Shown: piece by piece, positions 1 through 47,902 of the stretch
Position numbering within the stretch: the stretch's first letter is position 1
How the letters are laid out: the number at the start of each line of letters is the position of its first letter
IMG/VR virus record: IMGVR_UViG_3300020045_002682
Span: 1-47,902 of that record
Origin: a virus
Lineage: Duplodnaviria; Caudoviricetes
DNA length: 47,902 bases
Strand: one strand, 5' to 3'
Notes under the pieces: model-generated
Told to the model about the DNA's origin: nothing
The model's input: only the letters and a program-made list of their open reading frames with translations
Databases searched by the model: none
Position numbers and translations under genes: made by a program

Positions 1-121
1 CCGCGCTGGAATGTCCGCATAGTGATCGTGTCAAGGTTATGCGCCACGATATAACCCGCGATATCCTCAATGACGGGCTGGTCCTCGGACAAGCCTAGAA
101 CGCCATTATAGAACGCCATAC
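1..121. repeat. Terminal direct repeat, left copy (circular-assembly overlap)
   Basis: 1-121 is identical to 47782-47902 and falls inside the primase CDS. Confidence 0.97.
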
Positions 122-2132
122 TATGCTTGATGACATATCCGTTCAGGAACCGCTCCACGCGCCGCGCTGTGTCTTCTGTAATGACCGCAGGCAACTCCTC
201 TGCGTTAGCATTCTCGATACAATGCCAGATTACGCACATGCGGGGAAACAGCCCCTCAAACTTGCCTAGGTGCGCAGCCATCTTTTTGTTGATGCGCTCC
301 ATGGCTGCAACCATTTCGTGGTACTCCGCATACATGGCTGTGCGGATATCCTGCGCGCCCTGATCGAACGTCAAGGGTAGGTCGCCCATGAAGTTTCGCG
401 GCGGGTTCATATGGTGCAGGCGTTCCACCAAGGCATCATACTCGGTAGACACATCCGGGAGTTCGTCATCGGTTCCTAACGTAGACGGCTGCAACACGCA
501 TGGAATGAAGCGCTGGATTAAACCATCATCGGTAGCGTCTGCCATGACACGGCGAATGGCGTCCGGCTGAATACCACCTAGAATGGCAATAGACAGATTA
601 TCGATAAGGATAGGCTTGCGTGATACACGGTTCACGGCATACTGCCCGCCCCCATAGGCCTGAAGCCAGAACGCACGGTCTTTTGCGGAGCCTTTTCCGC
701 CTGCATACTTCTCGATACCGCCGAACCAGCCTGAAAGCTCATCCTGCAAAGCCAGAATACCATCAGGGCTATGAACGCAAACCTCCTGCGCTGCCTCCAT
801 GGTGGTATCCTCGATACGCAAGCGGCGCGCCACAGGCATATCGCCGCCTTCGCCATTTTCCTTCCAGTCAAGGAAATCCTTATCGTATTGATAGAGAAGG
901 TCCGCGTCCAAGGCTTTAACCTTGTGTGATGCAGCGTTCATCATAGGTGATTTCTTGTAGCTGGGGTCGCCTACCAGCATAACCCATAGGCGCGCACTTT
1001 CGGTCCAGTTCTCGTTTCGCTTGACCTTCAGTTTGATCCGATCCGGAATCATGGCGCTGCATACCGCGATGGACGCCATGACAAGCCCGCCAGGATCGCA
1101 GCCGATGGCCTGCGCACGAATGCGCGCAAAACGCTCAAGGATGGGTGGGACGATGCCGGGCGGCAATGCAGGAGGCTCGTTTTTAGCCCAGACGTTGACA
1201 GGTTCGTCGCATTCATCCTCGGGGTTAGGCTCCACAGGCATAACCGCTGCAACGCCCCGCAGAACAGCACGCACGGCATCATGGCCTAGTGCCTGCGCCA
1301 TGTCGTTGAAGTCGTCGTGCGGGTCATCCGGGAGGAACACAGGGACGCCAAGTTCCTCGCCCAGCTTGAACATCTTGCCTGCCGCATTGCGATCAGCCGC
1401 GATAGCAACGTCAAGGCCATCCGCGTGAAGTTCGCGAACAAGGTCCATGACACCACTTGCCGAAAATGCCACGCTAACGCGCTCTGGGATACTTTCGTAA
1501 ATGGACGCGCCAGTAGCGAATCCTTCGCAAACGATTGTGCGCCCCAGGTTGATGCCGAAATTAAGACGGCCACCCTTCATCGTGCCACCCTTGGGGAACA
1601 TCTTTTTGTATTTTCCGGCATCATCCGGCTTGGGTGCAATAGTCTGCACGCACTGGATAGAGCCGTGCTTGTCATAGACCGGGACTAGCAGCCAGTTATT
1701 TTCGATCCGCGCCATATGAGGCTGGACGCCCTTGGCGGATAGGTAGCCATGGCTTTCGGGCGCAGGATGATCCTCTGCACTATGCCAGCGTTGATGGGAT
1801 TCCGCAAGTACACGCAGGCGCACGGCCTCCTGATCTTCTGAACGCTCGTTGATTACGCGCTGCGCCGCCTGCCCGCTTAGGGTAATATCCCCGCCTAGAC
1901 GTTCTATTGCCTCGGTCACAGTGCAGTTTTCAAACTCCTGCACAAAGTCCACGGCATCCCCATGCCAGCCGCAGGAAAAACAGTGAGCGTGATCGTCATA
2001 CACCACAAAGCTAGGCGACTTCTCGTTATGGAATGGGCATAAGCCTTTGTTTTTAGTTAGCTTCACCTTACTGCCGATAAGTGCTGGCAGGTTCACAGAT
2101 GCTTTTACGGCGTTCCAGTCGTGGCCCTTCAA
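1..2132 (-). CDS. DNA primase/helicase (CHC2 zinc finger + Toprim + DUF3987), 5' part; continues through the junction to 47565 (~782 aa)
   Basis: TTG start at 2132 with AAGGAG RBS (2141-2146); hand translation gives CPFHNEKSPSF...HCFSCG, IVCEGFATGASI, WVMLVGDPSYKKS; in frame with ORF 47565..47900; absent from the ORF track because it runs off the edge. Confidence 0.92.
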   Translation of the reverse strand, partial: MKGHDWNAVKASVNLPALIGSKVKLTKNKGLCPFHNEKSPSFVVYDDHAHCFSCGWHGDAVDFVQEFENCTVTEAIERLGGDITLSGQAAQRVINERSEDQEAVRLRVLAESHQRWHSAEDHPAPESHGYLSAKGVQPHMARIENNWLLVPVYDKHGSIQCVQTIAPKPDDAGKYKKMFPKGGTMKGGRLNFGINLGRTIVCEGFATGASIYESIPERVSVAFSASGVMDLVRELHADGLDVAIAADRNAAGKMFKLGEELGVPVFLPDDPHDDFNDMAQALGHDAVRAVLRGVAAVMPVEPNPEDECDEPVNVWAKNEPPALPPGIVPPILERFARIRAQAIGCDPGGLVMASIAVCSAMIPDRIKLKVKRNENWTESARLWVMLVGDPSYKKSPMMNAASHKVKALDADLLYQYDKDFLDWKENGEGGDMPVARRLRIEDTTMEAAQEVCVHSPDGILALQDELSGWFGGIEKYAGGKGSAKDRAFWLQAYGGGQYAVNRVSRKPILIDNLSIAILGGIQPDAIRRVMADATDDGLIQRFIPCVLQPSTLGTDDELPDVSTEYDALVERLHHMNPPRNFMGDLPLTFDQGAQDIRTAMYAEYHEMVAAMERINKKMAAHLGKFEGLFPRMCVIWHCIENANAEELPAVITEDTARRVERFLNGYVIKHSMAFYNGVLGLSEDQPVIEDIAGYIVAHNLDTITMRTFQR

Positions 2133-2163
2133 GGGGTGCGCTCCTTCTATGCGTGCCGAGCCC

Positions 2164-2236
2164 TATGGCCGATAAAGCTGCGCGTGGCAAGGGGTGAATT
2201 TTTGGGGTTGACGTGTGCCAAGCGATGTGGGAATGA
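2164..2236. promoter_or_regulatory. Divergent sigma70-like promoters (primase / recombination operon)
   Basis: Minus TTGCCA(2190-2185)-17-CATAGG; plus TTGACG(2208-2213)-17-GAATGA. Confidence 0.55.
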
Positions 2237-2257
2237 GGGAAGGAAGGAGAAGTGAAA

Positions 2258-2446
2258 ATGATTGAAGTCTACAGCGCAAAATGCATCATGAACGAAACAG
2301 GGGTTGACACCATGACGGTTAGCATGCGAGGCAGTGATATCCGGTTTATTATGCAAACAGATGGAGATAATGATATCAGCGTATGGCTGGACGATGAAAT
2401 GGCGCGCGAACTTGCTAATAAAATCCTTGAAGCTATTGGAAGCTAA
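2258..2446 (+). CDS. Hypothetical protein
   Basis: AAGGAG RBS 8 nt before ATG; first gene of the operon. Confidence 0.75.
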   Translation: MIEVYSAKCIMNETGVDTMTVSMRGSDIRFIMQTDGDNDISVWLDDEMARELANKILEAIGS

Positions 2447-2449
2447 ATT

Positions 2450-2788
2450 ATGGACTACCCAGAAGGCGTAATCATCGAATTTGACGACGACGAAACAGAG
2501 ACGTTTACAAAGGCCGAAATCATGGCTAGTGTTGACGTGGAGTGGCTGCGCGATAGCAACCGTGATGTTGGTGAAATCCTGGCAGAGATGCGTGTTAAGT
2601 CGCGCGTCCTGCGGGATAGCGGCATCGTCAACGGCAAGTTTGCATACAAGATGCAGGCTTATGCGATGGTAGAGCACTGGACGCGTAAGCGGCTTTATGA
2701 GATTGAGGGTTTGCCAAGCACGTATGGCCTGCCGGAACGTGTGGAGCGTTTGGAGAAATTGATGAAGGAGAAGGAAATTGCCGATTGA
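2450..2788 (+). CDS. Hypothetical protein
   Basis: 112-aa ORF tightly packed in the operon. Confidence 0.75.
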   Translation: MDYPEGVIIEFDDDETETFTKAEIMASVDVEWLRDSNRDVGEILAEMRVKSRVLRDSGIVNGKFAYKMQAYAMVEHWTRKRLYEIEGLPSTYGLPERVERLEKLMKEKEIAD

Positions 2789-2849
2789 CTGGACTAAGCC
2801 ACTTGAATTGATGGATGGTACGCCTGTGCGGCTAAATGAAAAAAGGTAG
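2778..2849 (+). pseudogene. 23-aa remnant MPIDWTKPLELMDGTPVRLNEKR of the IDWxKP module family
   Basis: AAGGAG/AAGGA RBS and TTG start; similar to the N-terminus of 35967..36284 and an internal segment of 43017..43511. Confidence 0.45.
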
Positions 2850-2859
2850 GAGTGAATAA

Positions 2860-3687
2860 ATGAGCATTCTAGCAAAAGCCGAAAAACCAAAGCCAAGCAC
2901 CAAGATCGTAACCCTGTGCGGCACTCCTGGATCAGGTAAAGACACAACCGCAGCATCGTGGCCGCAACCCTCGTTCATCATCAGGACGACTGGCGAGAAT
3001 ACCCCGGATGACGTGCCAGAGGAGTTTCGCCCTGTCAGCCTTGGTGTGACCGATAGCTACAAGAAACTTATCCAGCAGCTTACAGCACTTATCAATGATG
3101 AGCACGATTTCAAGACAGTGATTTTTAGCACCGTTACCGGCCTTGAAACCATGTTTGTAAATGAGGTTGTGGCGAACGACGCCAAGGCTAACAACATCCA
3201 GCAGGCAGCTGGCGGCTATGGTGCAGGGCGTGACACCGTAGCGGGGATGCACAACCGCGTTGGAAAGGCCGCCGAGGCGCTGAAATCCAAGGGCATCCAT
3301 GTCGTGTTTTTGGCCCATAGTGACATCATCACGGTTACGCCGCCCGACAGCGATAACTACACCTCGTGGTCTTTGCGTATGAACGCGAAGTCTATCACGC
3401 CTTATGTCGATAACGTGGATGTTGTCGGCTTCATCAAGCAGGAGATGGCCCTTATCGGGGATGACAAGAAGAAGCGGGCAATCACCAGCGGGGACCGCAT
3501 TCTTGTATGCACCATGACCCCTTCAGCGGTAGCCAAGAACCGTCTTGGCATTACCGAGGACATCCCCATCATTAAGGGTGTTAATCCACTTGGGCCTTGG
3601 CTTGGGCTTGCGCCTATACCTACGCCTGCACCTGAAAATGAGCCTGAAACCACTAACGCAGAAGAAGAAGATGAAGGCATGACTTGA
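2860..3687 (+). CDS. Sak4-like (AAA_24) ATPase / ssDNA annealing recombinase
   Basis: Walker A GTPGSGKD, GGYGAG, VVFLAHS, AKNRLG; next to SSB and exonuclease. Confidence 0.85.
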   Translation: MSILAKAEKPKPSTKIVTLCGTPGSGKDTTAASWPQPSFIIRTTGENTPDDVPEEFRPVSLGVTDSYKKLIQQLTALINDEHDFKTVIFSTVTGLETMFVNEVVANDAKANNIQQAAGGYGAGRDTVAGMHNRVGKAAEALKSKGIHVVFLAHSDIITVTPPDSDNYTSWSLRMNAKSITPYVDNVDVVGFIKQEMALIGDDKKKRAITSGDRILVCTMTPSAVAKNRLGITEDIPIIKGVNPLGPWLGLAPIPTPAPENEPETTNAEEEDEGMT

Positions 3688-3750
3688 ACGCAAATTGAAA
3701 GCATTTCGGGTGAAGTGCTTTGGCCTTCCGTTAACTAAAAAGGATATAGT

Positions 3751-4347
3751 ATGAGTTTCTGGACCACCAGCGATGGCGCAGCAGTAGACACCGCCAATAA
3801 GGAATACGAAACCGCAGGCGGCGGTGTGCTCATCCCGGACAACAGTAGCGTCTTGGCGTTTATCAAGGATGCCGGGATTAAGCAGGACGTCAATTTCAAT
3901 AGCTATTACTTCATTGACTGGACCGCGATGAAGCCGGAACCCGTGGAGGGCGCGTTCATCCGCCAGAAGCTGTGGCTTATCGACGATGACCCGCAGGCGA
4001 AAGACCCGAAGAAGAAGCGCGACAACGGCCTGCGTATGCTCGGCGCTATTGATGCTAACTGCGGCGGCAAGCTGGCAACCCTCAAGGCTGCGCCTACCGA
4101 TGAGCAAATGAAAATCGCGCTGGTCAATAAACAGCTTGTCATTCGTACTAAGGTGTGGGAAATGAATGGCAGTGAGGGCAACTGGGTGGCTGGGGTGTTC
4201 GCGAAGACTGCGCCGGTTGAACTAAAGGGAGAAGTTAAGGCTAAGGCCTCTGCGCCCGCAAAGACCGCTGAGAAGTCGGATGATGGATGGGGTGCAGCCG
4301 GGGGTGGTTTTGGCGATGACTTGGAGGACTCAATCCCTTTTGATTGA
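3751..4347 (+). CDS. ssDNA-binding protein (DUF669-like)
   Basis: Acidic tail DDLEDSIPFD; follows the Sak4-like gene. Confidence 0.8.
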   Translation: MSFWTTSDGAAVDTANKEYETAGGGVLIPDNSSVLAFIKDAGIKQDVNFNSYYFIDWTAMKPEPVEGAFIRQKLWLIDDDPQAKDPKKKRDNGLRMLGAIDANCGGKLATLKAAPTDEQMKIALVNKQLVIRTKVWEMNGSEGNWVAGVFAKTAPVELKGEVKAKASAPAKTAEKSDDGWGAAGGGFGDDLEDSIPFD

Positions 4348-4378
4348 TGGGTGTCAAGTCTAGAATGGATAATGCCAC

Positions 4379-4435
4379 TTGACACCCCTATGAACCTCCA
4401 TTAGATATGATACGTTATCTTTTCTAATGGAGGTT
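4379..4435 (+). promoter_or_regulatory. HNH promoter plus RBS-sequestering hairpin
   Basis: TTGACA(4379-4384)-17-TAGATA; perfect 13-bp inverted repeat AACCTCCATTAGA(4393-4405)/TCTAATGGAGGTT(4423-4435) covering GGAGG. Confidence 0.75.
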
Positions 4436-4437
4436 TT

Positions 4438-4890
4438 ATGGAAGATAATTGCCTGCCTGAAATTTGGTTGCCCGTTCCCTCTAAGCCTGGTCTTATTGCT
4501 AGTTCATGGGGAAGGATAAAAACTCCTGATAGTGAGGCTAGGATGCCTCATGGTGGAATGAGGAAGTATTGCCCGAAACCTACTTATGGGGTTAAGTGCA
4601 AATCTAGTAAGACGGCTAGGCATGAATATTTCGGGCTTTATAATAAATCTTATGGAAATATAAAAGTTCATCGTGCTGTTTGCGAGGCTTTTCATGGCTC
4701 TCCTCCAGAGGGGAAGCCTTACGTTCTACATTTAGATGAAAATGCCTTAAATAATAAGCCAGAAAATTTGCAGTGGGGTTCCCAAAAGGAAAACCTAAAT
4801 GCAAAAGGATTCATTGAATATTGCAAAGCTAGAACGGGCGATAACAGCCCTCGTATTAAAGGGGATAAGGCCAAAGCCCTTAACCCCTAA
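4438..4890 (+). CDS. Free-standing HNH homing endonuclease (NUMOD4-like N-terminus + HNH_3)
   Basis: EIWLPVP..ASSWGRIK; KVHRAVCEAFHG...VLHLDENALNNKPENLQWGSQKEN; AT-rich relative to flanks. Confidence 0.9.
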   Translation: MEDNCLPEIWLPVPSKPGLIASSWGRIKTPDSEARMPHGGMRKYCPKPTYGVKCKSSKTARHEYFGLYNKSYGNIKVHRAVCEAFHGSPPEGKPYVLHLDENALNNKPENLQWGSQKENLNAKGFIEYCKARTGDNSPRIKGDKAKALNP

Positions 4891-4944
4891 TCTTACCGGA
4901 CCCTGCTTAACGGCAGGGCGAGGCTAAGGTTAGGAGTGTGGAGA

Positions 4945-5226
4945 ATGGAACTACCAAAAGACTATAGGAAGCTAACGCAGCCGCAACGCCGAGAAGTCAG
5001 AGAAGAGTATGTGCGTAGGCAAAATGGGAATTGCCCGCATTGCGGGCGAAGCCTTAAAGGTGATCCAGCATCACACATCACAGCAAAGCGCCTTGATTTG
5101 CGTAGATTCCCCCCGAACTTCCTGAAATGGCCTGTTCACCTGCACCATAATCACAATACCGGAATGACGATTGCAGCCGTTCATGCATATTGTAATGGTG
5201 TGCTTTGGCAGTATCATGGAGAATAA
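4945..5226 (+). CDS. Endonuclease VII-like (His-Me finger) nuclease
   Basis: QNGNCPHCG...VHLHHNHNTGMTIAAVHAYCN; AGGAG 8 nt before ATG 4945. Confidence 0.7.
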   Translation: MELPKDYRKLTQPQRREVREEYVRRQNGNCPHCGRSLKGDPASHITAKRLDLRRFPPNFLKWPVHLHHNHNTGMTIAAVHAYCNGVLWQYHGE

Positions 5227-5229
5227 AGT

Positions 5230-6099
5230 ATGATAGAACAACGCACACCCGAATGGCACGAACAACGTAAAAACCGCGTAACCGGCAGCATCTGCGGAGC
5301 CATCCTCGGGTTGTCCCCCTACATGACCCGCGCAGACGCGATGCGTAGCATGGTGCGCGCCAGTCTAGGAGAGCCTTCTGAATTTTCCGGAAACGTGGCG
5401 ACGGATTGGGGAACCGCAAACGAACCCACGGCCATTACCGATTTTGAAATGGATACCGGAATTACGGTCGAGCCTGCGCCGTTCGTCATGTTTGAAGACT
5501 GGCTTGGAGCCAGCCCGGACGGATATACCAGTGACGGCGGGCTAATTGAGGTAAAAGCCCCTTACTCACTGCGCAAGGCATCACATCCCGTTCCATTCAA
5601 GAGCATCGACGATCAGGAGCACTACGCAGCACAAATCCAAGTACAGCTTTTTGTTACAGAACGCGATTTCTGCCATTTCTGGCAGTGGACGCCTGCGGAT
5701 ACCAGCCATGTTATTGTGCGCCGGGACGATGAATGGCTTGCGCAGAATATCTCACGCCTCAAGCAGTTCTACGCCGAATTCCTGGACGACCTAGCATACC
5801 CAGAGGAACACCTAGCCCCCAAGCGCGCCACAATCGACACCCCAGCAGCGGCCAGAGCCGTAGCAGAATGGGACACGCTATGCGAGCAAATCGACAACCT
5901 CACGGATCGCAAGAAGGATTTGCTTGCCGAGATGGTCGCCATGTCTGGTGATAAGAATGCCTTGCTTGCTGGGCGTAAGTTGACTAAGGTTGAGCGCGCT
6001 GGCGCTATCTCATACGCTAAAGCGATTGCCGAGTTAGCGTCGGAAGCGAATTTGGAAAAATGGCGCGGGAAAGCGTCGGCTAGTTGGAAGCTTACGTGA
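5230..6099 (+). CDS. YqaJ / lambda-exonuclease family recombination nuclease
   Basis: EQRTPEWHEQR..VTGS, WLGASPDG, LIEVKAP, YAAQIQVQL. Confidence 0.92.
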   Translation: MIEQRTPEWHEQRKNRVTGSICGAILGLSPYMTRADAMRSMVRASLGEPSEFSGNVATDWGTANEPTAITDFEMDTGITVEPAPFVMFEDWLGASPDGYTSDGGLIEVKAPYSLRKASHPVPFKSIDDQEHYAAQIQVQLFVTERDFCHFWQWTPADTSHVIVRRDDEWLAQNISRLKQFYAEFLDDLAYPEEHLAPKRATIDTPAAARAVAEWDTLCEQIDNLTDRKKDLLAEMVAMSGDKNALLAGRKLTKVERAGAISYAKAIAELASEANLEKWRGKASASWKLT

Positions 6100-6821
6100 T
6101 GAAACTAATGCATGGCGACTGCCTTGAATTGATGCTGGAACTGCCCGATGCCAGCGTGGACATGGTGCTGTGCGATCTGCCGTATGGGACGACCTCTTGC
6201 GCGTGGGATAGCGTAATCCCATTCGAACCGTTGTGGGCGCAGTATAAGCGGATAGCCAAGCCGAACGCAGCTATGGTTTTAACCGCCGCGCAGCCGTTCA
6301 CCACCGCATTGATCGCCAGCAACATGCGTGATTTCCGCTATTGCCTGGTATGGGACAAAGTTGGGACCACCGGGTTCCAGACCGCCAAGGTTATGCCCCT
6401 GCGCCGCCATGAAGATATTTGCGTATTCTATGGCGCAAAGCCGCCTTACAATCCGGCGATGGAGACGCGGGGAGCGCCCCGCAAAAAGGGCGGCAGTCAG
6501 ACGGATAATGGTTGCTATGGCGATCTGCGCAGCACGGAAAGTTTCAACAATTCCTATTATCCCACGTCGATAATCCAGGTTTCGAATGCTTCGAAACGCG
6601 GACTGGTCCATCCGACGCAAAAACCTGTCGCGCTAATGGAATACCTAATCCGCACCTACACGAACCCCGGCGACACCGTCCTCGATAACTGCATGGGCAG
6701 CGGAACCACCGGCGTGGCGTGCGTGAACACTGGCCGCGACTTCGTCGGGATTGAGCGTGACGATAAGTATTTCGAAATTGCGCGCGAGCGGATTCAGGGT
6801 GCTAAAGGAAAACTGCTATGA
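6099..6821 (+). CDS. DNA methyltransferase, N6_N4_Mtase (beta-class)
   Basis: GDCLE, CDLPYG, HPTQKPVAL, VLDNCMGSGTTG; TGATG coupling to the exonuclease. Confidence 0.92.
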   Translation: MKLMHGDCLELMLELPDASVDMVLCDLPYGTTSCAWDSVIPFEPLWAQYKRIAKPNAAMVLTAAQPFTTALIASNMRDFRYCLVWDKVGTTGFQTAKVMPLRRHEDICVFYGAKPPYNPAMETRGAPRKKGGSQTDNGCYGDLRSTESFNNSYYPTSIIQVSNASKRGLVHPTQKPVALMEYLIRTYTNPGDTVLDNCMGSGTTGVACVNTGRDFVGIERDDKYFEIARERIQGAKGKLL

Positions 6822-7516
6822 AATATATGGGATCGAAAGCGCGACACGCTAAGGAACTTCTGCCGATCATCCTTGCTAATCGCAAGTTTGGTCAGTGTTA
6901 TATTGAGCCGTTTGTAGGCGGCGCTAATATGATTGATAAGGTTGATGGGTTGAGGATTGGCTCTGATGCTCATCCGCACCTCATTGCCTTGTGGCGCGCT
7001 GTTTCTGACGGATGGGAGCCTCCTACAGAGGTTAGTGAGACTGAGTATGCCGAGGCGCGCAAGGCCAACCTAGTAGATGCCTTGACTGGGTTTATTGGGT
7101 TTGGGGCATCGTATTCTGGAAAGTGGTGGGGAGGTTACGCTCGCGGCGATAAACCTGACGGCACACCTAGAAACTATGCCGCCGAAAGTTGCCGCAACAT
7201 AATGAAACAAGCACCAAACCTTCGTGGCGTAGAGTTTCACAACTTGAAATACCAGGATTTGGAAATCCCCCCACAATCCATAATATACTGTGACCCGCCA
7301 TATGCAGGCACTACCGGCTATAAGACAGGTTCATTCGATCATGCCGAGTTCTGGCAGTGGTGCGATGCGCGTCACGATGAAGGTCATACTGTGTTCGTCA
7401 GTGAGTACACCGCGCCAGATCACTGGCAGTGCGTATGGCAGAAGGTTGTGAACAACACGCTTGTTCGTGACACCGGCTCCAAGACTGGTGTTGAGAAGCT
7501 GTTTACGCGGGCATAA
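6818..7516 (+). CDS. DNA adenine methyltransferase, Dam/D12-like
   Basis: MKYMGSK, YIEPFVGG, IYCDPPY, VFVSEY. Confidence 0.9.
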   Translation: MKYMGSKARHAKELLPIILANRKFGQCYIEPFVGGANMIDKVDGLRIGSDAHPHLIALWRAVSDGWEPPTEVSETEYAEARKANLVDALTGFIGFGASYSGKWWGGYARGDKPDGTPRNYAAESCRNIMKQAPNLRGVEFHNLKYQDLEIPPQSIIYCDPPYAGTTGYKTGSFDHAEFWQWCDARHDEGHTVFVSEYTAPDHWQCVWQKVVNNTLVRDTGSKTGVEKLFTRA

Positions 7517-7527
7517 AGGCATGAAAC

Positions 7528-9357
7528 ATGAAACTACGCCCGTACCAACAGCGATCTTGTGACGCCGCGATTGATGAAGTACGCACCAGCATAGAGCCAT
7601 GCCTGATCGAGGCGAGTCCTGCGGCAGGCAAGTCATTTATGATTGCCGATCTAGCGCGCAGGTTGCACGAAATGAGCGGAGGCAAGCGCGTTCTGGTCAT
7701 CGCGCCATCTGCTACACTGGTTAAGCAGGACTATGAAAAGTTCCTGCTAACCGGCATGAAAGCCTCGATCTTTTCCGCCAGTGCTGGCGCTAAGTCCACG
7801 CGCAACTTTGTAGTGTTCGCGACCCCGTTAACGGTGCGCAACGCTATCAGCCGGTTTAAGCGCCAGGGCCAGGATGGTTATTGCGCCGTGATCGTTGATG
7901 AGGCGCACGGCATAACACCTACCATTCGCGATATCATCGACCAGATGCGCGAGGCTAATCCTAACCTGCGCGTCATCGGGCTTACTGGCACACCCTACAT
8001 CTTGAATAAGGGCTACATCTATCGGATTGGCCCTGAAGGTACGACAAACGGCGACGATGTAACCCGTGATCCGTATTTCCTGCGCTGCGTCTATTGCGTC
8101 TCGGCGCAGGAGATGCTTGCGGATGGTTTTATCACGCCGATGCAGGTTGCACCTATCAATGTTAACCCTAATCCCGTCCTACTGCCTAACGGCTGCCCGC
8201 AGCCCGCAGGTGGGCCTGACAGGGCGCACATTGGATGGGGCGACAAGACGGCGCAAGTCGTTGCTGACACACTTGAACAGGCGCAGGATATATTCGGCGG
8301 GGTGATGTTTTTCGCGTCGTCTATTTCTCATGCAGAGGAAATTCTAGCCAGCCTCCCGATTGAAAAAAGCGGTATGGTTACGGGTGAAAAGTCATTCCTG
8401 CGTGGTAAGCCTGCCGAGCAAAGCAAGGTGCAGGATGCGTATCGCAATCTTGATATTCGCTATATCGTGTCGGTTGGCCAGCTAACCACGGGCTTCGATG
8501 TGTCCCATACGTCAGTTATCTCATTGCTCCGCGACACTGATTCCGCAGCCCTCTTGGAACAGATCCTAGGCCGTGCTTGGCGCTTGGATGACCGCAAGCC
8601 GCATTCGATATTCCTTGACTACGTGGGGGCTGCTGAGAAGCATTTCCCCGATGGGAATATCTACACACCACTCATCAAGGCTAAGACCGCTCCTGGCGCT
8701 GGCGTTGGCCGTGAGTTCCATTGCCCGGACTGCGCGTTCGTCAACACCTTTACGGTCAAGGAAGAATTTCAGGACTGGCCCTCGGTTGACGCTGCGGGGT
8801 ATTGCCTGGATTCGTTCGGTGAACAGGTTATGACGGAATACGGACCGGAGCCTATCCATTATGGACGGCGATGTTTTGGCATCATAGGTGGTATGGAGCG
8901 CGGATCATACGTGCGTTGCAACTATCGCTACACGTCAAAGGAATGTGGATCGTGCGGCGAGCCTAACGACATTAGTGCCCGGACTTGTTCCACATGCAAA
9001 TCAAGGCTGGTTGATCCGAACGAAAAAATCCTAATGGACTTCAGGGCCCATAAGAAAGACCCGTACCAGGTGCAGACCGATGAAGTCCTATCTATGGATA
9101 CCAAGGAGAACATTTCAGCGCGCGGCAACAGGACGTTGCGCGTTGACCTAAAGACACCGCATCGACAATTCAGTTTGTATTTCCTGCCCGACGCTAAGGG
9201 CGGCAAACCTCTTGAAGACTGGCGTAAATTCCAGCAAGCAAGGGAGTTCGGAAGTCCCGATACCATATCCTATGTGAAGGATAGGGATAGCGGTTTCTTC
9301 AGGGCACTCGCATACAACATGGAAGCCGATGCACCACCAGAGAAGGTAGCGGTATGA
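7528..9357 (+). CDS. SF2 DEAH helicase with C-terminal zinc ribbons (RadD/T1-like)
   Basis: LRPYQ, AAGKS, VDEAH, GLTGTP, LTTGFD, QILGRAWR, CxxC pairs. Confidence 0.92.
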   Translation: MKLRPYQQRSCDAAIDEVRTSIEPCLIEASPAAGKSFMIADLARRLHEMSGGKRVLVIAPSATLVKQDYEKFLLTGMKASIFSASAGAKSTRNFVVFATPLTVRNAISRFKRQGQDGYCAVIVDEAHGITPTIRDIIDQMREANPNLRVIGLTGTPYILNKGYIYRIGPEGTTNGDDVTRDPYFLRCVYCVSAQEMLADGFITPMQVAPINVNPNPVLLPNGCPQPAGGPDRAHIGWGDKTAQVVADTLEQAQDIFGGVMFFASSISHAEEILASLPIEKSGMVTGEKSFLRGKPAEQSKVQDAYRNLDIRYIVSVGQLTTGFDVSHTSVISLLRDTDSAALLEQILGRAWRLDDRKPHSIFLDYVGAAEKHFPDGNIYTPLIKAKTAPGAGVGREFHCPDCAFVNTFTVKEEFQDWPSVDAAGYCLDSFGEQVMTEYGPEPIHYGRRCFGIIGGMERGSYVRCNYRYTSKECGSCGEPNDISARTCSTCKSRLVDPNEKILMDFRAHKKDPYQVQTDEVLSMDTKENISARGNRTLRVDLKTPHRQFSLYFLPDAKGGKPLEDWRKFQQAREFGSPDTISYVKDRDSGFFRALAYNMEADAPPEKVAV

Positions 9358-9451
9358 GTGTAATCATAAGCAAAACTCGCAAAACGCATCAATACGAATA
9401 TTGTCCGGCTGGCTGCGAAAAGCAGTGGTATGGCGGAAAGGGATGGCCAGC

Positions 9452-9874
9452 ATGAACCTAAACCTAAAAGGCGTCCGCATATACGGAGACACGGCATATC
9501 GCGGTGACTGCCCAAAAGAGGATTTTGAGCAAATCAGCTTCTTTTCAAAGCTGCGCCGGGAATACCCGGATAGTTATGGATTGATCGCGGTGCATCCCAG
9601 GAATGAGCAGAAGTTGAAAGGGGGGCAATTCGCGGCGCTTAACAAGCATAAGCTGGAAGGCCAGTGCAAGGGCTCTAGCGACATCCTAATCCCGGCAGGG
9701 CGTGGGTTCGTGTGCGAGATGAAGCGCGTTGACCATATGGCCTGTTCATGGCAGAGCGGCCAGAGGGAGTACCTGGAGGCCGCTGCGGCTCTAGGCGCGT
9801 TCTCATGCGTGGCCCTAGGCGCTGCTGCGGCTTGGGAGGCTTTTCAGGATTACATAAACGAAAAGGGGGCTTAG
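9452..9874 (+). CDS. VRR-NUC-like PD-(D/E)xK nuclease
   Basis: HPRNE, EG..KGSSDILI, FVCEMKR, QREYL. Confidence 0.8.
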   Translation: MNLNLKGVRIYGDTAYRGDCPKEDFEQISFFSKLRREYPDSYGLIAVHPRNEQKLKGGQFAALNKHKLEGQCKGSSDILIPAGRGFVCEMKRVDHMACSWQSGQREYLEAAAALGAFSCVALGAAAAWEAFQDYINEKGA

Positions 9875-9890
9875 AGCCCCCTTCTTTTTC
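9861..9890. terminator. Bidirectional intrinsic terminator
   Basis: AAAAGGGGGC-TTAGA-GCCCCCTTCTTTTT between convergent genes. Confidence 0.85.
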
Positions 9891-10593
9891 ACCTAACCTT
9901 ATAATGTTTTTCGAAAGCCTCCAGATCGCGCACCTCCTTAAACAAGGGTGGCGCAAACTTACGCCACATTGTTCGAACAAATGGGTCTTCCATGTGTTCA
10001 TTAAACATGGCCTTTAGGCCAAACCGAACGGCGGAGCGGTCATACCCACCTATATAGCCACCTGCCTGCGCCTTGCTTGCGCCGCGAGCTAGGAATAGGG
10101 CGCATAGAAAATGCCGAACCTGAACGTATTCAGGAAGTTTTGATTTTTCCATCAAGGCCTTTGCGGACACATCAAACTGAACGCACACAGCAACTATAAC
10201 TTCAATCGTGCTGGTCAATTTGCTGACATCAACGATAGACTGATTTGTGTGCGTCAAGGTGACGGGAGGGCGTTTAGCCTTATAATCGCGAGGCGCACGG
10301 GCTGGACGTAGATCAGGGTGGACTGGAAGCCTGTAAGGCGAATCACTAACAGGCTCATTGGTGTAGGCATTGACACCACCGCGATTACGCCAGTCGTTCA
10401 AATCTTCCCATTCCTTGCGCATCTTGGTGATTTCCTCAATGCTGGGGCAAGTTGACCATTCTTCCAGCGTGCGAGCGCGGACGGTGGACGGGTCTTTGAT
10501 GTACGATACAAGCCTGCGAACATACTGCATTGCGTTGCGGCTAGGATCGGATGTCATGCCGCTGCGGACTTGCCAGTTATCGGTTTCGTTCAC
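9889..10593 (-). CDS. Protein with DnaA C-terminal (domain IV)-like HTH
   Basis: IEVIVAVCVQFDVSAKALMEKSK..VQVRHFLCALF..S..QAGGYIGGYDRSAVRFG matches the Bac_DnaA_C pattern. Confidence 0.7.
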   Translation of the reverse strand: MNETDNWQVRSGMTSDPSRNAMQYVRRLVSYIKDPSTVRARTLEEWSTCPSIEEITKMRKEWEDLNDWRNRGGVNAYTNEPVSDSPYRLPVHPDLRPARAPRDYKAKRPPVTLTHTNQSIVDVSKLTSTIEVIVAVCVQFDVSAKALMEKSKLPEYVQVRHFLCALFLARGASKAQAGGYIGGYDRSAVRFGLKAMFNEHMEDPFVRTMWRKFAPPLFKEVRDLEAFEKHYKVR

Positions 10594-10685
10594 TTGCTTA
10601 CCTCATGGCGGTGTGCGATAAATTTGCCAAGCATGATTGCCATTGGCACCTGAAGCGCGAGATAAATTCCTATTGCGTACCACAT
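10590..10685 (-). CDS. 31-aa single-TM peptide MWYAIGIYLALQVPMAIMLGKFIAHRHEVSK
   Basis: GGAG RBS, GTGA overlap with the DnaA-like gene, upstream TTGCCA-16-TAGGAT. Confidence 0.55.
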   Translation of the reverse strand: MWYAIGIYLALQVPMAIMLGKFIAHRHEVSK

Positions 10686-10843
10686 TTTGCGTTCTCCGTT
10701 AATGTGCCGTCTATCCTAGCGGAGTGGATGGGTATGGCAAGTTATTTTTTGGGGTTGCATGGGTTATTTTTTTGGGGTACGGAATGGGGCGTAGATAAAG
10801 AAAATTGATGTGATCAATATGGATTTAGAAAGGACGCCGCCCC

Positions 10844-11569
10844 ATGACGCATGAACAAATCCGCGAGGTGGACGAACACGGCATCGCGCCATGCCCGTTC
10901 TGTGGACAGCCGCTTACCTATTCATCTGGACGATTTAACAAGGCAGGCCGCTGCGATACGGTCGGTTGCTGGCTGAACGAACGCAAAATGACGGTTCCGG
11001 TGGACGCGCTAGATCAGGTCGCGCAGTTTAACACCCGACCCCCAGCGGACATTTGCGGTGGGGAGGTGGTGGACCCTGAACTTATCGCCCGCGTCGAGTT
11101 CATCATGAACGCGCCGGGGAAGGAACGCTGGAAAGTCGCGAACCTCACGAACTACGATTGGCGCCGCATCCTAGCCGCTCTCTCGTCCCGCTCGGCAACC
11201 CCCGAGGTGGGCGGGGAGGAACTGGTGGAGCGGGTGGCTTTTTCGATGTGGAAAGCTGAGGCGATGCGCGCGGCACCGAACGTCGGGAAGCACCGTACCA
11301 TCCAGCAGTTTCGCGAGGAACTTCCGTGGACCAAAGAAAAGTGGCTAGGTCTTTCTCGCGCCGCCATCGCAGCAATGCCCACCCCCGACGCCACCAGGGC
11401 TGAGACGACGGCGCAGGTGGTGGCTTGGTTGAACAATCGTGCGCTGGAGCAAATCTCTGATGACAGCGGTGTGCCAAACGACGATCACGCCGCCGCACGA
11501 TACAACGCTTTACATTTCGCGGCACTGGATTTGGCGCGCGGCTTCCACCTGACGGGAGGCGGGGAATGA
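10844..11569 (+). CDS. Hypothetical protein with N-terminal Lar-like zinc ribbon
   Basis: APCPFCG...CDTVGC...QFNTRP. Confidence 0.6.
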   Translation: MTHEQIREVDEHGIAPCPFCGQPLTYSSGRFNKAGRCDTVGCWLNERKMTVPVDALDQVAQFNTRPPADICGGEVVDPELIARVEFIMNAPGKERWKVANLTNYDWRRILAALSSRSATPEVGGEELVERVAFSMWKAEAMRAAPNVGKHRTIQQFREELPWTKEKWLGLSRAAIAAMPTPDATRAETTAQVVAWLNNRALEQISDDSGVPNDDHAAARYNALHFAALDLARGFHLTGGGE

Positions 11570-11775
11570 GGAAGTCGTCCAGAAAGCAGATTATTAAAGC
11601 CAATGTTGAAGGTGCCTTGCTGGCCCTATTCACCGGAACGATCATTTTTCTAATTGTCATAGATGTTAACGGCTCGTGGAATGTCGGCCTTCCGGGGACG
11701 ACAGCCATAATACTCATGCTGACCGCCATGTGGGGCTACGTCGCAAGCCTTTCGTGCATTGGAAATGATGGATAG
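11566..11775 (+). CDS. Small 2-TM membrane protein
   Basis: Two hydrophobic segments; ATGA coupling. Confidence 0.65.
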   Translation: MRKSSRKQIIKANVEGALLALFTGTIIFLIVIDVNGSWNVGLPGTTAIILMLTAMWGYVASLSCIGNDG

Positions 11776-11848
11776 GCGTAACCCCGATGGGTCCTTGCGA
11801 GCATGGTAACCCGGATTTTGAGCAATGCGCCGAGTGCAGGAGCGAGTA

Positions 11849-11980
11849 ATGTTACGCCGCCTGTTTTGTAAAATCGGTTGGCATAGTTGGGTCTCAACTA
11901 CGTTCAACGACATCAGCGGAAACGGCGATACAGGCTACACCTGCCTATATTGTTACCGGCGTAAATCTAACAAAGGATAA
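11849..11980 (+). CDS. 43-aa zinc-ribbon protein (DUF1660-like)
   Basis: MLRRLFCKIGWHSW...YTCLYC; AGGAG RBS. Confidence 0.6.
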   Translation: MLRRLFCKIGWHSWVSTTFNDISGNGDTGYTCLYCYRRKSNKG

Positions 11981-11986
11981 AACAAC

Positions 11987-12463
11987 ATGAGCGTTAAATT
12001 CACAGGCGGCTTCGGTCCCATCATTCTGCCCGACAACACAGCGCCAGGCGACGTAACGACCACGTTTCCTGCGACGCACGCGGCGCTGACTCTGGATGAC
12101 GGTGCAGATGTCGGGCCCACGCATCCCGAACTGGTGGCGGCACTGGTGAAGCGTCCGTCGCTCATCAGGGAAACGCTCTCCTGCGAAAAGGTCGATCTTA
12201 TCCACGCCGTACTTGGCATCAGCGGCGAAGCCGGCGAATTGCTCGACGCGATAAAGAAGCACGCCATCTACAACAAGCCGATCGACCTGGAAAACGTGAT
12301 CGAGGAACTAGGCGACCTTGAGTTCTACATAGAACAGCTTCGCCAGCGACTCGTTATCACGCGCGAGGAAACGCTGGAACACAACATCGCGAAGTTGAGC
12401 GTTCGTTATGCCGGGTTGAATTATTCCGATGCAGCGGCGCAGGAACGCGCGGATAAGCGTTGA
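11987..12463 (+). CDS. mazG: MazG-like nucleoside triphosphate pyrophosphohydrolase
   Basis: LGISGEAGELLDAIKK...EELGDLEFY...NIAKLSVRY. Confidence 0.9.
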   Translation: MSVKFTGGFGPIILPDNTAPGDVTTTFPATHAALTLDDGADVGPTHPELVAALVKRPSLIRETLSCEKVDLIHAVLGISGEAGELLDAIKKHAIYNKPIDLENVIEELGDLEFYIEQLRQRLVITREETLEHNIAKLSVRYAGLNYSDAAAQERADKR

Positions 12464-12488
12464 CGTGCCTACATAGTCACCATAAAGT
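12460..12488 (+). promoter_or_regulatory. Sigma70-like promoter
   Basis: TTGACG-17-TAAAGT; TTGACGTGCCT is shared with the promoter at 47070. Confidence 0.6.
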
Positions 12489-12517
12489 TGAGAGCACCAC
12501 AGAGGGAAGTGATTCGT

Positions 12518-12664
12518 ATGGAACCCAAGATTCAGACCGCCGAAGAAATCGCGAAGTGCATTGCCGACGCGACGCCTGAAGCGCCGTGCAAGCGTCTCGG
12601 AGCAGAAGCAACGCGCGAAAAACGCGCCCGTAAGCCCCGTGTCAAGAAGGCGGTTGCCGCGTGA
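12518..12664 (+). CDS. 48-aa protein with basic tail (REKRARKPRVKKAVAA)
   Basis: GAGGGA RBS; first gene after the promoter. Confidence 0.55.
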   Translation: MEPKIQTAEEIAKCIADATPEAPCKRLGAEATREKRARKPRVKKAVAA

Positions 12665-12757
12665 TCCGTGCAAACAACGGCCTGTAACATGCCCAGCAGC
12701 ACGCCCGGACCAATACCCTTTACGGGACCGTTCCTGTCAGCCCTAAAAGAAGCAACC

Positions 12758-13018
12758 ATGGAGCGCCTGGATTACATCGAGAAATATCCTGTCGTCATGG
12801 GTTATTCGCCTGTGTGGAACGAATACAACATGGAAAATAGGAAGCGTGAATATCTACGGCTGCAGGCCGTTCTATCGCTTCTTTTGATGCTTGAGGAACC
12901 TGAAGTTCACGATGAGTTAGATTTGGAAATTTCAGCTATTGACATGGAGCATTATCTGGACGAAGATAGCCGTCTGGAATCTAGGGCGCTGGAAATCATG
13001 CTCAGGAAGGTACATTGA
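12758..13018 (+). CDS. Hypothetical protein (start uncertain)
   Basis: ORF track 12668..13018. Confidence 0.6.
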   Translation: MERLDYIEKYPVVMGYSPVWNEYNMENRKREYLRLQAVLSLLLMLEEPEVHDELDLEISAIDMEHYLDEDSRLESRALEIMLRKVH

Positions 13019-13116
13019 GATGCTACGGAAACTTTGGGATGTGTATGTTTGGCTCGTTCTTGAACATCGCAAGGCATGCGAGGGCTACACCGTGAATTAT
13101 ACGAAAGGCCCGGAAC

Positions 13117-13254
13117 GTGCCTGAATCCTGGCGCAACCACACCACCTACGCCCAGCGCGTGCATCATTACGGCCCTGTTAATCCGCGCCGAAGCACGCCG
13201 TGGATGACTATAATTGTTGTTGTGGTGGCACTTTTGCTGCCTTGGTTTGTGTAG
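13117..13254 (+). CDS. 45-aa protein with C-terminal TM anchor
   Basis: MPESWRNH..HHYGPVNP..WMTIIVVVVALLLPWFV. Confidence 0.45.
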   Translation: MPESWRNHTTYAQRVHHYGPVNPRRSTPWMTIIVVVVALLLPWFV

Positions 13255-13262
13255 GACGCGCA

Positions 13263-13418
13263 ATGCATAAAAAAATCACCAGCACCATCAACGCGCGCCG
13301 TGAAATGTCCGTCCATCAAATTATCGCGGCGCTACCTGATTGCCAACCATGCCTTGAGCGCATGATAGATCATGGCGCGCTTCGGGTTACTGGCGCTTTG
13401 AGGCTCAGGGTAAAATGA
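13263..13418 (+). CDS. Small hypothetical protein
   Basis: AGGA RBS; ATGA coupling to the sigma gene. Confidence 0.5.
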   Translation: MHKKITSTINARREMSVHQIIAALPDCQPCLERMIDHGALRVTGALRLRVK

Positions 13419-13900
13419 CATACGAGCAGATGTATAAACGCTATTACCGGGATGTGCTATGGTACATGCAGCGCAAGTGCAATCCTGTTATCCTAGACCC
13501 CCTTGAAGTGACGCAAGATGTTTTCCTGCGTGCATGGAAAGAGTGGGGCAACAGGATGCAGGACGACATCAAGCGTTGGCTTTTTACCCTCTCTAAAAGA
13601 GTTCTGTGGTATGTTAGTAAATACGCATACGCGCAGAAGAAACAAAGTAATGGCATTTGCGCTTGGGATGAACAATCCGACACCCGTAACGTAAGGGCTA
13701 CTCAGGAGGATTCAGTGCTCTTGAGGCAGCTTGACATAGCTATTGACAATCTGCCTGAAGCGCAGCGTTATGCTATGCGCGGCGCCATGCAGGGGCTTAA
13801 CAATAAAGAGATTGCCGATATGAAAGGCAATGTCTCCATCCAGGCTATATTCGGCTCCTTGCAATCAGCACGCAAAAAACTGCTCTTGATAACGGAATAA
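13415..13900 (+). CDS. ECF-type RNA polymerase sigma factor
   Basis: Region 2: YEQMYKRYY...EVTQDVFLRAW...KRWLFTLSKR; region 4: IDNLPEAQRYA..GLNNKEIADM...LQSARKKL. Confidence 0.82.
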   Translation: MTYEQMYKRYYRDVLWYMQRKCNPVILDPLEVTQDVFLRAWKEWGNRMQDDIKRWLFTLSKRVLWYVSKYAYAQKKQSNGICAWDEQSDTRNVRATQEDSVLLRQLDIAIDNLPEAQRYAMRGAMQGLNNKEIADMKGNVSIQAIFGSLQSARKKLLLITE

Positions 13901-13902
13901 AT

Positions 13903-14907
13903 ATGACAATTAGCAAAGTTGGATTAACGACACCTTCAGTGGGCTACAAGCCATTCCGGTATGGGCAGGCGTATGAATACTGGCAGACACAGCAACGAGT
14001 GCATTGGCTTGCGGAGGAGGTGCCTTTAGGACAAGACTGCCAGCAATGGATTGATGGCACACTTTCGCCTGAAGAAAAGAATTTGCTGACGCAGATTTTT
14101 AAGTATTTCACGCAGGCTGACATTGAAGTGCAGAATTGCTACCATGAGCAATATGGCAAAGTCTTTAAGCCTACAGAAGTAAAGATGATGCTTGCGGCAT
14201 TTTCGAATGCCGAGACTATCCATGTTGCAGCATATTCGCATCTTATCGACACTATCGGCATGGATGAGTCGCAGTACAGTGCGTTCATGGACCTTGAGGC
14301 CATGCGTGATAAGCATGACTACATGCAGCAATTTGGCGTTGAAAGCGACGCTGCGATTCTAACTACCCTCGCTTGCTTTGGGGCCTTTACCGAAGGTTTG
14401 CAGCTTTTTGCCAGTTTTGCAATGCTGCTAAACTTCCAGCGATTTAACAAGATGAAGGGCATGGGCCAGATCGTAACATGGTCCGTCCGGGATGAAAGCC
14501 TGCACTGTGAAGGTATTATCTGGCTGTTTCACCAGTTTGCCCGCGAAACAGGCGCACTCACAAATGAAGTCAAAGAGGCTATCATTCAGCACTGCCGCAA
14601 TGTCGTGGCGCTTGAAGATAAGTTTATCGACTTGGTTTTTGAGATGGGTGGTGTTAAAGGCATGGAGCCTGGAGACATAAAGCAATATATCCGGTTCATT
14701 GCGGATTGGCGTCTAGGCCAACTGGGTCTTGAGCCAATCTATCTTATTGAAGATCACCCATTGCCATGGCTTCAGCCCATCCTTAACGGAGTTGAGCATG
14801 CTAACTTTTTCGAGGCTCGCGCCACCGAGTATTCAAAGGCTGCTACAACCGGAACATGGCAAGACACTTGGGCAAACTTTGACAGCAGGAAGATTATTCA
14901 TGGATGA
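13903..14907 (+). CDS. nrdB: Ribonucleotide reductase class Ia beta subunit
   Basis: HWLAEEVPL, FTQADIEV, AETIHVAAYSHL (metal ligands and radical Tyr), FTEGLQLFASF, RDESLH, HANFFEARATEY. Confidence 0.95.
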   Translation: MTISKVGLTTPSVGYKPFRYGQAYEYWQTQQRVHWLAEEVPLGQDCQQWIDGTLSPEEKNLLTQIFKYFTQADIEVQNCYHEQYGKVFKPTEVKMMLAAFSNAETIHVAAYSHLIDTIGMDESQYSAFMDLEAMRDKHDYMQQFGVESDAAILTTLACFGAFTEGLQLFASFAMLLNFQRFNKMKGMGQIVTWSVRDESLHCEGIIWLFHQFARETGALTNEVKEAIIQHCRNVVALEDKFIDLVFEMGGVKGMEPGDIKQYIRFIADWRLGQLGLEPIYLIEDHPLPWLQPILNGVEHANFFEARATEYSKAATTGTWQDTWANFDSRKIIHG

Positions 14908-15067
14908 GGTTAAACAGATTGACAGGGACTATGCAGCGCGTATTGTTCTGGATTCCGGCTCATGGAAAGCCGGAAACGCCATTAAAGAAGGCAAAGACGA
15001 TGGACATTATATCGTGAGATACATGATGGAATTTCGCAATGCTTTGGAGTGTGAGTATGAACCGTGA
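14900..15067 (+). CDS. Hypothetical protein
   Basis: AGGA RBS; overlaps the nrdB stop. Confidence 0.55.
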   Translation: MDEVKQIDRDYAARIVLDSGSWKAGNAIKEGKDDGHYIVRYMMEFRNALECEYEP

Positions 15068-15124
15068 ATCTATTAAAAAGCTAACCTTTTGCCTTCCGTT
15101 TAACAGCAATAAGGATTCCGCGTC

Positions 15125-15238
15125 ATGAAGGGTTGCCTTCCAATGATCCTGTTTGGATTTATCGGTCTTTTGGTTATGGGGCCAATCGGTTTGTTGATTG
15201 GCGTTGTCATCGGTGGTTTTATCGGTTGCTCTAGCTGA
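15125..15238 (+). CDS. 37-aa glycine-zipper membrane peptide
   Basis: MKGCLPMILFGFIGLLVMGPIGLLIGVVIGGFIGCSS; AAGGA RBS. Confidence 0.55.
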   Translation: MKGCLPMILFGFIGLLVMGPIGLLIGVVIGGFIGCSS

Positions 15239-15500
15239 TAACGCTAAACTGAGCTATTACCTCAAGGTGTCTTTCATCGCTGGTTTGGATTCCGCAGCGC
15301 ACGCGGACCAAACCAGGGGAGCCGCCTGCAATCCAAATCTCTTGAACGGGCCCGTCAAAGTCCACCTCGATAATATCAACATCACCAAGCATAGTGACTG
15401 CGGTTGACGTTATGATGGTTGCGCCATCAAGGATGGCGGCCCAATCGACAGAGTTTGGAAATTGTTCGTCAGGATATTTGTCAGTCCACTTGCCAATCAT
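15231..15500 (-). CDS. Putative fibre-tail adaptor / virion protein
   Basis: KYPDE...VDWAAIL...IWIAGGSPG..VRCGIQTSDER pattern; ATGA coupling. Confidence 0.6.
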   Translation of the reverse strand: MIGKWTDKYPDEQFPNSVDWAAILDGATIITSTAVTMLGDVDIIEVDFDGPVQEIWIAGGSPGLVRVRCGIQTSDERHLEVIAQFSVIS

Positions 15501-16705
15501 TTATCAACTCCGATGCGGTTTTTTCTGGACGGAACAATTAAACTGTGGATTCTGGATGCAACCGAAAAGGCGGTTTTGCGGGATTGAACATAAATCGTGC
15601 TACGATATGGCGCGTCAAGATCGCCTTGGCTGGACACCGTGCCGTTAGCGAGAAGTTTTGCCGCGTACTCTGCAAATGCCGACAGCGCGCCAGACAGGGC
15701 GGATAGCGCCGCCGATGCAAAAGTTGATGCTGCCGAGACAGAACCTGCCATCGAGCCATTTAGGCTAGAGATTGCGCTAGAAGCGAGCCTTGATAGTGGC
15801 GACAGTTTGCTAGACAGAGCCCCAGACACCGAAGATATAGCCGAAGATGCAAGTCGTGATGTGGTGGATATTTTTGCGTTAAGCGCGCCGGTTGCCGTAG
15901 ACTGCCCGGATGATGCCAAGAGCACAATGGCAGCTTCACGTCCTGTGACGTTGCCAGCCACGCTACTTGACGCGACTATAGCCAGCCTTGAGGTGGTGGC
16001 GAGTTTTCCTGCCATTGTCCCGGTTATGGGGCTTGGACCTACGTCCGCAGCAGGTTCAAGGATGATGAACACACGCGCAGATGCACCAGACGGGGAAACT
16101 GTAACCGAGCCCGCTGTTTCAGTCGCGGCGGCTAAGTTGCGCTGCTGATAGTACGCAGTGAGACTCTGATCTATGCCGGTTGTACCACTGCCGGTTCTCA
16201 TGGCGGTGCCATAAGCATAATCAGCCGATGGGGTTATGCTGGTCTTGTCGCGGTTCAAGCCCGCTAGGCCCAACATTAAGTTGTCTTTTACACCCCAGCT
16301 TGCCGTAACAGTCGGCCAAGCGAACGAGGATGCGAACCCGTTGGATTGCGTGGCTGCGTTCGTATTGCCCGTTGCGCCGCCGATCCGGTAAACCATGCCA
16401 AGGGGGCGGCCAGCCACGCCCAGCGTTAGCGTAAGAGTCTTGCCGTCCTCGGTTCCGTCCGCAACGCGCTTGTAAACGGAAATGAACGCATCGGTTCGGT
16501 ATATTTGCCCTACGAGCGTCCACGTTCCTGCAGTGGCGTTATCCCATGCAACGCTGGTGACGTTGAAGCCACCGTGAATGGCTGCAATCAGGACATCGCC
16601 CGCGTTTATGATCGCGGGCAGATTGAGTGCATAACTGGTCGTAGCCGAACCGATATCTGGCGTGCTATCGGTCGGCGTGACGCTTAATATCGACGGGAAC
16701 GCCAC
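15497..16705 (-). CDS. Putative virion appendage/fibre protein (beta-rich head + ~22-aa Ser/Ala repeats)
   Basis: Repeats such as ISSVSGALSSKLSPLSRLASSA / ISSLNGSMAGSVSAASTFASAA. Confidence 0.6.
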   Translation of the reverse strand: MAFPSILSVTPTDSTPDIGSATTSYALNLPAIINAGDVLIAAIHGGFNVTSVAWDNATAGTWTLVGQIYRTDAFISVYKRVADGTEDGKTLTLTLGVAGRPLGMVYRIGGATGNTNAATQSNGFASSFAWPTVTASWGVKDNLMLGLAGLNRDKTSITPSADYAYGTAMRTGSGTTGIDQSLTAYYQQRNLAAATETAGSVTVSPSGASARVFIILEPAADVGPSPITGTMAGKLATTSRLAIVASSSVAGNVTGREAAIVLLASSGQSTATGALNAKISTTSRLASSAISSVSGALSSKLSPLSRLASSAISSLNGSMAGSVSAASTFASAALSALSGALSAFAEYAAKLLANGTVSSQGDLDAPYRSTIYVQSRKTAFSVASRIHSLIVPSRKNRIGVDK

Positions 16706-16717
16706 GCAAGCCTATCC

Positions 16718-17107
16718 TTACGTGTGCGTAATCGTGGCGGTGGAAAGCGTGACAGACTGCGTTTGCGCGATGTTAGTATTATTCAGAAGGATAACGCTTT
16801 CATCCGAGCCAACCGAGGAACCATTCACGCGCACGTCAATCCCAGTATGCGTAACCGTGCCATCGGATTTCTTAATCCGGGCGGTTGTCGCGTTAATCCC
16901 GGTTGACGCCGCAGCAGTGCCGGTAGCCGCGCCAGTAAACGCCAAGGTCCATACAAGCCCAGACACGGTGCCTGCGGTTGCGGAAAGCGTGAACACGGCA
17001 AGCACTGCGCTGGACGCACTAAGGAGTTCCAGCGAGCCATTGACAACAAGCAACCGCTCAGCGTTAAGGTGTGCAGTTTTCAGTTCATCAGATACGATCA
17101 TAACCAT
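16718..17107 (-). CDS. Putative virion appendage protein
   Basis: Thr/Ala-rich; ATTARIKKSDGT...LNNTNIAQTQSVTLSTATITH. Confidence 0.55.
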   Translation of the reverse strand: MVMIVSDELKTAHLNAERLLVVNGSLELLSASSAVLAVFTLSATAGTVSGLVWTLAFTGAATGTAAASTGINATTARIKKSDGTVTHTGIDVRVNGSSVGSDESVILLNNTNIAQTQSVTLSTATITHT

Positions 17108-17120
17108 TAGATATTACCCC

Positions 17121-17609
17121 TCACTTAGCCAAACCTTTGTCGGCCAAACTTTGACCCCATTCGTATGCGGACTGCGCATAAACCCACGCGCCATCGCAAG
17201 CCTTTAAGTCGGATTCGTCAACCGCCACGATGGTTTCGGGGGCGGTGACTTCAGGAAGTCCGGACGCTCGATTACTGGCGGCAATGGCTTTAGCGGCGGG
17301 ACATTGTTGCACGCGGTTAGCACGAATGTAAGCATCAAGGCTGTCGCTAGTTTCAGTGAGTTCTTCATAGGTTTGCTGCGCCTCCTTTGACGCGGTTTTA
17401 GCATCTGCGGTAGCCTTAGCGGTTGCGGCTGCAGCAGCCTTTGACTTAGCCTGCCACTCCGCAATGTCGGCGGTGTATCGTTCCTGGATATTCGCGCGAC
17501 TAACCCAAAGCCATAGGCTGATAGCCGCCAAGATGGCGCAAGCCGAAGCTGCTGGGTAGCGCGCAATGAAGCCCCATGCGTTGCGTAGGGCCAAGATGAT
17601 CCATGTCAT
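17121..17609 (-). CDS. Inner-membrane spanin (Rz-like)
   Basis: N-terminal TM then Ala-rich coiled coil; contains an embedded lipoprotein ORF. Confidence 0.75.
   Translation of the reverse strand: MTWIILALRNAWGFIARYPAASACAILAAISLWLWVSRANIQERYTADIAEWQAKSKAAAAATAKATADAKTASKEAQQTYEELTETSDSLDAYIRANRVQQCPAAKAIAASNRASGLPEVTAPETIVAVDESDLKACDGAWVYAQSAYEWGQSLADKGLAK
17204..17368 (-). CDS. Outer-membrane spanin lipoprotein (Rz1-like), embedded
   Basis: MKNSLKLATALMLTFVLTAC lipobox; Pro-rich mature part; alternative frame inside Rz. Confidence 0.8.
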   Translation of the reverse strand: MKNSLKLATALMLTFVLTACNNVPPLKPLPPVIERPDFLKSPPPKPSWRLTNPT

Positions 17610-17842
17610 TCTTCCGCATCCTTGACATTTACAGGGTCTTCAGGGGTGCCTTTTGGCAAAGATGGCAAGCGTTCATTACCACGACTAGGAACTAGTCCGG
17701 GCGCAAGCATACCCAAAACGCCTATAAGGCCGGTCATAATAGCAAGGTCAGCCCCGCTCCCGCCGATCTTTGACAGCAGGACAACCGCAATCAAGGTGGC
17801 GATAAAAGCCACCAATCCGGTGATGCGGGCTTGGGATATCAC
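17606..17842 (-). CDS. Putative holin (2 TM)
   Basis: Two TM helices and charged tail; between endolysin and spanins. Confidence 0.6.
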   Translation of the reverse strand: MISQARITGLVAFIATLIAVVLLSKIGGSGADLAIMTGLIGVLGMLAPGLVPSRGNERLPSLPKGTPEDPVNVKDAEE

Positions 17843-18414
17843 CCTAACCCACCATACAACTTAGCCTCATCAGCACGCCTGCTTTTTAGGCCAGCCATAA
17901 CGCGGCCCGCAGCCTTGTTCCAACGCGCAAATTCCAGCTTGGCCCCGGTATAATCACCAGCCTTGTGCTTGCGCAGAAGTGTGGATGAATTGAAATTACC
18001 AATCCCTACATTGTAGGCAAGGGACACCATTGCATCAAACTGGTCCTGCGTGGTTTTAGCCCCTGCAAGCGCCTTAGATACGCCATCGGAGAACTGCGCA
18101 ACATGGCTGGCAAACCTCTCTTGAGCCTGCGCCTTAGTCCATACCGTGCCCCGGATAATATCCTTGCCTGTAGAGCCCCATCCAATCGTCCATGGAGCAC
18201 CGCCAGTAGCTGGGTCTGGATAGGACTGCACCTTGCCATTACCAAGGTCTTTGGCGTAGCCCTCCCACTTCTTAATCAGGGCCTCACCCTTACCACCTAG
18301 ATTCATCGCGATCTCCATCTTGTCCAAAACCACATCAAGAGCGGCTACGTCTTCGCCAGTCAATGGCCTACCTAGTTCGGACCGCAGTACATCAAAGATG
18401 GCCTTACGGTTCAC
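17839..18414 (-). CDS. Endolysin, GH24 lysozyme
   Basis: LIKKWEG..YPDPATGGAPWTIGWGST, QFDAMVSLAYNVG, GLKSRRADE; GTG start after GAGGGG. Confidence 0.93.
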   Translation of the reverse strand: MNRKAIFDVLRSELGRPLTGEDVAALDVVLDKMEIAMNLGGKGEALIKKWEGYAKDLGNGKVQSYPDPATGGAPWTIGWGSTGKDIIRGTVWTKAQAQERFASHVAQFSDGVSKALAGAKTTQDQFDAMVSLAYNVGIGNFNSSTLLRKHKAGDYTGAKLEFARWNKAAGRVMAGLKSRRADEAKLYGGLG

Positions 18415-18785
18415 AAAATGCCCCTCCAGGCAATCCATGTCACAAACCATATGCCGTAAAGGCCAAGAGCAAGGCGCAACTTGCCAAGCACATGGATTAC
18501 AGCGGTCTTAGATGCCAGCCATGCAGCCCAACCGAACCACAACAGATAGTTTGTGGTGGTAAAATCCGCAGCACTGTTTCCTGAAATGATCGTGGCTGCA
18601 AAAATGAAAAGTGCGCCGAGAGGGTGGACCCAAAGCGCAATTGAAAGCCAGAACGCCCGGTTGTTCCAGGCTTTGACGCCGGGAACCATAGCCTCCGCCT
18701 TGATGATAGGCGGAAGCCATACGCACATGATTACAGAGCCGATGGCAAGCATACCAAGTAGTAGAGAGGCGAAATCAGTCATCAT
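18411..18785 (-). CDS. Membrane protein (~4 TM)
   Basis: Hydrophobic segments; coupled to the endolysin. Confidence 0.7.
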   Translation of the reverse strand: MMTDFASLLLGMLAIGSVIMCVWLPPIIKAEAMVPGVKAWNNRAFWLSIALWVHPLGALFIFAATIISGNSAADFTTTNYLLWFGWAAWLASKTAVIHVLGKLRLALGLYGIWFVTWIAWRGIL

Positions 18786-18925
18786 CTTTTGGCAACCCTG
18801 CGAAACGCCGCCACCGCGATGGCAGTTTCTTCCTTTAGCTCATCAACAGCCGCACAAGCCGCGACTAGCCGTTCGTCATTTTTTGACTGAAACATCAAGC
18901 CATAAAACCAAGTGAGCCAAGACAT
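18782..18925 (-). CDS. 47-aa protein MSWLTWFYGLMF...
   Basis: Fills the gap; ATGA coupling. Confidence 0.6.
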   Translation of the reverse strand: MSWLTWFYGLMFQSKNDERLVAACAAVDELKEETAIAVAAFRRVAKR

Positions 18926-18930
18926 AGAGT

Positions 18931-19128
18931 TTAACTTTCTGCGTCCCCCACTGATTTCACCACTTCCCGAGTAGCCCGAATGACTTCCCTTTGAGCGGTT
19001 ACGGCTTCGATTAGTTGCAGGCCCATGCGCTCTATCACTCGGTCCTTCGCTGCATTGGAGCGAAACAAGAGAACCACAAAACCTGCTATCGGGCCATATT
19101 GTGTGGCGATTGCCAAAAACTCTTGCAC
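18931..19128 (-). CDS. Holin-like single-TM protein
   Basis: TQYGPIAGFVVLLF then coiled coil; GAGG RBS. Confidence 0.6.
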   Translation of the reverse strand: MQEFLAIATQYGPIAGFVVLLFRSNAAKDRVIERMGLQLIEAVTAQREVIRATREVVKSVGDAES

Positions 19129-19535
19129 TATGACCCTCGTTTAGCATTTATAGCTCCTGCACTTCGCGGCCCGTGTGTGTAAGTGCTAAGCGCATTTTGT
19201 AGTTGTGGCCAAGGCCCTGCCATGATAAACTGGATAACCGCGATCCAGTAGAGCGGATACCAGTTGTCCGGCTTCGTGTAGAAAAACCAAACAACCGGAT
19301 AAACCGAGATAACCCAAAGGTCAGATGGATGTGACCGCCATAACAGCGCCGTCACGCAGACAGCTATGTCTGTAAAGAAGTAATACGCCACAGGAACGTG
19401 AACGCCTGCGCGCATATAAATGGCCTCACCTATAGCCCATTGCAGGAGCAACGCCAATGCCACTGGACGCCAAAGGCTCCCCGGCGCAAGCCAGAGAGCC
19501 ATTACAGCGTACATGAGGCATTGATAGGGATTCAT
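19128..19535 (-). CDS. Aromatic-rich membrane protein (4-5 TM)
   Basis: Hydrophobic segments with an intramembrane Asp (FFTDIAV); coupled on both sides. Confidence 0.75.
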   Translation of the reverse strand: MNPYQCLMYAVMALWLAPGSLWRPVALALLLQWAIGEAIYMRAGVHVPVAYYFFTDIAVCVTALLWRSHPSDLWVISVYPVVWFFYTKPDNWYPLYWIAVIQFIMAGPWPQLQNALSTYTHGPRSAGAINAKRGS

Positions 19536-19648
19536 CCGGGCGGATCACCGGAACCGTTCCCACCGCCCCGGGTTGTGGATTCTGGCACGGGATTCGTTGG
19601 CGATACTGGTTTAGGCTCTGGCTTGTCGCATTTGCTTTCCTTGGTCAT
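19532..19648 (-). CDS. 38-aa Pro/Gly micro-peptide MTKESKCDKPEPKPVSPTNPVPESTTRGGGNGSGDPPG
   Basis: AAGGA RBS; ATGA overlaps at both ends. Confidence 0.65.
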   Translation of the reverse strand: MTKESKCDKPEPKPVSPTNPVPESTTRGGGNGSGDPPG

Positions 19649-19767
19649 TTGATGTTCCTTTTATTGTAATACGCAGCGAACACCGGATCGCGAAGTTCGG
19701 CGGCGATCTGCGCCTCGGTGAGTTGTCCCGACCTGATGCAGGTGAGGATGCGTTCAAACTTGCTCAT
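19645..19767 (-). CDS. 40-aa protein MSKFERILTCIRSGQLTEAQI...
   Basis: GAGG RBS; ATGA overlaps at both ends. Confidence 0.65.
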   Translation of the reverse strand: MSKFERILTCIRSGQLTEAQIAAELRDPVFAAYYNKRNIK

Positions 19768-20057
19768 ACCGATTTTACCTCAACCTCTGGCGCGTCGATG
19801 ATGTCGTCGATGAACTGCAAAATCGTCTTGTCGGCACGAACGAACTGGGCACTTTCTACGCGACGCTTGACGAAATCGAACTCGGACTCTTCAAGCAGAA
19901 GAAACCCGTCTTCAGCATCGTCCAGCTTGTCAATGACCTTAACTGCGGCACGAAGTTGCGAGAGGTTGTAAGGCTCACGGCCTGGAGTCGAAATGATCTG
20001 CTTCAGGTCCGCTCGGTAGTTGGAATTGTCGTATTCTTTAAGTTCGATCTTGCGCAT
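19764..20057 (-). CDS. Putative tail fibre assembly chaperone
   Basis: Directly after the tail fibre; AAGGAG RBS; acidic helical protein. Confidence 0.55.
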   Translation of the reverse strand: MRKIELKEYDNSNYRADLKQIISTPGREPYNLSQLRAAVKVIDKLDDAEDGFLLLEESEFDFVKRRVESAQFVRADKTILQFIDDIIDAPEVEVKSV

Positions 20058-20073
20058 GTTGGCTCCTTATGCG

Positions 20074-21492
20074 TTACGCGTTGAAATACTGGACCTTGTA
20101 GGCCGACCCGTTGAGTTTGATAGTGAAGTAGCCGGCACCTGTGCCCGCGCTGCCTGCGACCACGGGATCGACAAAATCAACCACGCCTGTGCCTTGCCCG
20201 GCCAGTCGAAGATCGGCGTTGGTTTCGCCAATGGGGCGTAGCGTTGGGCCGATTCCGGTATTACCGGGGGTGAGCGCCAGTCCGTTGACGTAAGTGTCGC
20301 TGGCCACGACCTGCAGCAGATTGTTGTTGTTGGCATTGCGGATCAAAAGGCCGGTATCGCTCGCTAGAATCTTCTGCTGTGCATTGTTGTTGGTTACGTC
20401 CGAATTGATGCTGAAGCCGGGTCCACCGCCGTTGTACACCCATCGGATAGCAGCACCCTTTGACACTTCCATGGCAATGCCGCTGCCGGTAATGCCGTCT
20501 GTCCCCAGCAGCGCCGTAGCACCGATCACGATACCCTTCTCGACCGCAGCGCCGTTGTTGATGATAGCGATACAAGCCGAAGCAGTGTTGGACCCGAACT
20601 CGCCACCCGATGCCAGCCAAGCGCCTGCTGTGAGACCCGACGAAAACATATTAAACGGGTTCATCGAAACAAGATCGCCATAGTTGACGATATCAACTTC
20701 AAATCCGTGAGTGGTTCCCGCACCCGCGTAGCGGCGGGCCTCCATATAAACCGCGTAGGCAGTCTGCACCTGGGCGGTGTTGTCGTTGATCGCCCAGAAA
20801 TTGCCACCGATGCAACCCATCGACCCAGCCACCGAGAAGTCAGATGTGCGTGACCCGCCTAGAATGGCGGTCTGGCCAATCGTCGAAAGTACAGCCAACT
20901 GGGAGTTATTAGTGGTGGAAACTCGTTCTTCTTCAAGCCAGTCCACGGTGATGTTTGTGAGGTTGCCATCGTTTTCGCACGCGCCGCCGATGAATACACG
21001 ATCTCGCATCTGGTAGATGCGCGCACCGTCGCCTACATCTTTCCAGAAACCGAGCGCAGGCGCCGCAGGCTCGAAGCCTCCAAGCCACGATGCCACCGTG
21101 CCCGGCTCGGGATCGGCAAGGTAATCATGGCCGATGAATGCAGAACCTGCCGAGCCAGCTAGTGCGTTGGTCGTGGCTAGGGTTCTCTGCTCGACAGCGG
21201 TGCCGCCATCATTTAGATAAACCGTAACCGTGCCGTCGCCGTTATCGACCGCGAAACCCTCGCCATCCGTGGTTGCCGCAATACCAGCAGCCGTGCTGGC
21301 GTAGTTAGGCCCTGCAGCAGCTTCAGCAGTTGCCGCCGAAGCTGCCGCATCAGCATTCAACTTGGCCATAGCCTGTTCGTCGGTGTCTGTAGGTAGTACG
21401 CCATATTGACCAGTGCGACGCAAAATGTCAGCCTGACTTTCGCCCCGCGCACCTTGCACGTTTATCTTCACGGTAGGCGTGGTAACAGGCAT
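20074..21492 (-). CDS. Tail fibre / receptor-binding protein
   Basis: YASTAAGIAATTDGEGFAV N-terminal module; Gly/Asn-rich beta body; position. Confidence 0.75.
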   Translation of the reverse strand: MPVTTPTVKINVQGARGESQADILRRTGQYGVLPTDTDEQAMAKLNADAAASAATAEAAAGPNYASTAAGIAATTDGEGFAVDNGDGTVTVYLNDGGTAVEQRTLATTNALAGSAGSAFIGHDYLADPEPGTVASWLGGFEPAAPALGFWKDVGDGARIYQMRDRVFIGGACENDGNLTNITVDWLEEERVSTTNNSQLAVLSTIGQTAILGGSRTSDFSVAGSMGCIGGNFWAINDNTAQVQTAYAVYMEARRYAGAGTTHGFEVDIVNYGDLVSMNPFNMFSSGLTAGAWLASGGEFGSNTASACIAIINNGAAVEKGIVIGATALLGTDGITGSGIAMEVSKGAAIRWVYNGGGPGFSINSDVTNNNAQQKILASDTGLLIRNANNNNLLQVVASDTYVNGLALTPGNTGIGPTLRPIGETNADLRLAGQGTGVVDFVDPVVAGSAGTGAGYFTIKLNGSAYKVQYFNA

Positions 21493-21842
21493 CAGTATGT
21501 AACTCCAGGAGTTAGAAGAATTAAGCCGGAAACTGGAACTGCCCGCACTCCGTCAGAGTATGTGACACGAATATCGTACGCTAGTCGATCAACTTGACTA
21601 AGGACAGCCAACTCATTGAAAGAATCGCCACTCAAAAGAATAGTGAAAATTCCAACTTCAGGTTCGTTTTTAGTAATCACGGCTTCAGCAATTACGGAGC
21701 CAACCCCGGACGCCAGCCTGACGTACATATCCACATCCATGTTGGTTATGTTTATAGGCACGCCTTCATTGTCAAAAATCTGCCAAGTCTCGTTATAGTC
21801 GGCATTGCGGTTAACGCGAATGTCAAGGCGCTCAGTCCTCAT
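21492..21842 (-). CDS. BppU-like fibre adaptor
   Basis: LDIRVNRNADY..INIT...YDIRV...SGLILLTPGVT. Confidence 0.6.
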   Translation of the reverse strand: MRTERLDIRVNRNADYNETWQIFDNEGVPINITNMDVDMYVRLASGVGSVIAEAVITKNEPEVGIFTILLSGDSFNELAVLSQVDRLAYDIRVTYSDGVRAVPVSGLILLTPGVTY

Positions 21843-22524
21843 CCGTCAATACCTCCACAAAGCTAACCGAAACATTGGAAAACTGCCCGTATTCCATCAT
21901 AGGCATAAGGTCTTGATTAAGTACCGCCCTACACTTAACCACCGGCCATTCGAAGTTTACAGCAACACCATTAGAAATAGGTGCGCGCAGCGGCGGGCTA
22001 ATAATGCAAACAGCAGAAGTAGGCGTTGGCCTAGACTCTACTCGCTCGATGATATAACCTCGACCGCCAATGCTAAACTTCTGCCCCGACTTTACGGCAG
22101 AGCCCTGCAGCATATTGATGGTAATGCGGTTATCCCTGAGTTCTCGCGCGCCAACAGTCTGAGCGACGATATAAGGCGACGCAAAACGCGTATAGGTTGG
22201 GAAATCATCATCGTCATACGTAAGGTCTGAAGGGTTAATCCCTTCCCAGCCAACGTAAGGTGACGGCGCGGTTCCTAAGGACAGTATGGGAACAAGGAAT
22301 GACCTAACACCGCCCTGCATATGAGAAACCCACGCGTCCCATAGGCGTTCTGTCTCAGGATTTGAAATATCAATGTCATCATAGGTGATGGACCATAACC
22401 CGCCGCCATCGGTGGATATTACGGTTTCAACATTGTTGATTGAAGTTCCGCCTGAAATAACGCGGCTCATTACACCAGCCTTCACGTTGTTTGGGCACAG
22501 GCGATGGGCTGGAAAAACGAACAT
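21832..22524 (-). CDS. Distal tail (Dit)-like protein
   Basis: ISGGTS...STDGGGLW...GGVRSFLVP...ISPPLRA...VSFVE. Confidence 0.55.
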   Translation of the reverse strand: MFVFPAHRLCPNNVKAGVMSRVISGGTSINNVETVISTDGGGLWSITYDDIDISNPETERLWDAWVSHMQGGVRSFLVPILSLGTAPSPYVGWEGINPSDLTYDDDDFPTYTRFASPYIVAQTVGARELRDNRITINMLQGSAVKSGQKFSIGGRGYIIERVESRPTPTSAVCIISPPLRAPISNGVAVNFEWPVVKCRAVLNQDLMPMMEYGQFSNVSVSFVEVLTDED

Positions 22525-22552
22525 AGTATTGCGATTAGCCTGCGATTGCCAT

Positions 22553-22792
22553 TTAGATTACCGCCGTTAAGTCAACTTCTTGCGAGGCTCCGCTGCCATA
22601 ATCATTGGCTGGAGTAACCTTGACTGTAAACGCGGCCCATGGCCCCCCTGCTGCGGTTATCTGCTCGGATGTAATTGTAAACGAGGTTCCGTAAACTACA
22701 AACGCAAGCACTGTACCCGCTTCAGTCGGCGGGTAATAACCCGGATCGCCGGGTTCCGGTACGGGGTCTTCAGGGTCTACAGGTATTGCCAT
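22553..22792 (-). CDS. Small tail-associated protein (C-terminal half of an Fn3-like domain)
   Basis: TSFTIT..GGP..FTVKVTPANDYGSG; TAATG overlap with the upstream tail gene. Confidence 0.6.
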   Translation of the reverse strand: MAIPVDPEDPVPEPGDPGYYPPTEAGTVLAFVVYGTSFTITSEQITAAGGPWAAFTVKVTPANDYGSGASQEVDLTAVI

Positions 22793-24708
22793 TACATTGG
22801 GTCCACTATGATTTCGACAAGGTAGCGTGCGGCAAACTGGCTAGGCTCGTAATCACCCGCTATCAGAGTTCCGTCAGCATTTGTACTAGCACTAAGGCCG
22901 CTCAAGGCGTAAGGAAGTGTGGTGGCAGTATTCACGTCCGTTGATGCCCATGGGCTTAGGCGGTCGTCTCCCGTCGAATATGCCACCTGAACATCCATCT
23001 CTGCAAGAGGTAGGAAGTTAGTTTGCAATGACACAGAAACGCCAGGATCGGTATCAGAGTACTCTTGCTCAAGCCATGACACGTCGCCAGTTGGCCTTGT
23101 GCGTACATACCACGTGAGGTCCGTCCTATCAGTAGGCCCTGACGCCACAATCTGCACGGCAACGCCAGTAACGCCCTGAGCCGTCATGCCATAAATGAGG
23201 GTTGACGAAACGATGGTGGGCGCAGCCAGTGGTGCAGGCGCAATGCGATCTTCAAGCGGTGCCGGGTCGCCTTCTTCAGTCGCGGGGTTCCATGAATCCG
23301 TATTTGGCTCAACACTAACCCAATCAAATGTAACGCCGAGCGAATCTAAATCCTTTTCAGGCGACGAAACAATCTCGGCGGGTCCGCTGTAAAAAGTCGT
23401 TCCAGCCTCGACGTGGTTTAGCCAAATGAACCTTTGACCCAAGACGGCTATGCCGCCATAGTTAGTGGTTATCGTGCCGCGATCAGGGGCATTTTGCCTA
23501 GCCATTACGCGCTTTGCTAACCGCCTGTTTTGCGAGTAGCTAGGCGACTGCGGGTTGAAATTGGTACTATTCACCCGTCCGCGCTCAGTTATATCGTCTT
23601 CATCCCGCCATGGCGTAGTATCGGGCTCGTTGTAATCGTGCTCCTCGGATACATACGTAATGGTAATTTCATTTACATAATCTTCGTCTTCAACAAAACC
23701 TTGATGGCGCGCGTTGATGATCTGTTCGGGGCCAATCGTTACTGTCGGTTCGTAATATCGTCCTGAATAGACAATATACCGGCCTAGTTCATCCTGTGAA
23801 TACCAGCCATCAAAAGTCTTTAGTATTTCACCAATGACCTGTGCGGGCTCTGTATTCATATCAAACAACAGGCCGCAACGGTAGCGCGGCTCAAATCCAC
23901 CACCCTTCAAAGGCACAGCCTCGTCGCAATGGTTCGCGGCATCAATCCACAAATCAACTACTGGCAGAATCTGCGTTGCATAATCCACATCGCGTTGCGT
24001 CATCAAGTACCAAAGCAACCCAAGCGCAGGGTTTTCGAGATTAGGGAAAGGCACAACCCACGTATCTGGATCGTAAGGGTCCATCGAGCCATTACGAGGA
24101 TCAAATAGATAAGACATATCGAACACCGCCGACATAATAGTATTATCAGCCTGCGGGTACACCTTGAGGTAGTTTTTAGACTTAACCGGCTTTTTGATAA
24201 GGTATCCGGCTGTAATTCCGTCACCGCGATGCGCTGAAGTCCAAACACCTGGAAGTGCGCTAATTACGGCGGGGAATGCGGTTTCCGTTTCAAGTCCCTC
24301 ACTAAATCCTGCAAGCACTTTGCCAGTCTCATAAGCGCCATCAGGAAGTTGCTGAACAACACCGCCGGAAACCGTAACCTTGTCGTCATTCAAGTAAACC
24401 TGCCCAACGCCATGGCTACGCCCATCAAGGAACGCCAAGACATCGACAGTCTCGCCCTTTGCGTTCGTGTCCCAAAACATAGCCTTGCCATAAACCCTGC
24501 GCCTGCCGATACCTTTGGTGCGGACTGGCCGTGGCTCTTTCTTCTGAGTTTGTGCCGCATCAGGCTTAGGCATGGGCGGGGCGAGCAATAGGGTTAGCGC
24601 ATTAGATGCGATCATGGTCGCACCAGACACGATAAGCGCAGGGTTACCCGTGACTACGCCAACCGCAACTACAACGGCCCCGATAATAGCGCCAACAAAT
24701 TTAGACAT
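22792..24708 (-). CDS. Tail tip / central tail protein (J-like phage tail protein)
   Basis: HRGDGI, ENPALGL, AANHCDEAV, PRYRC, NEITITY; Fn3-like C-terminus. Confidence 0.8.
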   Translation of the reverse strand: MSKFVGAIIGAVVVAVGVVTGNPALIVSGATMIASNALTLLLAPPMPKPDAAQTQKKEPRPVRTKGIGRRRVYGKAMFWDTNAKGETVDVLAFLDGRSHGVGQVYLNDDKVTVSGGVVQQLPDGAYETGKVLAGFSEGLETETAFPAVISALPGVWTSAHRGDGITAGYLIKKPVKSKNYLKVYPQADNTIMSAVFDMSYLFDPRNGSMDPYDPDTWVVPFPNLENPALGLLWYLMTQRDVDYATQILPVVDLWIDAANHCDEAVPLKGGGFEPRYRCGLLFDMNTEPAQVIGEILKTFDGWYSQDELGRYIVYSGRYYEPTVTIGPEQIINARHQGFVEDEDYVNEITITYVSEEHDYNEPDTTPWRDEDDITERGRVNSTNFNPQSPSYSQNRRLAKRVMARQNAPDRGTITTNYGGIAVLGQRFIWLNHVEAGTTFYSGPAEIVSSPEKDLDSLGVTFDWVSVEPNTDSWNPATEEGDPAPLEDRIAPAPLAAPTIVSSTLIYGMTAQGVTGVAVQIVASGPTDRTDLTWYVRTRPTGDVSWLEQEYSDTDPGVSVSLQTNFLPLAEMDVQVAYSTGDDRLSPWASTDVNTATTLPYALSGLSASTNADGTLIAGDYEPSQFAARYLVEIIVDPM

Positions 24709-25051
24709 GCCGCCATACCGCAATAACATTGTCGGCAGGAAGGCGAATAAATGCCAAGCCCTTAGCGGTTAGTAGCGCCCATTTATCGCCAGTATAAATG
24801 CCGCCAATCTCACCTTCGCCATTCGGCGTAATTACACGAACGACGCCAATATCTCCTGCATTTGGGCTACTAACCAATTTCATGCGCCCGCCGATGTGTT
24901 TTACCCACAGCTTGTGCAACGGCTCGCCATGGTCCGAATAGTCCTCTGGCAACTCGATACCAACCCAACGCGCAGGCCAAGCCGTGCAATCGTGAACGCC
25001 ATCTTTCCATGGCATCCGAGAACCTTCCAAAAGGTATTCTCCAAGAGTCAT
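24701..25051 (-). CDS. Tail tip NlpC/P60-like protein (DUF6950-like)
   Basis: PWKDGVHDCTAW...GDIGVV...AVWR. Confidence 0.7.
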   Translation of the reverse strand: MTLGEYLLEGSRMPWKDGVHDCTAWPARWVGIELPEDYSDHGEPLHKLWVKHIGGRMKLVSSPNAGDIGVVRVITPNGEGEIGGIYTGDKWALLTAKGLAFIRLPADNVIAVWRHV

Positions 25052-25605
25052 GTAGGGCCAAACCTGCGCGTTGTGCCAGCCGATATTCCAGAGACAAAAT
25101 CACAAAACCTATCTGTAGGCGAGATTCTGGCCTGATCGGCAGCAGTGAAAAATGACAACTTAGGATTAGACAACAGGGTGTCGCCACTTGCCATGGATAG
25201 TGATATGGTCCATTGCCTGTTACCGTCAGTGTCGGTGGATTCGGTAACAATTACGCCACCCTCGCCAGTCCATTGCCATTTTATAGGACCGTCCTGTTGC
25301 CAATTCTCATCGAAAGAGATTAGGCCAATGTTAGCCTGAGCACCTTTTACGCTGTCGCGATCTTCATGGGCTAGTCGGACCATCTCAGGTGTTACGCCTG
25401 AAAACTTAACCTCAATCCGGTCTGCCTCGCCATTAATAAGCTGCTTCAAGGCAGGCACTGACACTAAATCAGCCGCACCTTTCCACGTTGCCCCGCCTGG
25501 GTCGAGAGCGTCACCCGCCGTAGTTAGTGGTCCATGACCGCTCCATAGGTAAACTGGCGGATCACACTCAAGGCGAAACAATACGGATACGCGGTGCGCC
25601 GACAT
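25048..25605 (-). CDS. Tail hub / minor tail protein
   Basis: LWSGHG, WKGAADL, DQARISPTDRFCDFV; directly after the TMP. Confidence 0.65.
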   Translation of the reverse strand: MSAHRVSVLFRLECDPPVYLWSGHGPLTTAGDALDPGGATWKGAADLVSVPALKQLINGEADRIEVKFSGVTPEMVRLAHEDRDSVKGAQANIGLISFDENWQQDGPIKWQWTGEGGVIVTESTDTDGNRQWTISLSMASGDTLLSNPKLSFFTAADQARISPTDRFCDFVSGISAGTTRRFGPT

Positions 25606-28466
25606 TACGTGGTCCTAAACCTTTGTGCCCTACGCATAGCTCCCGGCGCGTCCTTCATGGATTGGCTGTAGGCAGTGGCCCCGGCTTCGGCGGCGCTACC
25701 CCTTGCGATTGGCGTTGACACGGCAGCAGCACGGCTATCCACTTGACCCCAAAATTCCTTAGCTCCGGGGCCATAGTAGTTAGTCACCTGTTGCGTTGTT
25801 TGCGAACCACCGGACACGCCCTGTTTTAACATACGGTTATTAATGATCGTGCCTGATCCATTAGGGCGGAAATATTCCGGGCCATTCTCGCCAACGATGT
25901 ACCCCGCACCACCCACGACAGGACCGCCAGCCGCACGGAATGACAATGGCGTTGAGAAGTCTGCGCTGCCACCAAAACCGCCACCCGCATTGCTCAACCC
26001 GCCAGCAGCGCCGCCAACAGCGCCAATAATAGAATTGAGGATACCTAGTGTTGCCTGACGTGCTGCCAGTTTAATCAAGTCTTGAATGATTCCATTGATA
26101 ACGTCGCCCGCGATACCGCCTAGCTTTATGTACTGCGTTGCTGCATTAGCGATGCTGTCGCCAAGGCGATCCATTGCGTCCACCTCGATTTCGTCGATAG
26201 CGTCGCCCATGTTTGCAGCTTCGTCGCGCAGTTCATTTCGGCGGCGCTCTAGTGGGGATGCGTACTCTCTATCAACGCCGGTTCTGCGCGATGACTGCGC
26301 AGATGCAAGGTCGGCACGGGCCTTCGTGGCATCAACGATTTGGCCCGCAAGAATAGCAGCCTCAAGTCGGGCTGATTCCTCCTGTTCCATAGCAGAAAGA
26401 ATGCGCTGCTCTATGGCTAGTGCGTCCGTCCTACTATCGGTAATCCTTAACTGGGCCTCTAGTGCATTCTGCGAATAGCGCGCTGAATTTTCAGTCGCCT
26501 CTTTATTTTTTTGCGTTGCCTCGGCCAGAGCATTAGCGTTAATCGCGTCAAGCCTTGCCGCTGCAACCTTATTATTCAACTCAAGGAGAACGGCTTTTTG
26601 CGCCGAATCCGTATCCTTGTCAGCCTTTATTTGCCGTTCTCGTGACTGCCTTTCAGCCTCAATCCTGTCAGCCTCAAGATCGCGGCGCGCTTCAGCAGTA
26701 CCAATAGCATCGGCCAAGGCTTGTTTAAGCTCAAGCTCCGCAGCCGCCATATCATCTTGAAAGCGGTTTGCGATTGCGGTCACATCTTTAGCTGCGGGAG
26801 AGGATCCTGTAGTACCGCCCTTTTTCTCACTGGCAGCAACTGCTGGCGATCCAGAGGTAGCAGGCTTGAACGTAGCAAGGCCACGCGCGACCTCTTTATC
26901 GTAAAGTCCCTTGGCTATCCTTACGTTTTGCGCAGCCTCAACGTATTGCTTGCGAAGTTCTTCCCCTGTCTTTTTTGCCGCTGCAATTACGTTAGGAGAC
27001 GCTTGGAAAGCCTCAAGCGATTTAGTGCCTCGAATATTGGATTGCCTAGCGCCTCGGGCTTCGTTGACGTTACGCCTAGCATCCATCAACGTGGCGTTGG
27101 CCTGCTCTACAGAAGCAGCTTTAGCTTGCGCGGCAACGCGTGCCCATGCGTTAGCAAGAAGGCCAGCCTCGCCAGTTAAGTTGGCCGTGGCTGTGATCGC
27201 CGCGCGCTGCGTTGACGTTAGATTATCGGTTTCATCCGCGACAGTAGCCTGGTTCTGCTTTAATTCAGAAAACTTTGCCGACTGCCCCTCAATGGAATTA
27301 CTAAGACTATCGGCTGCGGCTTTAGTCTTTGCGCTAGAACTGGCTACGTAACCAATGCCAATGGCAAGCGCGGTTACAGCCAGTCCTACCGGGCCACCGA
27401 ATGCAGCCAGCATGGAGGCTCCTGCAGCACGGCTGGTAAGCGCAAGGACCTCCATAGTCGTGGCAGCGCCAGCAGCGCGAGCCTGAAGCGCGAAAATTGC
27501 CGTACTGGTTGCGCCTGTAGAGATGGCACCAGCAACCATACCAGCTGCGAAACGGCCTACCATTACAGCCGCGAGAACGCCAATAGCCTCGGTCACAACA
27601 TCAAGGTTTTCAGCAAGCAAGCTGATTGCCTCGACAAGCACCGCAGAAGCACCATTGGCGGCATCTGCCTCGCCAATGTACTTCGTCATCGAGTTTGACA
27701 GATTAGTAAATGCAGCAGAGATAGTTAGTGCGGCGTTCCCGGCCTGATCCTCAAGTGCAGCAGTCGCTTGCGTGATGGCCCGGAACAACTCAACATTGGA
27801 TACGCCTGGACCGCTTGTGTCCTTGATTTTGCGAGTCAAACCGGAAAGGCTGTCACCAGTTCCGTCGATGTATTTTGATGCCTCTCGCAACAATGGCTGC
27901 ATTGTGTCAAGCAAGGAATTAAATTCTTCCGCTTGAATACGAGGTGATCCAAGAGCCTGCCCAAGCTGCAATAGCGCGCCTGAAGCCTCGTTAGTTGATG
28001 TGCCAGAAATGCGCAGGGATGCAGCAACAGAGCGCGTAAGCCCGATTAAATCTTCAGTGCTTGCGCCTAACTCCCTTTGGTTCTGCGAAGCGCGCGAATA
28101 AAGCGTACCGACAGATTCAAGCTCAACACCATTTTGTTGCGCGACTTTGAAAAGCCTATCCTGCACACCGGCAAGGTTTTGCCCCTCAAGACCCGCGACC
28201 TTGAGTTGGTTCGTAAACCTCGTATAGGAATCCGCCATCTTGGCGACTTCGCCAACACCGAAGCCTGCGGCTAGGCTTGCCGCCAAACCCTTCATGCTGG
28301 AACTAATCTGGCTAGATGAAGCCCTAAACTGAGCCTCGAGACGCTTTACAGACTTGCCCTGCGAATCAAGCTGGCTATTTACACGGCGCGTGGTCGCGTC
28401 AATATCCGCGCGGTATTTACCTACATCAGCTTGCAAACGAAGAATAACGGGGTCGATTTCGGCCAT
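25605..28466 (-). CDS. Tape measure protein
   Basis: 953 aa, Ala-rich; ADSYTRFTNQLK, LLQLGQALGS..AEEFNS, YIVGENGPEYF. Confidence 0.95.
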   Translation of the reverse strand: MAEIDPVILRLQADVGKYRADIDATTRRVNSQLDSQGKSVKRLEAQFRASSSQISSSMKGLAASLAAGFGVGEVAKMADSYTRFTNQLKVAGLEGQNLAGVQDRLFKVAQQNGVELESVGTLYSRASQNQRELGASTEDLIGLTRSVAASLRISGTSTNEASGALLQLGQALGSPRIQAEEFNSLLDTMQPLLREASKYIDGTGDSLSGLTRKIKDTSGPGVSNVELFRAITQATAALEDQAGNAALTISAAFTNLSNSMTKYIGEADAANGASAVLVEAISLLAENLDVVTEAIGVLAAVMVGRFAAGMVAGAISTGATSTAIFALQARAAGAATTMEVLALTSRAAGASMLAAFGGPVGLAVTALAIGIGYVASSSAKTKAAADSLSNSIEGQSAKFSELKQNQATVADETDNLTSTQRAAITATANLTGEAGLLANAWARVAAQAKAASVEQANATLMDARRNVNEARGARQSNIRGTKSLEAFQASPNVIAAAKKTGEELRKQYVEAAQNVRIAKGLYDKEVARGLATFKPATSGSPAVAASEKKGGTTGSSPAAKDVTAIANRFQDDMAAAELELKQALADAIGTAEARRDLEADRIEAERQSRERQIKADKDTDSAQKAVLLELNNKVAAARLDAINANALAEATQKNKEATENSARYSQNALEAQLRITDSRTDALAIEQRILSAMEQEESARLEAAILAGQIVDATKARADLASAQSSRRTGVDREYASPLERRRNELRDEAANMGDAIDEIEVDAMDRLGDSIANAATQYIKLGGIAGDVINGIIQDLIKLAARQATLGILNSIIGAVGGAAGGLSNAGGGFGGSADFSTPLSFRAAGGPVVGGAGYIVGENGPEYFRPNGSGTIINNRMLKQGVSGGSQTTQQVTNYYGPGAKEFWGQVDSRAAAVSTPIARGSAAEAGATAYSQSMKDAPGAMRRAQRFRTT

Positions 28467-28474
28467 ACCTACTC

Positions 28475-28715
28475 TTAACCCCCGACTATGCCAGACTTAC
28501 CGCGATGAGCATCAAGGAACCGCCCCAACCGCTCATGGTCAACTTCTTTGCTCGCGCCCTCGCTGGATGAATTATGAGCCTCTAGTGCCTCGAAATATCC
28601 AGACATTGACAACGTTGCCCAGTCCAGGTGCATGGCCCCGCAGTTTGCAATCAACTTACCCTTATTGAAGGGCTCTAAGGGCTTGTCGCCCCTGTTGGAT
28701 TTTGATCTTTTTTTT
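28475..28715 (-). CDS. Tail assembly chaperone GT extension via -1 frameshift
   Basis: A8 run (28708-28715) read GAA AAA AAA; the -1 frame is open to TAA at 28475. Confidence 0.75.
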
Positions 28716-29097
28716 CGAGTTTAATCCCGACAATCGCCGCATGAAGGATGGACCATGCAACGTGCATACCTTCGGTTAGCGGCCTTGATGGATAGCAATA
28801 AGCTTCCACAAGCTGCCGTGCGCGGGTAGGGCCAACCTCAACCCCCTCCCCGTTCACATCACCACTTCCGCCACCAATCAAACCCAAGCGGACGGTTTCA
28901 AGAATGTCCGCAAGCATGGCGGTGCCGCCACCTAGATATACAGGCACATCGCCATTAAGGCCAATGCCAGCGGCAAGCCCATCATAAATGGCGAAAACGG
29001 ACTTGTCGCATTTTCGCTCAAGCTCCACAACCTGCGGAAGCCCGAGCCAAAACGAATACCTGCCGTCACCAAAGTCAAGGTCAATCCGCGTGTCCAT
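28675..29097 (-). CDS. Tail assembly chaperone (GTA gp10-like)
   Basis: FGDGRYSFWL...ELERKC...ETVRLGLIGGG; between tail tube and TMP. Confidence 0.85.
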   Translation of the reverse strand: MDTRIDLDFGDGRYSFWLGLPQVVELERKCDKSVFAIYDGLAAGIGLNGDVPVYLGGGTAMLADILETVRLGLIGGGSGDVNGEGVEVGPTRARQLVEAYCYPSRPLTEGMHVAWSILHAAIVGIKLEKKDQNPTGATSP

Positions 29098-29552
29098 TAT
29101 GGAGCGGCAACAGCCCAGACCAGTTCACCTTCACCCTCAAGGGTGATTTCAACGGTGCCGCTATCGCCTTCAATGCTGTAGGACTGGTTGCGCGTGGTCA
29201 TCAAGGCCGTTCCAACGTAGGTGCCCATAGACTCGCCGGCATCGGTTCCGTCATCCTTGAACAACTCAACCTCGTAAATCTTACGCACGCCAAAAGCATC
29301 GGAATAATCCGTCTCAAGGTCAATGTTGTCCGAGCCGGTTCCGCTAATGGACCACGACGAACCAGTCACCCGCAGCTTGCGTTGACCAGGGCGGTTCGGC
29401 GTAGCGCAGTCCCGACGATAGGTTTCGTTAGTCTGTGCGGTACGGTTGATCGTGACGCCCTCAATGCCGCAAAGCAGCTTATAAACAGCCGGGGGGCCTA
29501 CAGCGGTCTGGATGCTTACAAGTGCAAAGTCAGCACTATTAGGAAGGCTCAT
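29097..29552 (-). CDS. Tail tube (major tail) protein
   Basis: LCGI..VTIN...DC...SWSISGTG...VEITLEGEGEL. Confidence 0.85.
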   Translation of the reverse strand: MSLPNSADFALVSIQTAVGPPAVYKLLCGIEGVTINRTAQTNETYRRDCATPNRPGQRKLRVTGSSWSISGTGSDNIDLETDYSDAFGVRKIYEVELFKDDGTDAGESMGTYVGTALMTTRNQSYSIEGDSGTVEITLEGEGELVWAVAAP

Positions 29553-29615
29553 CGTGTGTTCTCCGGTGACATTGTGGGTGACATTAGGTTATGTGGTGTG
29601 TATAATTTACCGTTA

Positions 29616-30083
29616 TTAGTTAGCGTCATCATAAACCCTAACCTCAACATTACAGAACCCATGATAAGCATCCGCTTCTGCACCGTCCTGCATTAGCTGG
29701 CTACTGGTGACTCGGAAGCGGAAACGCTTGCCCGCAACCTCATGGGCGTGACCATGCAACGCTTCAACGACAGCCGAGTTAAGGGCACCAGAAACATCGC
29801 GCGCGGTGTTTATGATCTGCCCTGAACCGTTAAATGCAGCCTTACCGAACGAATGCACGATGAAGGCTACTTCGGCGCGAGCCGTGCAGCCTCGACCTTG
29901 CGGAATAGATTGCGTTCCATCCAATCGGACGAACGGCCATTTATTTGAACCATCCGCATTGACGCCAGCCGTATTAGGCATTGGTTCAATCGACGTTTTC
30001 GCGACGAGGGCTGCAAGCGGTGCATCAGCCTTCAGGACCGTGATTGCTGCACGTTCAGTCGCCCTTAGTAGGTCGTTTGACAG
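29616..30083 (-). CDS. Tail terminator (DUF3168-like), probable CTG start
   Basis: WPFVRL, LMQDGAEADAYHG; N-terminal SNDLLRATERAAITVLKADAPLAALV lies upstream of the first ATG; GAGGAG 7 nt before CTG. Confidence 0.75.
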   Translation of the reverse strand: MSNDLLRATERAAITVLKADAPLAALVAKTSIEPMPNTAGVNADGSNKWPFVRLDGTQSIPQGRGCTARAEVAFIVHSFGKAAFNGSGQIINTARDVSGALNSAVVEALHGHAHEVAGKRFRFRVTSSQLMQDGAEADAYHGFCNVEVRVYDDAN

Positions 30084-30231
30084 GTGCCTTCTCCTCGATT
30101 ACGTACCCCTTGCGCCTAGCCTCGGATGCCACGGCTTCGGAAACCTCCATAGGTCGATTGGCTGGGTAACGGTGACTAATGCCGCCCTCAAGTTTATACT
30201 TGAACGGCTTATTAAACGTCACGGTTTGCAT
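30055..30231 (-). CDS. 58-aa protein MQTVTFNKPFKY...
   Basis: GGAG RBS; TAATG overlap with the neck gene. Confidence 0.65.
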   Translation of the reverse strand: MQTVTFNKPFKYKLEGGISHRYPANRPMEVSEAVASEARRKGYVIEEKAPVKRPTKGD

Positions 30232-30662
30232 TAACTATCTCCCGATCTGGACTTTTTGATTGCGGTGTTCACCGCCTGCTGCACGATCTTTTGAACAAAC
30301 TTCACGTTCTTATCGCGGGCTGGCTTCATATAAGGGCGTGCGGCCATTTTGCTCGTACCAAATTCAAGTGCGGCGGCGTATGGGGCGCGGCTTGAAACTT
30401 CGACGATTAGCGGGGCAACTGATACGGTTTCAATGTTGTTTGCAAGTACGCCAGTATCGTTGTTAGGCGCTTGCCCCGGCTTGGATGGCTCATGCCCCGC
30501 ACCACTAACGGAGCCCGCCGTAATGCTAATCTGCGCATCAACCTGGATGCGTTCGCCAGCAATGAACAGCGCCTTGCCAACCTCTTTTACCACTACCTGC
30601 GAAGACAGCTTTTTAAGCCGGTTAGTGTGCGCCTTTAGCCCTATGATGCCAGAACCAGCCAT
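30231..30662 (-). CDS. HK97 gp10-like neck/tail-completion protein
   Basis: PSKPGQAPNNDTGVL, YAAALEFGTSKMAARPYMKPA. Confidence 0.9.
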   Translation of the reverse strand: MAGSGIIGLKAHTNRLKKLSSQVVVKEVGKALFIAGERIQVDAQISITAGSVSGAGHEPSKPGQAPNNDTGVLANNIETVSVAPLIVEVSSRAPYAAALEFGTSKMAARPYMKPARDKNVKFVQKIVQQAVNTAIKKSRSGDS

Positions 30663-31045
30663 TAGGCCTGCCTGCCGCGCAACTCGAAACCAATCGAGGC
30701 TGGATCACGTTGGCTGGACTCAACCAGCCACAGCCCCGCAAATGGGCCTTCCAGAATATCAATCTTATCGTTCGTGCCGATGTTGCCCTCAAGTGTGGAA
30801 CCTAGCACGATAATGCTTCTGTCACCCTCCACGAACCCATCAGCGCCGCGCATTGCCACTGTGGCAACATCAACCTGCGCCTTGCATTCACGGTATTCAG
30901 GGGACCCACTGCCCGGAACGATGGAGCCTCCGTCATCGTACTCAACGGCCCCTTGCGTCACGATTCGGGCATCCCAAAAGGGTGCGCCAAACGCCCCATT
31001 GAAGGCCATTGCAATGCTAGTGAATGCTGCGGGCAGGGAGTTCAT
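30662..31045 (-). CDS. Head closure / head-tail joining protein
   Basis: Position; CKAQVD..GDRSIIVL...RDPA. Confidence 0.65.
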   Translation of the reverse strand: MNSLPAAFTSIAMAFNGAFGAPFWDARIVTQGAVEYDDGGSIVPGSGSPEYRECKAQVDVATVAMRGADGFVEGDRSIIVLGSTLEGNIGTNDKIDILEGPFAGLWLVESSQRDPASIGFELRGRQA

Positions 31046-31440
31046 GCGCAGGGACCGCCAAGCCATCCAACAAGGCGCGGGCCACCACAATGTTCGCGCA
31101 GCAATTCAGCATACTGCTGGCCGTATGGCGTTGCCTGATAACCACCCTTAGCACGGCTCGAGGCAACACTTTCGGAGATGGCTGCGCTAAACGTGCCGCT
31201 CTTGAAGCTGGTTGCGCCAGTCGATGCAAGTAGCGCCATACCTGGATCAATGCCGATTGCATTGCGCGAAAGCAGATGTGCCGTAAGATACTCAACACCC
31301 TCTTGGTAAAATTCACCAAGACACACAGCAGCGCGGGTTTCAGCACGGGTGACGTAAATATCGTATTGCTCTTGCGTCAGTGTTATGAACGCCGGAAACG
31401 TAGCAATGAATTGAGCTAGGGTTAGGCGGGTATATTCCAT
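31042..31440 (-). CDS. Head-tail adaptor (DUF4054-like)
   Basis: FIATFPAF, YLTAHLL, TPYGQQYAELLR. Confidence 0.85.
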   Translation of the reverse strand: MEYTRLTLAQFIATFPAFITLTQEQYDIYVTRAETRAAVCLGEFYQEGVEYLTAHLLSRNAIGIDPGMALLASTGATSFKSGTFSAAISESVASSRAKGGYQATPYGQQYAELLREHCGGPRLVGWLGGPCA

Positions 31441-32084
31441 TACCTTTGCTCCCACCTGAGCCTAAACACGCCTGAAATAGCTCCGCCGTCAAGGTTCTCG
31501 ATCATGGCGTAATACGTTCCCGCAGGCGCTCCGCGATAGCTATCGACATTGACCCCAACGGTTTGGGCCTGTCCTGTCGCACCGGATACTAGAAGCCTCA
31601 TAACATCCAATTGCGTTCCGCCAGTAATAGCATTGGACGCACCTGAAGCCGTTCTGGACACGGTGACGGCTTGGGCTGGTGCAACGGGGCCTTCACTCAT
31701 TGAGTTGGCCGGGATTGCAGTCATTGCCGTAAAGGTTCCAGTAGGAGTGCCGCCGCTGTATGTTGCAAGTCTTGCAGAGCCATTGTCCAGAGTTAGGTTT
31801 ATCTCTTGAACAATGAAATCTGCAGTTGAAACAAACCGGAACAATTGCTTTTCACCAGCAGGGATATTCAACTCTTGGAATATGCGATATTCACGTTTCG
31901 CAAAAAAGCCTGACTGCCCTACATCCACCCGGATTCGGCTCGCTCCATCTCCAGCGCCAACCCCCGTCAAAAGGTTGTATGGAATCTGTGGAGCGTAAAC
32001 GCCATTGTTATCGAAAGGCACAACCGGAGTTGCCTCGATCAATAAGCCTGCGCCACCATGGACATCGGGGATGTTGTCTACCAT
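31440..32084 (-). CDS. Putative virion structural protein
   Basis: 214 aa, beta-rich, in the head/neck cluster. Confidence 0.55.
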   Translation of the reverse strand: MVDNIPDVHGGAGLLIEATPVVPFDNNGVYAPQIPYNLLTGVGAGDGASRIRVDVGQSGFFAKREYRIFQELNIPAGEKQLFRFVSTADFIVQEINLTLDNGSARLATYSGGTPTGTFTAMTAIPANSMSEGPVAPAQAVTVSRTASGASNAITGGTQLDVMRLLVSGATGQAQTVGVNVDSYRGAPAGTYYAMIENLDGGAISGVFRLRWEQR

Positions 32085-32408
32085 TTAAGAAGCGTCCGCA
32101 ATCTCTTGCTGAAGCCTCTTGACACCCCAACGCCGATCAATGTCGATGCCGAGTTCCTCAGCCTTCAGGCGCAAATCATCAATGTCTGGCTCATTGTCAC
32201 CTATAAAGGTTTCCGGTCCTTTTTCACCTACGGGCTTCAAGTTTTCCTTCGGGCTGGCATTCTCAACCGTCAACACCATGCTATGAACAAGCAACTCCGC
32301 ATAAGCATCGCTGAAGTGCGACACAACACTGCCGAATGCGGGCAAAATAACACCGCCCTCCAGGTCAAACGGGCTGTTCGTCAGGTTCTCGATCTTGAGA
32401 AATGGCAT
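32085..32408 (-). CDS. Hypothetical protein with C-terminal helix-extension-helix-like motif
   Basis: AGGAG RBS before ATG 32408; LRLKAEELGIDIDRRWGVKRL. Confidence 0.7.
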   Translation of the reverse strand: MPFLKIENLTNSPFDLEGGVILPAFGSVVSHFSDAYAELLVHSMVLTVENASPKENLKPVGEKGPETFIGDNEPDIDDLRLKAEELGIDIDRRWGVKRLQQEIADAS

Positions 32409-32432
32409 GGGCTTGTCTCCTGCTATCCTTGT

Positions 32433-32471
32433 AAAAAAGGGGCTGGCAACGATTACCGCCACCAACCCCTT
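32433..32471 (-). terminator. Intrinsic terminator after the major capsid gene
   Basis: GGGGTTGGTGGCG-GTAAT-CGTTGCCAGCCCC-TTTTTT. Confidence 0.8.
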
Positions 32472-32494
32472 GCTTGTTTAGTCTAGCTTAGAGG

Positions 32495-33466
32495 TTAAGC
32501 AGCGACCTGAGACACAACATCCACGTAACGCATGGCTACGGTGGTCAGGAGTTCAACGCCACCAGTGCGGAAGATGCCCGGAACGGTGAAGTTGAGCGGA
32601 CCATCCTGGTAAACCGGCAGGAAACGGTGCGGCATCGGCAGATGCAGCTTGACGTAATCCTGATCGTTTTTGTAGGCGACCATACGGCCAGTACCGCCTG
32701 CGGCAGCGTTGCTAAGTTCGCGGACGGTGCGAATGGTCAGCGGCTGGCCGGTGGTGATGGTGTAGATGTTGGTACGCATTACAAACGACAGGATGGTTTC
32801 GGTCGTGGTGGCGCTATAAGGCGCAGCCGCGATGTAGTTGTATGCCTCGATAGGCAGCAACAGCGTATCAGCCATTTCAGTCTGCAGCGAGGCCATATAG
32901 ACGCCTTGCAGTGCAACGTTGATGTCGCGAACAATCTGCGCCGGGGTCTTGGTGCCAACGCCGTTAGCGTCAACCCAATAAGACACAGAGCCAGTGCCAT
33001 CTGCCGGGGCGGTGGTAGCGGTTACGCCAGAGTAGTTGATAAGACCACCAAGGCCCTTTTCGGTGGATCCGCTCATCGTCAGGTCATACATGAACTTCTG
33101 ATAGGCGAGACGGGCAGCGCGTGCGCGACGATCAGGAAGGGTGCCACCAACCTGAATTGCGGTGTTGACTTCCTCAATGTTCCATTGGTAGCCAATGGCC
33201 GCAAGCTGGAAGTTGCGCTGCGAAACATCCTGGCTTACGTCAGCAAGCGGGACATCCTTGGCGTAACCAGACTGCCAGTTAGCAGCGCCGGTGTTGCTGG
33301 AGGTGTACGTCAAAATACCCGGCGACCATTCGGGGCCGGAGGTATCCACGAAGATCATACGCCCGAAGTCCCAATCGGGATACTTCGTCTCGTAGATGCG
33401 CTGGTTGATCTTGTAGGACTGCGCCGTAACGAGCGTCAGGGCCTGTGCGTCAGTAAAATTAGTCAT
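32495..33466 (-). CDS. Major capsid protein (DUF2184-like, HK97 fold)
   Basis: IYETKYP, GYQWNIEE, GLINY, RMVAYKND, TGGVE; follows the decoration and protease genes. Confidence 0.9.
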   Translation of the reverse strand: MTNFTDAQALTLVTAQSYKINQRIYETKYPDWDFGRMIFVDTSGPEWSPGILTYTSSNTGAANWQSGYAKDVPLADVSQDVSQRNFQLAAIGYQWNIEEVNTAIQVGGTLPDRRARAARLAYQKFMYDLTMSGSTEKGLGGLINYSGVTATTAPADGTGSVSYWVDANGVGTKTPAQIVRDINVALQGVYMASLQTEMADTLLLPIEAYNYIAAAPYSATTTETILSFVMRTNIYTITTGQPLTIRTVRELSNAAAGGTGRMVAYKNDQDYVKLHLPMPHRFLPVYQDGPLNFTVPGIFRTGGVELLTTVAMRYVDVVSQVAA

Positions 33467-33472
33467 TGTTGA

Positions 33473-33946
33473 TTACCCCGAAACCGAAAGCGAAGGAACC
33501 GGGCGACGATAACGAATCGCACCGACATTGCCGCTAGTACCCGCAGCCTCAAACTGCGCACCCGGAATGGTGACAACCGTTGCCGACTGTGCAGCGCCAG
33601 TCCAATTCTTAGCCACCGTGTTCCAGCGAGCCTGTGCGCCAACCGTGACGTTTGCGCCAAGAAGGACGCCGATCACACCGCTTTCGCAGATACCTACGTT
33701 GTCATACTGCGCATAAGCATCGCCAGTGCGCGGAAGGACGAGGTTCGCCTCGGTGATGCCGAGAACGTTGCGGCCAGTCGTGGCGTCCAGTTCAATTACC
33801 GTATGAGCGGCAGTGCCAGGCATGACAGGTACGCCAAAACCAAGGGTGGCAGCGCCTTCCTTAGTGCGAGTAATACCATTCCACTCTTCCATATTGACGC
33901 GACGCCCAACGGCATACGGCGCAATGGTGCTAGAATAAGTAACCAT
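33473..33946 (-). CDS. Head decoration / cement protein
   Basis: LGFGVPV..G, LGIT, SGVIGV; between protease and MCP. Confidence 0.75.
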   Translation of the reverse strand: MVTYSSTIAPYAVGRRVNMEEWNGITRTKEGAATLGFGVPVMPGTAAHTVIELDATTGRNVLGITEANLVLPRTGDAYAQYDNVGICESGVIGVLLGANVTVGAQARWNTVAKNWTGAAQSATVVTIPGAQFEAAGTSGNVGAIRYRRPVPSLSVSG

Positions 33947-35034
33947 TATGCGGTCCTCCAGGCGTTAAGATCAACAATGGACTTTTCGAAAGCGTCCTTG
34001 CACTTCGTGGCAGCATCACCGATAACGGCAGGCTGACCCATAGGGTGCACAACCTTAGCGGCATCAGCGGTCAGGACTGCAAACGCACCTTCAATGGCAG
34101 CGTCAGACATATCCTTGGCAGCATCACCCAGCTTGGCCGAAACAACTTCCTTGCGAATGTCAGCGTCCGACTTGCCATCAGCAACAATCGCCGGAACCGC
34201 AATGCGGGCAGCGTCAAGCAGCTTGGAGCGAGCGTCAGCCATAAGCTGAAGCTTCTCGGGGGTGATAACGGCATCGGCCAGCTTGGCGCTCAGAGCGGCA
34301 ATCTCGCCATCCTTAGCTTCAACGGATGCGGTGACAGTTGCGAGATTAGCGGCAAGCGTGCCGTTAGCCTTGTCCGCATCTGCGAGCTTCGTATTAAGAG
34401 CGCCGACCGCAACAGCGACAGCCGCGCCGTCGCTCAGGTCAACGTCTTTGGCATCGCCAATCGTTAGCTTCATGGTTTTCTCCGGTGGGGTAATACTACG
34501 CTCATCAATGATGCGTAGCTCGGTGCCACCGCGTGCGTTGCGGACGGCTGCGAGGTGATTGTAGCGGAAAGTCTTCGCTACATAGTCGTAGGACTGTCCT
34601 TCATAAGAACCATCCTGCGCCGTGATTTCTGCGGTGTAACCAAGGGAAAATTCGCGGCGGTCGTTCTGGAGGCTGGTAATGGCCGCGCTATCCATGACCT
34701 TGATCGGTACGCGGACAAACTCGCCATCGCGCATGACTTCGCCGCCAACATCGCCAACCGCGAGCGTGCGCCAGTTTTCCGCCTTGACGGATTCCTTGGG
34801 GTGATCGAGCGTAATAGGGCGATGGGCTAGGGATGCTAGGGCATCCTTGTGAAACACCTCGGCTTCAGGTCGAAACACGCGAACCACATCGGCTGGGTTG
34901 CGATCCGTAAGGCCAAGTTCGCCAGCGAGGTATTCCTGGACGTTGTTCGCGCGCGCAACTAGAGCGTCTGCAACGAAGTATCCATCCTTCGTAATCCGGG
35001 CTGAACCCGTAATCTGGGCGGTGTCATAAAACAT
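33946..35034 (-). CDS. Prohead protease/scaffold (DUF2213)
   Basis: VFRPEAEVF, PITLDHP, EFSLGY, YNHLAAVRNARGG. Confidence 0.92.
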   Translation of the reverse strand: MFYDTAQITGSARITKDGYFVADALVARANNVQEYLAGELGLTDRNPADVVRVFRPEAEVFHKDALASLAHRPITLDHPKESVKAENWRTLAVGDVGGEVMRDGEFVRVPIKVMDSAAITSLQNDRREFSLGYTAEITAQDGSYEGQSYDYVAKTFRYNHLAAVRNARGGTELRIIDERSITPPEKTMKLTIGDAKDVDLSDGAAVAVAVGALNTKLADADKANGTLAANLATVTASVEAKDGEIAALSAKLADAVITPEKLQLMADARSKLLDAARIAVPAIVADGKSDADIRKEVVSAKLGDAAKDMSDAAIEGAFAVLTADAAKVVHPMGQPAVIGDAATKCKDAFEKSIVDLNAWRTA

Positions 35035-35132
35035 TAAAGCCCGTATCGCACTTATGACGATACGGGCTTACCGCTATTTACCTAAATAGAGATGAAATCC
35101 TAACCGCAAACATGAAGATAGAGTTGTATATT

Positions 35133-35525
35133 TTACGAATCATCATGGACGCCCCAGAACGAATAGTCAGAGACCTGCCATTTTACGCCATGCGGATCAT
35201 CTTTCCATAAATGGCTAGTTTTGCTTCCATCATCTGCGTTGATACTAAACAGGGCGCTATTGGCCTCGATAACCTCATAACGCTTTCCTGGAGTGATATA
35301 ACTCCGCGCCGATTCCGGGACTTCGTGGGCGACCGCGTAGATTCCGGCATCTTGACTAACCACCTCAAGCTGGCCTTCATTATAAATATGCAGCGCCCCT
35401 TCAGTGCCCTCAGATGTAGACTCGACCACAAGCCTGCGCGCGCCCGCAAGGTTCGTGAAATCCGCCACGATAACACCGGGCCATGCGTAACCTTTGGTCT
35501 TGCGAACCTTATCGCCCATTTTCAT
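35133..35525 (-). CDS. DfrB (R67 DHFR)-like SH3 domain fused to a second small domain
   Basis: GDKVRKTKGYAWPGVIV...VVES...LHIY..QLE resembles R67 GDRVRKKSGAAWQGQIV...AVES...VQIY..ALE. Confidence 0.55.
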   Translation of the reverse strand: MKMGDKVRKTKGYAWPGVIVADFTNLAGARRLVVESTSEGTEGALHIYNEGQLEVVSQDAGIYAVAHEVPESARSYITPGKRYEVIEANSALFSINADDGSKTSHLWKDDPHGVKWQVSDYSFWGVHDDS

Positions 35526-35641
35526 TTTGCATTCTCCATACATTGAAGCCAAAAACCTGCCACACCCGCAAGAGCGTGTCAACCCCTCATTTTATGGTTG
35601 CGCTGGCTGGCGGGTGGCGTTATGGGGTGGACGGAAGGATA

Positions 35642-35809
35642 ATGAATGTGACTAGCTGGGTTATCGTAAGCAAGGAAACCGGCGAGGCCGTCATGGAAAC
35701 CTTCTGTCAAAACACGATCAAAAGAATTAACTTGGAAAAACATGACGTTATGCCGGTTATGGCGTACCTTCAGCATTTCAATCAAAAGATTAAGGAGCAG
35801 GAATCGTGA
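35642..35809 (+). CDS. Hypothetical protein
   Basis: GAAGGA RBS; SWVIVSKETGEAVMET. Confidence 0.65.
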   Translation: MNVTSWVIVSKETGEAVMETFCQNTIKRINLEKHDVMPVMAYLQHFNQKIKEQES

Positions 35810-35970
35810 ACGCCGAGGAATTTTACGAAGAAATAAAAGCCTTCCTGCGCTATGTCGGACTTGATTTTTACAACAAGGATAAGGTTGCGATACACATCGA
35901 AAATGGTAAGGTGCGCATGAGTCATGGACGCACAGTAATTTACATTGATGTAAATGGAGAAGAGCAATGA
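35806..35970 (+). CDS. 54-aa hypothetical protein MNAEEFYEEIK...
   Basis: AAGGAG RBS; GTGA/ATGA coupling. Confidence 0.65.
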   Translation: MNAEEFYEEIKAFLRYVGLDFYNKDKVAIHIENGKVRMSHGRTVIYIDVNGEEQ

Positions 35971-36284
35971 TTGACTGGCACAAACCAATTGAGACGGTCC
36001 CGGATGAGCGTAATCCTGCGCCGGTTCAGTGTAGCTATAGCAATGGCCACGTTTTTATAAATGGCGCATGGATTGATGATGACGGGGAGGATGAGGGCGG
36101 TGGGTATCCTTGGATCGTAAATCTTCGTTCCGGTACATTCGCTACCCTTGCGGGAGCCGTCCGCAACGTAGCCGAACACCCCATGCCCGAACCAACCGCA
36201 ACATGGTGGGCGCGCCGCTGGTATGACAGCGCAAGCCCGGATGAGCGTGAGGCTATGCGTGTGATTTTGGCGGGGGAAGGGTGA
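35967..36284 (+). CDS. Hypothetical protein (IDWxKP family)
   Basis: GGAG RBS; coupled. Confidence 0.7.
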   Translation: MIDWHKPIETVPDERNPAPVQCSYSNGHVFINGAWIDDDGEDEGGGYPWIVNLRSGTFATLAGAVRNVAEHPMPEPTATWWARRWYDSASPDEREAMRVILAGEG

Positions 36285-36336
36285 TGGGATGCTGGCCTAG
36301 CGGTTCATGGCAGCGCAATATCCAGGCATGAAGGCC

Positions 36337-37176
36337 TTAATCGTCAGATAAATCAATCCAAGCCCTAGTGCGGCACCCGCAATAAGGCTTCTGCTGCACC
36401 CAATCATCTGCGGGGACGGTTTCGCCACCGTCCACCGCTTTTTTCGTTTCCAGGTAATACACCTTGCCGTTGCGGGCTTGGTGCTCCTTTCGCGGGAATT
36501 TCTTGCGAGAATGCACCCATTCCACTTCCTCGATCCCAGCTTCGCGCTGGCGTTCCTCGGCTACGGATCCTGCAGCCTTGCTCAATTGGTCGCTGGCAAT
36601 CCGCAATGACCTATCACGCGCCATCCCACTAATCTCGCTCAATTCCTTGGCAACGTCACGCGCTGCCTTGCGCTGGTTAAGCCCGGAAAAGATCGTGTTT
36701 GCCATTTTCTGCTGGGTCTGGGTGGATACGTCCTTAATCAAGGCAACATTCCACTCGATCACGGTGCTTAGCGGCGCGCGGATGGCTTCGGGGCCGAGTA
36801 GGGTGCCAACGTCCACCTTGCACGCGCTAAGGATGGCCCCGCGCCATTTGTTTGTGACATATTCCCCAACGCCGAAAGCCCAATCCCGCACGCGGGTGGA
36901 CAGGAACGGCATCAGCCGCAAAACCTGTGCCTGCGCCTCATCTAGCGTGGCATTAACATCCGCCGCATCATCCTGGATAATCTCATTAAGGCTGCGCGCA
37001 TATGCCCCGTTGATAGCTGGCAGCGCATCATACCACACGTCAATCATGGGCTTGTAGGCGTTGCGGTACAGGTCTGTCGCCCGGACGGCGGGCGCAGTAA
37101 TATCAGGCAGGAAGAAGCCCTTACGCTTGGCGCGCGGGTTTGCTCGTTTGGTTATTTCGCTTAGGTTGTAGGGCAC
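36337..37176 (-). CDS. Minor head / head morphogenesis protein (Mu gpF-like)
   Basis: NVALIK, RIASDQ, WVHS..PRKEHQARNGK, PYCGC. Confidence 0.88.
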   Translation of the reverse strand: MPYNLSEITKRANPRAKRKGFFLPDITAPAVRATDLYRNAYKPMIDVWYDALPAINGAYARSLNEIIQDDAADVNATLDEAQAQVLRLMPFLSTRVRDWAFGVGEYVTNKWRGAILSACKVDVGTLLGPEAIRAPLSTVIEWNVALIKDVSTQTQQKMANTIFSGLNQRKAARDVAKELSEISGMARDRSLRIASDQLSKAAGSVAEERQREAGIEEVEWVHSRKKFPRKEHQARNGKVYYLETKKAVDGGETVPADDWVQQKPYCGCRTRAWIDLSDD

Positions 37177-37177
37177 C

Positions 37178-37393
37178 TTAGCACGAACCCTCAACAATGC
37201 TCAAAGGATGGTTCTCTACAGGCTCGCAAATAGCCTCGACAAACAGCCCGCCATGCTCCGAAAGCACGTCATCGAAAAACTCGAATGCCGCTTCCTCTCC
37301 GTGCATTTCGGCAATCAGGGACGCGCATTCTTTTAGTTTGTTGAAGGATTCGCTTAGCTGGATGCCTAGACGGTAGCCTACAAATGACGACAT
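37178..37393 (-). CDS. Hypothetical protein
   Basis: AGGAGAG RBS; between portal and gpF. Confidence 0.6.
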   Translation of the reverse strand: MSSFVGYRLGIQLSESFNKLKECASLIAEMHGEEAAFEFFDDVLSEHGGLFVEAICEPVENHPLSIVEGSC

Positions 37394-37422
37394 ATCGCTC
37401 TCCTGTGGCACGGTAGCGGGCC

Positions 37423-38784
37423 TTATTCTGGCCCGCCCCCGGCAGATGGATTAGACACCTCCCTTCCAGCCTGGAGTGCAGACGGATTACCGCCGTCATT
37501 ATCCGCAGAGATACCAAACCTGATATCTTCAGGGATTTCGCTAAGGGCTTGGTCAAGGCCTGGGACATATTCACGTTCGGCCATGAAGTTCTGAACGCCC
37601 TTGTTAAACGCTTCCTCGGGGATCGCCCCGGTAGCTTGTAGCGCGGCAATGGCCTCCATGTTCGTCTTGAACGTGGTCGCTTCCTCAACCTCACTAGGAA
37701 CGGAAAGCGGAGCCCAGCGCCATGTAATCTCGCCCTTGGCGCCCGCGCTTGCGATCAGGAACGGGTCCAGCTTCTCGAGGCAAGGGCGCACCTCAAGCTC
37801 CTGCCCGGTCTTTACGGTGCGGTTCCAGTTCAGTGTGTCGTGATCACCGGTCGCGTTCATTCCCGCAGGGGACCGCCCCATAAGCCGGGTAAAAGGAATA
37901 TCCGAAACAGCCGCAACACGCTGGTCGAATGCGTCCATCATGGCCGGGATGCCAGCCCATGTGATTTGGTAGTCGGCAATGGTTTCGCCCGGATCATCCG
38001 CGCCGCCGGGTGCGCGGAACACGGTAGCGTTGAGCACGCTTTCGCTGGACGCGATCAAGGCGATACGGGATGCAAGATTTTCAGGGCTGATGGCCTCAAG
38101 GTTCGGCATACCAATGCGCAGTAGTTTGGCTTTGCGCACAAGCTCCGCGAACCAGCCCTGCGATTCATCTGAGCGCGTAACTTCACGGAACACACGCATC
38201 ATTCGGATATCGCCCCAGAACGCATCCTCGAACGTGGTCGCGGAACCGCATGGCAATGGTGATCCACGAAACGCAATGACACGGCTGGGATGGATTAAGG
38301 TAGCTGCGCCGTTGTCTTTGCGGGTAAGCTCCCACATGACGGGCGTGCCATAGTTCGGGTCCGATATATCCTCGTGCCAGCCTTTAGCCTGGATTTGCCA
38401 ACGCGACACGACAGGAAGCGCAATTATGCCGCCCGCGTTTACGGAGGTTAGCGGCTTACTGTGTTCGCCAGCCGTGACGATGATTATAGCACCGCCACCG
38501 ATGCCGCGAAGAGTTTCCGCTTCCTTGGTTTTGTTGACTAGATCAAGGCGCTTTTCCTCCTTTTCGAGTAGCGTAATCTGGTCTGCCTCGGCCTGCCAGT
38601 CGCGCCACTCCCGCACCTTATCCTCTGCAGGGATAGTGATAACCTTTTTCATCATGCCGCTGGACGAATATGCAGCAAGCGCAAGGTCATAGGAAAGCGT
38701 GTTAATGCCTTCAAGCGGCCCGCTCCGGTATCCGGCCAGCTTGCCGATCCGTTCGATTTCGCCGCGAAGGCTGTCAGTTATCAT
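37423..38784 (-). CDS. Portal protein (DUF1073-like)
   Basis: IPAEDKVREW, IHPSRVI, SDIPFTRLMGRSPAGMNATG. Confidence 0.9.
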   Translation of the reverse strand: MITDSLRGEIERIGKLAGYRSGPLEGINTLSYDLALAAYSSSGMMKKVITIPAEDKVREWRDWQAEADQITLLEKEEKRLDLVNKTKEAETLRGIGGGAIIIVTAGEHSKPLTSVNAGGIIALPVVSRWQIQAKGWHEDISDPNYGTPVMWELTRKDNGAATLIHPSRVIAFRGSPLPCGSATTFEDAFWGDIRMMRVFREVTRSDESQGWFAELVRKAKLLRIGMPNLEAISPENLASRIALIASSESVLNATVFRAPGGADDPGETIADYQITWAGIPAMMDAFDQRVAAVSDIPFTRLMGRSPAGMNATGDHDTLNWNRTVKTGQELEVRPCLEKLDPFLIASAGAKGEITWRWAPLSVPSEVEEATTFKTNMEAIAALQATGAIPEEAFNKGVQNFMAEREYVPGLDQALSEIPEDIRFGISADNDGGNPSALQAGREVSNPSAGGGPE

Positions 38785-38883
38785 GGTGCGAGCGTATTAT
38801 ATGGAGTTGGTTCATTTTACCGCTTGCGTGTTGGTTAGGTGTGTGCGATAGGGGGCGCAGGACTTAACGAAAGGACAACAATC

Positions 38884-39270
38884 ATGAACGAACAAGAAAT
38901 CCGCGACAAGGGTTTTGAAGCTTGGTATGGCGGGGATACTGGCCCCGAAGATTATGATGGGGAGGTTTTACTTCGTGGTGGATGGCAGGGCAACCATAGC
39001 GAAATAGATCGGTGGTGCTGGAAACAAGATGGTTCGACACTCGACATCGTTGGCTACAAACGCAAGGAACCTGAAATGCCACAATGGGTGCAGGACCGCT
39101 ACGCAGCTATGGACAAGGCTGATGTCTGCGCACTAATCCTAAAGCACGAAGAACCGCCCGTCGATCCAGATGTTGCGTTGGCACGAAAGCACTATGATGC
39201 ATGGATGGATGGAGATTACGTAGTAAGAGAAGCAATCCTAGCCGCAATCAAGGAGGCTCGTAATGCGTGA
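38884..39270 (+). CDS. Hypothetical early-type protein inserted between terL and portal
   Basis: AAGGA RBS; WYGG..P...WCW...DIVGYK. Confidence 0.7.
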   Translation: MNEQEIRDKGFEAWYGGDTGPEDYDGEVLLRGGWQGNHSEIDRWCWKQDGSTLDIVGYKRKEPEMPQWVQDRYAAMDKADVCALILKHEEPPVDPDVALARKHYDAWMDGDYVVREAILAAIKEARNA

Positions 39271-39421
39271 ACCAGGATTCTATTGGGTGCGCTATGTAGT
39301 GCCTTATGTGGCTGAGTGGGGCGCTGACGATAAGTGGTATCTTCCCGGCCTCACTCAGCCATACGCCGACAAAGACTTCACCTACATCGCGGATCAGCCT
39401 ATCAAGGCGTCGATTGAGTAG
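39263..39421 (+). CDS. 52-aa protein MREPGFYWVR...
   Basis: AAGGAGG RBS; overlaps the terL 3' end convergently. Confidence 0.65.
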   Translation: MREPGFYWVRYVVPYVAEWGADDKWYLPGLTQPYADKDFTYIADQPIKASIE

Positions 39422-40761
39422 CGGCTTCCACCCGTCATTAATTCGGTCATAGCCCAAACCAAAGCATCCGCCCTATCTGGCGAACCTTCACCTACATATC
39501 CGGATGCCGTAAAATTGCACATTTGATCCTCAAGGTCGGGAAGGTCGCCACAGTGACTAACCCGGCCTTGTTCGTATATGGCGCTGATAGGCTCTGCGCG
39601 CACAACCTTGCCGCGAGTAGCGGTTACAGCCTTGAACGGGATATTGCGATTGGAACTCTGGATGATGGCGCGCACCATATCGCCGCCGAAGTTCTTTTCA
39701 GCCACAATCCTATCTGCCCCATAACGCTTATACAGGTCGCAGGCGCGCTTACCCCACCCCTCGGGTGACATATTGCAGGATGCATCCTCCAGCACGTATC
39801 CCCGACCATCTGTGCCTAGCCCTGCCACAACAATTCCAATGTCGTCACCTCCACCATCACCCTTAGTGCCGGATGGATCGACGGCTACAACGATACGCTG
39901 GAAGTCCACAGGCGAACCAGCATAGGAGGCTAGGGGCTTGCCTTCATCCCACTCTAGGCGCGCACGGAATTGGTCTATGCCTGGAATGTCGCCAGCCTCA
40001 GTAACGCGGTTCTCCAGCGCCCATAGGGCACCGTTGACTTCGCTTGCCCATTCGCCGCTTTCGAAGCGTAGGCGCTGGGCGGCTGACATGTTTCCGAGAA
40101 TCTCGAAATACTTGGGCGGTAGGTTTTCGACGTTATCAGCAGGATTGACCAGCATTTCTGCGTAGTCATCAGGGTTCTGTAGCTTCTCCTTTGTTCCGGG
40201 CTTCATTTTTGCCCGGAAGAGTTGGAAGCTCCAATGAAGTTTGCTAGGAGGGTTGCAGTCGAAGAACGCCTTTAGCTTAATGTGCGTCTTGCCAGTGTAT
40301 TTAGCTATATCAGGATGCAGTTTTACATTCTGAGCAAGACGCGACATAGCCATCTCAACGGATGACCAAGGAATCTGCGAGGCTTCGTTGAAATAAAGCG
40401 TGGCATATTCTTGTCCGAGTACACGCTCCACACGTTCGTTAGAATCCAGGCCACCTAAAACAATCTGACTTCCGTTATCGAAAGTCATAATTAGGTCGGT
40501 TTCATTCTTAGTATACTTCAAGTCAGGAAAGCAGAGCTTTAGAACTTTAGGGAGGGTATCTTTCCAGATAGATGCGCGCGCGTGATTAAACCGGAAGCGC
40601 CAGATAGCGTGCCGGGAACCAGGGGCGTTAATGCAACGCTGGATTATGGTGCGAACTAGGAGGAATGTCTTGCCGCTACGGCTACCCCCGCGCAACATCA
40701 CATTAGATGCCGGTCCAGAAAGTAGTGCGCGTGCCTCTAGCTGCTTAGGCGTTAATTTCAA
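39394..40761 (-). CDS. terL: Terminase large subunit
   Basis: LRGGSRSGKT, YFNEASQ, DCNPP, VVAVDP, AEKNFGG, SPDRADALVW. Confidence 0.95.
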   Translation of the reverse strand: MKLTPKQLEARALLSGPASNVMLRGGSRSGKTFLLVRTIIQRCINAPGSRHAIWRFRFNHARASIWKDTLPKVLKLCFPDLKYTKNETDLIMTFDNGSQIVLGGLDSNERVERVLGQEYATLYFNEASQIPWSSVEMAMSRLAQNVKLHPDIAKYTGKTHIKLKAFFDCNPPSKLHWSFQLFRAKMKPGTKEKLQNPDDYAEMLVNPADNVENLPPKYFEILGNMSAAQRLRFESGEWASEVNGALWALENRVTEAGDIPGIDQFRARLEWDEGKPLASYAGSPVDFQRIVVAVDPSGTKGDGGGDDIGIVVAGLGTDGRGYVLEDASCNMSPEGWGKRACDLYKRYGADRIVAEKNFGGDMVRAIIQSSNRNIPFKAVTATRGKVVRAEPISAIYEQGRVSHCGDLPDLEDQMCNFTASGYVGEGSPDRADALVWAMTELMTGGSRYSIDALIG

Positions 40762-41217
40762 TCAAGCCTCTGCGTCCTCTGGAGAGATCGTAATCCCAAC
40801 AGTGCCAGTGTGCTCAATAGTCTCCTTAAATGCCTGAATCTGCTTGTGCTTGCCGAGAATTTCCAGAGCCTTTAGGGCATCCTTAGCGTTGAACACGTAA
40901 AGCGGACGGCCTTCATCATCGGTCTGTTGCGACCCATCCTTGTTCAGGACAGGCTCAATCTCCTGCATACAGCGTTCATGCACCTTGACAGCCTGAGTGA
41001 GAATGTAAGCCGCGTCGATGGTGGCTCTTTCAGCGGCGGCTTCCATTAGTTCCTTAATCCGTTCTCTGATTTCCGGGTTCCGGATAGTCATAGCCCAAGC
41101 ATTATTCTTGGCAGTCTTAGCGGAATATCCAGCCTTGATATACGCCTTATCCGCCGTAATGCCAGATGATCGATATTGGCAGAATAATTCTTGTCGCGGG
41201 TCTTTAAGAATCGGCAT
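40762..41217 (-). CDS. terS: Terminase small subunit
   Basis: RQELFCQY...AYIKAGYS...ALKALEILGKH. Confidence 0.9.
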   Translation of the reverse strand: MPILKDPRQELFCQYRSSGITADKAYIKAGYSAKTAKNNAWAMTIRNPEIRERIKELMEAAAERATIDAAYILTQAVKVHERCMQEIEPVLNKDGSQQTDDEGRPLYVFNAKDALKALEILGKHKQIQAFKETIEHTGTVGITISPEDAEA

Positions 41218-41386
41218 TGTGCATCGCCCGCAATTCTTCCAGCTTCTGCCTACCTAGCGCCCTACGGTAAACCTGGGCGGATGCCTTACCCCACATACGC
41301 TCGCACTTACGCCATCCCTCACGCACAAAAACCTCCGCGAACTCGGGAGGTATTGGCATTGGGGTGCGGGTGGGGAGGCAGCGCAT
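41204..41386 (-). CDS. Hypothetical protein
   Basis: ORF just upstream of terS. Confidence 0.5.
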   Translation of the reverse strand: MRCLPTRTPMPIPPEFAEVFVREGWRKCERMWGKASAQVYRRALGRQKLEELRAMHNADS

Positions 41387-41525
41387 GGTTATGCGTCTTG
41401 CGTGAAGAATGCGTTATAAACATCCCTCATAGCCTCAAGATAACCTTGCTGGTAATCGTCATCAGCCGGATCATCATCATATGACTTAATTACGGATTCT
41501 AGGTACGCCTTTACATCATCCACAA

Positions 41526-41684
41526 TCAAACCCTCTCATTCCACAACTCAACCGCCGCGACTTCCGTATCCGCATCAGGGCCGATTGCCCCGCATGATTC
41601 GCAGGCCACATAGAACGACGCACCCTCTGTAAGCGTTAGCTCCGAGGATGCGCAGAACGGGCAGTCGTCGATTGTGGTTTTCAT
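41526..41684 (-). CDS. Lar-family restriction alleviation-like protein (52 aa)
   Basis: Hand translation MKTTIDDCPFCAS...YVACESCGAIGP...AAVELWNER. Confidence 0.75.
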   Translation of the reverse strand: MKTTIDDCPFCASSELTLTEGASFYVACESCGAIGPDADTEVAAVELWNERV

Positions 41685-41713
41685 GTTGTGGCCGTAGCGT
41701 CTGCTATGTTAAC

Positions 41714-41944
41714 CTAGCGTGAATTAAGGTCAGGACGGTATGCGCCGATCTTAGTCCAGTCCGTCTTAGGCGGCTCAAGGCGCTTAGGCTGCGGAATAGC
41801 TGCATACCTACCCTTGCTCGCATCCCATCCGAATTTTTCGGCCATAGCATGAACTCCGTAACGTGGGGTACTGCAAATATTGCAGCGCCCAGCCACAATG
41901 ATAAGGATATGCCCGCAGAATGGGCAATGACATAGGCTAACCAT
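41714..41944 (-). CDS. Zinc-ribbon hypothetical protein
   Basis: CPFCG...CNIC. Confidence 0.55.
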   Translation of the reverse strand: MVSLCHCPFCGHILIIVAGRCNICSTPRYGVHAMAEKFGWDASKGRYAAIPQPKRLEPPKTDWTKIGAYRPDLNSR

Positions 41945-42485
41945 ATGCTTGGTCTTCGTCAATTATGTTAACGCCCACGCATTGCGCCACCTCCATAAAC
42001 TGCTCCCGAGCCGCAGGCGTTGCCCGGTTCCATGCCCGGATGATGTGTGTGGCAAGCGTGCTGTCCACATCGTCATCCTCGAACATCTCGCCGTGCGTAT
42101 AGCGATGCTGGGTGACAGCCTCCCGCAAGTCCTGCGGCTTTAACTTCTCCACGCTTGCTTTCTTGAGAAGGGCTAGGCCCTCATCCTGCGGTAGCGATGC
42201 CACGATGGCATGATGCTCCACAGACAGCGTGCGGTCGCGCAATGCAGGCGGGAACCTGTCAGCTGCCTTGCTCGCGTCCTTCAGAGCCTTCGGGCTAATG
42301 CCTAGCTGCTCTGACAGGAAATCGAACTTGGTCTGCTCCAGGTAGCCAGCTTGTTTGCCGGTGTGCATCCATTCCGCAAGGGACCAATCTAGTTCTCGGC
42401 GCTTGCCTACTAGGGTGCGACCTTCTTCGATCCAGGTTAGGGCTTCTTCGGGGAGGGTGACAGAGTGGATAAGGGCTGGGGTCAT
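41937..42485 (-). CDS. LmbU-like putative DNA-binding regulator
   Basis: WSLAEW...LGISPKALKDA...FP..LRDRTLSVEHHAIVASL..LLKKA....LREAV. Confidence 0.55.
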   Translation of the reverse strand: MTPALIHSVTLPEEALTWIEEGRTLVGKRRELDWSLAEWMHTGKQAGYLEQTKFDFLSEQLGISPKALKDASKAADRFPPALRDRTLSVEHHAIVASLPQDEGLALLKKASVEKLKPQDLREAVTQHRYTHGEMFEDDDVDSTLATHIIRAWNRATPAAREQFMEVAQCVGVNIIDEDQAYG

Positions 42486-42793
42486 TAATCCTGCCCCATC
42501 ATAAGAAGCATAACGGCGTAAAATGTGGCCTTGTCGTACTCATCCTTCCACAGATAATAGATGGTTGAGATTGCACTAGCGATAGCCACTACAGCCTTAA
42601 AAATCTCCATCACTTCCCCCTCTTAACAAACCGCCCATCAGCCCCGCGTGCCGGGAGTGTGGATAGTTCCTTGATGATTGCGCGCATCCGGGCGACTTCA
42701 CTAGCCTTTATGGCGTAGAGTTTACCGGGAATGATTGTGGTTAGGGTTAGGTCGGTCATGATTTACTCCTTCGTCTTCGCTATGCGCGGTTGC

Positions 42794-43024
42794 TCATGTA
42801 TGTGGGGTTAACCCGAAAAGTTCTTGCACAGCCCCTACAAGGCTCTCTGAACACGCAGACCGATTTTCCGCACCAACATACCATTTCCCATCCAGTCGGC
42901 GCTGCACGGCCACCGTAGGGCAATTCTCGGGCACATCAAGGGATTCGCCATCCACCGTGAGGGTTTTGGCGTGACGCAGGTTGGTGGTTACTAGGGTGCG
43001 GTTGTTGTGGTTGAGGTCAACCAT
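42794..43024 (-). CDS. Hypothetical protein
   Basis: ORF track; overlaps the upstream gene. Confidence 0.65.
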   Translation of the reverse strand: MVDLNHNNRTLVTTNLRHAKTLTVDGESLDVPENCPTVAVQRRLDGKWYVGAENRSACSESLVGAVQELFGLTPHT

Positions 43025-43511
43025 GAACCACAGCCTCTACCAGCTTGCCGTCTTCGAAGATGAGTTCGAGGTTGGCCCCGCGCTGCGTTGTGTCGTATGA
43101 CGTGCCCGCGTTGGCGTACAGCCACTGCACGGTGCGCACAGGCTTGGCCGGGGCGTTCTGCAAATGGAGTGGGCCAGATTCAGAACTATAGCTGCCATCA
43201 ATGCGCCAAAGCCTCACATCCTCATCAACAATCCCCACAACCGGATAATCCCCCGGCGCATCCGTGCACAAGATACGCACATCGCGGCCATCGCGGGTCT
43301 GTACCGGTAGGTCGTAGTTGATTTGGGTTGCGTAGTAGGGGTGGGTTGCGGGGAGGCGGATGGTGGTGATGCTGGAAACCCAGCCTTGAATGCAAGATGC
43401 GGGATATTCACCCCATGTAGCATACCGCCACTGCACCTGCACCATATCATCATCCCGCACAAACTCAGGCCGCTTGCCATTGACGGGGATTTCTGGTCCG
43501 TATTCAGTCAT
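43017..43511 (-). CDS. Hypothetical two-module protein
   Basis: GAGAAGGAG RBS; INYDLPVQTRDGRDVRIL module. Confidence 0.75.
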   Translation of the reverse strand: MTEYGPEIPVNGKRPEFVRDDDMVQVQWRYATWGEYPASCIQGWVSSITTIRLPATHPYYATQINYDLPVQTRDGRDVRILCTDAPGDYPVVGIVDEDVRLWRIDGSYSSESGPLHLQNAPAKPVRTVQWLYANAGTSYDTTQRGANLELIFEDGKLVEAVVHG

Positions 43512-43565
43512 GTCGTGTTCTCCTTCTCGGCCATGGCTATACCAGGATTGCGGGGATGTAAAGGG

Positions 43566-43739
43566 TTATTTTTGGGATGCTTGGGCGCGTACAAACGTGG
43601 ACCCATCAAGCTCACCAGTCACAGGATCACGGCCGCAAGCCACAGGGCATGACGTGTTAAGGCCATTACAGCTTTCGCAATCCCCATCAGCCTTCTCAAC
43701 CCGCTCCGCAAGTGCCAGCAGGGTAGCTTTGTCAGTCAT
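43566..43739 (-). CDS. 57-aa Cys-containing protein MTDKATLLALAERVE...
   Basis: GAGGA RBS; CESC..SCPVAC. Confidence 0.6.
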   Translation of the reverse strand: MTDKATLLALAERVEKADGDCESCNGLNTSCPVACGRDPVTGELDGSTFVRAQASQK

Positions 43740-43751
43740 GGTGTGGGTTCC

Positions 43752-44168
43752 TCACTTAATCCGAGTGCAGAATACGCCAGCATTCGTGGTTTTGGTCTTA
43801 ACCGAACCTTTACCGAAACGAATGTTGGCACCGGAAGAGATAGAAGACTGAATCTTCAGCCTGTCTTCCTTGCTATGAGCGGTTATGAAAAACCTATCAC
43901 CAACCTCTGCCAGTTCATGCCACGGGTATTTATTCCCAGGCTTCAGGAGTTCTTCAGGCCAGTCCCGCTTTTCGCCGAGAAATTCCACGCGGCAAGGCCC
44001 GGTCATTTCCGCCCGAAGGTTGTCGAGGATACCTAGAGCGGTGTCCCCGTCGATAATCGCCATAGCGGCCTCATGGAGCAAGTCTCGCTGCTTGCCGTAC
44101 TTGCCGCACTGCATTGTTGTGAGGATCATCATGAGGGCCTTTGCGTGGGCCTTAGCTGCATATTCCAT
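43752..44168 (-). CDS. Hypothetical protein with KYPW..EVGDRFF domain
   Basis: Paralogous to 44882..45112. Confidence 0.7.
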   Translation of the reverse strand: MEYAAKAHAKALMMILTTMQCGKYGKQRDLLHEAAMAIIDGDTALGILDNLRAEMTGPCRVEFLGEKRDWPEELLKPGNKYPWHELAEVGDRFFITAHSKEDRLKIQSSISSGANIRFGKGSVKTKTTNAGVFCTRIK

Positions 44169-44599
44169 TATGTGTAATCCGGTTCGTAGCTGCGATCATT
44201 TGCGGCATAGTCAGTTTCATCGGCCCACTTATGCCATTTCCTTTTTAGCCACATGGGGAAGTCCGACCATTCCTGCGGGGTGATGGCATCCCCGCCGAGA
44301 TAGCTCATCAACTCCGCGATGGCTGGTACATCACCTGCCGAGAATTGTGTAATCGGCTGCGGCATGTGAATTTCCACATGTTCATGATTAGCAACCTCTT
44401 CCGCAATGTCTTCTGCGTCCATTTCGTTGATACGATCAAGACGAGTCAAGAAAAGGGGCTCGAATAAACCGCCATTGCTGATTTTGTAGCAATAATCGAT
44501 AGCGTCATAATGCTCTTCGAACCTGCGAAAATGTACTGAACCGTCATCTATATTGCGATATTTAAGAATCAGATGAGCGAACTTTACGCCTTTGGCCAC
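44168..44599 (-). CDS. Hypothetical protein
   Basis: AAGGAG RBS before GTG 44599. Confidence 0.65.
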   Translation of the reverse strand: MAKGVKFAHLILKYRNIDDGSVHFRRFEEHYDAIDYCYKISNGGLFEPLFLTRLDRINEMDAEDIAEEVANHEHVEIHMPQPITQFSAGDVPAIAELMSYLGGDAITPQEWSDFPMWLKRKWHKWADETDYAANDRSYEPDYT

Positions 44600-44885
44600 G
44601 GGCAATCTCCTTTCTGATATATTCTGGATCGAATTTGTTGAGGTGGGCGCGATATTCCTTACGGGCCGCGCTCTTCGCCTTGATCTGCGCATCCGTAGCC
44701 CTGATGTGCATTCCGCCTTCGTCGAAGGTGACTTCATAAGCATCGGGAGCGGCTAGGATGCGCTGGTGGACGATGCCGCCTTCAAACTCCCCTTCATAGT
44801 ATACGCTATGAGCCTCCACACCCCGAGCACCGCCCCATGCACCCTCAACGCCATAAGGTATGCCAGTTTCGATTTTAACCCTCAT
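44562..44885 (-). CDS. Hypothetical protein
   Basis: GGAGG RBS; ATGA coupling. Confidence 0.7.
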   Translation of the reverse strand: MRVKIETGIPYGVEGAWGGARGVEAHSVYYEGEFEGGIVHQRILAAPDAYEVTFDEGGMHIRATDAQIKAKSAARKEYRAHLNKFDPEYIRKEIARGQRRKVRSSDS

Positions 44886-45112
44886 ACAAGCCTCCAGATG
44901 CGCAGACCACCATCCATCTTCTTAGTCTTGAACTTCGCCCCATAGAGCGGCCCCTGACGCAATGCGTAGGCATGGGCCTTACTCCCGTTCTTGTCGCCGG
45001 GATAGAACACGCTCTGTCCTGGCTCCATCTCAGCAAAGGGGTATTTCGAGGGCTTTCCCCCAAAGCCGCGATAGGGCTTGTCGTCGGGAATGGGGTATCC
45101 GTCTTCGATCAA
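44882..45112 (-). CDS. Small basic putative DNA-binding protein (KYPFAEMEPGQS family)
   Basis: AGGAG RBS; first gene after the minus promoter TTGACA(45167-45162)-17-TACAAG. Confidence 0.7.
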   Translation of the reverse strand: MIEDGYPIPDDKPYRGFGGKPSKYPFAEMEPGQSVFYPGDKNGSKAHAYALRQGPLYGAKFKTKKMDGGLRIWRLV

Positions 45113-45519
45113 CGCACGTCTCCTGTTACGATTTCACACTTGTAGCGACTCATAAAAGTTATGTCAAGGGGTGCATTCATGATTAGTTGTCCCGAATCCG
45201 TGGAAGTCCCGCGCGTGCACATATATTTGCTTTCCTGACAGAATAAATAGAAATATATAAATGATGTACTTAGTCTTCTCAGGCGATAGTGACAACTCGG
45301 ACAGAAAACATAGGAGTGAATAGGAGTTTGGCTTGGAAACTGTCAAAAGTGTCCTGTAATGTGGGTTTATGAACGATTGTTCACGTCCTATTATTACCCG
45401 GATAATATTCCGATTAATACCCGGATAAAAACATCGTGCTTCCATAGCCGGTCCACCGCAAAATAATCCCTTGACCGCATCCAGGCGCTAGGGCATGGAG
45501 CGCTGAGAAGGAGATTGAC
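45113..45519. other. Largest non-coding region: divergent early promoters, AT-rich core, direct repeats (candidate ori/pac)
   Basis: TACCCGGATAA at 45395 and 45418; ATAGGAGT twice; TTGACC at 45471. Confidence 0.5.
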
Positions 45520-45747
45520 ATGCGAGTGAAGAACTGGACTAAGGGTGAGTGGTTGGCTCATGGCCCCTATGTTGATTTTGGGATCGAGTACGCCGCCGAT
45601 GTCGGGCCTGCCAACGCCCAACTAATCTCGGCAGCACCTGAACTGGTCGAGGCGCTGGAGGGTATGCTAGACCCGGATATGAGCATGAGAGAGGCTATCT
45701 GCATAGCCGAACGCGCCCTAGCCAAAGCCTATGGAGAAAAGGTATGA
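45520..45747 (+). CDS. Hypothetical early protein (ANAxLIxAAPEL family)
   Basis: GAGAAGGAG RBS. Confidence 0.75.
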   Translation: MRVKNWTKGEWLAHGPYVDFGIEYAADVGPANAQLISAAPELVEALEGMLDPDMSMREAICIAERALAKAYGEKV

Positions 45748-45962
45748 ACATGATTGAGCGAGTGCAGGAAGCGATATGGCAGATAGGAGCCGCTAACGAC
45801 ATAACCCAAGAGGATGCGCGTCATCTAGCCCGCGCTGCTATCGAGGCGATGCTGGAGCCTACGCAGGGTATGGAGCAGGCTGGCTTTAGGGTGCAGCAAT
45901 GGGAGCATGGCCTTATTGGCGCTTACCAATCCATGATCCGCGCAGCACTGGAGGAAAGCTAA
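45744..45962 (+). CDS. Hypothetical early protein (ARAAIEAMxEPT family)
   Basis: ATGA coupling. Confidence 0.75.
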   Translation: MNMIERVQEAIWQIGAANDITQEDARHLARAAIEAMLEPTQGMEQAGFRVQQWEHGLIGAYQSMIRAALEES

Positions 45963-46089
45963 TGCTATACGCAGAAAAATCATACGCAGGCCCCGACGCA
46001 TGGGGTAGGACGTTCCATGCCACGCACTACTGGCACATCGCGGCTTGGAAGGAGCATGAGCGGGTTAAGGCAAAGAAGGAGAAAATGAA

Positions 46090-46638
46090 GTGAGTGACAT
46101 TTTAATCAAGGCAGACATTTTTGAAGCCGCATCGCTTTGTATGTCAAAAAATAAAATCCGCTACTACCTTGAAGGAATCCATCTTGGAGGGGGTAGGCTA
46201 ACCGCAACCGATGGGCACCGCATTTTCACGGCAGATCAGGAAACGGGCGAAGAACTTATCATCCCGGCATGGGTGGTTAAGATCGCCATGAAGGATATCA
46301 AAAATGCTGGCTCCGTAATCCTGCGCGGACATGAACTTATCGTTGGAGATAAAGGTTTTTGGTTTACGCCTATCGACGCCGCATACCCAGACTACAAGCG
46401 CGCAATCCCGGCTGAAATGGGCGAGGAAAAAGCCGCGCACTTCGATCCTAAATACTATGCCGATCTAGGCAAGATGGCTAAGATTTTGACCGGAAGCACG
46501 ACGGGCTTTGATATCAAGCATAATGGCGAAGCACCATGCGGCGTACTGTTCGGTGATAGGGAGGACTGCCTAGCAGTTATCATGCCGGTTAGGCAGAATA
46601 ATAGGCGGGTCTGGAAGGGCCTGCGAACCGCACCATAA
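46090..46638 (+). CDS. Truncated DNA polymerase III beta-clamp-like protein
   Basis: RYYLEGI, ATDGHR, IDAAYPDYKRAIP, FDPKY, VIMPVR. Confidence 0.75.
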   Translation: MSDILIKADIFEAASLCMSKNKIRYYLEGIHLGGGRLTATDGHRIFTADQETGEELIIPAWVVKIAMKDIKNAGSVILRGHELIVGDKGFWFTPIDAAYPDYKRAIPAEMGEEKAAHFDPKYYADLGKMAKILTGSTTGFDIKHNGEAPCGVLFGDREDCLAVIMPVRQNNRRVWKGLRTAP

Positions 46639-46689
46639 AAAAGGGCCTCCCGCAAAGGAGGCCCCTAAGTTTATATAGAGAAGGAGTGC
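46637..46689 (-). ncRNA. Candidate anti-SD small RNA (~53 nt)
   Basis: GCACUCCUUCUCUAUAUAAACUUAG followed by a GGGCCUCC/GGAGGCCC stem and U6; CGGTAG-18-CTA box upstream. Confidence 0.5.
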
Positions 46690-46734
46690 GGGCAAGGTAG
46701 CTGCAAAAAATATGCCCGCTACCGCTTTTAGGTG

Positions 46735-46763
46735 TTGACGGCTGGATGGTGTGGGTTCATAAG
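46735..46763 (+). promoter_or_regulatory. Early sigma70-like promoter
   Basis: AGGTGTTGACG-17-CATAAG. Confidence 0.7.
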
Positions 46764-46794
46764 GGGTTCACAGAGACGGAATGGAGTGAAAACA

Positions 46795-47019
46795 ATGTGG
46801 ACCCGCAGCGCACGTAAGCCCGAAGGTTTCCTGGTCGAAGTTAATGACTGGAACGGCAAGATGGTTCACTCAGCTTGGTATCAGACCGTTGCTGAGGCGC
46901 AGGAAGCGGGGCAACATTGGGAACGCTTAGTAACTCTCGGCCTTGTGGATGGGGAGCCTGTCATGACGCTGGATGAAATAATGAGCGATGATGACTTGCT
47001 CGCAGAACTTCTAGGATAA
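46795..47019 (+). CDS. Hypothetical early protein
   Basis: GGAG RBS; own promoter and terminator. Confidence 0.7.
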   Translation: MWTRSARKPEGFLVEVNDWNGKMVHSAWYQTVAEAQEAGQHWERLVTLGLVDGEPVMTLDEIMSDDDLLAELLG

Positions 47020-47053
47020 AAAGAACCCCGGCCATAAACCGGGGTTTTTATTT
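47018..47053. terminator. Intrinsic terminator
   Basis: AACCCCGG-CCATAAA-CCGGGGTTTTT. Confidence 0.85.
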
Positions 47054-47069
47054 GCGCGCAAAAAAGGTG

Positions 47070-47098
47070 TTGACGTGCCTTCTTGATGCGTTCATATC
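47070..47098 (+). promoter_or_regulatory. Early sigma70-like promoter
   Basis: AGGTGTTGACG-17-CATATC, near copy of the 46735 promoter. Confidence 0.7.
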
Positions 47099-47124
47099 TT
47101 GTTCAACGAGAACGGAGAATGATT

Positions 47125-47340
47125 ATGACCAAGCCCACCATCAAGCAGATTGTCGCGGAAATGAACAAGAACGGTTCGCCGGTTCGCCTTGATATCCGCA
47201 ACCTCCCTATGTTCGGTGGCTGGTGCATCGAAGGTCAAGACTTCCTTCCTCTCGGCGGTGCATTCAAGACTCACGAAGACGCCTGCGCTGCACGTAGCAA
47301 GGCACTGGTTAAGGCTTGGGAGATTTACGACGCCGCTTAA
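47125..47340 (+). CDS. Hypothetical early protein
   Basis: GGAG RBS; monocistronic unit. Confidence 0.7.
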   Translation: MTKPTIKQIVAEMNKNGSPVRLDIRNLPMFGGWCIEGQDFLPLGGAFKTHEDACAARSKALVKAWEIYDAA

Positions 47341-47359
47341 AAAGCGCAGCACTGTCAAC

Positions 47360-47388
47360 AAAAAAGGCCCCAAACGGGGCCTTTTCTT
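47360..47388. terminator. Bidirectional intrinsic terminator
   Basis: AAAAAAGGCCCC-AAAC-GGGGCCTTTT between convergent genes. Confidence 0.85.
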
Positions 47389-47560
47389 ATGGTTCATACT
47401 CAATCCCAAACCGCCGCAAAAACACTATAGCCGCTTCATAATCCTCCCTTTCATAATACGGCCCTCCACAACACTCTGGATCACCACAAGACGTATCAGT
47501 CTCATATCCAACGATATCGTTCATGGCGTTAATGACTTCCTGCATTTCTTGTAGGTTCAT
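47387..47560 (-). CDS. 57-aa acidic protein with SCGDPECCG
   Basis: GAGGG RBS directly after the primase stop. Confidence 0.65.
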   Translation of the reverse strand: MNLQEMQEVINAMNDIVGYETDTSCGDPECCGGPYYEREDYEAAIVFLRRFGIEYEP

Positions 47561-47564
47561 GTTA

Positions 47565-47902
47565 TCACCCCTCAGCCAGCTTCCTAATCAAAGCCACCGT
47601 ATTCTCCCGGCGCTCCCGCTCACCGGTCGAGCGCTCCTTATACAACTCATGCACACGCGGGTTAACTACAGCCATGAACTTGTCCCCGCGCGACTTTATC
47701 TCGTTCAGCCATCCAAACGCCTCTAGCTGCTGACAGATAGGCTCAACCTGGAACTTGGTTAGCTTACGCATCCGGGTAGAGCCGCGCTGGAATGTCCGCA
47801 TAGTGATCGTGTCAAGGTTATGCGCCACGATATAACCCGCGATATCCTCAATGACGGGCTGGTCCTCGGACAAGCCTAGAACGCCATTATAGAACGCCAT
47901 AC
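47565..47902 (-). CDS. 3' end of the primase/helicase (joins 1..2132)
   Basis: In frame across the circular junction; C-terminal wHTH-like LEAFGWL. Confidence 0.9.
   Translation of the reverse strand, partial: MAFYNGVLGLSEDQPVIEDIAGYIVAHNLDTITMRTFQRGSTRMRKLTKFQVEPICQQLEAFGWLNEIKSRGDKFMAVVNPRVHELYKERSTGERERRENTVALIRKLAEG
47782..47902. repeat. Terminal direct repeat, right copy
   Basis: Identical to 1-121. Confidence 0.97.

Follow-up and report, generated by a model that had tools for sequence, protein, structure and literature searches.

A small Gly-Gly/Pro-Pro peptide gene and a five-helix membrane protein gene form a conserved pair beside phage lysis genes and are proposed to be a peptide ligand and its receptor

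The window, which is the whole stretch of DNA that was analyzed, comprises 47,902 nucleotides (47.9 kb) and represents a complete phage record. Head, tail and replication genes are present, and no integrase was identified among the 54 window ORFs that were scanned against PHROGs. The closest cultured match for the capsid is found in a Sinorhizobium phage (55%), while the terminase (window 39394-40761) shares 67% identity with phages deposited as Synechococcus phages (OM868079.1). Judged by sequence, an alphaproteobacterium is a plausible host of this phage. In the late region of the minus strand, a tail-fibre-like gene is followed by ORFs for proteins of 97, 40, 38, 135 and 65 aa, then by an ORF of approximately 46-50 codons, a gene for a 124-aa membrane protein, the endolysin gene, an ORF of 78 aa and spanin-like genes. 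The features are listed in the order of transcription.

20074..21492, minus strand: 472-aa tail-fibre-like gene upstream of the module, named from its position and a reading by eye (no PHROG match)
19764..20057, minus strand: 97-aa ORF that follows the tail-fibre-like gene, no family match
19645..19767, minus strand: gene for the 40-aa CIRSGQ protein, a neighbour from a separate family
19656..19660, minus strand: AAGGA, ribosome-binding site of the peptide gene, located inside the 40-aa gene, 8 nt before the ATG
19532..19648, minus strand: gene for the 38-aa peptide precursor, with a leader (residues 1-27) and a conserved C-terminal core
19535..19567, minus strand: conserved core GGGNGSGDPPG (residues 28-38), preceded by Arg
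19543-19549, minus strand: GGTGATC, SD-like sequence of the membrane protein gene, 7 nt before its ATG and within the Gly-Asp-Pro codons of the peptide
19128..19535, minus strand: 135-aa five-helix membrane protein of an unnamed family, predicted to lie in the inner membrane with N-out/C-in orientation
18931..19128, minus strand: 65-aa protein with a single hydrophobic segment near its N-terminus, followed by a tail that resembles a coiled coil
18411..18785, minus strand: 124-aa multi-pass membrane protein, candidate second holin or antiholin
17839..18450, minus strand: endolysin, phage lysozyme PF00959 (E 1.7e-37)
17121..17609, minus strand: i-spanin-like gene, named from shape and position
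ending at 17204: Rz1-like o-spanin ORF (phrog_456, E 8e-4), embedded in the i-spanin-like gene

The genes are tightly coupled. The junctions between the 97-aa and 40-aa, the 40-aa and 38-aa, and the 38-aa and 135-aa ORFs are ATGA overlaps of 4 nt each, and the 135-aa and 65-aa ORFs share a TAG/GTG overlap of 1 nt. An earlier note on this DNA had described the ORFs, their ATGA overlaps and the sequence of the peptide, and all of these lie on the minus strand where it had placed them. It had also counted the 40-aa CIRSGQ protein as a member of the module, and this assignment had to be abandoned. A membrane gene was present within 1.3 kb in 0 of 26 CIRSGQ loci, and tblastn with the CIRSGQ protein matched none of the 20 other module loci, among which L063 carries C[IL]RSG as a bare string. 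By its sequence, the gene for the 40-aa protein is real and of a separate family. CIRSGQ proteins (36-53 aa) make up a family that is conserved among phages but has no name and no counterpart in Pfam, PHROGs or the Atlas; their size and pattern may recall XkdX-type proteins. The 26 pattern matches included 12 small relatives, found at loci L110, L111, L113, L118, L119, L121-L123, L127, L129, L131 and L134; at L111 and L119 the CIRSGQ gene is located directly before a one-helix coiled-coil gene. The 97-aa ORF has no counterpart in the 20 other module loci.

From viral and metagenome contigs, 23 distinct loci were recovered, the window among them. Duplicate contigs were merged, and the near-identical loci L027 and L031 were each counted. 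L005 and L007 were left out of the upstream count because their contigs begin inside the membrane gene, so that 21 loci remained. All 21 loci with upstream DNA have an ORF of 35-115 codons next to the membrane gene, ending between 7 nt before and 2 nt after the membrane gene start. The motif GG-x(1-6)-PP occurs within the last 30 residues of this ORF in 19 of the 21 loci, compared with 8 of the 2,310 remaining open stretches in these loci; in the two exceptions (L074 and L095), the ORF is Pro-rich and contains part of the motif. The 38-codon gene and the gene for the 135-aa membrane protein are a conserved pair, beyond what would be expected by chance, and these counts bear out the expectation that homologues of the membrane protein would have an adjacent peptide ORF. 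The usual site of the pair is between tail-fibre-like and lysis genes: a tail-fibre-like ORF precedes it in 14 loci (by eye), and at least 11 of 21 loci have an endolysin-like ORF no more than about 2 kb further downstream, a count made by eye and confirmed by searches for the window and L016 only. When only the peptide core was searched for as a DNA pattern, none of the 5 loci returned was useful, and among 301 sampled Pseudomonadota genomes a single one contained a match, which was weak (E 0.003). The genome-contig scan also returned one false positive (L008), which was discarded.

Analysis of the peptides separates a variable leader from a constrained core. In the window, the leader is rich in Pro, Lys and Glu and variable. 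The N-terminal parts are unrelated among the loci and can be Pro/Lys-rich, helical, beta-like or a coiled coil of approximately 100 residues, while the membrane proteins of the linked loci share 27-69% pairwise identity. In the near clade, the core reads [QRS]-GG[GA][NAT], with Gln or Arg before the Gly-Gly in 10 of 11 loci. The far clade contains GG(G)[TSNHD]…PP with longer Pro runs, and the residue before the Gly-Gly varies between Asp, Ser, Thr, Phe and Pro. Core similarity follows the identity of the membrane proteins (rho 0.46, permutation p 0.0002, 18 loci), whereas leader similarity does not (rho -0.05, p 0.69, 18 loci). As kinship alone could yield the correlation of the cores, it demonstrates constraint on the core and not co-evolution. 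SD-like words were found by eye ahead of 19 of 20 peptide starts. A reading of the sequences revealed no hydrophobic N-terminal export signal in any of the 21 module peptides.

The membrane protein belongs to an unnamed family. Neither the protein nor its relatives belong to a Pfam or PHROG family, and among 150 relatives only three weak matches were obtained, each for a single member. No relative was found among solved structures, by sequence or with Foldseek, and tblastn with two family members gave no match in the phage collection. A single-sequence search returned 18 relatives and a profile search 46; in the full library, 205 clusters at 50% identity match the family. Conservation was calculated from an alignment of 187 collected proteins of up to 200 aa. 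The most conserved columns are D56 (98%), Q102 (98%), Y86 (94%), W83 (90%), D72 (89%) and L29 (88%), followed by W33 (84%), L95 (84%), W92 (83%), E/Q37 (83%) and G44 (81%); Y52 is also among the conserved residues. D56, Y86, Q102, W83, W33 and W92 represent the near-invariant set of the family. The same alignment contains no conserved Cys, His or Ser, and no Cys or His column exceeds 40%.

An AlphaFold2 model built from 150 sequences (mean pLDDT 92) contains five helices and a short C-terminal helix, with limits at residues 3-20, 24-43, 49-65, 71-86 (kinked), 92-105 and 109-116. This model and the conservation of D56 agree with the initial description of an aromatic-rich protein with four to five transmembrane helices and an intramembrane Asp. 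Lys/Arg values are 1.2 for loop 1, 2.3 for loop 3 and 3.9 for the C-terminal tail, versus 0.25 and 0.6 for loops 2 and 4. As the basic residues are found in loops 1 and 3 and in the tail, an N-out/C-in orientation is predicted. E37, Y52, D56, W83, Y86 and W92 are then predicted to point towards the periplasm, and the helix limits of the model suggest that the most conserved polar and aromatic residues may form a pocket in the periplasmic half. A VIA-align search with the first model returned generic helix bundles only (best Z 8.8). The three longest members (367-385 aa) contain no Pfam domain, and no signalling fusion was found among the best 150 of the 205 clusters; as the longest members lack a known domain, any signal would be passed on by contact with a neighbour. 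P0121, P0135 and P0170 have a similar C-terminal extension of approximately 200 aa with no Pfam match, and this extension may be due to read-through across an inserted or antisense gene.

The neighbour in question could be the product of the 65-aa gene. Downstream DNA is available for 20 loci, and in 14 of them the membrane gene is directly followed by a gene for a protein of 65-153 aa with one N-terminal hydrophobic segment and a coiled-coil-like tail. One of the remaining six loci has the reverse arrangement and five (L065, L066, L068, L073 and L074) were left without a call. This downstream partner varies in length and sequence among the loci. Pfam and PHROGs contain no holin family that matches the 65-aa gene, which also lacks a match to T or RI, and weak holin-profile matches (E 0.006-0.017) were obtained for 2 of 16 scanned relatives. 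The earlier note had the membrane gene coupled to a holin-like gene: the coupling is evident from the 1-nt TAG/GTG overlap, but the holin label finds no counterpart in Pfam or PHROGs. From its shape and position, the 65-aa protein is a candidate for a holin or lysis partner and a likely output of the module. Two further ORFs near the lysis genes were recorded. The product of 18411-18785 is a second unnamed multi-pass membrane protein of approximately 120 aa just before the endolysin, common to three module loci, with homologues in L053 and L025 and, weakly, in L003. At L074:2834-3229, a 131-aa ORF that appears by eye to encode a stand-alone PAS-like protein lies between the holin-like gene and the endolysin.

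Fold comparisons were used to look for similar pairs in cultured phages. Foldseek against viral models gave nothing at E <= 0.001, and the E-values of all look-alikes exceed 0.2. Nevertheless, several phage proteins of 139-166 aa reach TM 0.5-0.6, and the matches in BFVD also included Rheinheimera and uncultured entries. One look-alike (K4JPZ4) was equated by its length with phiCbK gp289, the sole 166-aa membrane ORF in the 200 kb that were read; gp082 and gp259, the first phiCbK candidates, were dropped because they are not membrane proteins. The multi-pass membrane protein gp289 is preceded by gp288, a helical protein of 86 aa; CcrRogue and BL57 share its C-terminal end TGGEDKPDAPE.PP. The gp288-gp289 pair (L061:39065-39836) is located far from the lysis genes, and a different, non-membrane gene follows it. 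A second look-alike, N0DPG0 (TM 0.52), was equated by length with ORF50 (143 aa) of Edwardsiella phage PEi21, which has relatives in 77 phage records. ORF50 is preceded by ORF49 (L105:27644-27769), whose 41 codons include three tandem DAGGRGKTR units, and itself precedes a gene with holin matches (E 8e-4), beside endolysin and spanins; the ORF49 gene group is divergent from the SAR endolysin and spanins. In the three of these records that were inspected, JD001 (Klebsiella), PEAT2 (Pectobacterium) and Vibrio 367.14, an AGG-containing gene of 30-38 codons is found before the membrane gene and a phrog_13707 gene behind it. The gammaproteobacterial look-alikes adjoin endolysin and holin-like genes, and the PEi21-type peptides are mostly devoid of PP.

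At the sequence level, the look-alikes are not significantly related to the window family (hhalign probability 0.5-2.8%), and the hhalign alignments pair the Tyr…Asp of helix 3. When compared with 100 shuffles each, two of the four phiCbK-type proteins scored better than 99-100 of them, and none of the four PEi21-type proteins did. A GG-peptide gene was found upstream of both look-alikes that were followed (2 of 2, a small number), which is suggestive.

The reading that we tentatively prefer, with somewhat less than even confidence, is that the pair encodes a peptide ligand and a membrane receptor that together tune the timing of lysis. The precursor would be made late and, because it has no export signal, would stay in the cytoplasm and exit at lysis or with the virions. 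A cut just ahead of the Gly-Gly, which in the near clade would follow Gln or Arg, would release a short core whose end is protected by Pro. This core would reach the periplasm of an infected cell nearby and bind the membrane protein, where D56 could take the new N-terminus of the core and the Trp/Tyr ring could take the prolines. The membrane protein would then act on the coupled one-helix holin-like protein and shift lysis, which would probably be delayed if lysis is frequent nearby, similar to lysis inhibition. The three tandem DAGGRGKTR cores of PEi21 would suit a diffusible product by analogy, and are a lead only. Several observations weigh against a ligand. The precursor lacks an export signal, a peptide of 10-16 residues would have to cross the outer membrane, and the residue before the Gly-Gly is variable in the far clade. 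In addition, 2 of 21 peptides lack the motif, no holin family matches the downstream gene and the look-alike pair of phiCbK is far from the lysis genes of that phage. A wider form of the ligand proposal would extend it to the look-alikes of Caulobacter, Edwardsiella, Klebsiella, Vibrio and Pectobacterium phages, which would be joined to the family by fold and gene layout. Peptide communication would then be widespread among phages of Gram-negative hosts, with a released GG-core, a stand-alone five-helix receptor, a holin clock that is reset and clade-specific 'dialects'; this extension is conceivable but doubtful.

Alternatively, the peptide might act in the cell where it is made, either as an intracellular timer or antidote that binds the membrane protein from the cytoplasmic side or as a substrate that the membrane protein cuts and exports. 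We consider this rather unlikely, although the missing export signal would fit it and the tight coupling of the genes would fix the stoichiometry. The two conserved acidic residues D56 and D72 could be catalytic, and the Atlas contains a weak likeness to A24 aspartic peptidases that is under the bar (TM 0.42-0.45). A GxGD motif, which goes with two apposed membrane Asp residues in GxGD/A24 peptidases, is not conserved in the 187 sequences. Against a processor, no peptidase family was matched and D72, where helix 4 begins, is predicted to face the cytoplasm and lies away from D56. The lack of a conserved Cys, His or Ser also argues against a processing enzyme, and an exporter would need a separate receptor gene, none of which is conserved nearby. 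The layout is reminiscent of AgrB/AgrD, where a small precursor gene lies beside a small polytopic membrane protein. AgrB is a membrane peptidase with conserved catalytic Cys and His that cuts and exports AgrD, and the core of AgrD has a ring-forming Cys or Ser and a hydrophobic C-terminal ring. The module differs from the AgrB/AgrD/AgrC system in that it has neither a conserved Cys/His pair nor a kinase domain, its core contains no thiolactone Cys and Pfam gives no match. An AgrB-type thiolactone system was rejected on these grounds, as no Cys/His column exceeds 40%, the cores are GG-x-PP lacking Cys and AgrB Pfam matches are absent.

A peptide-receptor pair could also have another output, such as superinfection exclusion, counter-defence or a different membrane process, in which case the position in the lysis cassette would reflect late transcription only. 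The phiCbK-type pair, outside a lysis cassette and before a different, non-membrane gene, is in line with this explanation, as is the downstream partner that differs in length and sequence. The endolysin-like ORFs found no more than about 2 kb further on in at least 11 of the 21 family loci speak against it, and so do the gammaproteobacterial look-alikes that are also beside endolysin and holin-like genes. Another output appears improbable.

A small probability is likewise given to a cis-acting leader. Here, the small ORF would control translation, either by a polyproline stall or by a GG/CC hairpin that covers the following ribosome-binding site. It would thereby set how much is made of an ordinary holin or antiholin with an accessory role, and the peptide would have no role as a ligand. 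The small ORF always abuts the membrane gene, the SD of the membrane gene lies inside Gly-Asp-Pro codons in the window, and GGN/CCN codons are able to pair. DPP, GPP, PPG and PPP are strong EF-P-dependent stall motifs. Polyproline stalling leaders such as CutF/CruR likewise have a small upstream ORF that ends in Pro-Pro motifs before a membrane-protein gene. Unlike CutF/CruR, the module has no exported Cys-rich sensor domain, the first PP and the stop are separated by a variable distance (1-16 codons) and a Gly-Gly core is conserved. The Gly/Pro codons of the motif do fold into hairpins, but native sequences compared with synonymous controls gave a median z of -0.54, with z below -1.65 in only 4 of 20 loci. 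An RNA hairpin as the sole constraint was consequently rejected, as 16 of 20 loci show no excess stability. In every case the motif is in frame, so that it is translated as Gly/Pro, and the ORF that contains it has a ribosome-binding site. The sequence data favour a constraint that acts on the peptide, with some probability left for a stalling leader. A leader also leaves the near-invariant polar pocket and the clade-specific cores unaccounted for, and among the PEi21-type peptides, whose homology is only conjectural, most have no PP and one has three tandem cores. The very improbable option of a lasso or other modified-peptide precursor, for which the T-R|G…D8 spacing of the window core (Thr at -2, Gly1, Asp8) fits the lasso rule, was rejected because Thr -2 and Asp/Glu 7-9 occur together in the window only and are not kept across the 21 peptides, most homologues having no acidic residue at core position 7-9, and the tail is just three residues. 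In addition, the scanned ORFs of the window (15; 54 for PHROGs only) include no gene for a cyclase, a protease or an RRE.

To our knowledge, phage peptide signalling is known from Firmicutes, with intracellular receptors and the control of lysogeny. In RRNPP systems, the propeptide is secreted, the receptor is an intracellular TPR protein in Firmicutes and the decision between lysis and lysogeny is controlled. The arbitrium/RRNPP systems are represented by AimP-AimR of Bacillus phages (PMC10075063). Like the module, these systems consist of two adjacent phage genes and combine a small propeptide, whose mature part is short and C-terminal, with a cognate partner, and they report phage density, which is also the proposed role of the module. 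Unlike them, the module has peptides that lack an N-terminal secretion signal (21 peptides) and a five-helix membrane protein of 135 aa as a partner in place of an intracellular TPR receptor. Its hosts are presumably Gram-negative, its neighbours are lysis genes and no integrase is present among the window ORFs scanned.

In output, the module would resemble T4 lysis inhibition, where RI is a soluble, secreted periplasmic antiholin of holin T, a holin with a periplasmic globular domain, and superinfecting DNA is the signal. Control of lysis timing by phage density has a described mechanism in T4, via this DNA signal, whereas the trigger in N4 is treated as still open (PMC12642591). In T4, a periplasm-side signal delays lysis via a single-helix holin, and the candidate partner of the module is also a one-helix protein. 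Unlike T/RI, the module has a polytopic candidate sensor and a gene-encoded peptide as the candidate signal, contains no secreted protein and shows no family match to T or RI. BSPM4 ORF52, a 64-aa single-helix protein that binds the holin itself, is another small phage protein that modulates a holin and confers an advantage at high phage density, and its description includes no peptide-plus-receptor pair (PMC11657625). A full-text literature search, in which few subscription journals are covered, gave no description of such a peptide and membrane protein layout. What is new, as judged from sequence, are the parts and their layout, with the function being proposed only.

If the ligand-receptor proposal is correct, a gene-encoded peptide that is read by a membrane protein would provide a new form of phage-phage communication and a new control point of lysis. 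Even if the pair acts within one cell, it would represent an undescribed and widespread lysis-cassette family. The small gene of the module is often missed by annotation, as exemplified by JD001 (L106:781-897) and PEAT2 (L108:793-885), whose small AGG ORFs have ribosome-binding sites and are unannotated in the records. The cores are linear peptides of 9-16 residues and look-alike pairs are found in cultured phages such as phiCbK, which makes the proposal directly testable. Elsewhere in the window, where no large subunit of ribonucleotide reductase was found among the ORFs scanned, the gene for its small subunit adjoins a sigma-factor-like gene (13415-14907).

Follow-up and report, generated by a model that had tools for sequence, protein, structure and literature searches.

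Between two plus-strand early genes of a tailed phage lies a short region whose minus strand raises the question of whether it encodes a small RNA (sRNA) and, if so, which mRNAs such an RNA would act on. An earlier note had proposed a late-expressed sRNA with an anti-Shine-Dalgarno (anti-SD) segment that could switch off SD-led early genes. The window analysed here is the whole stretch of 47,902 nt, a complete 47.9-kb tailed-phage record with direct terminal repeats. The features discussed are collected in Table 1.

Table 1. Candidate sRNA locus, late-type promoter sites and predicted target ribosome-binding sites (RBSs), in window coordinates.
Feature	Position	Strand	Remarks
Predicted sRNA, 51 nt	46637..46687	-	start A46687 predicted from promoter spacing
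Anti-SD seed ACUCCUUCUCU	46677..46687	-	single-stranded in 51- and 68-nt forms, unpaired probability 0.9-1.0
UAAACUU linker	46667..46673	-	directly 5' of terminator stem, as in alphaR8 RNAs
Intrinsic terminator	46637..46664	-	8-bp GC stem 46664-46643 and U6 46642-46637
Beta-clamp-like gene, convergent, upstream	46090..46638	+	RBS 46074-46081 is a predicted target
7-bp inverted repeat across putative sRNA promoter	46688..46719		would form a 5' hairpin in an RNA with a more upstream start
Sigma70-type promoter TTGACG-17-CATAAG of gene 46795-47019	46735..46763	+	divergent, back to back with putative sRNA promoter
CGGTAG, -35-like box of late-type promoter	46719..46724	-	one base off structural-gene CGGTAA
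GCTA, -10-like element	46698..46701	-	TA 20-21 nt past box, matching structural-gene sites
CGGTAA box, portal gene	38817..38822	-	32 nt before ATG (no SD)
CGGTAA box, head protease gene	35068..35073	-	33 nt before ATG (no SD)
CGGTAA box, major tail protein gene	29607..29612	-	upstream; short leader with SD
CGGTAA box, tape-measure gene	28497..28502	-	30 nt before ATG
CGGTAA box, tail gene 22524	22558..22563	-	33 nt before gene (no SD)
ECF-like sigma factor, 161 aa	13415..13900	+	PHROG E 1.3e-9; Pfam r2 E 5.7e-5; Atlas
Predicted target RBS GAGAAGGAG, gene 45520	45505..45513	+	first after sigma70-type promoter; net -13.8 kcal/mol
Predicted target RBS GAGAAGGAG, gene 43511	43520..43528	-	first after sigma70-type promoter; net -13.9 kcal/mol
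Predicted target RBS, 49-aa gene starting 42759	42765..42772	-	net -13.1 kcal/mol
Predicted target RBS, primase-helicase	2141..2148	-	net -9.9 kcal/mol
Predicted target RBS, gene 2258	2243..2249	+	first of plus-strand replication cluster; net -12.8 kcal/mol

According to PHROG matches, the primase-helicase and the replication cluster occupy 1-14.9 kb, a virion and lysis block lies on the minus strand at 15.2-41.2 kb, and clusters of short genes fill 41.2-47.6 kb; among the PHROG families shown, none of the 86 scanned ORFs matched an integrase. The capsid protein is 75-78% identical to those of prophages in Novosphingobium, Sphingobium and Rhizobium, and the host would be alphaproteobacterial, probably a sphingomonad. 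Seven early promoters, picked by hand, are sigma70-like with a 17-nt spacer.

Some further genes deserve mention in their own right. The phage encodes two DNA methyltransferases in tandem, and the small subunit of a ribonucleotide reductase whose large subunit was not found among the 86 scanned ORFs (both observations refer jointly to ORFs 13903-14907 (+) and 6084-7516 (+)). Within the head module, the possible ORF 35133-35582 (-), which overlaps ORFs on the plus strand, matches R67 dihydrofolate reductase at 24.7 bits, just short of the Pfam threshold of 25; either strand may be the coding one there. Of the phage loci fetched, 30 carry a relative of the 182-aa gene at 41937-42485 (-), as a rule directly upstream of the terminase; the gene belongs to no Pfam family, and its look-alikes are helical and ParB-HTH-like.

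The elements that the earlier note had described on the minus strand are all present. CGGTAG is followed 18 nt on by CTA, the sole such match on either strand; the segment opening with GCACUCCUUCUC begins 8 nt downstream of CTA and leads into the GC stem and its U6 tail. No ORF fits: the only minus-strand frames over the segment, of 41 and 66 aa, start with TTG, lack an SD and extend across the terminator. The minus-strand fold is much stronger than that of shuffled sequences (z -3.7), mainly owing to the terminator, and in the 51-nt form the 5' half is fully exposed, leaving the seed unpaired. The U-tail and the AU-rich stretch before the stem are presumably Hfq features, and the RNA may thus make use of Hfq.

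The terminator is one-sided. A U-run follows the hairpin on the minus strand only, while the plus-strand tail holds 3 U in 8 nt, unlike the other gene-following terminators of this phage. The closest upstream minus-strand gene stop is 723 nt away, with two other terminators in between. Nine sites in the window passed the terminator rule: five lie at most 26 nt behind a gene on the same strand, and the other four, all minus-strand sites distant from a gene, are two reverse faces of bidirectional terminators, a hairpin at the protease promoter and the candidate hairpin.

There might nevertheless be no sRNA at all, the hairpin being the stem at the 3' end of the plus-strand operon 45520-46638, where it would act as a weak terminator or block nucleases, and the seed the remnant of a plus-strand RBS; its gene would have been lost, and the early consensus would have been kept by descent. 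The stop codon of the clamp-like gene indeed overlaps the A/U run of the terminator, and the stem starts right after it, with its AA inside the A-run; moreover, GAGAAGGAG is common to the early cassettes of this phage, and terminator-type Rfam models give 20-26 bits on neighbouring ordinary terminators. A relic RBS would also yield the same rank of the seed among its variants (see below) and would agree with the failure of the viral and metagenome scans to find the candidate conserved. On the other hand, a plus-strand terminator has to make do with the U-poor tail, the plus-strand GGAG has neither a start codon 4-12 nt behind it nor a promoter before it, and chance would have to account both for a late-type box at the correct spacing and for a rare linker. 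We consider this explanation rather unlikely, and a real sRNA probable.

The promoter-like box had been equated with a motif preceding structural genes that lack SDs. A CGGTAA-type box does stand before five structural genes, and the candidate box scores like them. As to the SDs, many internal structural genes do carry one, and a leaderless look is confined to some first cistrons (portal, protease and tail gene 22524), so that the leaderless-late-mRNA element of the claim was overstated. CGGTAR is found 28-36 nt before the ATG in 4/29 structural genes against 0.12 expected, CGGTAA shows a strand bias of 20:5, and a de novo search for 5-mers at promoter distance puts GGTAA first (5/37 long ORFs, 18-fold). 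CGGTAG alone is not enriched in number (19 seen, 15.3 expected), and the candidate box carries a G where all five structural sites have an A. With a late-promoter matrix built on the five sites, from which a CGGTAA at 32458 was left out as lying inside a terminator loop, the candidate box ranks 8-17 of 95,720 positions, and held-out true sites rank 4-22. No sigma70-like site is directed into the terminator, the best one on the minus strand ranking 322; an alternative -10, CATATT at 46714-46709, comes without a -35. The spacing from box to start places the predicted start at A46687 and thereby gives the 51-nt RNA.

The ECF-like sigma factor of the phage would be the protein that reads the CGGTAA late promoters, and transcription of the candidate would then also be late. 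Eleven relatives of this sigma factor were found at E <=1e-10 among protein representatives, and a protein search gave one relative of 70% identity, on a 1.7-kb contig. The clade (~160 aa) had no match among GenBank phages and was not found in 50 alphaR8-bearing records or in 50 capsid- or terminase-related records; two phages with distant sigma relatives share no box and have no RF00519 match.

Independently of the sRNA, this 48-kb phage combines an ECF-like sigma factor of its own with a CGGTAA-N19-22-TA box that lies 30-34 nt ahead of structural ATGs, several of them SD-less. The sigma factor at 13415-13900 and the boxes at 38822, 35073, 29612, 28502 and 22563 may make up a late regulon that includes leaderless mRNAs. 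Of the CGGTAR sites, three are located within or next to inverted repeats or terminator hairpins (35039-35067, 32439-32469 and 46688-46719), and a 10-bp inverted repeat spanning the protease promoter could be an operator or the terminator of the upstream ORF.

The earlier note had compared the candidate with alphaproteobacterial sRNAs of the AbcR and MmgR/suhB type. The latter belong to the alphaR8 family (RF00519, suhB), known from MmgR of Sinorhizobium meliloti, SuhB of Sphingopyxis granuli and SisA-D of Caulobacter crescentus. An Rfam search showed the likeness to be real, suhB being the best match by E-value, and placed the candidate below the family threshold (25.4 bits, E 0.012, against a gathering cut-off of 41). 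The suhB match of this window was the best among 38 phage records. When RF00519 was run on 48 of 80 terminase loci, 2/48 related records outscored the candidate (34 and 30.5 bits), both in unrelated places. These two matches, likewise sub-threshold, lie past the gene next downstream of the capsid gene (L483:1501-1587 (-) and L484:1501-1575 (-)); the one in L483 is a stand-alone unit preceded by a first terminator, possibly a further diverged sRNA.

The candidate shares with alphaR8 RNAs the short length and an unpaired C/U-rich anti-SD stretch, and it resembles them in its 3' half, where the UA(A/G)ACUU linker is followed by a stem that opens with GGGCC; a rho-independent terminator preceded by UARACUU is itself a criterion of the family. 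The linker is rare elsewhere: TARACTT precedes the stem in 13/40 host alphaR8 copies, against 1/253 host and 0/116 phage control terminators, and TARACTT together with CTCCT was found in none of the controls. The candidate differs in the core and its surroundings. The family decamer, UUUCCUCCCU, which is single-stranded (PMC12559287), is replaced by ACUCCUUCUCU, and the weak hairpin directly before the core is absent in its GCCC/GGGC form; a 7-bp hairpin 5' of the candidate core is of another kind and would require a transcript that begins above the predicted 5' end. The candidate also follows a late-type box of the phage, no integrase is recognised in this phage, and the seed fits the phage's own RBSs. 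For SisA and SuhB, repression by pairing at SD regions has been described (PMC12559287, 10.64898/2025.12.09.693200), and by its sequence the candidate would resemble alphaR8 in mode of action without belonging to the family.

Among sphingomonads, 58 of the 61 genomes searched had an alphaR8 match, and the copies end in core, linker and terminator. Of 40 host copies, 28 have one core type and 12 the other; ACUCCUUCUCU is in neither. The second core, CAUCCUCUCC, stands behind a GCC-UUUCA-GGC hairpin, often in tandem arrays (L064-L079, L095, L097).

Canonical alphaR8 copies are also common in viral contigs: the core was found at 120 loci among the matches listed, and 12 of the 20 tested pass the Rfam cut-off. 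Like the candidate they are located in phages, with GCGGTAG about as far from the linker, and they keep the decamer, itself the selection criterion of the scan, which the candidate lacks. A model, R1, was built from 33 of 36 selected phage copies (L162, L210 and L226 were excluded for doubtful ends). Under it the candidate received the highest score of the window (19.4 bits) and of 38 phage records (17 against 11.1 bits), with true host members at 51-57 bits against 17-19 for the candidate; the copies had been selected for GCGG and the decamer, and these columns are thus conserved by construction. A terminator-free HMM of 33 phage copies gave no match to the candidate (2.7 bits, E 44). Descent from, or mimicry of, a host alphaR8 RNA of the SuhB/MmgR type, with linker and terminator kept and the seed changed, has in our judgement about an even chance of being correct.

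The viral copies bring in another possibility, namely a longer RNA (~88-93 nt) starting upstream of GCGGUAG, in which this motif would not be a promoter box; it would be the 5' arm of the extra hairpin of phage alphaR8 copies, or an ops-like pause element. GCGGTRG occurs 32-61 nt before the core in 25/107 distinct viral copies against 2/415 background windows, its distance to the linker in the candidate (52 nt) falls within that of the viral copies (39-69 nt), and R1 aligns a 5' hairpin at the candidate. However, no promoter-like minus-strand site was found further upstream, the best having the rank of 322 given above, and in the 93-nt form the seed is mostly paired. The GCGGTRG type moreover goes with a NusG-like gene, present in 15/25 records with GCGGTRG copies (L162-L263) against 2/25 without; in the candidate phage PF02357 (NusG) had no match, and an ECF-like sigma factor is found instead. 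We take GCGGTRG to resemble the RfaH ops element, and in those viral loci it may be the loading site of a NusG paralogue. An ops/NusG leader was rejected for the candidate, given the lack of a PF02357 match and a 182-aa gene before the terminase that looks helical and not NusG-like. A longer RNA is in our view quite improbable, and we keep to the 51-nt form with a late-type promoter.

A homologue of the candidate was found neither in viral contigs (three pattern scans) nor in the metagenome, genome and GenBank phage searches, and hence conservation and covariation lend it no support. The first viral scan gave 0 matches, and a scan of genomes also 0; the second viral scan gave two, both ordinary terminators, and the third 38, none passing the terminator rule. 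The metagenome scan gave 25 matches, in which no terminator was seen by eye. The clamp-like protein had no relatives covering the sRNA locus in viral contigs, nor any as an alignment in metagenomes; a protein search returned one relative of 88% identity, on a 727-bp contig. In a DNA run with pieces of a related phage, 46600-46863 was not covered.

All evidence for the candidate comes from one genome, with tests chosen once the site was known. The four RBS complements listed in the earlier note were found in place (GAGAAGGAG at 45505 (+) and 43528 (-), AGAAGGAG at 2148 (-) and GAAGGAGT at 42772 (-)), and two more were added, at 46074 (+) and 2243 (+). With 38 genes classed as non-structural ("early") and 33 as structural, an assignment of our own by position and function and not by measured timing, perfect seed pairing of at least 7 nt was observed in 6/38 non-structural and 0/33 structural start regions; of two controls, the canonical alphaR8 core reached this length in 1/38 non-structural regions and the 16S tail likewise in 1/38. 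The seed duplex energies of early and late genes differ (p=0.006). After the cost of opening, the net energy is -9.9 to -13.9 kcal/mol at the six RBSs and -4 or weaker at six structural starts tested. Pairing of -12 kcal/mol or stronger was found, in a hand tally, at 5/8 first cistrons of sigma70-type promoters versus 3/30 other non-structural genes (p=0.005).

The complementarity is thus selective, and it is the extended part of the seed that makes it so. Structural genes with GGAG or AAGGAG SDs pair weakly to the seed, so that selectivity comes mainly from the extended GAGA part; since many structural genes have SDs, it cannot rest on leaderless translation alone. Against nine AGGAG-led early RBSs, the UCUC extension of CUCCU ranks 1/256 (1/16 among C/U-only extensions). 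The match is partly generic, as GAAGGAG is common in RBSs of other alphaproteobacterial phages (18/134 AGGAG-led starts, with 7/23 and 6/24 in two records), although the longer AGA and GAGA forms are rare there; in an annotation-free count it was found at 29/340 in the host and 6/25 in the window. A figure of 1/900 host genes was dropped as an artefact of start-codon choice. In a related-phage contig (depth 2.6, perhaps an error) the 45505 RBS has one change, by which part of the GAGA extension is gone.

The seed also resembles the 3' tail of host 16S rRNA, and a real sRNA might act mainly on host mRNAs. It would then be a diverged copy of alphaR8 that either reprograms carbon and uptake genes of the host or vies with host SuhB for Hfq, and its fit to RBSs of the phage would be a by-product of its anti-SD nature. 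Host alphaR8 RNAs do repress host mRNAs via anti-SD cores (PMC12559287, 10.64898/2025.12.09.693200), and the frequency of canonical copies in viral contigs would suit such a role. The seed, however, has moved off both host core types toward a phage RBS context that is rare in AGGAG-led starts of the host (AGA in 5/215, GAGA in 1/215). We regard a mainly host-directed RNA as rather unlikely. Silencing of host translation, as proposed in the earlier note, is possible and not favoured, because the GAGA-AGGAG context is found in only that one host start in 215.

Our preferred explanation is a stand-alone trans-acting sRNA of ~51 nt, transcribed late by the phage's ECF-like sigma factor, whose exposed ACUCCUUCUCU would pair over GAGAAGGAG-type RBSs of the phage's own early and replication genes. 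Translation of early genes would be dampened and the virion genes left alone; as several predicted targets head sigma70-type operons, the block could also be polar. That the segment is a late sRNA silencing the phage's own early genes we rate at slightly below an even chance. The fuller scenario is more doubtful, though possible: a lytic phage would have captured a host alphaR8-type sRNA, placed it behind its own ECF sigma late promoter and retuned the seed to the RBS shared by its early operons, thereby gaining an RNA-only translational switch from early to late that spares virion mRNAs, with their weaker SDs or lack of a leader.

Known phage RNAs offer partial parallels. The lytic Pseudomonas phage PAK_P3 has two intergenic sRNAs, sRNA1 and sRNA2, that are abundant late, and for sRNA1 a single target was predicted in the phage, an early ORFan (PMC4933390); unlike the candidate they are ~100 nt long, act in a gammaproteobacterial host and have a putative function, and the accessible part of that report describes no anti-SD seed directed against many early RBSs. 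The base-pairing phage RNAs c4 (P1/P7), sar (P22), OOP and LPR1/PreS (lambda), of which c4 pairs around an RBS (PMC12197685, 10.1101/2024.10.31.621285), have one or few targets (antirepressor, cII, host dnaN) and are linked to lysogeny or replication; in the accessible parts of these sources none is described as a multi-target early off-switch. In a literature search that reached few subscription journals, neither an alphaR8 copy in a phage nor a late anti-SD RNA silencing early phage genes came up.

Proteins are usually held responsible when lytic phages shut off their early genes. If the proposed role is true, one small RNA acting over an RBS common to many early operons would be a compact alternative to them. 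The prediction is sharp, naming one seed, one sigma factor and six RBSs, and, if true, would give a testable purpose to the many unannotated alphaR8-like RNAs of phages.
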